Of a stretch of DNA of 38,963 bases, positions 1 through 38,963 are shown one piece after another. The stretch lies in IMG/VR virus record IMGVR_UViG_3300025528_000014, positions 1 to 38,963 of that record, one strand, 5' to 3'. Numbering within the stretch: position 1 is the stretch's first letter; the number at the start of each line of letters is the position of its first letter. A program made the translations under genes and the position numbers. A model generated the notes under the pieces. That model searched no databases and was not told the DNA's origin. It was given only the letters and a program-made list of their open reading frames with translations. The DNA is from a virus.

Positions 1-99
1 ACGGGACGAGGCAAGAAGTAAAGCAGAGGAAGCGTGGAAAGAGATTGACTCACTGGAAGAACAACTCCTATCCTCCCAACAGGAGATTGAGCGGTTGCG
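1..99. repeat. Terminal direct repeat, copy 1 (identical to 38865..38963); marks circular closure of the contig
   Basis: Compared base by base: 1..99 equals 38865..38963, and the match runs to the last base of the window. Confidence 0.95.
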
Positions 100-277
100 G
101 GAGGACCGTGACAAGCTGATCGAGGTGTTGCGGTGGTATGCGGACAAAACCAATTACGTCCAAGAAGTACACCACTTGCGGCATGGAACGTTGATCGGGC
201 CGGCAGAGGCGATTTACTATGACGAGGGCCGACGCGCCCGCGACATCCTCCGTGAAGTAGGGGTGACGGTGGAATGA
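2..277 (+). CDS. 3' part of the junction-spanning coiled-coil hypothetical protein (5' part at 38659..38963)
   Basis: The reading frame from ATG 38659 maps through the repeat onto frame 2 of the window start and ends at TGA 275..277. Confidence 0.7.
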   Translation, partial: RDEARSKAEEAWKEIDSLEEQLLSSQQEIERLREDRDKLIEVLRWYADKTNYVQEVHHLRHGTLIGPAEAIYYDEGRRARDILREVGVTVE

Positions 278-468
278 ACTGGATCAGCGTCAAAGAGCGG
301 TTGCCGGAACCGGGGGATGAGGTGCTGGTAACAGATAAATATGGAAATACGACAGTCGCAGAATTCGCTCACCGTAAGTTTTGGCCTGATTCTTTGAACA
401 TTAACCCGGCATCTATAACCCACTGGATGCCGCTGCCGGAGCCGCCGAAGGAGGGAAAAAACGTATGA
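274..468 (+). CDS. DUF551-like phage protein
   Basis: N-terminal MNWISVKERLPE..VLV and C-terminal HWMPLPEPP are the typical DUF551 pattern. ATGA overlap with the upstream stop. Confidence 0.7.
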   Translation: MNWISVKERLPEPGDEVLVTDKYGNTTVAEFAHRKFWPDSLNINPASITHWMPLPEPPKEGKNV

Positions 469-797
469 GCTTGCCGAAATATCGCATCATCGTAAATGGT
501 CTTTATCTTCGCGGCTGGGATGACTGTGAGACTGTCGGTCAGTCTGGCCATATGGGCTGGCAACCGAGAGCGGTGGAAATGTCGAAGATGTTGATGACGA
601 GGAGCAAAGATCAGGCTCGAATCGTCGAGGGTAACATCGAACTGAAGAGCCAGTTAAATCGAATCTATGACCGAGTACGATATGCCGGGTTTGAATTGAA
701 TAGATTAGTGGTCGAGCGGGTTCCTGAGCCGCCGAAGGAGAGCGGGAGGGAGAAAACGGATGATTCTGTACCACGTTACAACACCCAAAAAAGCTAA
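465..797 (+). CDS. Hypothetical protein
   Basis: 110-aa ORF with ATGA-type coupling to the upstream gene. No recognisable motif. Confidence 0.5.
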   Translation: MSLPKYRIIVNGLYLRGWDDCETVGQSGHMGWQPRAVEMSKMLMTRSKDQARIVEGNIELKSQLNRIYDRVRYAGFELNRLVVERVPEPPKESGREKTDDSVPRYNTQKS

Positions 798-1029
798 ATA
801 TTACCGGGAAAGCGGTGTGATACACGCCCCGGTTCGTGGCTTCACGACGTTAATGGCGGCGATGGCATGGGCTATCAAGGTTGGAAGGACAATAATTTAC
901 ACGGTAGAAGGGGAGAAAGCCTATAAACTCCCCGATCATCACAACCGGTTTGGTGAGGCGTGGTGGCTGGACGAAGATGTCCCGATAGATCGCATTAAAT
1001 GCGTGTTCAGCGCGGAAAAGGATGCATAG
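760..1029 (+). CDS. Hypothetical protein
   Basis: 89-aa ORF. GGGAGGGAG RBS about 7 nt upstream of the ATG. Confidence 0.55.
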   Translation: MILYHVTTPKKAKYYRESGVIHAPVRGFTTLMAAMAWAIKVGRTIIYTVEGEKAYKLPDHHNRFGEAWWLDEDVPIDRIKCVFSAEKDA

Positions 1030-1060
1030 TTGGACCGCCCAAAGAAGGAGTGACGGTGGA

Positions 1061-1228
1061 GTGATCAGCGGACACAAATACAGGCCCGTTGTGACAGTTC
1101 TAAAGGTGAAAAAGGGCATCCCGACAGTGATCCGGGTCAGCGGAAGGGAATACGTGTTTCGGCCCAAGGACCAATACGGGAACAGAAAGAAGGGGAAGCG
1201 AAAGCGAGGAAGAAACGATGAGCCGTGA
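1061..1228 (+). CDS. Small basic hypothetical protein (alternative start 1022)
   Basis: GTG 1061 lies 10 nt after GAAGGAG (1044..1050). Lys/Arg-rich C-terminus. Confidence 0.4.
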   Translation: MISGHKYRPVVTVLKVKKGIPTVIRVSGREYVFRPKDQYGNRKKGKRKRGRNDEP

Positions 1229-1460
1229 GGAAAAACGGGCGTTCTATTCACGGGTGAAAAAGGCAAGCTATCGCGAGTTTTGGGCGTTGATGAATGAGTT
1301 TCACACGCGGGCTTATCGGTTGGCAGAACAGCATTACGGCGAAGCGATGGACATTGTACTGCATCCGAAACAGAAAAAAGCAGTCGTCGCGAAGGCTCAG
1401 GAAATCCGCGAACTGTGGGATGGGATTCACGAGGTCACGGTGGACGTGACGACGGAATGA
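1218..1460 (+). CDS. Hypothetical protein
   Basis: 80-aa ORF overlapping the upstream gene end. AGGAAG RBS. Confidence 0.5.
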   Translation: MSREEKRAFYSRVKKASYREFWALMNEFHTRAYRLAEQHYGEAMDIVLHPKQKKAVVAKAQEIRELWDGIHEVTVDVTTE

Positions 1461-1479
1461 TAAATTTTCAAAATATGTG

Positions 1480-1509
1480 TTGCCAAAAGGATACGTTTTG
1501 TGTTATAAT
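1480..1509 (+). promoter_or_regulatory. SigA-type promoter P1: TTGCCA, 18-nt spacer, TGTTATAAT (extended -10), within the conserved GTTGCCAAAAGGATA box
   Basis: -35 at 1480..1485, TG at 1501..1502, -10 TATAAT at 1504..1509. RBS and ATG 1543 lie downstream. The same box recurs at 2878 and 28869. Confidence 0.7.
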
Positions 1510-1542
1510 GTAGCCAGAAGAAAACGAAAGGAGAATCTAAAA

Positions 1543-1758
1543 ATGAGAGTTTGGGAACGCGAAGGATACCGGGTGGAGGAAAAGCCGTTTGATTACAGCC
1601 TCCACGTGTTCGAAGTTGTGAAGTACGACGAAGTGATCGCCACGATTACGCCGGCCGACCTTGACGACATGCAGAGGATCGTCGAAGCGCTGGACGCTGG
1701 CGAAGACGTGAATGACTGGGAAGACGGCATGGGGAACACGATCCACATCCCCGCCTGA
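1543..1758 (+). CDS. Hypothetical acidic protein
   Basis: ATG 1543 follows AAAGGAG (1528..1534). It is the first gene after P1. Confidence 0.55.
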   Translation: MRVWEREGYRVEEKPFDYSLHVFEVVKYDEVIATITPADLDDMQRIVEALDAGEDVNDWEDGMGNTIHIPA

Positions 1759-1918
1759 CGATGACCGGATGGCTACCGGTCGAAACATCCCCATACATCG
1801 GGGATGTCGCGGGAAGCCGCAAATGAAAAGCCCGTCGATCTCGCACATCGACGGGCCGGGGCAGAGAATATCGGTAGCCTCTGCCCCTCCATTATAACAT
1901 ATTTTGGAGGGATTGAAC

Positions 1919-2224
1919 ATGATCAACAACTACAACCCGCGCTACTTTGAAATCCTCTATCAGAATTGCTTTGGCACATTGCTGAAAGCGTTCAAAGTTT
2001 CGGAGAATGAAATCCCAGAAGAAAAAGACTTCGGATGGAACGGATGCCGGTTGGTGGACTGGGAAGAAACGGACTTCGAACACTTTCGCCGCAAGCAATA
2101 TAGGTTTTTCAAGGAATTCCCTGAATTTGATGAAGGACATCCCCAGAGTATGGAAGTTTTGAAGACAGCGCTTATGAAAGGGAAAGCCACTAGACATTTG
2201 TACACAGAAAAAACAATTACCTAG
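1919..2224 (+). CDS. Hypothetical protein
   Basis: ATG 1919 follows GGAGGG. 101 aa. Confidence 0.5.
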   Translation: MINNYNPRYFEILYQNCFGTLLKAFKVSENEIPEEKDFGWNGCRLVDWEETDFEHFRRKQYRFFKEFPEFDEGHPQSMEVLKTALMKGKATRHLYTEKTIT

Positions 2225-2288
2225 TGAAATACAGGACCGCCCCGATCCGGGGCGCGTCGTCATGAATACGGCAAAAGGAGTTGATCTA

Positions 2289-2735
2289 ATGGACAGACTT
2301 GACGTGATGATCGAGGCGGTGCAACGGGCAGAACAGGATTTGCGCGATTACCGCTGGATGGCGGATCGTGTGGCCGAGTATCATGCCCGGAACCGCGACG
2401 ATGACGTTTCCGCCGCGACGGCGAAATACGGGATCGAGGCGACGATGCCGCGGGCGTCTGGTATCTCGGATCCCGTTGCGAGGGAAGTGCAGAAGCGGAT
2501 GCGTGAATGGGAGCGCATCAAACGGTACGAGGAAAAGCTGATACGGATCGACGACGCCGTTTCTCGGATCACGGATGAACGGGTGCGGGCTGTGGCCGAG
2601 GCGCTGATGGATGGCGAAAGGCTTTATATGATCGCCCAGCAGATCGGCGTGTCCAGATCAACCGCGTATGAACTGAGGAAACAGGTCATCCGGCATCTGG
2701 CGATGGCGCTGTATGTCACCGAATTGAACGCCTGA
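2289..2735 (+). CDS. Putative late-gene transcriptional activator (RinA/ArpU-like, sigma-70 region-4-type C-terminal HTH)
   Basis: AAAGGAG lies 8 nt upstream of ATG 2289. The C-terminal segment ERLYMIAQQIGVSRSTAYELRKQVIRHLA looks like a region 4.2 HTH. Size and position upstream of the packaging genes fit this class. Confidence 0.5.
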   Translation: MDRLDVMIEAVQRAEQDLRDYRWMADRVAEYHARNRDDDVSAATAKYGIEATMPRASGISDPVAREVQKRMREWERIKRYEEKLIRIDDAVSRITDERVRAVAEALMDGERLYMIAQQIGVSRSTAYELRKQVIRHLAMALYVTELNA

Positions 2736-2833
2736 GCCGGAAAAATCAGAAAATGCGGAAAAGCTGAACTTCGCTTGCAATCCGATGTCGCCCCGGATTA
2801 CAATACGGGCAAACAGAATATGCCTCCGAGATC

Positions 2834-2864
2834 GGTCGAGAACCTTCTGGTTCCGGCCTTTTTT
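2834..2864 (+). terminator. Rho-independent terminator
   Basis: GGTCG(A)GAACC / TTCT loop / GGTTCCGGCC gives a 10-bp stem with one bulge and one G-U pair, followed by TTTTTT. Confidence 0.65.
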
Positions 2865-2878
2865 ATCGAAAAAAGTTG

Positions 2879-2907
2879 TTGCCAAAAGGATACTGTTTTG
2901 ATATAAT
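2879..2907 (+). promoter_or_regulatory. SigA-type promoter P2: TTGCCA, 17-nt spacer, TGATATAAT, within the GTTGCCAAAAGGATA box
   Basis: -35 at 2879..2884 and -10 at 2902..2907, with TG two nt upstream of the -10. A-rich upstream tract. Confidence 0.7.
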
Positions 2908-2953
2908 AAAGATAGAAAGAGAGAACAAAAACAACTAAACGGAGGTAATGAAG

Positions 2954-3112
2954 ATGTATACAATCAAGTGGCAAGAGTTCGACCGAAATGACAGATTAAT
3001 TACCAAAATGAAGGAATTTAAGACAGAAGAAGCCATGGCGAAGTTCATCGACAAGTTGTTCAAAAAGGATAGTTTTTATCAAGTGTTAGCTACTAGCAAT
3101 GAAGGGAGGTAA
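2954..3112 (+). CDS. Small hypothetical protein (52 aa, absent from the ORF track)
   Basis: Hand-translated as MYTIKWQEFDRNDRLITKMKEFKTEEAMAKFIDKLFKKDSFYQVLATSNEGR. GGAGG lies 8 nt upstream. The stop TAA overlaps the next ATG (TAATG). Confidence 0.55.
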   Translation: MYTIKWQEFDRNDRLITKMKEFKTEEAMAKFIDKLFKKDSFYQVLATSNEGR

Positions 3113-3306
3113 TGAAAGTGAAAATCCATGTATACGGAAAAAACAAGCCGATGTTGAGAGGGTTTGACAAAGACGGGAATTACAAAGAGTTTAGAACAGC
3201 AAGTTATTCGGGACATAGGATAGCAAAAAGTTTGATCGAAGCACAAAAGTACATCCAAGATTTTCTCAAACGGGATTGGGATGTACAGATCGAAGTAGAA
3301 ACATAA
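3112..3306 (+). CDS. Hypothetical protein
   Basis: 64-aa ORF. GGGAGG RBS inside the upstream gene end. AT-rich. Confidence 0.5.
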   Translation: MKVKIHVYGKNKPMLRGFDKDGNYKEFRTASYSGHRIAKSLIEAQKYIQDFLKRDWDVQIEVET

Positions 3307-3339
3307 AAAGCCACCCGCGACCAAGCAGAGTGACTTTTC

Positions 3340-3371
3340 GAGGAAGGATAGAGCGCAGACTATCCTTCCTC
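3340..3371. other. Perfect 12-bp stem-loop (GAGGAAGGATAG / 8-nt loop / CTATCCTTCCTC) with no U-tract
   Basis: Read directly from the sequence. It sits in the 97-nt gap upstream of the ArdC-like gene. Confidence 0.6.
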
Positions 3372-3402
3372 CCTATCATAAACCATAGGGAGGATAATTT
3401 CA

Positions 3403-4239
3403 ATGAACGTCTACAAAATTGTCACCGACCGGATCATCGCAAAGCTGAAACAGGGCGTTGTGCCGTGGCGTAAACCGTGGGTGAATGGGCAACCGCCGGT
3501 GGCTGTTAACTGGACGACGCAAAAACCGTACCGGGGCATTAACCAATGGTTGCTGGAGCCGGGCGAGTACGCCACCTTCAAGCAGATTGCCGAAGCCGGC
3601 GGCCGGGTGAGGAAGGGCGAGAAAGCCCAGATCGTGGTCTTCTGGAACTGGATCGAAAAGGAAGACGAAGAAACCGGCGAGGTCGAAAAAATCCCGTTCC
3701 TGCGATACTATAACGTCTTCGAGATCAACACGCAAGTGGAGGGGTTACAGAGCAAGCGAAAGCCGGTTCAGACGTTCGACCATGATCCCATCGAGGCTGG
3801 TGAGAAGATCGTCAGGGGATACGCTGACTGTCCGGAAATTCGGTATGCTTCGGGTCGGGCATACTACCACAAGGCGCTGGACTATATCGTCGTGCCGCCG
3901 CTGATTGACTTCCCGAATCCGAACGAGTTTTATTCGGTGCTGTTCCACGAGATGGTCCACAGCACGGGTCACCCGGACAGGCTGAACCGGAAAGGGGTTG
4001 CGATACCCGCCGCTTTCGGCGACAAGGATTATAGCAAGGAAGAACTGGTCGCCGAGCTGGGCGCCGCGATGCTGTGTAGTCTGGCTGGGATCGAGGACGC
4101 GACGATCAACAACAGTGCGGCGTACATTCAAAACTGGCTTGAACAACTTGGGAATGACTCGAAGCTGATCGTTTACGCCGCCGCACAGGCACAGAAAGCG
4201 GTGGACTATATCACCGGAAACCAATATCAAACCGAATGA
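3403..4239 (+). CDS. ArdC-like antirestriction protein (N-terminal ssDNA-binding DUF1738-type domain plus zincin metallopeptidase domain)
   Basis: N-terminal ITDRIIAKLKQGVVPWRKPW and YRGINQWLL match the ArdC-N pattern. HEMVHSTGH is an HExxH zinc motif. Confidence 0.8.
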   Translation: MNVYKIVTDRIIAKLKQGVVPWRKPWVNGQPPVAVNWTTQKPYRGINQWLLEPGEYATFKQIAEAGGRVRKGEKAQIVVFWNWIEKEDEETGEVEKIPFLRYYNVFEINTQVEGLQSKRKPVQTFDHDPIEAGEKIVRGYADCPEIRYASGRAYYHKALDYIVVPPLIDFPNPNEFYSVLFHEMVHSTGHPDRLNRKGVAIPAAFGDKDYSKEELVAELGAAMLCSLAGIEDATINNSAAYIQNWLEQLGNDSKLIVYAAAQAQKAVDYITGNQYQTE

Positions 4240-4242
4240 CGG

Positions 4243-4265
4243 ACGCCCCTAACGGGGCGTTTTTT
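4243..4265 (+). terminator. Rho-independent terminator
   Basis: ACGCCCC / TAAC loop / GGGGCGT followed by TTTTT, immediately after the ArdC-like stop codon. Confidence 0.75.
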
Positions 4266-4289
4266 AATATAAATCAAGGAGGAAGAAAA

Positions 4290-4811
4290 ATGGTCAAAGT
4301 CTATTGCGCGTATGATGAAATGGTTGACATTACAAAGCTGGTTCCGAATCCGAGAAACCCGAATCAGCATTCAGATAAACAGATCGAACTGCTTGCAAAG
4401 ATCATCGAACATCAAGGTTGGCGCGTACCGATCACGGTTTCAAAACGTTCGGGCTTCGTTGTGCGTGGCCATGGTCGCTTGCAGGCGGCTGAAATTTTGG
4501 GAGTAGAAAAGGTCCCGGTCGATTATCAAGATTACGCAAGCGAAGCAGAAGAATGGGCTGATTTGATCGCGGATAATAGGTTGTCTGAGTTATCTCATAT
4601 GGACAATCAGATGCTGAAAGATTTGATACAAGAGATTGATTCAGGCGAAATTGATTTGACTTTGACAGGATACGATGAATCGGAAATAGAACGTCTTATG
4701 ACGCAACATTTTGAAGCGCCTGATGAGTTTGAAATGCTCGATGTGGATGATATAGAGACAGAATACAGATGTCCGAAATGTAATTATGAATGGAGTGGCA
4801 AACCGCGATGA
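4290..4811 (+). CDS. ParB-like nuclease (ParB/Srx N-terminal) domain protein
   Basis: AAGGAGG RBS. LVPNPRNPNQHSDKQIELLAKIIEHQGWRVPITV...VVRGHGRLQAA is the typical ParBc core. A CxxC pair lies at the C-terminus. Confidence 0.75.
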   Translation: MVKVYCAYDEMVDITKLVPNPRNPNQHSDKQIELLAKIIEHQGWRVPITVSKRSGFVVRGHGRLQAAEILGVEKVPVDYQDYASEAEEWADLIADNRLSELSHMDNQMLKDLIQEIDSGEIDLTLTGYDESEIERLMTQHFEAPDEFEMLDVDDIETEYRCPKCNYEWSGKPR

Positions 4812-5899
4812 AGCCTGAATATAGAGTTCCTAGCATGAAGGAGATCGAGCAGATTCCGCATAACGGTTTTAATGTGGTATCGACTTTTAGCGGTTGCGGC
4901 GGTTCGTGTTTGGGGTATCGCATGGCAGGCTACAAGGTGCTTTACGCGAATGAATTCATTCCAGCGGCGCAAGAAACGTATAAGGCAAATCATCCGGAAA
5001 GTTATTTGGATACCCGTGATATTCGAACTGTTCAGCCGGAAGATATTCTGGAAATCACCGGATTGCAAAAAGGAGAACTGGACATATTCGATGGTTCCCC
5101 GCCTTGCGCTTCCTTTTCGACAGCAGGAAAACGAGAAAAAGGCTGGGGTGAAGTGAAAACATACTCGGATACAAAACAGCGTGTCGATGACTTGTTTTTT
5201 GAGTATACGCGCTTGCTTCGCGGGCTTATGCCGAAGGTGTTCATTGCCGAGAACGTCAAGGGGTTGGTGCTTGGAACCGCAAAGGGTTATTTCAAGGAAA
5301 TTATGCGAGAATTGAAATCATGCGGTTACCGGGTAAAAGCAAGCGTGCTCAATGCAAAATGGTTAGGCGTTCCGCAAAACAGGGAGCGTCTTATTTTTAT
5401 CGGTGTGCGTGAGGATTTAAATATTGAACCCGTATTTCCAAAGCCGTTGCCCTATTTTTATACAGTCGAAGATGCATTTAAGAATCTTCCTGCTGAAAAC
5501 GAAGCACAAGCGCAAGAGTTAAGGGAAAGCGCCAAAAAATATATTAGAGGTTGGTATGGAGTATTAAAAAAAATCCCCAAAAATCCATCGAGAATAATTA
5601 AGGGAAGCGCAGTAAAAAACGGAAGTTACTTTAATCTATCGCGGTTGAGTTTTCTTCATCCGTCCGACACGATTTGCCAAACGAACGGACTCGCAAACGC
5701 TTCGGGTAACTGTCATCCAGCAGAGGATAGAAAATTGACTATATACGAACTCAAACGCATTTGTGCTTTTCCAGATGACTTCATATTGACGGGCACATTT
5801 GAACAACAATGGGAGCGCTTAGGACGAGCCGTTCCTCCTCTGATGATGCGAGAAGTCGCAAAAACGGTGGAGCGTGAAATTTTATGCAAACTAGTTTGA
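4808..5899 (+). CDS. DNA (cytosine-5) methyltransferase-fold enzyme with an atypical motif X (GRAVPP); candidate cytosine C5 carboxymethyltransferase
   Basis: Motifs seen: I FSGCGG, IV GSPPCASFS (Cys codon 5105..5107), VI ENVKGL, VIII QNRERLIFIG, IX RKLTIYELKRICAFPDDF, X LGRAVPP (Arg codon 5825..5827). ATGA overlap with the ParB-like stop. An alternative start is at 4790. Confidence 0.9.
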   Translation: MKPEYRVPSMKEIEQIPHNGFNVVSTFSGCGGSCLGYRMAGYKVLYANEFIPAAQETYKANHPESYLDTRDIRTVQPEDILEITGLQKGELDIFDGSPPCASFSTAGKREKGWGEVKTYSDTKQRVDDLFFEYTRLLRGLMPKVFIAENVKGLVLGTAKGYFKEIMRELKSCGYRVKASVLNAKWLGVPQNRERLIFIGVREDLNIEPVFPKPLPYFYTVEDAFKNLPAENEAQAQELRESAKKYIRGWYGVLKKIPKNPSRIIKGSAVKNGSYFNLSRLSFLHPSDTICQTNGLANASGNCHPAEDRKLTIYELKRICAFPDDFILTGTFEQQWERLGRAVPPLMMREVAKTVEREILCKLV

Positions 5900-6594
5900 A
5901 TCATGAACCGAAAACGGATAAATGGCAATTCGATGAAGAAGTAACCGCCGTATTCGATGATATGCTTGAGCGCAGTATCCCTGATTATTACAACATGCGA
6001 GAACTGGTGCATAAGCTGACGAAAAAATACGCAAGACCAAACACCGTCATTTTGGATTTGGGATGCTCGACTGGCGGTGCGATCAAAAAAGCGATCAACG
6101 AATTACCGAACAATTTTTTCATCGGCATTGAGGTTTCGGAGCCGATGCGTCAAAAAGCAAAAGATAATTTCAAGGGAATCGATCGGGTTGCAATTGTAAA
6201 TCATGATTTGAGAAACGGACTTCCAAAAATCGGGGAAAAAGTTAGTGTAATTTTATCTGTGTTGACGATACAATTTACGCCGATTGAATATAGGCTCAAT
6301 ATCATCAAGGATGTTTACAAAACGCTAGCCGACGGCGGCGTTTTTATTTTTGTCGAAAAAGTGCTTGGCGAAACGGCAGAAATTGACAATACGCTTGTTG
6401 AACTTTATTACGGGCTTAAAGGTGAAAACGGATATACACATGAGAAGATACAGAAAAAACGAAAGTCCTTAGAAGGCGTATTGGTTCCAGTTACGTCAAG
6501 CTGGAATATAGAACTTTTGCGAAAGTCCGGTTTTCAAAATATCGATTGCTTCTGGAGAAACCTTAATTTTGCCGGATATATTGCGATCAAGTAG
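5884..6594 (+). CDS. cmoA: CmoA-like carboxy-S-adenosyl-L-methionine (Cx-SAM) synthase homologue
   Basis: Collinear similarity to E. coli CmoA as I recall it: [25 protein letters not shown] vs [35 protein letters not shown] vs YDLGCSLGAA; LTIQF...GGVFIFVEK vs FTLQF...[27 protein letters not shown]...[11 protein letters not shown] vs NGYSELEISQKRSMLENV...CFNFGSLVALK. It overlaps the methyltransferase gene by 16 nt. Confidence 0.8.
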   Translation: [236 protein letters not shown]

Positions 6595-6612
6595 GAGGTA
6601 GGTGCTATGTGA

Positions 6613-7101
6613 ATGAGCAAAAAAGGAGGACGAAAAGGAAAATATCGTGAGTGGCTTACCGAGGAAGGTTTAACCAAATTAGAAGGCTGGGCGCGTGATG
6701 GCTTGACGGACGAACAGATCGCGCACAACATCGGCATAGCGACAGGAACACTCTATGAATGGAAAAACCGTTTCCCTGAAATAGATGAGGCCTTAAAAAA
6801 GGGGAAAGAAGTCGTCGACATTCAGGTCGAAAACGCGCTTTTAAAAAGAGCGCTGGGCTACTCCTACGAGGAAACAAAAGTTATCGTGGAAACGGACGGC
6901 AGAAAACGAGTGGAGCGCGTGCAAAAGCATGTTTTGCCTGACGTGACAGCGCAAATATTTTGGCTCAAAAACAGAAGGCCAGACAAATGGCGTGATAAGC
7001 ATGAGGTTGATTACGGTGATCGTGTACATGGAAATATACAAGACTACATCGCCGCGCTAAATGAAATTTCAAAGGACGTATGGAACGATGAAGCGGAATA
7101 G
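6613..7101 (+). CDS. terS: Terminase small subunit
   Basis: N-terminal HTH (GLTDEQIAHNIGIATGTLYEWKNRFPE). Size and position directly upstream of TerL. Confidence 0.8.
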   Translation: MSKKGGRKGKYREWLTEEGLTKLEGWARDGLTDEQIAHNIGIATGTLYEWKNRFPEIDEALKKGKEVVDIQVENALLKRALGYSYEETKVIVETDGRKRVERVQKHVLPDVTAQIFWLKNRRPDKWRDKHEVDYGDRVHGNIQDYIAALNEISKDVWNDEAE

Positions 7102-8347
7102 GGCTTCAGCGTTTGAATGGCACCCGTTCAGCCGAAAGCAAAAGCAATTGCTCACATGGTGGATGCCGAAAAGTCCGTACCGGGATTATGACATTGTGAT
7201 CAGTGACGGTGCAATCCGTTCCGGGAAGACGGTCGCCGGGATTGACAGCTTCATCACGTGGTCGCTTCACACGTTCCGGGGCCAGAACTTCATCATATCC
7301 GGGAAGTCCATCGGTGCGCTGAAACGGAATGTTCTGCGGCCCACGTTTCAGATGATGGCCGCGAAAGGGATTCCGTACCGCTACAACAGGTCGGAAGGCT
7401 ATATCGAGATCGGGAGTAATACCTATTACACGTTCGGGGCAAATAACGAGGCCAGTCAGGACGTGTTGCAAGGTTTGACGGCGGCGGGCGCATATGCGGA
7501 TGAAGTGGCGTTGTTTCCGCGTTCGTTCGTAGAGCAGATGATCGGTCGTTGCTCTGTCGAGGGATCAAAAATCTTCATGAACTGCAACCCGGCTGGGCCA
7601 TATCACTATATCAAAACGGACTATATCGACAGGGCCGAGGAAAAGAAAATCCTTCGACTTCACTTTACGCTCGACGACAACCTGACGCTTTCGGAGGAAA
7701 TCAAAGAGCGCTATCGCAGGATGTTCACCGGAGTGTTTTACCAACGGAACATTCTCGGCATGTGGGTGATGGCCGAGGGCGTTATCTATGATATGTTTGA
7801 CCGCGAGAAGCACGTCGTTCCGACGCGCCCGCGGCCTTATACGCAGTATTACGTGAGCATGGACTACGGCACCCAAAACCCGACGACGTTCGGGCTGTGG
7901 GGGCTGTTCAACGGTGTCTGGTATAAGGTCAAAGAATACCATTATGACGGCAGGGCGGAGGCCCGGCAGAAGACGGACGAGGAATACTACGAGGATTTGG
8001 TGGAGTTCGTGGGGAATCTGCCGATTCGCTCGTTGATCATTGACCCGTCGGCGGCGTCGTTTATTACGCTGGTGAGAAAAAAAGGCCGGTTCCATGTGCG
8101 AAAGGCCAAAAATGACGTGCTGGAGGGTATTCGGAACGTGGCGACCGCGCTGGCGACAGGCCGGATCAAATATAACGATTGTTGCAAAGAGACGTTCCGC
8201 GAGTTCGCTTCTTATGTCTGGGACCAGAAGGCGCAGGAGAAGCGCGGCGAGGATGCTCCGCTTAAAATGAACGACCACCATATGGATGCCGACCGTTACT
8301 TTGTGAACACGGTCGTGATGCGGGATTCCGCAATATCTTTCGCGTAA
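7088..8347 (+). CDS. terL: Terminase large subunit (PBSX XtmB-like)
   Basis: Walker A-like GAIRSGKT. About 420 aa and follows TerS. The start is either 7061 or 7088. Confidence 0.9.
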   Translation: MKRNRASAFEWHPFSRKQKQLLTWWMPKSPYRDYDIVISDGAIRSGKTVAGIDSFITWSLHTFRGQNFIISGKSIGALKRNVLRPTFQMMAAKGIPYRYNRSEGYIEIGSNTYYTFGANNEASQDVLQGLTAAGAYADEVALFPRSFVEQMIGRCSVEGSKIFMNCNPAGPYHYIKTDYIDRAEEKKILRLHFTLDDNLTLSEEIKERYRRMFTGVFYQRNILGMWVMAEGVIYDMFDREKHVVPTRPRPYTQYYVSMDYGTQNPTTFGLWGLFNGVWYKVKEYHYDGRAEARQKTDEEYYEDLVEFVGNLPIRSLIIDPSAASFITLVRKKGRFHVRKAKNDVLEGIRNVATALATGRIKYNDCCKETFREFASYVWDQKAQEKRGEDAPLKMNDHHMDADRYFVNTVVMRDSAISFA

Positions 8348-8360
8348 AGGCGGTGAGACT

Positions 8361-9842
8361 GTGCCGACGTTGACTGACGAAATCATTGAGATCATCGAAT
8401 CCGGGGCGAGCGGCGCCCTGACGATGGAGCAAATCATCAAGCTCGAAATCGACGAGTGGATGGCATCGAACGAGCGCCTTTTGATGCTGACCGGCCAGCG
8501 ATATTACGAGGGCGATGCGGACATTCTGGGCCGCAAGCGCATGGTCGTGGGCGAGGATGGGGAGCTGATCGAGGCCGAGAATCTTGCGAACAACCGTCTT
8601 GTTCATAACTTCGTGCGGAAATTGGTCGATCAGAAGGTCGGCTATCTGCTCGGGTTGCCGCTGACTGTCCAGACGACGAACGAGGAATACCAGAAGCGGC
8701 TGAACGAGATTTTCAATCGGGCGTTCCTGCGGATGCTCAAGAATCTCGGAAAAGAAGCCATCAACAAGGGAAAGGCGTGGCTTCACGTCTATTACAACGA
8801 GGATGGAGAGCTTAGCTTCAAAAAAATTCCCAGCGAGGAAATCATTCCACTGTGGCGCGACGCGGCGCACACGGAGCTTGACGCTGTTATCCGTGTATAT
8901 GAGGTTGAGACGTTCGACGGCCCGACGAAGAAGATCGTCACGAAGGTCGAGTTTTGGAGCAAGGAAGGCGTTCAGCGGTACGTTCTCGATTCGGGAATTC
9001 TTTACCCGGATGTGGAAGCGGGAGAGTACGCGCCGCATGTCATGCTTGATCGCGGTGACGGAAACGCGGAGGGCTACAACTGGGAGAGGATTCCGTTTAT
9101 CTGCTTTAAGTACAACGACGAAGAACAACCGCTCGTGAAGTTTGTGAAGTCGCTGGTCGATGACTACGACAAGCACACAAGCGATAACAGTAATAACCTT
9201 GAGGACTTGCCGAATAGCACCTATGTGCTTCGCAATTATGACGGAACTAATCTGGGCGAATTCCGTCGTAATCTTGCTATCTACAGGGCCGTGAAGGTGT
9301 CCGACGACGGCGGCGTGGACACGATCAACCTGAATATCAACGTCGAGGCCTCCGAGAAGCATTTGGACCGTCTGCGGAAGGACATCTACGAGTTTGGCCG
9401 GGGTGTGGACACGCAATCGGAGCGGTTCGGAGGCGACCGGTCGGGCGTGGCGCTCAAGTTCCTCTATGCTGATCTCGACATGGACGCCAATATCATCGAG
9501 ACGGAGTTTCAGGCGTCGCTGGAACAACTGCGTTGGTTCATCGACACGCACCTTGCGAATACGACCGGAGCCGATTATTCCGGTGAGCAGGTGGATTTCA
9601 TCTTCAATCGCGACATCATCATTAACGAATCCGATGTGATCAACAATGCGAAGTCCAGTGTCGGCATTATCTCGGACGAGACGATCATCGCAAACCATCC
9701 GTGGGTGACCAATGTTCAGTCCGAGCTGGAGCGCATTGAGGCCCAGCGCCAGCGTGATATGAACGCCTTCGAGAATTATCAAGGCTTCAGTGAACAGGGG
9801 CAGGCGCAAGAAGACGGCGCGCAGGCGGGCGAAACTGAATGA
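8361..9842 (+). CDS. Portal protein (SPP1 gp6-like)
   Basis: 493 aa, directly after TerL. GTG start with a GGCGGTGAG RBS. Acidic C-terminus. Confidence 0.85.
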   Translation: MPTLTDEIIEIIESGASGALTMEQIIKLEIDEWMASNERLLMLTGQRYYEGDADILGRKRMVVGEDGELIEAENLANNRLVHNFVRKLVDQKVGYLLGLPLTVQTTNEEYQKRLNEIFNRAFLRMLKNLGKEAINKGKAWLHVYYNEDGELSFKKIPSEEIIPLWRDAAHTELDAVIRVYEVETFDGPTKKIVTKVEFWSKEGVQRYVLDSGILYPDVEAGEYAPHVMLDRGDGNAEGYNWERIPFICFKYNDEEQPLVKFVKSLVDDYDKHTSDNSNNLEDLPNSTYVLRNYDGTNLGEFRRNLAIYRAVKVSDDGGVDTINLNINVEASEKHLDRLRKDIYEFGRGVDTQSERFGGDRSGVALKFLYADLDMDANIIETEFQASLEQLRWFIDTHLANTTGADYSGEQVDFIFNRDIIINESDVINNAKSSVGIISDETIIANHPWVTNVQSELERIEAQRQRDMNAFENYQGFSEQGQAQEDGAQAGETE

Positions 9843-10873
9843 CACCGGACCGTGAGTACTGGCGCCGCCGAAGCGAGCAAGTCGCTCTGATGCAGTATGA
9901 AAAGGCCGACCGGTATGCCGAGCGCCTTCTGAAAGAGTATCAGAGGGCGATCCGAAGGATCGAGCGCGACATCGAAGCCTTTTACGCCCGGTACGCGGTC
10001 GAGAATCAGGTCACGATGGATGAAGCACGCCGTCTGCTGACAGCCGGGGAACTGCGCGAGTTCCGCATGACGCTGGAGGAATTTATCGAGAAGGCCAAAA
10101 ACAACGTTGATGGCCGCTGGACGCGCCAACTGAACGCGGCGTCGTATAAAGCCCGCATTAGCCGTCTGGAGGCGCTTTTGATCCAGATAAGGCAAGAGGT
10201 TGAGGTTCTGCTTGGAAACGCCCACGCGGGCACGCAGGAGCTTCTGGCTGGTATCTACGAGGACACCTACTATCGAACCGTGTATGAGGTTCAGCGGGGG
10301 CTCGGGATCGGCGTTTCGTTTGCCCCGCTTGATAGATCGACCATCGAGAAGGCGATCATGACGCCGTGGCTTGGCGAGAACTATTCCGAACGTATATGGG
10401 CCAACCGGGATAAGCTGGTGCGTGAATTGCAGACAAAGCTGACGCAGGCGTTCATCCGGGGCGAGGGCGTGGCGCAGACGGCAAAAGACTTGGCCGAGCG
10501 GATGCAGGTGTCGTACTCTAGCGCCGAGCGGATTGTCCGAACCGAGAGCAGTTTTGTCACCCATCAGGCGACATGGGATGGCTACAAGGCGAGCGGTGTA
10601 GTTGAGCAATACGAGTATCTGGCTACACTGGACAGCCGAACGAGTGAGATTTGCCGTGCGATGGATGGCAAGGTGTTTCGGTTGAGCGAGAAGGAAGTCG
10701 GCGTAAACTATCCGCCGCTTCATCCGAATTGCAGATCGACTGTGGTTCCGTATTTTGATGATGAGGATGATCCGGGTGAGCGCATCGCCCGTGACGCTGA
10801 CGGGGATGTGTACTATGTTCCGGGTAACATGACGTATCGGGAATGGCTCGAGCGCTATGTGGAGGGTCGATGA
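9839..10873 (+). CDS. Minor head / head morphogenesis protein (SPP1 gp7, Mu F-like)
   Basis: Follows the portal gene. TLDSRTSEICRAMDGKVF...PPLHPNCRSTVVPY is the family signature. Confidence 0.85.
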   Translation: MTPDREYWRRRSEQVALMQYEKADRYAERLLKEYQRAIRRIERDIEAFYARYAVENQVTMDEARRLLTAGELREFRMTLEEFIEKAKNNVDGRWTRQLNAASYKARISRLEALLIQIRQEVEVLLGNAHAGTQELLAGIYEDTYYRTVYEVQRGLGIGVSFAPLDRSTIEKAIMTPWLGENYSERIWANRDKLVRELQTKLTQAFIRGEGVAQTAKDLAERMQVSYSSAERIVRTESSFVTHQATWDGYKASGVVEQYEYLATLDSRTSEICRAMDGKVFRLSEKEVGVNYPPLHPNCRSTVVPYFDDEDDPGERIARDADGDVYYVPGNMTYREWLERYVEGR

Positions 10874-10876
10874 ATC

Positions 10877-11041
10877 ATGCCGATCATGCGTTGTCAGAAA
10901 AACGGGAAACCCGGCTTCAAGTGGGGCGAGCGTGGAACGTGCTACACGTACACGCCGGGGGATAGGGCGGGCAGAGAGCGGGCGCGGGAAAAGGCGCTGG
11001 CTCAAGGCCGGGCAATCGAAGCGAGCAAGCGGGCCAAATAG
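10877..11041 (+). CDS. Small conserved phage protein (54 aa, absent from the ORF track)
   Basis: Hand-translated as MPIMRCQKNGKPGFKWGERGTCYTYTPGDRAGRERAREKALAQGRAIEASKRAK. A KNGKPG(F/Y)KWGE..G.CYTY motif is commonly found after gp7-like genes. Confidence 0.6.
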   Translation: MPIMRCQKNGKPGFKWGERGTCYTYTPGDRAGRERAREKALAQGRAIEASKRAK

Positions 11042-11148
11042 GCCTGTTTGTTATTTCCGCCGCTTTGGTATTTCAGGCGTAAAACGAAAGACGCTACCGG
11101 ACGCGACCGGGTAAAAAGCGCAAGCGAACGAACGGGAGGATGATTTTC

Positions 11149-11796
11149 ATGGACTGGCTCAAGCAACTGCTGGAGCAACACGGAGTTGCCGGGGAGGTGG
11201 TGCAGAACGTTGTGGCCGCCGCCGAGGAAAAGCTCAAGGACTTCGTTCCGAAACACCGTTTCGATGAAGTGAACGAAGCGAAGAAGCAACTGGCCGAACA
11301 GCTTGCGGAGCGTGACAATCAGCTTTCGCAACTGAAAAAGGCGGCAGGGGACAACGAGGAACTGCGGAAGCAGATCGAAGTGCTCCAGAACGAGAACAAG
11401 GAGCGCGAGAAGGAGTATCAGGGGCGCCTGCGGGATATGGCGATCACGACAGCGATCAAGCTGGCCGTGGCTGGCGAGGCGCACGATCCCGATTTGGTGG
11501 CGAGCCTGATCGACAAGGGCAAGATCGAAGTAGACGAACAAGGCAACATCAAGGGCGGTCTGGATGACCAGATCAACAGCCTGCGCGAGTCGAAGGCGTT
11601 CTTGTTCGTTCCGAAGCAGGCCGACCAGCAGGCGGCGAAGTTTAAGGGGATGAATCCTGCCGAGGGGCGTGAACCGTCGAAGGGCGGGATCAAAAACCCG
11701 TGGAGCAAGGAGCATTTCAACTTGACTGAACAAGGCCGGATTCTGCGGGAAAACCCGGAACTGGCCGAACAACTGAAAGCACAAGCAGGAGGTTGA
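11149..11796 (+). CDS. Scaffolding protein
   Basis: GGGAGG lies 9 nt upstream. Coiled-coil sequence rich in E, K and Q, directly upstream of the capsid gene. Confidence 0.75.
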   Translation: MDWLKQLLEQHGVAGEVVQNVVAAAEEKLKDFVPKHRFDEVNEAKKQLAEQLAERDNQLSQLKKAAGDNEELRKQIEVLQNENKEREKEYQGRLRDMAITTAIKLAVAGEAHDPDLVASLIDKGKIEVDEQGNIKGGLDDQINSLRESKAFLFVPKQADQQAAKFKGMNPAEGREPSKGGIKNPWSKEHFNLTEQGRILRENPELAEQLKAQAGG

Positions 11797-11802
11797 TTTT
11801 AA

Positions 11803-12771
11803 ATGTCCACGAAGATTGCAGACGTTATCGTCCCTGAGGTGTTTACGCCCTATGTGATTCAGCGCACGATGGAACTGTCGGCACTGTTCCAATCAGGCAT
11901 CGCTCAACGGACTTCTGAGTTCGACCGGCTGGCAAGCTCGGCGGCGCGTACCGTTCAAATGCCGTTCTGGGGCGATCTGTCGGGCGACGATGAAGTGCTG
12001 GACGATAGCACCGCTCTGACGCCGGGCAAGATTCAGGCGAGCAAGGATGAAGCCGTGATTCTGCGCCGGGGCCGCGCGTGGGGCGCGAATGATCTTGCCG
12101 CCAACCTTGCCGGTGATGATCCGATGCGGGCTATTGGCGATTTGGTCGCATCGTACTGGGCACGCCGGTATCAGGCCGCGCTGATCGCAACACTCGAAGG
12201 CGTGTTCGACGCCGCGAACATGACGACGAACGTCCATGATATTTCTGGCGAAACTGGGGATGACGCCATTATCAGCGCGAAGACGGCTGTGGATGCCGCT
12301 CAGAAGCTGGGCGATGCAAAGGCTCAACTGACGGCCATCATCATGCACAGCGCAACCGAGGCGACGCTCAAAAAACAAGACTTGATCGAGTATCTGCCTG
12401 CATCTACCAATGGCACGATGCAGATTCCGACGTTCCTCGGCAAGCAGGTTATCGTTGATGATGGTGTTCCGGTCGATACGACTAACGGCATCTATACGAC
12501 ATACCTGTTCGGTCCGGGTGCCGTGGCTTATGGCGAAGGCAACCCGGTCGGTTTCGTTCCGACGGAAACGGATCGCGATTCGCTGGCTGGCGAGGACTAT
12601 CTGATCAACCGCCGGACGTTCATCCTGCATCCGCGCGGGGTGCGCTTTACGTCGCAAAGCGTGTCCGGTGTATCGCCGGATAACACGGAACTGGCGGACG
12701 GCGACAACTGGACGCGGGTGTTCGAGCCGAAGGCGATCCGCATCGTCAAGTTCGTCCACAAGATCGCGTGA
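11803..12771 (+). CDS. Major capsid protein (HK97-fold type)
   Basis: 322 aa, located after the scaffold gene, with an AGGAGG RBS. The N-terminus (ADVIVPEVFTPYV) is typical of this capsid family. Confidence 0.85.
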   Translation: MSTKIADVIVPEVFTPYVIQRTMELSALFQSGIAQRTSEFDRLASSAARTVQMPFWGDLSGDDEVLDDSTALTPGKIQASKDEAVILRRGRAWGANDLAANLAGDDPMRAIGDLVASYWARRYQAALIATLEGVFDAANMTTNVHDISGETGDDAIISAKTAVDAAQKLGDAKAQLTAIIMHSATEATLKKQDLIEYLPASTNGTMQIPTFLGKQVIVDDGVPVDTTNGIYTTYLFGPGAVAYGEGNPVGFVPTETDRDSLAGEDYLINRRTFILHPRGVRFTSQSVSGVSPDNTELADGDNWTRVFEPKAIRIVKFVHKIA

Positions 12772-12782
12772 GGGTGGCGGCT

Positions 12783-13010
12783 ATGAGTGTTACCGCTTTT
12801 AACCGCCGCAGGCGCTTGCTTGCGGCGGCTTCCCAACAAGCCGATGTGAAGGTGATTGAGATCGCCAGCGGCCACGAATACGCCCAAAATGTCGAGCAGA
12901 CGGGCCGCGAACAGCCGGGAGACGCCCAGCAGGTCGAGAAAGGTGGGCGGAAGCATGGACGAACGTCTCGAAAAACTCAAAATGCTTCTGGGGATCGAGG
13001 GAACGAATGA
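12783..13010 (+). CDS. Possible small protein (doubtful)
   Basis: ATG follows GAGGGTGG. The ORF would overlap the next gene by 56 nt, and its C-terminal half is low complexity. Confidence 0.25.
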   Translation: MSVTAFNRRRRLLAAASQQADVKVIEIASGHEYAQNVEQTGREQPGDAQQVEKGGRKHGRTSRKTQNASGDRGNE

Positions 13011-13263
13011 TGATGAACTGCTGACGTTCATTCTCGAATCCACCGAGCAGAAAATCCTGAACTACTGCAATATCAAGTCTTTGCCTGCCGAACTGGAAAA
13101 CGTGCTTGTCGAAATGGCCGCCGACTTCTACGATACGTCCGATGGGGTGCCGTCCAGTTTGCAGGTCGGGGATACGTCCGTGTCGTACCGGAAGGACGAG
13201 GACAGTATCATCCGGGAGTATAAGGCTCAACTGCATCGGTTCCGGCGGGTGGCGTGGTCATGA
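12955..13263 (+). CDS. Head-tail connector (gp6-like DNA-packaging / connector protein)
   Basis: MDERLEKLKMLLGIEGTNDDELLTFILESTEQKILNYCNI is the typical N-terminus of this family. Confidence 0.75.
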   Translation: MDERLEKLKMLLGIEGTNDDELLTFILESTEQKILNYCNIKSLPAELENVLVEMAADFYDTSDGVPSSLQVGDTSVSYRKDEDSIIREYKAQLHRFRRVAWS

Positions 13264-13625
13264 GGCTGGCATACGAATCGCACCGGCGGAAGATCGAACG
13301 GCTGTATGAGGACCGGGCTTCGATCAGTCGTTACGGAGAGTACACCGATCCGCATACGACCGAAACGAAGCTCGGTCTTGTTCTTGTTTACGAGAACGTT
13401 CCTTGCCGCTTGTCTCGTCTGGGGATGGGGACGAACCGGCAGACCGAGACGGTCAACGAGATCGCCTATGAGACGAAACTGTTCATCAGCCCGGACTATG
13501 AGATCAAGCAAGGCGACGTGATCGAGGTTACGCGGGGAACTGTCAAGCGCGTTTACAAGGCTGGTGAGCCTGTCGTTTACTTGACGCATCAGGAAATCAG
13601 CCTCCAGAGGGGGGCGAATGCATAA
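13260..13625 (+). CDS. Head closure / head-tail adaptor protein
   Basis: ATGA coupling to the upstream gene. Size and position match YqbH/XkdH-type proteins. Confidence 0.6.
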   Translation: MRLAYESHRRKIERLYEDRASISRYGEYTDPHTTETKLGLVLVYENVPCRLSRLGMGTNRQTETVNEIAYETKLFISPDYEIKQGDVIEVTRGTVKRVYKAGEPVVYLTHQEISLQRGANA

Positions 13626-13873
13626 TGGCGCAAATTATCCACTTCCGAACGCCTCATGATGACGTGGTTGAGTTGCTGGAAACCATTCTCCAGCAGGCGA
13701 AGAACGGGGAAATCGAGGGGTTCGTGATTGCCGCGCAAATGAAGAACGGCGAGATCGCTTCTGGCTGGGCTGGTCTGGACATCGGGGCGAGGCAAAACCT
13801 TGTTTCCCACTTGCAAATCGACCTGATGTACCACGTCGTCAAGGTGAATATGGATCAGCTTCTGGGGTTCTGA
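13625..13873 (+). CDS. Hypothetical protein inserted in the connector module
   Basis: 82-aa ORF, tightly coupled on both sides. No motif recognised. Confidence 0.5.
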   Translation: MAQIIHFRTPHDDVVELLETILQQAKNGEIEGFVIAAQMKNGEIASGWAGLDIGARQNLVSHLQIDLMYHVVKVNMDQLLGF

Positions 13874-13874
13874 C

Positions 13875-14375
13875 ATGGCGAAGTGGGCGAATTTTGACTT
13901 CTCCGAACTTCGGAGGCTGGCCGGGGCGTTCAACAAGGCGCTGGATGATCGCGTCATCGAGCGGTTTATGCGCGACTTCCTGCTGGAAATGGCGTTTCGT
14001 GCCGAGCGGAAGATCAAGAAGCGGACACCGGTGAATACCGGTCATCTGCGACGAAACTGGAAGGTCGGCAGAGTTGAACGCCACGGTAATGCGCTCGTGG
14101 TGGAGATTTACAACCCGGTTGATTATGCCAGCTTCGTCGAATACGGCTTTCGTTCCCACTGGGTGCCCGGCTACTGGAAAGGCAAGTCGTTCGTGTATGA
14201 TCCGAACGCTCAAACCGGGATGTATGTCGGCCCGAAGGACGGCTGGGTGCCCGGTCGGTTCATGGCGACCATATCCATGCAGGAAATCGAACGGGAACTG
14301 CCGCGCTATCTGGAGCGCCGGGTCATGGAGCTATTGGACGGTATTATGAATGGCAGGCCGCCGAGGAAGGGGTGA
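13875..14375 (+). CDS. HK97 gp10-family tail-joining protein
   Basis: KKRTPVNTGHLRRNWKV is the family signature (TPVDTGxLRxSW). Confidence 0.8.
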   Translation: MAKWANFDFSELRRLAGAFNKALDDRVIERFMRDFLLEMAFRAERKIKKRTPVNTGHLRRNWKVGRVERHGNALVVEIYNPVDYASFVEYGFRSHWVPGYWKGKSFVYDPNAQTGMYVGPKDGWVPGRFMATISMQEIERELPRYLERRVMELLDGIMNGRPPRKG

Positions 14376-14379
14376 GGCG

Positions 14380-14808
14380 ATGCCGGTTGTCGAGATGAAT
14401 GATATTCGCACCGCTGTCATGCGGCGGCTGGCCGCCAGCTTCCCTGACGTAAAGCGGTACGGCGAAGAAATCCGGCAGGGATTCGAGGAACCTTGCTTTT
14501 TCGTTAAGCTGTTGAACGCTTCGCAGATGCAGGAACTGAACACCCGGTACAGGCGGACGCATAGCTTCGACATCCACTACTTCCCGCAGGACAATTCCAA
14601 CGAGGAAGCGCATGACATGGCTGAAAAGCTGTACGATGTGTTGGAGTTGATCGAGTACGACGGGGTGCAGTATCAGGGCACCGGAATGAACCACGAGATC
14701 GTGGACGGGGTGCTTCACTTTTTCGTGGATTATGCGTTCCGCGTCCGGCGCGTGGTTCCCGAACCGCCGAAAATGGAGTCGATGGAACAGGAGGGACGAC
14801 TCAAATGA
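14380..14808 (+). CDS. Tail terminator / tail completion protein (XkdJ/YqbJ-like)
   Basis: Position immediately upstream of the sheath module, and size. ATG follows GGGGTGAGG. Confidence 0.55.
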   Translation: MPVVEMNDIRTAVMRRLAASFPDVKRYGEEIRQGFEEPCFFVKLLNASQMQELNTRYRRTHSFDIHYFPQDNSNEEAHDMAEKLYDVLELIEYDGVQYQGTGMNHEIVDGVLHFFVDYAFRVRRVVPEPPKMESMEQEGRLK

Positions 14809-14993
14809 GCAAGAAGGAGCAGGAAAAGAAAGCGGGAGCGGTCACGTTCCCGAAACGGCAGTTCCTGAAAGCCGCTAATTTCACGCGGGTCGAGCGCGAT
14901 GTGCTGGCCGCCATTCTGGAGGACGGCAAGCAGTACACGCTCGATGAGGTTCAGAAACTGCTGAAAGACTTCAAGGCAAGGAGGGTTCAGTAA
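14805..14993 (+). CDS. Small hypothetical protein
   Basis: 62-aa ORF, coupled to the upstream gene, just before the sheath gene. Confidence 0.5.
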   Translation: MSKKEQEKKAGAVTFPKRQFLKAANFTRVERDVLAAILEDGKQYTLDEVQKLLKDFKARRVQ

Positions 14994-14995
14994 CT

Positions 14996-16321
14996 ATGGC
15001 AGGCGGAACGTGGGTTGCTCAAAACAAGGTTCGGCCCGGCCTGTACGTCAACTTTCGGAGTGAGGCGCAGGCTGTCGGCACGCTCGGAGACCGAGGCATC
15101 GTGACGCTCCCGGCTGTGCTTTCGTGGGGGCCGAGCAAGGAAGTCGTGACGATTGAGGCCGGACAGAACGTGACGGATATTCTCGGCTATGACATTACGG
15201 CGCCGCAACTGGTACTGGTGCGCGAAGCGCTGAAACGCGCCCGAACGCTTCTGCTTTACCGGCTGAATACAGGCACACAGGCGTCCGCGACCATTGGAAC
15301 GAGTGATCCGGTCACGGTCACGGCGAAATACGGTGGCGTCCGGGGAAACGACATAACGGTGGCTGTGCAGGCGAATGTTGATGATCCCGAGCTGTTCGAT
15401 GTCATCACGTATGTGGACGGTCGCGAAGTAGACGTGCAGACGGTTGCGAGCCGCGCCGAACTGCAAGACAATGCGTGGGTGACGTTCGGTACGTCCGGCA
15501 CGTTGGAGGCGACCGCCGGGGTGAATCTGACCGGCGGCACGGATGGCACCGTGACGAACGCCGAATATACGGACTATCTGGCCGCCATCGAACTGTTTGA
15601 CTTCAACACGCTGGCCGCTCCGGTTAGTGATGCGACACTGAAAGGCGTGTTCGTCTCGTTTGCGCGGCGCCTGCGTGAGGACGAGGGCAAGAAGATTCAG
15701 GTCGTTCTGCCGGACTACGCGACCGCTGACTACGAAGGCGTTATCAGCGTCAAAAACGGCGTAGTGCTGTCCGATGGCACGGCGCTGAATAATGTGCAGG
15801 CTACTGCATGGGTGGCCGGTGCAACGGCGGGCGCGAACGTCAACCAATCGCTGACGTATGCGGCCTACGACGGTGCTGTGGATGTGGACACGCGCTATAC
15901 GCATACCCAGATCGTGCAGGCGCTCCAGAACGGTGAGTTCCTGTTCGTGCCTTCGGATGGCCGGGCCATCGTCGAGCAGGACATCAATACGTTCACGAGC
16001 TTTACGCCCGAGAAGCGATCTCACTTCTCGAAGAACAGGGTCATCCGGGTGCTGGACGCCATCGGAAATGATCTTAAGCGCATCTTCGAGCAGTTCTACG
16101 CCGGGAAGGTTGACAACAACGTTGACGGGCGGAACCTGTTCAAGAACGAAATCGTGAACTATCTGACCGCTCTGGAAAATATCGGCGCGATTCAGAACTT
16201 CGATTCGCAGGCCGATGTGACTGTGGTGCAGGGCACCGATGTGGATAGCGTGTATGTCGAGCTGTACGTCCAGCCTGTGGACGCAATCGAGAAGGTCTAC
16301 ATGCAGGTTATCGTTCGCTAA
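14996..16321 (+). CDS. Contractile tail sheath protein (XkdK-like)
   Basis: 441 aa. The N-terminus MAGGTWVAQNKVRPGLYVNF is typical of sheath proteins. It is followed by an XkdM-like tube gene. Confidence 0.9.
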   Translation: MAGGTWVAQNKVRPGLYVNFRSEAQAVGTLGDRGIVTLPAVLSWGPSKEVVTIEAGQNVTDILGYDITAPQLVLVREALKRARTLLLYRLNTGTQASATIGTSDPVTVTAKYGGVRGNDITVAVQANVDDPELFDVITYVDGREVDVQTVASRAELQDNAWVTFGTSGTLEATAGVNLTGGTDGTVTNAEYTDYLAAIELFDFNTLAAPVSDATLKGVFVSFARRLREDEGKKIQVVLPDYATADYEGVISVKNGVVLSDGTALNNVQATAWVAGATAGANVNQSLTYAAYDGAVDVDTRYTHTQIVQALQNGEFLFVPSDGRAIVEQDINTFTSFTPEKRSHFSKNRVIRVLDAIGNDLKRIFEQFYAGKVDNNVDGRNLFKNEIVNYLTALENIGAIQNFDSQADVTVVQGTDVDSVYVELYVQPVDAIEKVYMQVIVR

Positions 16322-16335
16322 AGGAGGGGTAATAT

Positions 16336-24671: not shown

Positions 24672-26453
24672 ATGGACTTTGTGAAAAAGGAATGGCAGTT
24701 CCGGGATATCATCAGCGAGAACGAACTGAACCGGATGGAGGATGGGATCGAGGAAGGCATCACGAAAGCGGAGCAGGCGCAACAAACTGCAACTGACGCA
24801 CAAACTAATCTTGACAACCACGTATCTGCTATCACCGGCGTCCACGGCGCCACGTCAGCGGCAACACCGAACGCGATTGTTCAGCGGGATGCTGCGGGAC
24901 GGGCGAAGTTCGCGGCGCCTGTGGCTTCTGATGATGCGGCGCGGAAGCAGGATGTCGATGCGGTTGACAGCGCGGCCATGAAAAAGGTCGCAGACAGCGA
25001 CTTGGATATGAACGCTCGTTCCATCCGGAACTTGTTAACGCTGCACCTGAGAAACGCAACACCACTCACAATCTCCAACGGCGCCATCACCGTTACACAA
25101 ACCTATCACTCCGTCGATACGGAGGGTGGCGCTCCGACCGATGATCTCGACACGATCAATGGCGGGAACGTTGGGGATATCCTTGTACTACGGGGCGTAA
25201 CTGGCGCTCGTAAGGTAACGGTCAGACACGGAGTCGGAAATATATACACTTGTGATGGACAGGACGTTACCATTGATACAGGAAACCTGTCTATCATGAT
25301 GCTGCTTAAAATGAGTGCAACTCAATGGGTTGTGGTAGGTAATCCGGGCATTAAACGCACGGGCGACGCCATGAGGGGTCCGCTCTCTATGGGAGGGTAT
25401 CGGATTACTGATCTTGCCGCGCCGACAAATGCAAATGACGCGGCGCGGAAGGCGGAAGTGGATGCTATCACCACAGAAAAAATAAACACCACCGCGTATA
25501 GACCTGCTACAGAGGACGGTTCCACATACCCGATTGGTGTCACTTCTTTCGCCGTGACCAACGGATTGTCCGATGGGTGGCCGCAAGATGCGGGGGTTGT
25601 ATCGACGACCAGACTTTCTGACTATCGGTGCCTTCAGATTTTCATGGCATCTGCTACGGGTTCTCATAATGGCCGTGTTTATGTAAGGTCATGGCGTATT
25701 GATATTGGATGGAGTAACTGGCGCCGTCAATGGGACGACCGAGAAATGGGGGCAGGAAGCGGCCTCGACGCGGACCTGTTGCACGGTAGACAACCCAGCA
25801 CGTCTGCAACGGCAAATACGATTGTTCAGCGTGATTCCTCTGGACGTGCGAAGTTCGCGGCGCCTGCGGCTTCTGATGATGCGGCACGGAAGGCGGAAGT
25901 GGATGCTCACGCGAACCGCACCGACAACCCACACGCGGTCACGAAGTCGCAAGTCGGTCTTGGAAACGTGCAAAATTATGGCATCGCTTCGCAGGCTCAG
26001 GCGGAGGCCGGATCGGCTAACAACGTGTACATGACGCCGCTTCGTACAAAACAAGCGATTGACCAGTTTGTACCTATCGAAACCGGTTCGTGGACACCGG
26101 ATTTGCGATTCGGTGGGTCTAATGCAGGTATAACCTACAATTACCGAGCGGGGACGTACATCCGGATAGGAGATGTTGTGTATTGGGCAGTTAGAATAGG
26201 AATATCGTCAAAGGGAAGTGCATCGGGAGTCGCCGCGATAAACGGTCTGCCCTTTAGCGGCATCACCAGTTTCGCATTTTATCATAGTATTGGTGTTGCG
26301 AGAAATATTACCTTACCGAGTGGCCAATGGTTTTCAAGTTATATTGCGAATACGGCGATAAATTTGATGACAAACAACGGCACGAGCGTATTAACAAGCG
26401 CAGATTTTTCAAACAATAGCTCAATTGATGCAAGTGGCTTTTACTTTATTTGA
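24672..26453 (+). CDS. Tail fibre protein with internal repeats
   Basis: About 593 aa. N-terminal WQFRDIISENELNRMEDGIEEG. Repeated IVQRD..GRAKFAAP.ASDDAARK..VDA blocks. Confidence 0.8.
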   Translation: MDFVKKEWQFRDIISENELNRMEDGIEEGITKAEQAQQTATDAQTNLDNHVSAITGVHGATSAATPNAIVQRDAAGRAKFAAPVASDDAARKQDVDAVDSAAMKKVADSDLDMNARSIRNLLTLHLRNATPLTISNGAITVTQTYHSVDTEGGAPTDDLDTINGGNVGDILVLRGVTGARKVTVRHGVGNIYTCDGQDVTIDTGNLSIMMLLKMSATQWVVVGNPGIKRTGDAMRGPLSMGGYRITDLAAPTNANDAARKAEVDAITTEKINTTAYRPATEDGSTYPIGVTSFAVTNGLSDGWPQDAGVVSTTRLSDYRCLQIFMASATGSHNGRVYVRSWRIDIGWSNWRRQWDDREMGAGSGLDADLLHGRQPSTSATANTIVQRDSSGRAKFAAPAASDDAARKAEVDAHANRTDNPHAVTKSQVGLGNVQNYGIASQAQAEAGSANNVYMTPLRTKQAIDQFVPIETGSWTPDLRFGGSNAGITYNYRAGTYIRIGDVVYWAVRIGISSKGSASGVAAINGLPFSGITSFAFYHSIGVARNITLPSGQWFSSYIANTAINLMTNNGTSVLTSADFSNNSSIDASGFYFI

Positions 26454-26470
26454 TGGGAGGCATCCATTGT

Positions 26471-26770
26471 ATGACTGAAACCGTCGAAAAAATCACGTTG
26501 GACATGCTCACTCAACAAAGCGTGAGCATAAAGAAACAACAGTACGTTGAGGTCAACGGGGTTGAATATCCCATCGGCGAACCGTGGCGCCGCGCATACG
26601 TAAACAGCACGTCTGGTCGCCAGCAAGTACAGGACGAGGTGCCGGAACCGTACCGCTCCGCCATTTTCGCGGTTTGGGGCGACACACCGACAGTCACCGA
26701 TCCGATTGAACCGATCCCCGAGCAGGATGCAGGAACCGAAAACGAAGAAGGTGAGGGCTCTGCCGAATAG
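26471..26770 (+). CDS. Hypothetical protein after the fibre gene (XkdW position)
   Basis: ATG follows GGGAGG. Acidic C-terminus. Confidence 0.5.
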   Translation: MTETVEKITLDMLTQQSVSIKKQQYVEVNGVEYPIGEPWRRAYVNSTSGRQQVQDEVPEPYRSAIFAVWGDTPTVTDPIEPIPEQDAGTENEEGEGSAE

Positions 26771-26787
26771 GCGGGGCCTTATTTGTT
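26756..26787 (+). terminator. Possible terminator
   Basis: GGCTCTGCC / GAATA loop / GGCGGGGCC gives a 9-bp stem with two G-U pairs, followed by TTATTTGTT. Confidence 0.35.
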
Positions 26788-26823
26788 ATGGGAGATGGTC
26801 CGATCTCGGCCCGAAACTAGGGG

Positions 26824-27027
26824 GTGGATAACATCGAGACAGAAGTTGTGAAATATCTTGTCACGCAAGGGCCGTTCGCCGTCCTTTTCATTTGGTTGCT
26901 GATTTATGTGATGCGACTGAATGAAAAGCGAGAAATCCGTTTGCACGATATACTGGACAAGTTTTCAGAAAAATACGATGTTATTGTGGATGAACTGCGT
27001 GAGATCAAGGAGCGGATTGGACGATGA
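26824..27027 (+). CDS. BhlA/UviB-family holin-like protein
   Basis: YLVTQGPFAVLFIWLLIYVM and FSEKYDVIVDEL match my recollection of SPbeta BhlA (YLSTQGPFAVLFCWLLFYVM, FSEKYDVVIEKL). Confidence 0.75.
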   Translation: MDNIETEVVKYLVTQGPFAVLFIWLLIYVMRLNEKREIRLHDILDKFSEKYDVIVDELREIKERIGR

Positions 27028-27305
27028 AACTGATCCGCTATTCCTGTCTCGTTATTTTCTTTTGCGTGGCGGTTGTCGTGCTTCTCGGGACGTTGGATTG
27101 GATGACGAAATACATTCTGTATGTTCAGCAACGGTCTGCACTCCATGAACTGATCCGTGGCGGTCAGGAATATGAATCGGTGAAAAAAACCGTGGCATAT
27201 CTTCAAGGATCGGCAACGAGAACGTTGAATAACCTGAAAAGCACATGCCTGTATTTGGCCCCGCTTCTGGCGGCGGCCTTTTATATTTACCGAAAGGAGA
27301 GATGA
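27024..27305 (+). CDS. Membrane protein in the lysis cassette
   Basis: 93 aa with hydrophobic N-terminal (CLVIFFCVAVVVLLG) and C-terminal (LYLAPLLAAAFYIY) segments. Confidence 0.55.
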   Translation: MKLIRYSCLVIFFCVAVVVLLGTLDWMTKYILYVQQRSALHELIRGGQEYESVKKTVAYLQGSATRTLNNLKSTCLYLAPLLAAAFYIYRKER

Positions 27306-27309
27306 CATC

Positions 27310-27519
27310 ATGCTGATAAAGTGGTTGAAAGCGGCGGGCATACGAGCCGCCCGGACTGCCGCCCAAGCGGCGCTGGCGGCTATCGGCTCCGCAACAATGT
27401 TTGGCGAAGTGGATTGGCGTGTGGTGGGAAGCACCGCCCTGTTGGCGGCTATTGCAAGCATCCTTATGAGCATCACAGGCCTGCCGGAAGTCGAAAAGGA
27501 CGAAGCTGATGGGGAATGA
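27310..27519 (+). CDS. Holin (LL-H-family-like)
   Basis: AAGGAGAG RBS. RAARTAAQAALAAIGS...VDW...ALLAAIASILMSITGLPE is the typical pattern. Confidence 0.7.
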   Translation: MLIKWLKAAGIRAARTAAQAALAAIGSATMFGEVDWRVVGSTALLAAIASILMSITGLPEVEKDEADGE

Positions 27520-28043
27520 AAATCGTCATTGATGTTGCAAAAACTAAAGGAAAAATACGACGAGAGTGTCTTCATTGTAAAAAGGAATTTTACGTCTACC
27601 CTTCGCAAGCAAAGAGGGGTGGGCGTTTTTGTTCTACCAGTTGTACAACAACATATCGAAATTTAACAGATAATCCAGCAAAGCGCCTAGAAGTCAGACG
27701 TAAGATTAGCGATAATCATGCTGATGTTTCCGGGAAAAACAATCCGATGTATGGAAGAAAACCACCCAGCTACATTGATGGCCGTTCATATTTCTCGTCT
27801 TATTACAGAATGGTTGCATTAAAAGATCGACCGCCTATTTGTGAAAAATGCGGAATTGAAGTAAATAGGTATCGTTTGCATGTTCATCACATTGATCGAA
27901 ACAGAGAAAACAATGTACCTGAAAACCTTATGATATTGTGTGCAAAATGCCATTTTGATGAACACAAAGAATCGCATCTTTCAAGACCAAGAGATAGATT
28001 TGGAAGATTCACTAAGGAGGAAAAATCCAAATGCGTATTGTAA
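27516..28043 (+). CDS. HNH homing endonuclease
   Basis: Zn-finger-like CLHCKKEF...FCSTSC, then HVHHIDRNRENNVPENLMILCAKCHFDEH (HNH core). AT-rich. Confidence 0.85.
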   Translation: MKIVIDVAKTKGKIRRECLHCKKEFYVYPSQAKRGGRFCSTSCTTTYRNLTDNPAKRLEVRRKISDNHADVSGKNNPMYGRKPPSYIDGRSYFSSYYRMVALKDRPPICEKCGIEVNRYRLHVHHIDRNRENNVPENLMILCAKCHFDEHKESHLSRPRDRFGRFTKEEKSKCVL

Positions 28044-28747
28044 TAGATGCAGGACACTCTTATGACACGCCCGGAAAACGGTCCCCAGACGGATCGCTCC
28101 GGGAATATCAGTTCAACTCGGCGGTCGCCCGGTACGTCGCTGATACGCTCCTGCACGGGTATGAGGGCGTGGAAATCCTCATGACCCATGACGACAGACG
28201 GGACGTGCCGCTCAAGGAGCGCACGGACAAGGCCAATGCGTGGAAGGCTGATTTGTTCGTTTCGATCCATGCCAACGCGGCCGGCGATGGTGGCTGGAAC
28301 AGCGCACAGGGCATCGAAACCTACGTCTACACCACCCGCCCGGCGGCCGCTGTGAAGCTGGCTGAGGTTGTCCAGCGCAATCTGGTACAGACCACCGGAA
28401 GGCCGAACCGGGGCGTGAAAACCGCAAATTTCCACGTGTTGCGCGAGACGAAAATGCCCGCAATCCTCGTGGAATGCGGCTTTATGACCAACCGCGAAGA
28501 ATGCGAGCTATTGAAGTCCGACGCCTACCGCCGCAAGTGCGCGGAGGCCATCGTCGCCGGGATCGTGGAGACATATGGTCTGAAACCGAAACAGTCCGTG
28601 CAGGAGCCGGCGACCGATGAGGTGTCTGTCTGGGCACGCAAGGCGCGGAAGTGGGCGATGGAGAAGGACATCACGGACGGCACGCGGCCAAAGGATACAG
28701 TGACGCGTGAAGAGCTGTGGACGATGTTGTATCGAGCACTGAAATGA
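28031..28747 (+). CDS. N-acetylmuramoyl-L-alanine amidase endolysin (Amidase_3 type)
   Basis: MRIVIDAGHS...DLFVSIHANA...ILVECGFMTNREE is the family pattern. Confidence 0.9.
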   Translation: MRIVIDAGHSYDTPGKRSPDGSLREYQFNSAVARYVADTLLHGYEGVEILMTHDDRRDVPLKERTDKANAWKADLFVSIHANAAGDGGWNSAQGIETYVYTTRPAAAVKLAEVVQRNLVQTTGRPNRGVKTANFHVLRETKMPAILVECGFMTNREECELLKSDAYRRKCAEAIVAGIVETYGLKPKQSVQEPATDEVSVWARKARKWAMEKDITDGTRPKDTVTREELWTMLYRALK

Positions 28748-28755
28748 AACGAACC

Positions 28756-28787
28756 CCGCCCGGCCTATTGGCTGGGCGGTTTTTTTA
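28756..28787 (+). terminator. Rho-independent terminator at the end of the late operon
   Basis: CCGCCCGGCC / TATT loop / GGCTGGGCGG gives a 10-bp stem with one G-U pair, followed by TTTTTTT. Confidence 0.85.
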
Positions 28788-28800
28788 TTATTCTGCCAAA

Positions 28801-28829
28801 TTGTCATCCTCATCATAAATCTTTACAAC
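28801..28829 (+). promoter_or_regulatory. Possible second early promoter: TTGTCA, 17-nt spacer, TACAAC
   Basis: Hexamers read directly from the sequence. The -10 is weak. Confidence 0.3.
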
Positions 28830-28869
28830 GCGAATGAGCAGAAAGAAAAATCGAAAATTAAAAAAAGAG

Positions 28870-28899
28870 TTGCCAAAAGGATAATGAATGTGTTATATT
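28870..28899 (+). promoter_or_regulatory. SigA-type early promoter P3: TTGCCA, 18-nt spacer, TGTTATATT, within the GTTGCCAAAAGGATA box
   Basis: -35 at 28870..28875 and -10 at 28894..28899. A long A-rich UP-like tract lies upstream. The first gene follows at 28930. Confidence 0.7.
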
Positions 28900-28929
28900 G
28901 TACACAGCAAGCGAAAGGAGGTTACGAGA

Positions 28930-29187
28930 GTGAATGAGACGACTGCGCGGATTGAACTGAAAATCGACGCACTTCAAGACTATCTGCGGAAGAACGGCCT
29001 GACGTATGCGGAACTTTCGCGCCGGGCTGGAATCAACCGCTCGAACCTGCATCGAATCATGAATGGACAGCGCGGTCCGGGGAACGAGGTCATCGCCAAA
29101 CTGCTGAATGCCTGCGAAGGTATGCGGTTTGAGGATTTGTTCACCGTTGTGCCTGAACGTGTCCAAAAGGAAACGAATGTGAGGTGA
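28930..29187 (+). CDS. XRE-family HTH regulator (Cro-like)
   Basis: GTG follows AAAGGAGG. LTYAELSRRAGINRSNLHRIMNGQRGP is an HTH_3 pattern. Confidence 0.75.
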   Translation: MNETTARIELKIDALQDYLRKNGLTYAELSRRAGINRSNLHRIMNGQRGPGNEVIAKLLNACEGMRFEDLFTVVPERVQKETNVR

Positions 29188-29194
29188 TGGAAAC

Positions 29195-29410
29195 GTGAAG
29201 ACGGATCAACTGCCGGACATTTTGACGGCGCAGAATATTGCTGATTATCTCGGGATTTCCCGCCGCCGGGTGTACGAACTGTTCCAGATGACGCCGGAGC
29301 ATGGCGGTATTCCGAACTTCGATATTGGCTTCTCGAAACGGGTGCGGAAGGAAGATTTTCTGCTCTGGATCGAGCGGAAGGTGCAAGAAAAAAGTGGGGA
29401 GGCGGTTTGA
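29195..29410 (+). CDS. Excisionase-family (MerR/HTH_17-type) DNA-binding protein
   Basis: ILTAQNIADYLGISRRRVYELFQ is the characteristic HTH. Confidence 0.65.
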   Translation: MKTDQLPDILTAQNIADYLGISRRRVYELFQMTPEHGGIPNFDIGFSKRVRKEDFLLWIERKVQEKSGEAV

Positions 29411-29623
29411 ATGAATAGCGATGTGAATGTCGTTCGCATGAATGATGACTTGCTGAACTTTTACGCTGACTGGTACGTGGAACACAAGATGTTCTATAAG
29501 ACGGGCGAGACGTTCCTGCAATTTATCGCCCGAAAGGAACGAGAGCTTGCGAAGGGGGTGAGTGATGGTGCGTCCTATCAGCCAACTGGAAGTGTGGAAG
29601 TTGCTTGCGGTGCAAAGTCGTAA
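29411..29623 (+). CDS. Hypothetical protein
   Basis: 70-aa ORF. Its 3' end may be run-on, given the overlapping ORF at 29565. Confidence 0.45.
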   Translation: MNSDVNVVRMNDDLLNFYADWYVEHKMFYKTGETFLQFIARKERELAKGVSDGASYQPTGSVEVACGAKS

Positions 29624-29702
29624 CTGGAAGGTGATCAATATCGCCTTGCGCCACATCGAAATGCTCGCAAAAAAAGAGCAAGCCCGTCGGCTTGCTCAAT
29701 GA
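29565..29702 (+). CDS. Possible small protein (45 aa, absent from the ORF track)
   Basis: AAGGGGGTG lies 5 nt upstream. Hand-translated as MVRPISQLEVWKLLAVQSRNWKVINIALRHIEMLAKKEQARRLAQ. Confidence 0.35.
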   Translation: MVRPISQLEVWKLLAVQSRNWKVINIALRHIEMLAKKEQARRLAQ

Positions 29703-29756
29703 GGTAATGAAAATGCGCCCCTATTATATCATGCGGGGCATTGGGAGGTAAAGAAC

Positions 29757-31721
29757 GTGAAGCAGATCAAGTTGGATCAGTTGGTGTTGCGGAATTTTAA
29801 GGGCGTCCGCTCGTTCGTGCTGAATGCTGACGGCGCGGATGTGGATGTCTTCGGGGATAATGCCACCGGCAAATCGACGCTGTTTGACGGATGGAACTGG
29901 TTGCTGTTCGACAAGGACAGCGAGAACAAAAAAGATTTTGAGATTAAGACGCTGAACAGCGACGGAACTCCGATCCACAATCTCGATCACGAGGTCGAGG
30001 GTACGCTGGTTATCGACGGAAAGTCGGTCACGCTGAAAAAGGTCTACCGGGAAAAGTGGACGAAAAAGCGCGGCGCTGTCCGGGCGGAGCATACCGGGCA
30101 CACGACGGATCACTTCATCGACGGCGTGCCGGTCAAGAAGGGCGAATACGAGGCGTTTATCGCGGAGATCGCAGATGAACAGCTTTTCCGGTTGTTGACT
30201 GATCCGCGGTACTTCAATGAGCAGTTGAAGTGGCAGGACCGCCGCAAAATCCTGCTGGAGGTCTGCGGTGACGTTTCGGACGCAGACGTGATCGCGGCGC
30301 GTGCTGAACTGGCCGAACTGCCTGACATCCTGAATGGCCGAACGATTGAGCAACACCGTAAGGTTGTGCTGGCTCGCCGCAAGGAGATCAACGACGAGTT
30401 GGAGCGCATTCCGGTGCGGATCGACGAGGCCGAACGCTCGAAGCCGGACACGGAAGGACTGGACGAACAGGCGCTGATGCAGGAGATCGACGCGATTCGT
30501 GCCCGGATTGAGGAAAAGCAGACCGAACTGGCCGCTGTGCAGAATGGCGGGGCTGTCGCGGAAGCGGAACGTCGCGTGGCCGAGATCGAGACGGAACTGG
30601 TGCGGCTCAAGTCTGAGCTTCAGGGCGAATGGCTGGAGAAGATCGAAGAGCAACGGATGGCGCTGGCGAAAGCCGAAAGCGAACACCGCGCCGTCGAGAG
30701 CGAAGTCATCGGCTTAAAAGCGGGAATTGAACGTCTGCGCCGGAGCGCCGACAGCCAGCGGCAAGAGATTGAACGGTTGCGGCAGGAATGGCATCAGGTG
30801 AACAGTGAGCAATTCGTCGCGCCGGAACTGCCGGATACTTGTGCCGCCTGCGGCCAGCCGCTTCCCGCCGATCAAGTGGAGTCCGCCCGTCAGAGGGCGG
30901 AAGAAGAATTCAACCGCCGTAAGGGTGAACGGCTCGAGTCGATCAACCAGCGCGGCAAAGCGGCGAAGGCCGAGGTTGCGACTATCAGCGCCGAGATTGA
31001 ACAAGTGGAAGCTGAGATCGCAAAGTTGAACCAGAAGCTCGAACAGTTGGCCGCTATGAAGGACGAAGAAGCGCAAAAACTGGCTGAACTGCAAAAGCGC
31101 CTGAATGATGTCACTTCTGATCCTCGGTATGCCGCGAAGCAGGAAGAACTGCAACAGGCGAAGGCGGAAGTGCTGGCGCTTCGCTCCACGGCGACGACGA
31201 AACTGGATAAGATTCGGCTGGAGATTGCCCAACTGCGGAACGAACTTGCGATGCTGGAGAAGCGTCGGGCGTACTTTGATGTGATTCGCCAGCAAGAGGC
31301 ACGCATCGCAGAACTGCAAGAGCAGGAAAAGACGCTGTCCGCCGAGTTTGAACGCCTCGAACGCGAACTGTATCTGCTGGACGAGTTCACCCGTGCGAAA
31401 GTGGAACTGCTCGAATCCCGAATCAATTCGCGATTCCGACTGGCCCGCTTCAAGCTGTTTAGGGAACAGATTAACGGTGGGCTGGAGGAGACGTGCGAGG
31501 TCATGGTCGATGGTGTGCCGTATAACAGCCTCAACAACGCGGCACGGCATAACGTCGGGCTGGACATCATCGCAACGCTGGCCGAGCATTACGGGATCGC
31601 GGCGCCGATTTTTCTCGACAACGCTGAATCCGTTACCCGTCCGCTGGAGACGCCGGGGCAACAAATCCGTCTGATCGTCTCTGCGGCTGACAAACAACTT
31701 CGCGTGGAGAAACGCGGTTAA
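29757..31721 (+). CDS. Rad50/SbcC-like SMC-family ATPase with a central CxxC hook
   Basis: Walker A GDNATGKST. Long coiled coil. CAAC at 30840..30851 in mid-protein. C-terminal Walker B-like PIFLDNAES. Confidence 0.8.
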   Translation: MKQIKLDQLVLRNFKGVRSFVLNADGADVDVFGDNATGKSTLFDGWNWLLFDKDSENKKDFEIKTLNSDGTPIHNLDHEVEGTLVIDGKSVTLKKVYREKWTKKRGAVRAEHTGHTTDHFIDGVPVKKGEYEAFIAEIADEQLFRLLTDPRYFNEQLKWQDRRKILLEVCGDVSDADVIAARAELAELPDILNGRTIEQHRKVVLARRKEINDELERIPVRIDEAERSKPDTEGLDEQALMQEIDAIRARIEEKQTELAAVQNGGAVAEAERRVAEIETELVRLKSELQGEWLEKIEEQRMALAKAESEHRAVESEVIGLKAGIERLRRSADSQRQEIERLRQEWHQVNSEQFVAPELPDTCAACGQPLPADQVESARQRAEEEFNRRKGERLESINQRGKAAKAEVATISAEIEQVEAEIAKLNQKLEQLAAMKDEEAQKLAELQKRLNDVTSDPRYAAKQEELQQAKAEVLALRSTATTKLDKIRLEIAQLRNELAMLEKRRAYFDVIRQQEARIAELQEQEKTLSAEFERLERELYLLDEFTRAKVELLESRINSRFRLARFKLFREQINGGLEETCEVMVDGVPYNSLNNAARHNVGLDIIATLAEHYGIAAPIFLDNAESVTRPLETPGQQIRLIVSAADKQLRVEKRG

Positions 31722-31737
31722 GGAGGACTGATGATCA

Positions 31738-32685
31738 ATGAGCCAATCTCAAGCACAAAGTCAATTGGCGCTGATTAAGCGCGACGTGGTGGATGTGGTG
31801 GCCGAGAAGGTCAAGGAGTTCCAAAACCGCGGGGAAATCCATTTTCCCGCCAACTACAGCCCGGAGAACGCGCTCAAGTCGGCGTGGTTGATCCTGCAAA
31901 ACGTGGTTGACCGGAATAACCGACCTGCGCTTCAAGTCTGTACGAAGGATAGCATCGCAAATTCCCTGCTGGATATGGTAGTGCAGGGTCTGAACCCAGC
32001 CAAAAAGCAAGGCTACTTCATCGTCTACGGCAACCAACTGGTGTTCCAGCGCTCGTACTTCGGCACGATGGCTGTCACGAAGCGCGTGACTGGTGCTAAG
32101 GACATCTTTGCTCAGGTAGTTTACGAAGGTGATGAGTTTGAATTCGAGATTGTGCGCGGCAAGAAGAAGGTCACGAAGCATAAGCAAACGCTTAAGAGTA
32201 TGTCGAGCGGAAACATCGTAGCCGCGTACTGTATGATTATCTTCCCGGACGACAGCGAGTTTACCGAGATCATGACGTGGGACGAGATTCAGGCCGCATG
32301 GCGGAAGTCGCGCCAGAACCCGGACAAAGAGGGAAGCACGCACAAGGAGTTCCCGCAGGAGATGGCCAAACGCACGATCATCAATCGGACGTGCAAAGCC
32401 TACCTGAACAGTTCCGACGACGGAAGCTTGTTGTTCCATCATATCAACCGGGCAGATGACGCCGCCGAGGAAGCGGAGGTTATGGAAGAAATCGCCCAGA
32501 ACGCGAACAAGGAGATCATGGATGTCGATTACGAGGTTGTGGACGACAAGACCGGAGACGCGACCGAAGAACCGGCGCCGCAGGAGCCGCAACAACTGGT
32601 ACAAGAGCAATCCGCTTCGCCCGCCAGCAACGATAAAACAGCAGGTGCTGGAGCCGAACAAATAACGCTGGGGCCGGATTTTTGA
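31738..32685 (+). CDS. recT: RecT-family single-strand annealing recombinase
   Basis: SIANSLLDMVVQGLNPAKKQGYFIVYGNQLVFQRSYFG is the RecT core pattern. Confidence 0.85.
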   Translation: MSQSQAQSQLALIKRDVVDVVAEKVKEFQNRGEIHFPANYSPENALKSAWLILQNVVDRNNRPALQVCTKDSIANSLLDMVVQGLNPAKKQGYFIVYGNQLVFQRSYFGTMAVTKRVTGAKDIFAQVVYEGDEFEFEIVRGKKKVTKHKQTLKSMSSGNIVAAYCMIIFPDDSEFTEIMTWDEIQAAWRKSRQNPDKEGSTHKEFPQEMAKRTIINRTCKAYLNSSDDGSLLFHHINRADDAAEEAEVMEEIAQNANKEIMDVDYEVVDDKTGDATEEPAPQEPQQLVQEQSASPASNDKTAGAGAEQITLGPDF

Positions 32686-33386
32686 TGGTCGAGATCAGGC
32701 CGTTGGCATCCGGGAGCGCTGGGAACTGCTACCATCTCACCGATGGTAGCACTCCCCTACTTCTGGAGTGTGGAATCCCGTTCAAAGAAATCCGACGGCG
32801 GCTGAATTTTCGTACTTCGGACGTGTCCGCATGTCTGGTAACGCATGAGCATCAGGATCATTGCATGGCTCTGGATGATGTTCTGCGGGCCGGGATCGAC
32901 GTGTACGCCTCGAAAGGCACGATTGAGGCTGTGGGGATCACCCACCACCGTCTGCGGCCTGTGGAGGCACGCAGGGCGGTCAGAATCGGCACATGGAACG
33001 TCATGCCGTTCGAGACGGAGCATAACGCGGCGGAACCGCTCGGGTTCCTGATGGCTAGCAAGACTGGCGAGAAAGTGCTGTTTGCCACGGACACTTACTA
33101 TCTCCGCTATCGGTTCTGGGGACTGACGCACATCATGATCGAGTGTAACTATTCTCGAGATGTGCTTCGTGAGAATGTGGCGGCTGGCGTGGTTCCGAGG
33201 ATGCTGGCCCGGAAGGTGCTTCGGGCGCACTTCTCGTTGGAAAACGTTAAAGATTTCTTCCGGGCGAACGACTTGAGCGCAGTACAAGAAATCTGGCTCA
33301 TTCACCTGTCGGATCGGAATGCTGACGCGGAGAGGTTCAAACGTGAGATACAGGCCGTGACCGGCAAACCGGTTTATATCGCGTGA
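32682..33386 (+). CDS. MBL-fold metallo-hydrolase (probable recombination exonuclease partner)
   Basis: HEHQDH motif. Coupled to recT. Confidence 0.8.
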   Translation: MMVEIRPLASGSAGNCYHLTDGSTPLLLECGIPFKEIRRRLNFRTSDVSACLVTHEHQDHCMALDDVLRAGIDVYASKGTIEAVGITHHRLRPVEARRAVRIGTWNVMPFETEHNAAEPLGFLMASKTGEKVLFATDTYYLRYRFWGLTHIMIECNYSRDVLRENVAAGVVPRMLARKVLRAHFSLENVKDFFRANDLSAVQEIWLIHLSDRNADAERFKREIQAVTGKPVYIA

Positions 33387-33400
33387 AAGGGGCGGCTGGT

Positions 33401-34357
33401 ATGTCAGGGTGGATCAAAGACTATCGCAAGGAACTGGAAAGCGACATCTGGATGATGCCGCCCCTGTATCACCGCGTGTGGCAGTATCTCAAGTACATGG
33501 CGAACCACGCACCGACTAAATTCCCAATGTCCGATGGGACGTTCTTTGAAATCGGTGTAGGCCAGCATCTGACGTCTATTCGGAAGATTGCGAAGGGCGT
33601 TGCGTGGATGGAAGGGCGGGAATATCACGAGCCGAACCCGAAGACGATTCAAAAAATATTGCTGTGGTTGGAGCGCATGAATATGATCCGCATAGATCGC
33701 GGAAGGGGTAACAGGGAATACACGCTCATAACCATTGTAAATTGGGCGTTTTATCAGGCTTCGGATGAGGAAGGGGTAACAGCTAGTACCACAGCTAGTA
33801 CCACACCTAGTACCACAGCTAGTACCACAGCTAGTGGATATAAACAAGAATATATAAAGAATGATAAGAATGAAAAGAAGAATAAAGATACTAATATCCT
33901 TACGGATATTAGTATCGTTGACACTCCTTCCGAAACCGAATCCGAACCTGAACCGAAACCGAAGTTTGGAGACGATCATGAAGCGACTATGCTGACCCGT
34001 CTACTGGCAAAGCTGATGCTCCAGAACAATCCAAATGCGCGAATACCGAAAGTGGAGAAGGACGCGCAAAAGTGGATCGCCGAAATGGAGCGCATACACC
34101 GGCTGGACGGTTACAGTTACGACGAGATCAAGCAGGTCATCATTTGGTGCCAGAACGACGAGTTTTGGAAGGCAAACATCCTTTCGACGAAGAAGTTGCG
34201 CGAGAAGATGCCGACGCTGGTGTTGCAAATGAGACGGAAAGGAAACCAACCGCAGGGACGTTCTCAGTCACGGTATGAACGGACTGTGAGCGTGCTGGAC
34301 AGGCTGTATCGGGAGGCTGAAGAAAGTGAACAGGCAGGAAGTCATCAAGCTCATTAG
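33401..34357 (+). CDS. Replication initiator / replisome organiser with an internal origin
   Basis: Position upstream of the helicase loader gene. Iterons, an AT-rich tract and a palindrome lie inside the gene. An alternative GTG start is at 33383. Confidence 0.6.
   Translation: MSGWIKDYRKELESDIWMMPPLYHRVWQYLKYMANHAPTKFPMSDGTFFEIGVGQHLTSIRKIAKGVAWMEGREYHEPNPKTIQKILLWLERMNMIRIDRGRGNREYTLITIVNWAFYQASDEEGVTASTTASTTPSTTASTTASGYKQEYIKNDKNEKKNKDTNILTDISIVDTPSETESEPEPKPKFGDDHEATMLTRLLAKLMLQNNPNARIPKVEKDAQKWIAEMERIHRLDGYSYDEIKQVIIWCQNDEFWKANILSTKKLREKMPTLVLQMRRKGNQPQGRSQSRYERTVSVLDRLYREAEESEQAGSHQAH
33781..33836. repeat. Iterons: 4.6 tandem copies of a 12-bp unit A(G/C)CTAGTACCAC
   Basis: Read directly: agctagtaccac twice, acctagtaccac, agctagtaccac, then the first 8 nt (agctagtg) of a partial fifth unit. 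Confidence 0.9.
33887..33916. repeat. Perfect 13-bp inverted repeat GATACTAATATCC / TTAC / GGATATTAGTATC
   Basis: Read directly. It lies immediately after an AT-rich tract of about 50 nt. Confidence 0.9.
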
Positions 34358-34856
34358 GGTTTGCTCCGTGAATTATCGCGGCTGGCCGGAGGAAGGCAAG
34401 GAAGAAGACACTGTTTTGCTGTGGGAGACCATGCTCGGCGATATGCCTTTTGAGATCGGACAGGCGGCGGTCAAGGCGCATATGAGTCGGTCGCCGTTCC
34501 CGCCGACCATCGCTGATATTCGGGAGGCGGCAAGAAGTCTGACCGAGCATCACCTGTCCGCGATGGAATCGTGGCAAATGGTTGTCGATGCGATCCGCCG
34601 CTTCGGGTACTACAACGAAGATAAGGCGCTGGCGAGCCTGCCGACCGATGTGGCTGATATGGTACGCCGATTCTCATGGCGCGAGCTGTGCCTTTCCGAA
34701 CAGCCGGACGTGCTTCGCGCCCAATGGCGGATGGCGTGGGAAAACAAGCTCAAGAACGACCGCGAATTCGGTGTTCTGCCGCCTGATGTGAAGGCGCTTG
34801 CCGAGGGAGCCGCTCAACGATTTAAGATGCTGGAAGGCGGACGAAAGGCTGAGTGA
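34326..34856 (+). CDS. G39P-like replicative helicase loader/inhibitor
   Basis: GGGAGG lies 9 nt upstream of the GTG. N-terminal pattern VIKLIRVCSVNYRGWP...LWETMLGDMPFEIGQAAVKAHMSRSPFPPTIADI. Confidence 0.6.
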   Translation: MNRQEVIKLIRVCSVNYRGWPEEGKEEDTVLLWETMLGDMPFEIGQAAVKAHMSRSPFPPTIADIREAARSLTEHHLSAMESWQMVVDAIRRFGYYNEDKALASLPTDVADMVRRFSWRELCLSEQPDVLRAQWRMAWENKLKNDREFGVLPPDVKALAEGAAQRFKMLEGGRKAE

Positions 34857-34862
34857 TGGGCC

Positions 34863-35207
34863 GTGGTGTATATCGCCTGTGAAGAGCTGAATTTTCTGTG
34901 GCGCGAGCAGGACGTGGAGAAGGTCGAGCGGTTGTGGCGAGAAGGGTATGACATCCGCGCTATCGCGAAAGCCGTTAGACGGCATGTGGACGAGGTGGCA
35001 GTTTTAATTATGGATCGCGTGCGTTACGGGGCGCTGAAACGCCGCCCGACGGGCGTGTTCGGGAAAATGGAGGATAACGATGCGGATCAAAGCACCGAAC
35101 AACTACTGCGACGGATGCGTGTGGGGAAAGGTAGATCGTCAGTTGAAGCTGGTTTTTTGTCCGTTCTCCCGGTGCCAACGGCGGAACCTGACCATCGAGC
35201 GAAATAA
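34863..35207 (+). CDS. Hypothetical protein (possible HTH); 3' extent uncertain
   Basis: The N-terminal 70 aa look protein-like. The tail overlaps a better-supported ORF at 35080. Confidence 0.4.
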   Translation: MVYIACEELNFLWREQDVEKVERLWREGYDIRAIAKAVRRHVDEVAVLIMDRVRYGALKRRPTGVFGKMEDNDADQSTEQLLRRMRVGKGRSSVEAGFLSVLPVPTAEPDHRAK

Positions 35208-35241
35208 CGTTGCCAAAAAGAAACATGTTTCTAGGCGCTAG
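35080..35241 (+). CDS. Small zinc-ribbon-like protein (53 aa, absent from the ORF track)
   Basis: GGAGGA lies 5 nt upstream. Hand-translated as MRIKAPNNYCDGCVWGKVDRQLKLVFCPFSRCQRRNLTIERNNVAKKKHVSRR, with CxxC and CxxxxC pairs. Confidence 0.5.
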   Translation: MRIKAPNNYCDGCVWGKVDRQLKLVFCPFSRCQRRNLTIERNNVAKKKHVSRR

Positions 35242-35345
35242 GAAACGCCTCTGTGGCGCTTTTAGGATCGTTGGTAATGGTTTTATATTACCTGACCTGC
35301 TTCCGGGCCACAGCGGCCAAATTTGGGGGCGAGAGGTGTGTCCAA

Positions 35346-35516
35346 ATGATTCCGGTCGAGGCTATCGAGCGATTGATCGACGATTTTCGGACGCGAATAG
35401 AAAAGCTGGAGCAGTACGAGTGGATTGAATATATCAATGGCGGCATGAGGGCGTATGAAACGGCGATTCGAGAACTGCAAAAGGTGGTGGACGACTATGG
35501 GTCGCGCAAGTCGTGA
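35346..35516 (+). CDS. Small hypothetical protein
   Basis: ATG follows GAGAGGTG. 56 aa. Confidence 0.45.
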   Translation: MIPVEAIERLIDDFRTRIEKLEQYEWIEYINGGMRAYETAIRELQKVVDDYGSRKS

Positions 35517-35805
35517 CAAAGGACTACGCGGCGAGCGGGAATTCGCGGAACTGGTAGCCGGGCGCAGGGTGCCGCTGTCTGGGGCGCAGGAGGGATTCGG
35601 AAACGATGTTGAAGTGCCCACCCCTATAGGGACTATTCGGGCTGAAGTGAAGCGGCGGAAAGGCGGGTTTTCGACGCTATATGGCTGGCTGGAGGATGAG
35701 AGGGAAAGACCGGACATCGTGGCGTTCCGGGCGGATAGGAAGCCGTGGTTGGTGGCGATGCCGGTGGAGACGTTTCTAAAGCTGATTGGGAGGGGTTCGG
35801 AATGA
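35497..35805 (+). CDS. Putative Holliday-junction resolvase (PD-(D/E)xK, Hjc-like)
   Basis: MGRASRDKGLRGEREFAELV...D.E.K is the pattern typical of small phage resolvases. Confidence 0.55.
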   Translation: MGRASRDKGLRGEREFAELVAGRRVPLSGAQEGFGNDVEVPTPIGTIRAEVKRRKGGFSTLYGWLEDERERPDIVAFRADRKPWLVAMPVETFLKLIGRGSE

Positions 35806-36350
35806 ACTGCGTGTTTAATACAATCGAAACTCTGTATGAAATGCAAAAAAAGCTGGATGAGCTGATCATCAGGGAAAAGGGGCTGGAAGGGCAGGACTTG
35901 CTTCCGAACACAGTGCTGGCCCTGCAAGTCGAGATTGGGGAACTTGCCAACGAATGGCGCGGGTTTAAGCATTGGAGCAATGATCGGGAGCCTCGTTTTA
36001 ACGTATTGATCGTAGGGGATGAGTGTGGCAAGGAGCGGATTGAAAACCGCGTGCTTGAAGAATACGTTGACTGTCTCCATTTCTTCCTGAGCATTGCGCG
36101 GCAACTGGATGTTCCTGTCGAAAAACTCAAACATACGAATTCATTGGTTTTTGAAAGAGGAATCGTCAATGTATTTTCTGGACTGATGGTGTCCGTCGGC
36201 ATGATAAGAGTCTACGAACCGGCTTTCTATCATTCATGGAATGAATTTATTGCGCTGGGAGAATGTCTCGGATTTACGTGGGATGAGATCGCCGCCGCGT
36301 ACATGGATAAAAACCGCGTCAATCATGAGCGGCAGAAAAACGGATATTGA
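35802..36350 (+). CDS. dut: Dimeric (all-alpha) dUTPase / MazG-like NTP pyrophosphohydrolase
   Basis: LYEMQKKLDELI, ALQVEIGELANEWRGFKHW and the C-terminal YMDKNRVNHERQKNGY match the dUTPase_2 pattern. Confidence 0.7.
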   Translation: MNCVFNTIETLYEMQKKLDELIIREKGLEGQDLLPNTVLALQVEIGELANEWRGFKHWSNDREPRFNVLIVGDECGKERIENRVLEEYVDCLHFFLSIARQLDVPVEKLKHTNSLVFERGIVNVFSGLMVSVGMIRVYEPAFYHSWNEFIALGECLGFTWDEIAAAYMDKNRVNHERQKNGY

Positions 36351-36360
36351 GGTGGGAGCG

Positions 36361-36588
36361 ATGATCGGAATAAGCGAGGAAACGGCCTGCCTGCTCTTGT
36401 TGATCTTTCATGCTTTCGCAACCGTTTTTTGGGCATACGCTACGCGCCAGTGTATATCTGGGGAGCGTATCGTTAGGCCGGACGTAGACCGAATTTTTAT
36501 CGTCGGGGCTGTGCTCCTAATGGCGGTATCAAACCTAGAAAAAGCCATTGACATGTTTGGAGAACTGAAAAAGTTTTACGGCTGGTGA
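36361..36588 (+). CDS. Small membrane protein
   Basis: GAGGTGGG RBS. Two hydrophobic segments. Confidence 0.5.
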   Translation: MIGISEETACLLLLIFHAFATVFWAYATRQCISGERIVRPDVDRIFIVGAVLLMAVSNLEKAIDMFGELKKFYGW

Positions 36589-36610
36589 TTGGAAGAAAGG
36601 AGCCTGAACC

Positions 36611-37009
36611 ATGTATCGCGGAAAGCGGAAAGATACCGGCGAATGGGTGTATGGGTATTTGATCGGCAAAGACGTTATTGTCGGTGACATCGTGGAGTTC
36701 TGCGAAGAATACTTCAACTGCGAATACTGGTGGCGCGTCGATCCCAAAACCGTGGGTCGATACATCGGCGAACATGACAAGAAAGGTGTAGATGCTTATG
36801 AGGGGGACATCGTAAAAGGGCATGTCCTCAATTGCGAGACAGGACGGTATGTTAATTTCATCGGCGTGGTCAAATTTCGTAACGCTGCTTACGTACTCGA
36901 TGGATATAGCAAATACTTGAAAGCAAAAAGATACAACGAGAAATTTTATCGATCGTTCGAAATCATCGGCAACATCCATGACCACCCCCATCTGCTGAAA
37001 GGAGCCTAA
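36611..37009 (+). CDS. YopX-family protein (copy 1)
   Basis: YRGKRKDTGEWVYGY...VDPKTVGRYIGEHDKKGVDAYEGDIV...IIGNIHDHPHLL. Confidence 0.8.
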   Translation: MYRGKRKDTGEWVYGYLIGKDVIVGDIVEFCEEYFNCEYWWRVDPKTVGRYIGEHDKKGVDAYEGDIVKGHVLNCETGRYVNFIGVVKFRNAAYVLDGYSKYLKAKRYNEKFYRSFEIIGNIHDHPHLLKGA

Positions 37010-37012
37010 AAC

Positions 37013-37402
37013 ATGCGTCAATATCGCGGACGAATCAAAGATAGCACCGTATGGGTTTACGAATATTACATCAAAAGCCCGCTAGGTATTGCAAGGATAT
37101 GGTCGCCTATCACAAAGGATAACGGTGAGTCGTATTTGTATGACTACGTTGTCGATCCCGAAACCGTGGGGCAATCGACCGGCCTGAAAGACAAGAACGG
37201 ACATGAAGCATATGAAGGCGATATTTTCGTGGATTTGACAGACGGTTATTGCTGGAGCATCGCATACATGGACGGGTATTACTGTGCAATAAGCGGTGAT
37301 GAAACCCTGATGTTGCATGAGTTTTTGGAAAACGGAAAGCTTGACGCTGAAATCATCGGCAACATCTATGAGAACCCGAGATTATTGGAGGGACGAACAT
37401 GA
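37013..37402 (+). CDS. YopX-family protein (copy 2)
   Basis: YRGRIKDSTVWVYEY...VDPETVGQSTGLKDKNGHEAYEGDIF...IIGNIYENPRLL. Confidence 0.8.
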   Translation: MRQYRGRIKDSTVWVYEYYIKSPLGIARIWSPITKDNGESYLYDYVVDPETVGQSTGLKDKNGHEAYEGDIFVDLTDGYCWSIAYMDGYYCAISGDETLMLHEFLENGKLDAEIIGNIYENPRLLEGRT

Positions 37403-37566
37403 ACATCGGAGAATTTGATCAGGTTAAAGCGGCGATGAAAGATTTTGCAGAAATTTTAGCGTCATATAAAAAAGACTTAGAAAAACTAGGGTTTACATCT
37501 TTGGAGATCGTTGCGTTACTCACATCGTTTCAAATGACCATGTTGGGCGGGAAAAGAATGATATGA
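37399..37566 (+). CDS. Small hypothetical protein (55 aa, absent from the ORF track)
   Basis: ATGA coupling to the upstream gene, with a GGAGGGA RBS. Hand-translated as MNIGEFDQVKAAMKDFAEILASYKKDLEKLGFTSLEIVALLTSFQMTMLGGKRMI. Confidence 0.5.
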   Translation: MNIGEFDQVKAAMKDFAEILASYKKDLEKLGFTSLEIVALLTSFQMTMLGGKRMI

Positions 37567-37685
37567 AAACAAGAATTGTTATATAAAAAGTCCTCTACAA
37601 AGTTATGTAGGGGGTAAACACAGAACAAGCGTCCCCGCACCTATATATGGGACAACCCCGAACTACTGAAAGGAGACGAGAAAGA

Positions 37686-37964
37686 ATGATATGGTTGACG
37701 CTCAAAAGCAACGGAAATCCAATCTATATAGCGCCTGAAAACATTACGGCTATCTGTGACAACAAAGAAGGCGGAGCAGAAGTATATTCCGGTCACGACT
37801 TTACGCTTGTCCGAGAGACAGCCGCCGAAGTCGCCCGCAAGGTTTTGGAGTGGCGGTTGGAAATGGAAGCGTACAAGCAATCCGTACTTGGAAACAATTT
37901 CAATATATCGGCAGATTGTGCTTCGAGGTTGCGACTTCTGGCTGGATTGGAGGAACCGGCATGA
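37686..37964 (+). CDS. Hypothetical protein
   Basis: ATG follows AAAGGAGA. 92 aa. Confidence 0.5.
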   Translation: MIWLTLKSNGNPIYIAPENITAICDNKEGGAEVYSGHDFTLVRETAAEVARKVLEWRLEMEAYKQSVLGNNFNISADCASRLRLLAGLEEPA

Positions 37965-38356
37965 GCATAGACGGACTCAAAAGAGAGCAAGTGTTGGCCA
38001 TGAAGCCGGGTCGCTTACTGGATGCGCTGGTGGCGGAATATATTGTCGGAATGAAAGAACACAGAAAGGCATATCCAGAATCATTTGATGAACGAGTCAT
38101 ATGGTTTCGTAATCCGCCAAATGTAACAGCGTACTACGTACCGTTTTATTCCACCGACATATCCGCCGCATGGGTAGTGGTTGAGATGTTTTCGTACATC
38201 GACATTCATAGGTATGACGACTTCTTTGCGTGTGCGATCTATCCGATTGGTAGTTCTGCGGTGATCCGCGCTCGTGGAAAAACAATGCCCGAAGCTATCT
38301 GCAAAGCCGCCCTTCTGACGGTGATGGATGGGGAGGATGAACATGAACGCGATTGA
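37961..38356 (+). CDS. Phage ABA-sandwich-domain-like protein
   Basis: LLDALVAEYIVGM...STDISAAWVVVE...MPEAICKAALL is the characteristic pattern. ATGA coupling to the upstream gene. Confidence 0.55.
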   Translation: MSIDGLKREQVLAMKPGRLLDALVAEYIVGMKEHRKAYPESFDERVIWFRNPPNVTAYYVPFYSTDISAAWVVVEMFSYIDIHRYDDFFACAIYPIGSSAVIRARGKTMPEAICKAALLTVMDGEDEHERD

Positions 38357-38666
38357 TCGTGAAAGGTTATTGAAGTGGCTCAAAAGCCTTGACAGTACGT
38401 ATGTCAGAAACGAAATCATTATGAAAATCGAATCCGGCGCCTTCGACATCAAACCGCCGGAGGTGCCGGACCTGAAACCGGGTGACCAAGTGCGACACAA
38501 GAAAGAAAAGGCATTTATTCGCGGACATGTCCTTGAGATATCCAAGTCCGGGAAAACCGCTCGGGTGGAATGGGTTGAATACGACCGGAATGTATTCCGT
38601 TATGGCGCACCATGGCCCGCCTATTACCACATCGACAAACTAGAGAAGGTGGAAACCCATGACTGA
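38343..38666 (+). CDS. Hypothetical protein
   Basis: ATG follows GGGGAGGA. 107 aa. Confidence 0.5.
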   Translation: MNAIDRERLLKWLKSLDSTYVRNEIIMKIESGAFDIKPPEVPDLKPGDQVRHKKEKAFIRGHVLEISKSGKTARVEWVEYDRNVFRYGAPWPAYYHIDKLEKVETHD

Positions 38667-38963
38667 CACCGAAAAGAAGATCGCGGAGATTCGGAAATCG
38701 GCTGAAGAAGCACGGAAAACCGATAGATCGTGGGTTGACGGACAAGATTATGCCGATGACGTCGAGTTCCTGCTGGACGAGTTGGAACGGGAGCGCGCCG
38801 CGCATAACGCGCATGTGGCGGAGTTGTGCGAGTTGGTAAAAGAAAACCGGAAACTGCTGGAGGAACGGGACGAGGCAAGAAGTAAAGCAGAGGAAGCGTG
38901 GAAAGAGATTGACTCACTGGAAGAACAACTCCTATCCTCCCAACAGGAGATTGAGCGGTTGCG
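38659..38963 (+). CDS. 5' part of the junction-spanning coiled-coil hypothetical protein (continues at 100..277 on the circle)
   Basis: ATG 38659. The ORF stays open to the window end and is in frame with the ORF ending at 277. Confidence 0.7.
   Translation, partial: MTDTEKKIAEIRKSAEEARKTDRSWVDGQDYADDVEFLLDELERERAAHNAHVAELCELVKENRKLLEERDEARSKAEEAWKEIDSLEEQLLSSQQEIERL
38865..38963. repeat. Terminal direct repeat, copy 2 (identical to 1..99)
   Basis: Base-by-base identity with 1..99. Confidence 0.95.

Follow-up and report, generated by a model that had tools for sequence, protein, structure and literature searches.

A ligase-less ParB-like–CmoX–CmoA cassette in a Bacillota-type phage genome, predicted to carboxymethylate cytosine in DNA

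Two overlapping phage genes, one resembling a C5-cytosine DNA methyltransferase and the other resembling CmoA, the carboxy-S-adenosylmethionine (Cx-SAM) synthase, raise the question of whether their products act together on phage DNA and, if so, which modified base results. The window analysed was the whole of IMG/VR virus record IMGVR_UViG_3300025528_000014 (38,963 nt). It represented a complete circular assembly (~38.9 kb, with a 99-nt terminal repeat and a contig, L001, spanning the junction), so that absence of a gene from this genome is meaningful. The genome is that of a contractile-tailed phage of Bacillota type, known from metagenome assemblies only, and a megablast of positions 3400-8400 against 50,697 phage records returned no near-identical phage. 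From the homologies described below, the locus is very probably a ligase-less ParB-like–CmoX–CmoA cassette of a type that Yang et al. (Nat Commun 2025; PMC12783734) have reported, carried as an acquired island in the late block of this phage. All features described between positions 3403 and 8347 lie on the + strand.

The first cassette gene (4290..4811, 173 aa) encoded a ParB-like protein with a ParB N-terminal/Srx fold. Its start is most likely at 4290 rather than at 4236, the ATG at 4290 being preceded by an AAGGAGG ribosome-binding site and the metagenome calls giving 173 aa. The second gene (4808..5899, 363 aa) encoded a homologue of the CmoX-type DNA cytosine C5-carboxymethyltransferases; its reading frame was open over 4790..5899 with an in-frame ATG at 4808, where metagenome gene callers also placed the start of a 363-aa protein. 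The stop of the ParB-like gene and the start of the CmoX gene overlapped by 4 nt (ATGA, 4808-4811). The third gene (5884..6594, 236 aa) encoded a CmoA-type carboxy-SAM synthase homologue, and the ORF listing bore out the 16-nt overlap between the CmoX and CmoA frames (5884-5899) claimed in the initial annotation.

A hairpin with a 9-bp stem (six G-C pairs) followed by a T run was found by a consensus scan at 4241..4262, between the ArdC-like and ParB-like genes and directly after the stop codon of the former. This putative terminator would form the upstream edge of both the cassette and a low-GC island: third-position GC content (GC3) was 0.42-0.48 in the ParB-like, CmoX, CmoA and TerS genes and 0.70-0.72 in the ArdC, TerL and portal genes. 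The terminase genes followed the cassette directly on its 3' side (TerS, 6613..7101, PHROG 309 at 1.3e-67; TerL, 7061..8347, 67% identical to the TerL of Aeribacillus phage AP45), placing the cassette at the head of the packaging/late gene block. Composition supports the view that the cassette is a horizontally acquired, compositionally foreign island. The low-GC island, the downstream packaging genes and the ParB-like and ArdC-like genes upstream were thus all as described in the initial annotation, except that the ArdC-like anti-restriction gene (ArdcN plus zincin MPTase-PolyVal; 3403..4239, GC3 0.72) had to be removed from the unit, from which it is divided by the putative terminator and by an abrupt shift in composition. 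Its composition was normal for the genome, unlike that of the cassette, and it is probably a neighbour in a separate transcription unit. ArdcN genes also occurred near the cassette in two relatives (L090, L091).

The CmoX homologue matched Pfam PF00145 over its full length (profile positions 1-322 of 324, E 2.3e-61) and TIGR00675 (dcm) with 189.6 bits, above the cutoff of 100.65. Motifs I (FSGCGG), IV (SPPC), VI (ENV), VIII (QNRER), IX and X (GRAVPP) could all be read in the sequence, in agreement with the complete C5-cytosine methyltransferase fold proposed earlier. The best match in the PDB was 8YF3 (E 8e-82, 278 bits, compared to 116 bits for M.HaeIII), the structure of SpCmoX, which carboxymethylates cytosine at C5 in DNA and comes from Synechococcus phage S-B43 (PMC12783734). 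Identity was 43% to SpCmoX, 58% to gp123 of phage TurkishDelight and 51% to the homologue in phage Mcat8.

As the alignment to the crystal structure reached 43% identity with an E-value of 8e-82, residue correspondences to SpCmoX were considered fixed. The two sequence signatures published for CmoX, SPPC in motif IV and an arginine in motif X, were both present. The SPPC residues S97-P98-P99-C100 (codons 5096..5107) were invariant in the alignment of CmoX homologues and matched S95-P96-P97-C98 of SpCmoX, C100 being the catalytic Cys nucleophile aligned with C98. In motif X, Arg340 (codon CGA, 5825..5827; GRAVPP) aligned with R350 of SpCmoX (GRMVPP in 8YF3), with the GNAVP of M.HaeIII and with N304 of M.HhaI (GNSV; M.HhaI numbering checked at C81 and N304), and thus replaced the Asn typical of Dcm/M.HhaI-type 5mC methylases. 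In SpCmoX, R350 contacts the Cx-SAM carboxylate, and the wild-type enzyme took Cx-SAM only, while its R350N variant worked with neither cofactor (PMC12783734). The adenine and ribose contacts of the SpCmoX cofactor, F25, E47, F48 and D69 (PMC12783734), corresponded to invariant F27, E49, F50 and D71 in the window protein. We infer that the CmoX homologue would use Cx-SAM for cytosine C5 carboxymethylation.

The CmoA homologue was collinear with CmoA over its whole length, as the initial annotation had stated: it matched the TIGR00740 equivalog at positions 11-239 of 239 (E 8.8e-47, 159.8 bits), and the CmoA structures of E. coli (4GEK) and H. influenzae (1IM8) end to end with E-values of about 1e-30. 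The score lay below the curated NCBIfam cutoff of TIGR00740 (193.3 bits), but the validated SpCmoA reached only 115.6 bits, less than the window protein, so this cutoff leaves out true phage enzymes. PHROG 4752 held both proteins (window homologue 252 bits, 8.5e-75; SpCmoA 239 bits). Its identity to E. coli CmoA (29%) and to SpCmoA fell within 29-32%, and it shared with E. coli CmoA its fold, its length, the SAM motif DLGCS(T/L)G and the carboxylate-binding arginine. The latter, R193 (codon 6460-6462), aligned with R199 of E. coli CmoA, reported as the sole side-chain contact to the Cx-SAM carboxylate (PMC4482062), and was thus in place in a protein for which the initial annotation had named loss of the Cx-SAM-binding residues as grounds for doubt. 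A regex pattern count found Arg in this column in 112 of the 120 closest homologues, while SpCmoA has Glu there. The predicted activity of the window protein is the synthesis of Cx-SAM from SAM and prephenate.

The profile and structure-database searches proposed in the initial annotation, in which PF00145, TIGR00740, 8YF3, 4GEK and 1IM8 were all matched, led to a system already described, and the novelty implied there did not hold. For the S-B43 homologues, and for these alone, biochemical, structural and virion DNA evidence established that Cx-SAM is made, that the carboxymethyl group is transferred at GpC with Cx-SAM as the only accepted cofactor, and that the DNA is protected from HhaI; S-B43 virion DNA contained the glycine amide (5-glycylcarboxymethylcytosine) only; the accompanying survey listed thousands of phage CmoX/CmoA pairs and noted a ParB-domain neighbour (PMC12783734). 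Like S-B43, the window paired a CmoA-family homologue with a C5-methylase fold carrying SPPC and the motif-X Arg, kept every named SpCmoX contact to Cx-SAM, and had no CmoB. Unlike S-B43, a 214 kb cyanomyovirus with the order CmoA–CmoY–CmoX and no ParB within 5 kb, the ~39 kb Bacillota-type myovirus had the order ParB-like–CmoX–CmoA with overlapping frames and no CmoY amide ligase, so that its predicted product is 5-carboxymethylcytosine (5cxmC) rather than 5-glycylcarboxymethylcytosine. Unlike the E. coli CmoA/CmoB pathway, the partner of CmoA was a DNA C5-methylase homologue, and the predicted target is C5 of cytosine in DNA rather than the oxygen of tRNA ho5U34. An engineered parallel, as far as it is summarised in PMC12783734 and PMC13288465, is M.MpeI N374K (Wang & Kohli 2021), a Lys variant that forms 5cxmC from Cx-SAM at CpG: it likewise exchanged the motif-X Asn for a basic residue at the same position, but relies on E. 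coli CmoA, whereas the window has a natural Arg and a co-encoded cofactor synthase.

The two-enzyme pathway of the initial annotation, in which CmoA supplies Cx-SAM to a methylase-fold enzyme acting on cytosine C5, is supported by the combination of SPPC and Arg found in CmoX. In the proposed mechanism, the three genes would be translated as a coupled unit through the 4-nt and 16-nt overlaps, and CmoA would convert host SAM and prephenate into carboxy-SAM, which the host itself probably does not make. CmoX would flip the target cytosine out of the phage DNA duplex, the SPPC cysteine (Cys100) would attack C6, and beta-elimination would yield 5cxmC and SAH. Restriction enzymes with the target cytosine in their site would be blocked on the modified DNA, whose final base would be 5cxmC itself and not the glycine amide of S-B43.

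The ParB-like protein matched Pfam PF02195 with an E-value of 5.5e-05, under the gathering score, and weakly matched the Spo0J N-terminal domain (6SDK); matches were stronger to PHROG 620 (8e-40) and PHROG 498 (4e-43), the latter a ParB-methyltransferase fusion profile of which the N-terminal part was matched. A conserved C-terminal CPxCGYxW motif was common to the family. In about 75 of the 80 related viral contigs surveyed, as well as in phages Mcat8 and TurkishDelight, the gene immediately preceding CmoX encoded a homologue of this protein. One conceivable role would be to load CmoX onto phage DNA or to direct it there.

As the initial annotation had suggested looking for cmoA-dcm pairs in other phages, the neighbourhoods of 80 related IMG/VR viral contigs were surveyed; these were found with the CmoX alignment, and their CmoX relatives were 49-67% identical to the window protein. 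ParB-like–CmoX–CmoA was the commonest gene order (32 of 80 loci). SPPC was present in all 80 loci and the motif-X Arg in 78. Where the flanking sequence was long enough (34 loci), CmoA was present in 33, ParB in 34 and a ligase in 18. Across hundreds of phage contigs, Arg-type methylase and CmoA were nearly always adjacent. The available sequence contained no CmoA in the two non-Arg variants (L071 with Asn and L082 with Leu, L071 having only ~0.6 kb downstream and being little informative) or in the closest IMG/VR relatives (L008, L009). The CmoA protein used alone as a viral-contig query returned no relative, its exact peptide words being absent; in further metagenome contigs, relatives of CmoA were again part of this trio.

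Moraxella phage Mcat8 and many IMG/VR and metagenome contigs shared all three genes and their order with the window, and in many of them the terminase genes followed at once, as they do here (Mcat8, L024, L066, L069, L086, L088). The CmoX proteins of Mcat8, TurkishDelight and the IMG/VR relatives were 51-67% identical to that of the window, and their ParB-like proteins were homologous; in TurkishDelight, a Streptomyces phage, an asparagine-synthetase-type ligase was added to the cassette. These cassettes are known from their genes alone, annotated as hypothetical proteins or methyltransferases, and come from different hosts, Moraxella being Gram-negative and Streptomyces actinobacterial, compared to the Bacillota type of the window phage.

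Whether 5cxmC would be the end product depends on the ligase. About half of the related loci had a CmoY-type or asparagine-synthetase-type ligase, always inside the cassette (ParB-like–CmoX–CmoY–CmoA, ParB-like–CmoY–CmoX–CmoA or, with the asparagine-synthetase type, ParB-like–CmoX–ligase–CmoA). In the window, tblastn with SpCmoY and TurkishDelight gp124 gave E > 0.4, and no Asn_synthase or AMP-ligase Pfam family was matched in the 54 ORFs scanned (all likely + strand genes of at least 90 aa, five ORFs on the minus strand and one of 54 aa). As the complete genome contained neither ligase type, bare 5cxmC is the likely end product. An unlikely alternative is that 5cxmC is an intermediate whose carboxyl is derivatised, as an amide or ester, by an unrecognised phage or host enzyme, the final base then not being predictable from the cassette. 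The ligases of relatives and the S-B43 virion DNA, with its glycine amide only, speak for this alternative, and several window ORFs without a family assignment (e.g. 33383..34357 and 24666..26453) leave some room for an unrecognised further-modifying enzyme. It is opposed by the absence of a ligase homologue from the complete genome in the tblastn and Pfam searches, by the consistent placement of relatives' ligases within rather than outside the cassette, and by the ligase-less order being the commonest class, which suggests that the cassette is functional as it stands.

The best matches of TerL, tail sheath and endolysin were all to Bacillota phages, and it is from these three proteins that we infer a Bacillota host. 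A search of genome contigs for prophages with CmoX gave no host assignment, its one match being a fragment from a Caulobacter MAG, and the supplement of PMC12783734 contained no host or Bacillus information. The initial annotation had argued that a Bacillus-type host would have no Cx-SAM. This agrees with B. subtilis, which has neither cmoA nor cmoB (PMC6158493), although the microcin C cluster of some Bacillus strains does include a CmoA homologue, MccS (PMC10491745); the argument for a Bacillota-type host with no Cx-SAM of its own is nevertheless reasonable. The earlier claim that no CmoB-like gene is present was confirmed by the Pfam scans, in which none of the 54 ORFs of the complete genome matched a CmoB-like or further methyltransferase, and the genome contained no tRNA genes.

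Cx-SAM synthesis could also serve another end: CmoA might mainly deplete the SAM pool of the host, or fill the cell with Cx-SAM, and so disable SAM-dependent defences (type I/III restriction, BREX, SAM-AMP signalling), much as phage SAM lyases do, with DNA carboxymethylation secondary or an extra gain. The authors of PMC12783734 pose this question in their discussion and leave it open, the kcat of SpCmoA being tenfold above that of E. coli CmoA, and another anti-restriction gene, ArdC, adjoins the cassette. We regard it as improbable, since the CmoA frame overlaps that of a transferase with a pocket adapted to Cx-SAM as cofactor, CmoA is placed at the start of the late/packaging genes and not among early host-takeover genes, and CmoA was rarely found without CmoX in the survey loci. 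Such an effect would be compatible with DNA carboxymethylation by the cassette.

It is very improbable that the first gene encodes an ordinary orphan Dcm-like 5mC methylase and the second an unrelated tRNA or small-molecule methyltransferase: sources and PHROGs do call relatives 'DNA (cytosine-5)-methyltransferase 1' and 'tRNA methyltransferase', and the second gene matches the generic Pfam families Methyltransf_25/12/31/11 while falling under the CmoA equivalog cutoff, but the motif-X Arg is that of the Cx-SAM-only SpCmoX, CmoA is a SAM carboxylase and not a methyltransferase in a genome without CmoB and tRNA genes, and the Arg-type methylase is nearly always beside CmoA, whereas the two non-Arg variants, one on a contig too short to tell, are without it.

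For the carboxymethyltransferase reading, GpC is a possible target sequence, but should not be assumed, because the target-recognition region (residues 200-303) was only 31% identical to SpCmoX, compared to 51% in the catalytic core. Six-base-pair palindromes were strongly avoided across the genome, GpC-containing ones included, and four-base palindromes with and without GpC were not separable statistically. Full long-term protection at every GpC would not predict avoidance of the 6-bp palindromes; recent acquisition of the island, which composition backs, would reconcile the two.

The CmoA–CmoX pathway is already known, and the window is a further example of it and not a discovery. That the initial annotation reached, from raw sequence alone, a pathway published in December 2025 is a useful validation of that reading. 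The instance itself adds modestly, as a complete, small Bacillota-type phage genome with a minimal ligase-less cassette. Chemistries that label or sequence DNA through carboxymethyl groups (PMC13288465) also give compact natural CmoX enzymes with other specificities a practical interest. So far the glycine amide is the sole form found in a native phage (PMC12783734), and a minimal cassette in a complete small genome is therefore a good candidate for asking whether unamidated 5cxmC is a natural end product. That bare 5cxmC is terminal in phages with the ligase-less three-gene order, here in a Gram-positive host without Cx-SAM, and that the ParB-like protein is a functional third component, is together a tentative proposition to which we give somewhat less than an even chance. 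This phage could show whether CmoA is strictly required in hosts without Cx-SAM, and what role the ParB-like partner plays.

Both genes of the candidate DNA modification pathway were recovered on the + strand with the 16-nt overlap initially described. The first (ORF 4790..5899) starts at the in-frame ATG 4808, which shares bases with the preceding gene's stop codon (ATGA), and its 363-aa product was also given by independent metagenome gene calls; its stop (5897-5899) lies inside the second gene (5884..6594). The Pfam profile for C5-cytosine methylases (PF00145) covered the first product almost end to end (E = 2.3e-61) and the product also scored above the TIGR00675 cutoff, in agreement with the methyltransferase fold already assigned to it. 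The collinearity of the second product with CmoA was likewise supported, as it matched positions 11-239 of the 239 in the CmoA equivalog TIGR00740 (E = 8.8e-47) and could be aligned over its full length with 1IM8 and 4GEK, two crystal structures of CmoA.

The initial annotation had proposed that the CmoA homologue makes carboxy-SAM (Cx-SAM), with which the methyltransferase-fold enzyme carboxymethylates phage cytosines at C5. The same pathway has been demonstrated for Synechococcus phage S-B43, whose CmoA converts SAM and prephenate into Cx-SAM (Yang et al., Nat Commun 2025, PMC12783734), and the window methylase keeps the residues diagnostic of the transferase in that pathway. The S-B43 CmoX (SpCmoX), a C5-methylase homologue, accepts only Cx-SAM and produces 5-carboxymethylcytosine (5cxmC) at GpC sites, to which the ligase CmoY then attaches glycine (PMC12783734). 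In its crystal structure (8YF3), the carboxylate is held by Arg350, where M.HhaI has Asn304, and the published survey defined CmoX by an SPPC motif together with Arg at the R350 position (PMC12783734). This structure was by far the best solved relative of the window methylase (E = 8e-82; 278 bits vs 116 bits for M.HaeIII). Residues S97-P98-P99-C100 aligned with the SPPC motif, and R340 (codon CGA, 5825-5827) aligned with SpCmoX R350, M.HhaI N304 and the motif-X Asn of M.HaeIII, while the SpCmoX cofactor contacts F25, E47, F48 and D69 were also kept in the alignment. Judged by its sequence, the window methylase is a predicted CmoX under the published definition (SPPC and Arg).

In the CmoA homologue, R193 aligned as the equivalent of E. 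coli CmoA R199, the sole side chain contacting the Cx-SAM carboxylate (PMC4482062). Its TIGR00740 score (159.8 bits) fell under the NCBIfam cutoff of 193.3 bits; the biochemically validated S-B43 enzyme (SpCmoA) reached only 115.6 bits and belongs to the same family, PHROG 4752, and the sub-cutoff score therefore weighs little against the predicted function. In a MAFFT comparison of the window (6460-6462) with the homologous genes at L004 3443-4138 (SpCmoA), L005 7581-8363 and L006 5052-5702, the R199 column held Arg in the window, Glu in SpCmoA and Moraxella phage Mcat8, and Ala in Streptomyces phage TurkishDelight. SpCmoA and TurkishDelight carried an Arg four residues further on instead, which may represent a shifted contact.

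An exact 99-nt direct repeat lies at both ends of the window (1-99 and 38865-38963) and the junction was spanned by an independent 16.5-kb contig (L001); the window is therefore a complete phage genome assembly, circular or circularly permuted, with a length near 38,864 bp (~38.9 kb). Every gene that could be recognised lies on the + strand, including an SPP1-type portal, Mu-F, scaffold, capsid, baseplate and a contractile tail with XkdN/YqbQ-type modules, as well as an Amidase_3 endolysin, RecT, a G39P-like loader, a dUTPase and two YopX genes. The latter are tandem paralogues (132 and 129 aa; 36611-37402) followed by a Phage_ABA_S domain protein (37850-38356). An HNH endonuclease gene (27516-28043) occupies a low-GC patch directly upstream of the endolysin; HNH genes likewise adjoin endolysins, beside the cassette, in the related contigs L090 and L091. 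A search of 50,697 phage records with 3400-8400 found no near-identical phage, and the best phage relatives of TerL (Aeribacillus phage AP45, 67%), the tail sheath (Brevibacillus phages, 56%) and the endolysin were Bacillota phages in all three cases. Pfam scans of 54 ORFs (every + strand ORF of at least 90 aa considered a probable gene, together with five on the minus strand and one of 54 aa) detected no second methyltransferase, no asparagine-synthetase or AMP-forming ligase, nor any CmoB, whose absence had been noted initially; no tRNA genes were found in the window.

By homology, the following steps are proposed for the window phage. Directly 3' of the stop of the ArdC-like gene (3403..4239), a terminator-like hairpin, GGACGCCCC-TAAC-GGGGCGTTT with a T run (4241-4262), would mark the upstream border of the cassette. 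It is followed by AAGGAGG and ATG 4290 (4275-4292), a strong ribosome-binding site for the ParB-like gene, so that this first gene probably starts at 4290 (4290..4811, 173 aa) and not at the first ATG, 4236. ParB-like, CmoX and CmoA genes, apparently coupled via overlaps of 4 and 16 nt, then lead directly on to terS (6613..7101) and terL (7061..8347), which fits expression alongside the late genes, shortly before replicated DNA is packaged. The phage CmoA would supply Cx-SAM out of host SAM and prephenate, and CmoX would carboxymethylate cytosine C5 through the usual covalent Cys mechanism. The premise that a Bacillus-type host makes mo5U and lacks Cx-SAM held for B. subtilis, which has neither cmoA nor cmoB and makes mo5U with TrmR (PMC6158493), and this would explain why the phage has to bring its own Cx-SAM synthase, although a CmoA homologue, MccS, is present in some Bacillus strains. 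CmoA might also act in SAM depletion, in addition to DNA modification; such a role leaves the specialised transferase unexplained. Since the complete genome has no ligase, the pathway is predicted to end at 5cxmC; further derivatisation of this base by an unrecognised enzyme appears unlikely.

An IMG/VR scan with the CmoX alignment gave 80 loci (49-67% identity), all with SPPC and 78 with the Arg. A ParB-like gene lay directly upstream of CmoX in almost all of them, and ParB-like–CmoX–CmoA, the window's order, was the commonest (32/80). Among the 34 sufficiently flanked loci, CmoA was present in 33, ParB in 34 and a ligase (CmoY-type or asparagine-synthetase-type) in 18, while 15 had CmoA without a ligase. 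Two loci departed from Arg: L082 (GLSVPP, Leu), without CmoA within about 8 kb downstream of CmoX, and L071 (GNSVPP, Asn), without CmoA in available sequence that ends ~0.6 kb downstream, leaving only L082 informative. The default annotation, a plain 5mC methylase beside an unrelated tRNA methyltransferase, is highly improbable: Arg stands in place of Asn, CmoB is missing, and Arg and CmoA closely co-occur, all of which contradict it. Loci L008, L009 and L083 kept the Arg, yet had no CmoA within 5-8 kb, and possibly rely on host Cx-SAM; within IMG/VR, no CmoX came closer to that of the window than those of L008 and L009 (67% identity).

Contigs with CmoA relatives showed the same trio, some beside Gram-positive-type endolysins and ArdC-N genes. 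Among cultured phages, the trio occurred in Mcat8, directly upstream of the terminase as in the window, and with a ligase in TurkishDelight. A large protein collection contained more than 3,100 CmoA-like and more than 7,600 CmoX-like proteins. About 50 Erwinia/Dickeya/Yersinia jumbo phages (~260 kb; hits H2-H40, H74-H86) possessed a CmoA homologue near 12 kb, and roughly twelve records, some of them shared with this group, encoded near 28-34 kb a protein that matched CmoX only over residues 100-359; the two genes are not adjacent in these phages. Stand-alone ParB-like proteins beside CmoX shared a C-terminal CPxCGYxW motif (conserved in at least 90% of 72 sequences, from the window and ORFs of loci L008-L087), and where ParB has the CTP-binding GERRxRA box they carried a degenerate version (GHGRLQA in the window). 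In S-B43, the 5 kb around CmoX contained no gene of this kind.

The target-recognition region shared only 31% identity with its SpCmoX counterpart; were the target GpC, the window would hold 2,933 sites, about 28% of all its cytosines. Across the whole window (1-38963), 6-bp palindromes were strongly avoided (285 sites observed, whereas a maximal-order Markov model gave an expectation of 641.5), with a median observed/expected ratio of 0.41 vs 1.00 for non-palindromic hexamers, and CCCGGG, CTGCAG, CAGCTG, AGATCT, GAGCTC, CGTACG and TGCGCA never occurred. Depletion was equal in GpC-containing and GpC-free palindromes, suggesting that the phage relies on site avoidance besides its predicted modification.

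The placement of the pair between ArdC-like and ParB-like genes upstream and terminase genes downstream, within a low-GC island, was confirmed. GC3 was 0.42-0.48 in the ParB-like, CmoX, CmoA and TerS genes vs 0.70-0.72 in ArdC, TerL and portal; the low-GC3 stretch (4263-7101) includes the small terminase gene, and horizontal transfer seems to have brought in the cassette, either along with terS or next to it. Two small ORFs at 2948-3306 were also low in GC. The published survey counted 5,615 CmoX, 4,257 CmoA, 2,251 ligases and 1,660 ParB-domain neighbours (PMC12783734); the system and its wide distribution, ParB neighbour included, are already published. The window cassette is an uncharacterised new example, carried by a Bacillota-type myovirus in a minimal, ligase-less form on an apparently recently acquired island, and, because ParB-like–CmoX–CmoA was the commonest order in the context survey, it counts as an unexceptional case of the gene-order class that is largest in the published family.

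Follow-up and report, generated by a model that had tools for sequence, protein, structure and literature searches.

A phage cytosine-C5 methyltransferase homologue with a motif X arginine and an overlapping cmoA gene as a predicted DNA carboxymethyltransferase

Introduction

The window analysed here, the whole 38,963-nucleotide stretch of viral DNA held as IMG/VR record IMGVR_UViG_3300025528_000014, encodes a cytosine-C5 DNA methyltransferase homologue in which arginine takes the place of the motif X asparagine, and the gene that follows it resembles cmoA, the gene of the carboxy-SAM (Cx-SAM) synthase. This arrangement raises the question of whether the enzyme takes Cx-SAM as its cofactor and writes 5-carboxymethylcytosine (5cxmC). 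An earlier note on this DNA had answered that such an arginine, when the enzyme is paired with a Cx-SAM synthase, is what a carboxylate-recognising cofactor pocket would look like. The idea is no longer new: Yang et al. described it in Nat Commun in December 2025, giving the first experimental account of such a system and listing 5,615 candidates (PMC12783734). In Synechococcus phage S-B43, the phage CmoA makes Cx-SAM, SpCmoX accepts Cx-SAM only and writes 5cxmC at GC sites, and the ligase CmoY then adds glycine; the SpCmoX product resists HhaI, and in native S-B43 DNA the glycine amide only was detected, with no 5cxmC (PMC12783734). The window enzyme is a new, fairly divergent member of this published family, found in a ligase-free configuration.

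Results

Sequence features of the methyltransferase

The open reading frame at 4790–5899 on the plus strand (369 codons) encodes a C5 DNA methyltransferase according to PF00145 (E 2.4e-61, residues 27–360) and TIGR00675 (E 1.1e-55), and its motifs follow one another in the usual order: I (FSGCGG, residue 33), IV (GSPPC, with PPC at 104), VI (ENV, 154), VIII (QNRER, 196) and X (GRAVP, 345). The true start is probably the ATG at 4808, which gives a protein of 363 amino acids, because this codon overlaps the stop of the preceding gene as ATGA, has a GGAG 12 nt upstream and yields the length of the closest homologue (363 aa). Residue numbering nevertheless follows the frame from 4790, so that Arg346 in this text is Arg340 when counted from 4808. 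Motif X was read correctly in the earlier note: positions 5822–5836 (plus strand) are GGA CGA GCC GTT CCT, in the frame of the methyltransferase, and the arginine codon CGA lies at 5825–5827 (sequence context QQWERLGRAVPPLMM; surrounding translation QQWERLGRAVPPLMMREV).

Several independent alignments confirmed the positional equivalence of this arginine with the motif X asparagine, a check that the note had called for. In phmmer searches against the PDB, both MIGNAVP of M.HaeIII and QIGNAVPP of the plant DNMT1-type enzyme MET1 (chains 9ped and 9m5u) align on RLGRAVPP of the window protein, and Asn304 of M.HhaI falls exactly on the window arginine when a profile of 52 homologues is compared with the PDB, and again in a four-way MAFFT alignment. 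For M.MpeI (4dkj) the sequence alignment covers residues 110–275 only and stops short of the C-terminus, and the equivalence with Asn374 rests on the literature, where the SpCmoX arginine is described as mirroring M.MpeI N374K (Yang et al., PMC12783734). The note had also stated that this N374K change makes M.MpeI use Cx-SAM and write 5cxmC, which is correct (PMC13288465; PMC12015181); a cationic side chain at Asn374 best supports Cx-SAM use, via a modelled salt bridge (Kohli group, PMC13288465). The arginine is no chance variant, since all 120 best homologues of the window protein (62–90% identity) keep it together with SPPC. With GRAV and PCA, the window enzyme departs from the ordinary Dcm/HhaI signature of GN[AS]V plus PCQ.

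Likeness to SpCmoX and the cofactor pocket

Among solved structures the protein matches 8YF3 best (E 8.4e-82, about 43–46% identity), which is SpCmoX of phage S-B43 crystallised with Cx-SAM at 1.9 Å; in this structure Arg350 replaces Asn304 of HhaI and directly contacts the carboxymethyl group (PMC12783734). Arg346 of the window protein aligns with that Arg350, and all named contact and catalytic residues of SpCmoX (F25, E47, F48, D69, C98 and R350) are conserved, as F33, E55, F56, D77, C106 and R346, respectively; E55, F56 and D77 are invariant among the 52 homologues. An AlphaFold2 model built with these homologues has a mean pLDDT of 90.1 and finds 8yf3 as its best fold match in the PDB (TM 0.81/0.90). 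The SPPC motif with the catalytic cysteine, which served Yang et al. as a criterion, is present as GSPPCASFS: motif IV S-P-P-C-A occupies 5096–5110 (plus strand), with the codon of Cys106 at 5105–5107 and that of Ala107, which replaces the glutamine of PCQ, at 5108–5110. SPPC also occurs in relatives of the window enzyme that have asparagine in motif X, so that this motif, one of two published search criteria, does not discriminate alone.

The enzyme is, with a probability of roughly 85%, a CmoX-type DNA cytosine C5-carboxymethyltransferase fed by the neighbouring carboxy-SAM synthase. Its sequence features, homology, fold and gene linkage are direct observations on the window; the chemistry, the arginine–carboxylate contact and the HhaI protection are known from the homologue of about 43–46% identity, by analogy with which the window protein is predicted to carboxymethylate DNA. 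The pocket proposed in the earlier note fits the solved homologue well (8YF3, PMC12783734), with two corrections. The note had placed the motif X residue at the amino-acid end of the cofactor; in SpCmoX the arginine instead meets the carboxylate of the transferable S-carboxymethyl group (PMC12783734). It had further suggested that an R-to-N mutant might switch cofactor preference, but the published SpCmoX R350N is inactive with both SAM and Cx-SAM (PMC12783734), and the arginine is therefore necessary without being a one-residue switch.

The neighbouring CmoA-like gene

The first 16 nt of the gene at 5884–6594 (plus strand) are also the last 16 of cmoX. The product of this gene matches TIGR00740 over residues 11–239 of 239 with E 8.8e-47 and 159.8 bits, below the equivalog cut-off of 193.3. 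This NCBIfam cut-off appears too strict for phage CmoA, since the biochemically validated SpCmoA reaches only 115.6 bits on the same model, lower than the window protein. Full-length matches were obtained to E. coli CmoA (4gek, E 3.8e-29) and H. influenzae YecO (1im8, E 2.3e-30), and among phage families to phrog_4752 (E 8.5e-75). The product is predicted to be a CmoA-type Cx-SAM synthase.

Co-occurrence of the motif X arginine with cmoA

Linkage was examined in 99 loci, of which 17 came from IMG/VR with the window protein as query and 79 more with, as query, an Asn-type relative that was one of those 17, and 3 were GenBank phages. As an independent control, 80 viral C5 methyltransferases of diverse kinds were taken in order of their similarity to HaeIII. 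Among the 99 loci, 69 are Arg-type and 67 of these carry cmoA within 1.42 kb; the remaining 30 have asparagine (28), aspartate (1) or cysteine (1) at this position, and none has cmoA. The Asn-type locus L012 lacks motifs V–VI and may be defective; the other 27 are intact, and the association holds with them. The residue following the motif X glycine had been said to be almost always asparagine, which holds for the controls (Asn 75, Arg 2, Gly 1, unaligned 2), that is, for 75 of the 78 aligned sequences. Both control loci with arginine are CmoX-like (SPPCASFS) and are the sole control loci with an adjacent cmoA. When the 179 viral loci are pooled, cmoA lies within 1.5 kb of 69 of 71 Arg-type genes and beside 0 of 106 non-Arg genes, a clean association of the kind the earlier note had proposed to test for, in which loci and not independent evolutionary events are counted and the Asn-type relatives amount to only two or three clades. 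Of the two exceptions, L057 lies on a contig that ends 187 nt past the gene, and its twin L056 has cmoA; the other, L017, corresponds to Erwinia jumbo phage Yoloswag, whose group carries cmoA some 15–20 kb from the methyltransferase. Arginine at motif X is thus rare in general and tied to cmoA.

These counts bear on the reading in which the window protein is an ordinary SAM-dependent 5mC enzyme, its arginine incidental, and CmoA has another purpose, such as tRNA cmo5U synthesis or the draining of host SAM. tRNA modification is the classical role of CmoA, and Alcaligenes phage Afa-NA1 encodes a CmoA (48% identity to that of the window) with no C5 methyltransferase there, so phage CmoA is not always tied to CmoX. 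Had the arginine been incidental, it might have been expected in ordinary 5mC enzymes lacking cmoA, but it was found in only 2 of 78 viral C5 methyltransferases, both beside cmoA, and cmoA is missing from all loci of the close Asn-type relatives, which occupy the same place in the genome. SpCmoX, with the same arginine, refuses SAM (PMC12783734), the canonical glutamine after the catalytic cysteine is lost as well, and a CmoB-like second transferase is absent among the scanned ORFs of the window, where every ORF of at least 200 aa was compared with Pfam or PHROGs. An ordinary methyltransferase is on this evidence very improbable.

Co-varying positions in the catalytic region

The predicted carboxymethyltransferase differs from its Asn-type relatives at further positions. 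Of the Asn-type relatives, 27 of 28 have glutamine after the catalytic cysteine, as do 75 of the 80 controls; in all aligned Arg-types this residue is alanine, serine or cysteine, and the intein-bearing enzyme of jumbo phage L017 has lysine. A triplet in the catalytic loop, Y-S-D at 5162–5170 of the window (plus strand; Ser126 at 5165–5167, Asp127 at 5168–5170), reads Y-S-D in Arg-types and Y-E-H in Asn-types, a clean class split in this sample, and both Glu94 of HhaI and an aspartate of HaeIII align with Ser126. Losing the glutamine and an acidic side chain near the cofactor probably makes room for the extra carboxylate and removes charge repulsion. The residue after the catalytic cysteine, serine versus an acidic residue in the catalytic loop, and arginine versus asparagine in motif X can be written together as a three-site code.

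Use of both cofactors, yielding 5mC and 5cxmC side by side, would place the window enzyme beside the engineered N-to-K methyltransferases: M.MedI N377K, M.CviPI Y205K and M.CviPI Y205R gain Cx-SAM activity and retain SAM activity (PMC13288465; PMC12015181), and SAM is far more abundant in the cell than Cx-SAM (PMC13288465). However, at least two further pocket or loop substitutions accompany the arginine here and suggest full commitment to Cx-SAM, the dedicated, overlapping cmoA argues for a high supply of Cx-SAM, and wild-type SpCmoX took Cx-SAM only (PMC12783734). Dual cofactor use is judged improbable.

Relationship of Arg-type and Asn-type enzymes

Neighbour-joining trees were calculated from p-distances over the catalytic core after exclusion of the diagnostic sites, with HhaI and HaeIII as root. 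None of 200 bootstraps recovered the Arg-types as monophyletic, and in 97% of bootstraps SpCmoX fell outside a clade of Asn-types plus the window enzyme; likewise, core identity of the window enzyme is 67% to the Asn-types and 52% to SpCmoX. Neighbour-joining being weak evidence, these trees suggest that the Asn-type relatives without cmoA nest within the CmoX radiation, and such nesting in turn hints at one of two histories, a return to SAM together with the loss of cmoA, or gains on several occasions. A single Asn clade had appeared in a midpoint-rooted tree, a picture that changed with outgroup rooting and bootstrapping.

Genome and cassette layout

The window is a closed phage genome of about 38.9 kb, as its first 99 bases equal its last 99, and the unique length of the circularly closed assembly is 38,864 bp. 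It encodes small and large terminase, portal, capsid, tail sheath, tape measure, baseplate and endolysin proteins, together with RecT, a DnaD-like loader, a G39P-like protein, dUTPase and YopX; no tRNA genes were found in the window. The tail sheath protein shares 56% identity with those of Brevibacillus phages, with Clostridium phages next best, and the genome is therefore probably that of a small Bacillota-type myovirus with a host in Bacillota. Scanning bacterial genomes for close relatives returned a single fragment from a Caulobacter MAG, which was uninformative for the host. A nucleotide search with the first 25 kb of the window gave no matches among GenBank phages, and exact look-up of the methyltransferase protein in public assemblies returned no record.

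A three-gene cassette of a ParB-like gene, cmoX and cmoA is flanked by an ArdC-like anti-restriction gene on one side and the terminase genes on the other. Its upstream edge is marked by a terminator-like hairpin at 4241–4262 (plus strand) directly 3' of the ArdC-like gene, GGACGCCCC-TAAC-GGGGCGTTT followed by a T run, with a 9-bp stem containing 6 GC pairs; downstream, the cassette runs straight into the terminase genes. The first gene, at 4290–4811 (plus strand), encodes a protein with a ParB-like N-terminal domain (PF02195, E 5.5e-5; phrog_498, E 4e-43; phrog_620, E 8e-40) and a C-terminal tail with conserved CPxC..Y.WSGKP. The mechanically called ORF begins at 4236, and the likely start is the ATG at 4290, preceded by AAGGAGG at 4277–4283. 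As most related loci, Arg-type and Asn-type alike, have this ParB-like gene ahead of the methyltransferase gene, the partner belongs to the methyltransferase lineage and not to carboxymethylation.

An ATP-dependent amide ligase was sought in the closed genome by tblastn with SpCmoY and the TurkishDelight ligase and with HMMs of both families, and none was found (with filters off, the best E was 0.48). Bare 5cxmC is therefore predicted as the end product. In related phages a ligase does occur between or beside cmoX and cmoA, in 22 of 69 Arg-type loci, and it is conceivable that 5cxmC is only an intermediate here too, which a host enzyme, or an amide ligase from a family not yet recognised, would turn into an amide like the glycyl derivative of S-B43, whose native DNA held the amide alone. 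A close relative with 67% identity, L100, has the same layout of ParB-cmoX...cmoA-terminase with an inserted Asn-synthase-like ligase gene and a gene for a 299-aa protein. But the window genome is closed by its terminal overlap, leaves no room for a gene between the overlapping cmoX and cmoA, and gives a match neither to the two ligase families nor to the 299-aa gene of L100; about two thirds of the related loci are likewise without a ligase. Further conversion of 5cxmC is unlikely on balance, and 5cxmC as the final base is the reading followed below.

Discussion

In the pathway proposed for this phage, CmoA would convert host SAM and prephenate into Cx-SAM. CmoX would flip out its target cytosine, Cys106 of the SPPC motif would attack C6, and the carboxymethyl group of Cx-SAM would then be transferred to C5 to give 5cxmC. 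A salt bridge from Arg346 to the extra carboxylate would direct the enzyme to Cx-SAM, with the loss of the glutamine after the catalytic cysteine and of the acidic loop residue probably relieving crowding and charge repulsion. With no CmoY, the modification would most likely end at 5cxmC, which would guard the packaged genome against restriction by the host. No report of bare 5cxmC as the final base of a native virion was found in the literature searched.

A wider reading joins this end product to the history of the lineage: a ligase-free cassette makes 5cxmC the final base, and the three-site code sets the choice of cofactor and has switched between SAM and Cx-SAM on more than one occasion, cmoA being gained or lost each time. 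We hold this joint reading tentatively, at somewhat less than even odds.

The logic of a modification pathway published only months ago was recovered here independently from sequence alone, and arginine for asparagine together with cmoA reliably flags such systems in unannotated phage genomes. As a compact, closed genome without a ligase, the window is a good candidate in which to address natural bare 5cxmC, the target of CmoX and defence evasion. The co-varying sites and the Asn-type relatives together constitute a natural experiment in the conversion of methyltransferase into carboxymethyltransferase or the reverse, and such conversion is relevant to sequencing methods based on 5cxmC.

Among known systems, SpCmoX and SpCmoA of S-B43 come closest: both systems are phage-encoded and share the C5 fold, SPPC, the motif X arginine, the adenine, ribose and catalytic contacts, and a cmoA in the cassette. 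However, S-B43 is a 214-kb cyanophage and the window is a 39-kb Bacillota-type myovirus; the gene order is cmoA-cmoY-cmoX in S-B43 and ParB-cmoX-cmoA in the window, which, without CmoY, is predicted to make 5cxmC where S-B43 makes the glycine amide. SpCmoX recognises GC; conservation is lowest in the target-recognition region. The engineered enzymes M.MpeI N374K, M.MedI N377K and M.CviPI Y205K/R resemble the window enzyme in having a cationic residue at or beside the motif X asparagine position, in use of Cx-SAM and in 5cxmC as product, the last two being predictions for the window; they are single-residue laboratory mutants, whereas the window enzyme combines its arginine with correlated changes after the cysteine and in the loop.

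Enzymes of the Dcm/HhaI/HaeIII type, including those of the Asn-type phage loci L021 and L022, share with the window enzyme the fold, the motif order and the catalytic Cys, ENV and QxRxR, and the Asn-type phage enzymes in addition share 67% core identity with it, come with the same ParB partner and occupy the same place ahead of the terminase genes. In contrast to the window enzyme, the canonical and Asn-type enzymes have PCQ, an acidic loop residue and GN in motif X, and are never adjacent to cmoA. The CmoA/CmoB pathway to tRNA cmo5U in Gram-negative bacteria would share with the window the CmoA chemistry, in which SAM and prephenate give Cx-SAM, and in CmoB, too, an arginine has been proposed to recognise the carboxylate of the cofactor (PMC12783734). 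There, however, the acceptor is tRNA ho5U and the transferase is CmoB, whereas in the window the acceptor is predicted to be C5 of a DNA cytosine and the transferase a homologue of the C5 methyltransferases.

Genome closure and surroundings of the cassette

The two ends of the window (1-99 and 38865-38963) carry an exact direct repeat of 99 nt, which shows that the phage genome, of 38,864 bp, was assembled to circular closure; gene absences accordingly hold genome-wide. The region 4001-8000, comprising the ParB-like gene, cmoX, cmoA and the terminase region, has a G+C content of 45-48%, compared with about 53-59% in the structural genes, and this lower value is consistent with an origin of the cassette as a mobile module.

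The gene immediately upstream of the cassette (3403-4239) is of the ArdC-like anti-restriction type, its product carrying a zincin peptidase domain (PF08401 and PF18818; phrog_7245), and a terminator-like hairpin (4241-4262) is located between this gene and the cassette. Since this gene adjoins the cassette, two anti-restriction strategies are found as neighbours. Elsewhere in the window there are two endolysin-like genes (20318-20995 and 28031-28747), one within the tail module and the other at the lysis position, with an HNH endonuclease gene (27516-28043) directly 5' of the second.

Variation in the cassette proteins

The ParB-like partner carries a conserved C-terminal tail, CP(K/R)C.(Y/F).WSGKP, encoded at 4758-4811 of the window and common to the window and the viral loci L019 (gp122), L020, L012 and L017, a set that includes phages of Streptomyces, Moraxella and Erwinia. 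With its single Cys pair, this tail does not make up a complete zinc ribbon by itself.

A near relative of the window cassette (L100; GCA_045616285.1, contig JAZLGM010000062) contains an additional gene of 299 aa (7098-7997) between cmoX and an Asn-synthase-like ligase gene. Its product gave no Pfam match, and no counterpart was found in the window or among the other loci.

In the jumbo-phage locus L017 (6678-8720), an IMG/VR contig that corresponds to Erwinia phage vB_EamM_Yoloswag, the CmoX reading frame continues through an intein (CFLKDT...VVHN|C; about 350 aa) inserted directly ahead of the catalytic cysteine, and the whole intein-bearing gene is annotated in GenBank as "hypothetical protein". 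The first Asn-type relative found, i.e. one with asparagine in motif X (L012, 535-1653), is without the segment of motifs V-VI (no ENV); this gene may be defective, or the gap may stem from the assembly, all other Asn-type loci being intact.

cmoA beside unusual or no C5 methyltransferase

The closest GenBank phage homologue of the window CmoA (48% identity) belongs to Alcaligenes phage Afa-NA1 (PV550095; L102, L105 and L106). No C5 methyltransferase was detected by tblastn and the family HMM over the whole 78-kb record of this phage, which encodes two DPPY-type 'adenine methylases'. In Pseudomonas phage SM1 (L104, 3606-6687), a ParB-like gene is followed by that of a 518-aa protein and then by that of a distant CmoA-like protein (27% identity). 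In the 518-aa protein, the N-terminal regions resemble ParB and the C-terminus resembles a class I methyltransferase (LDFGAG); this may be a different Cx-SAM-linked transferase.

In the SPbeta-like Staphylococcus phage (L103, 6001-7700; NC_029119), cmoA is followed directly by the gene of an HhaI-like C5 methyltransferase, in which the canonical PCQ is kept and the position of the motif X asparagine is occupied by glycine (VVGGVIN). This pairing represents either a second way to accommodate Cx-SAM or an unrelated association of the two genes. The enzyme would escape the published CmoX search, which filters for SPPC plus the motif X arginine (Yang et al., PMC12783734).
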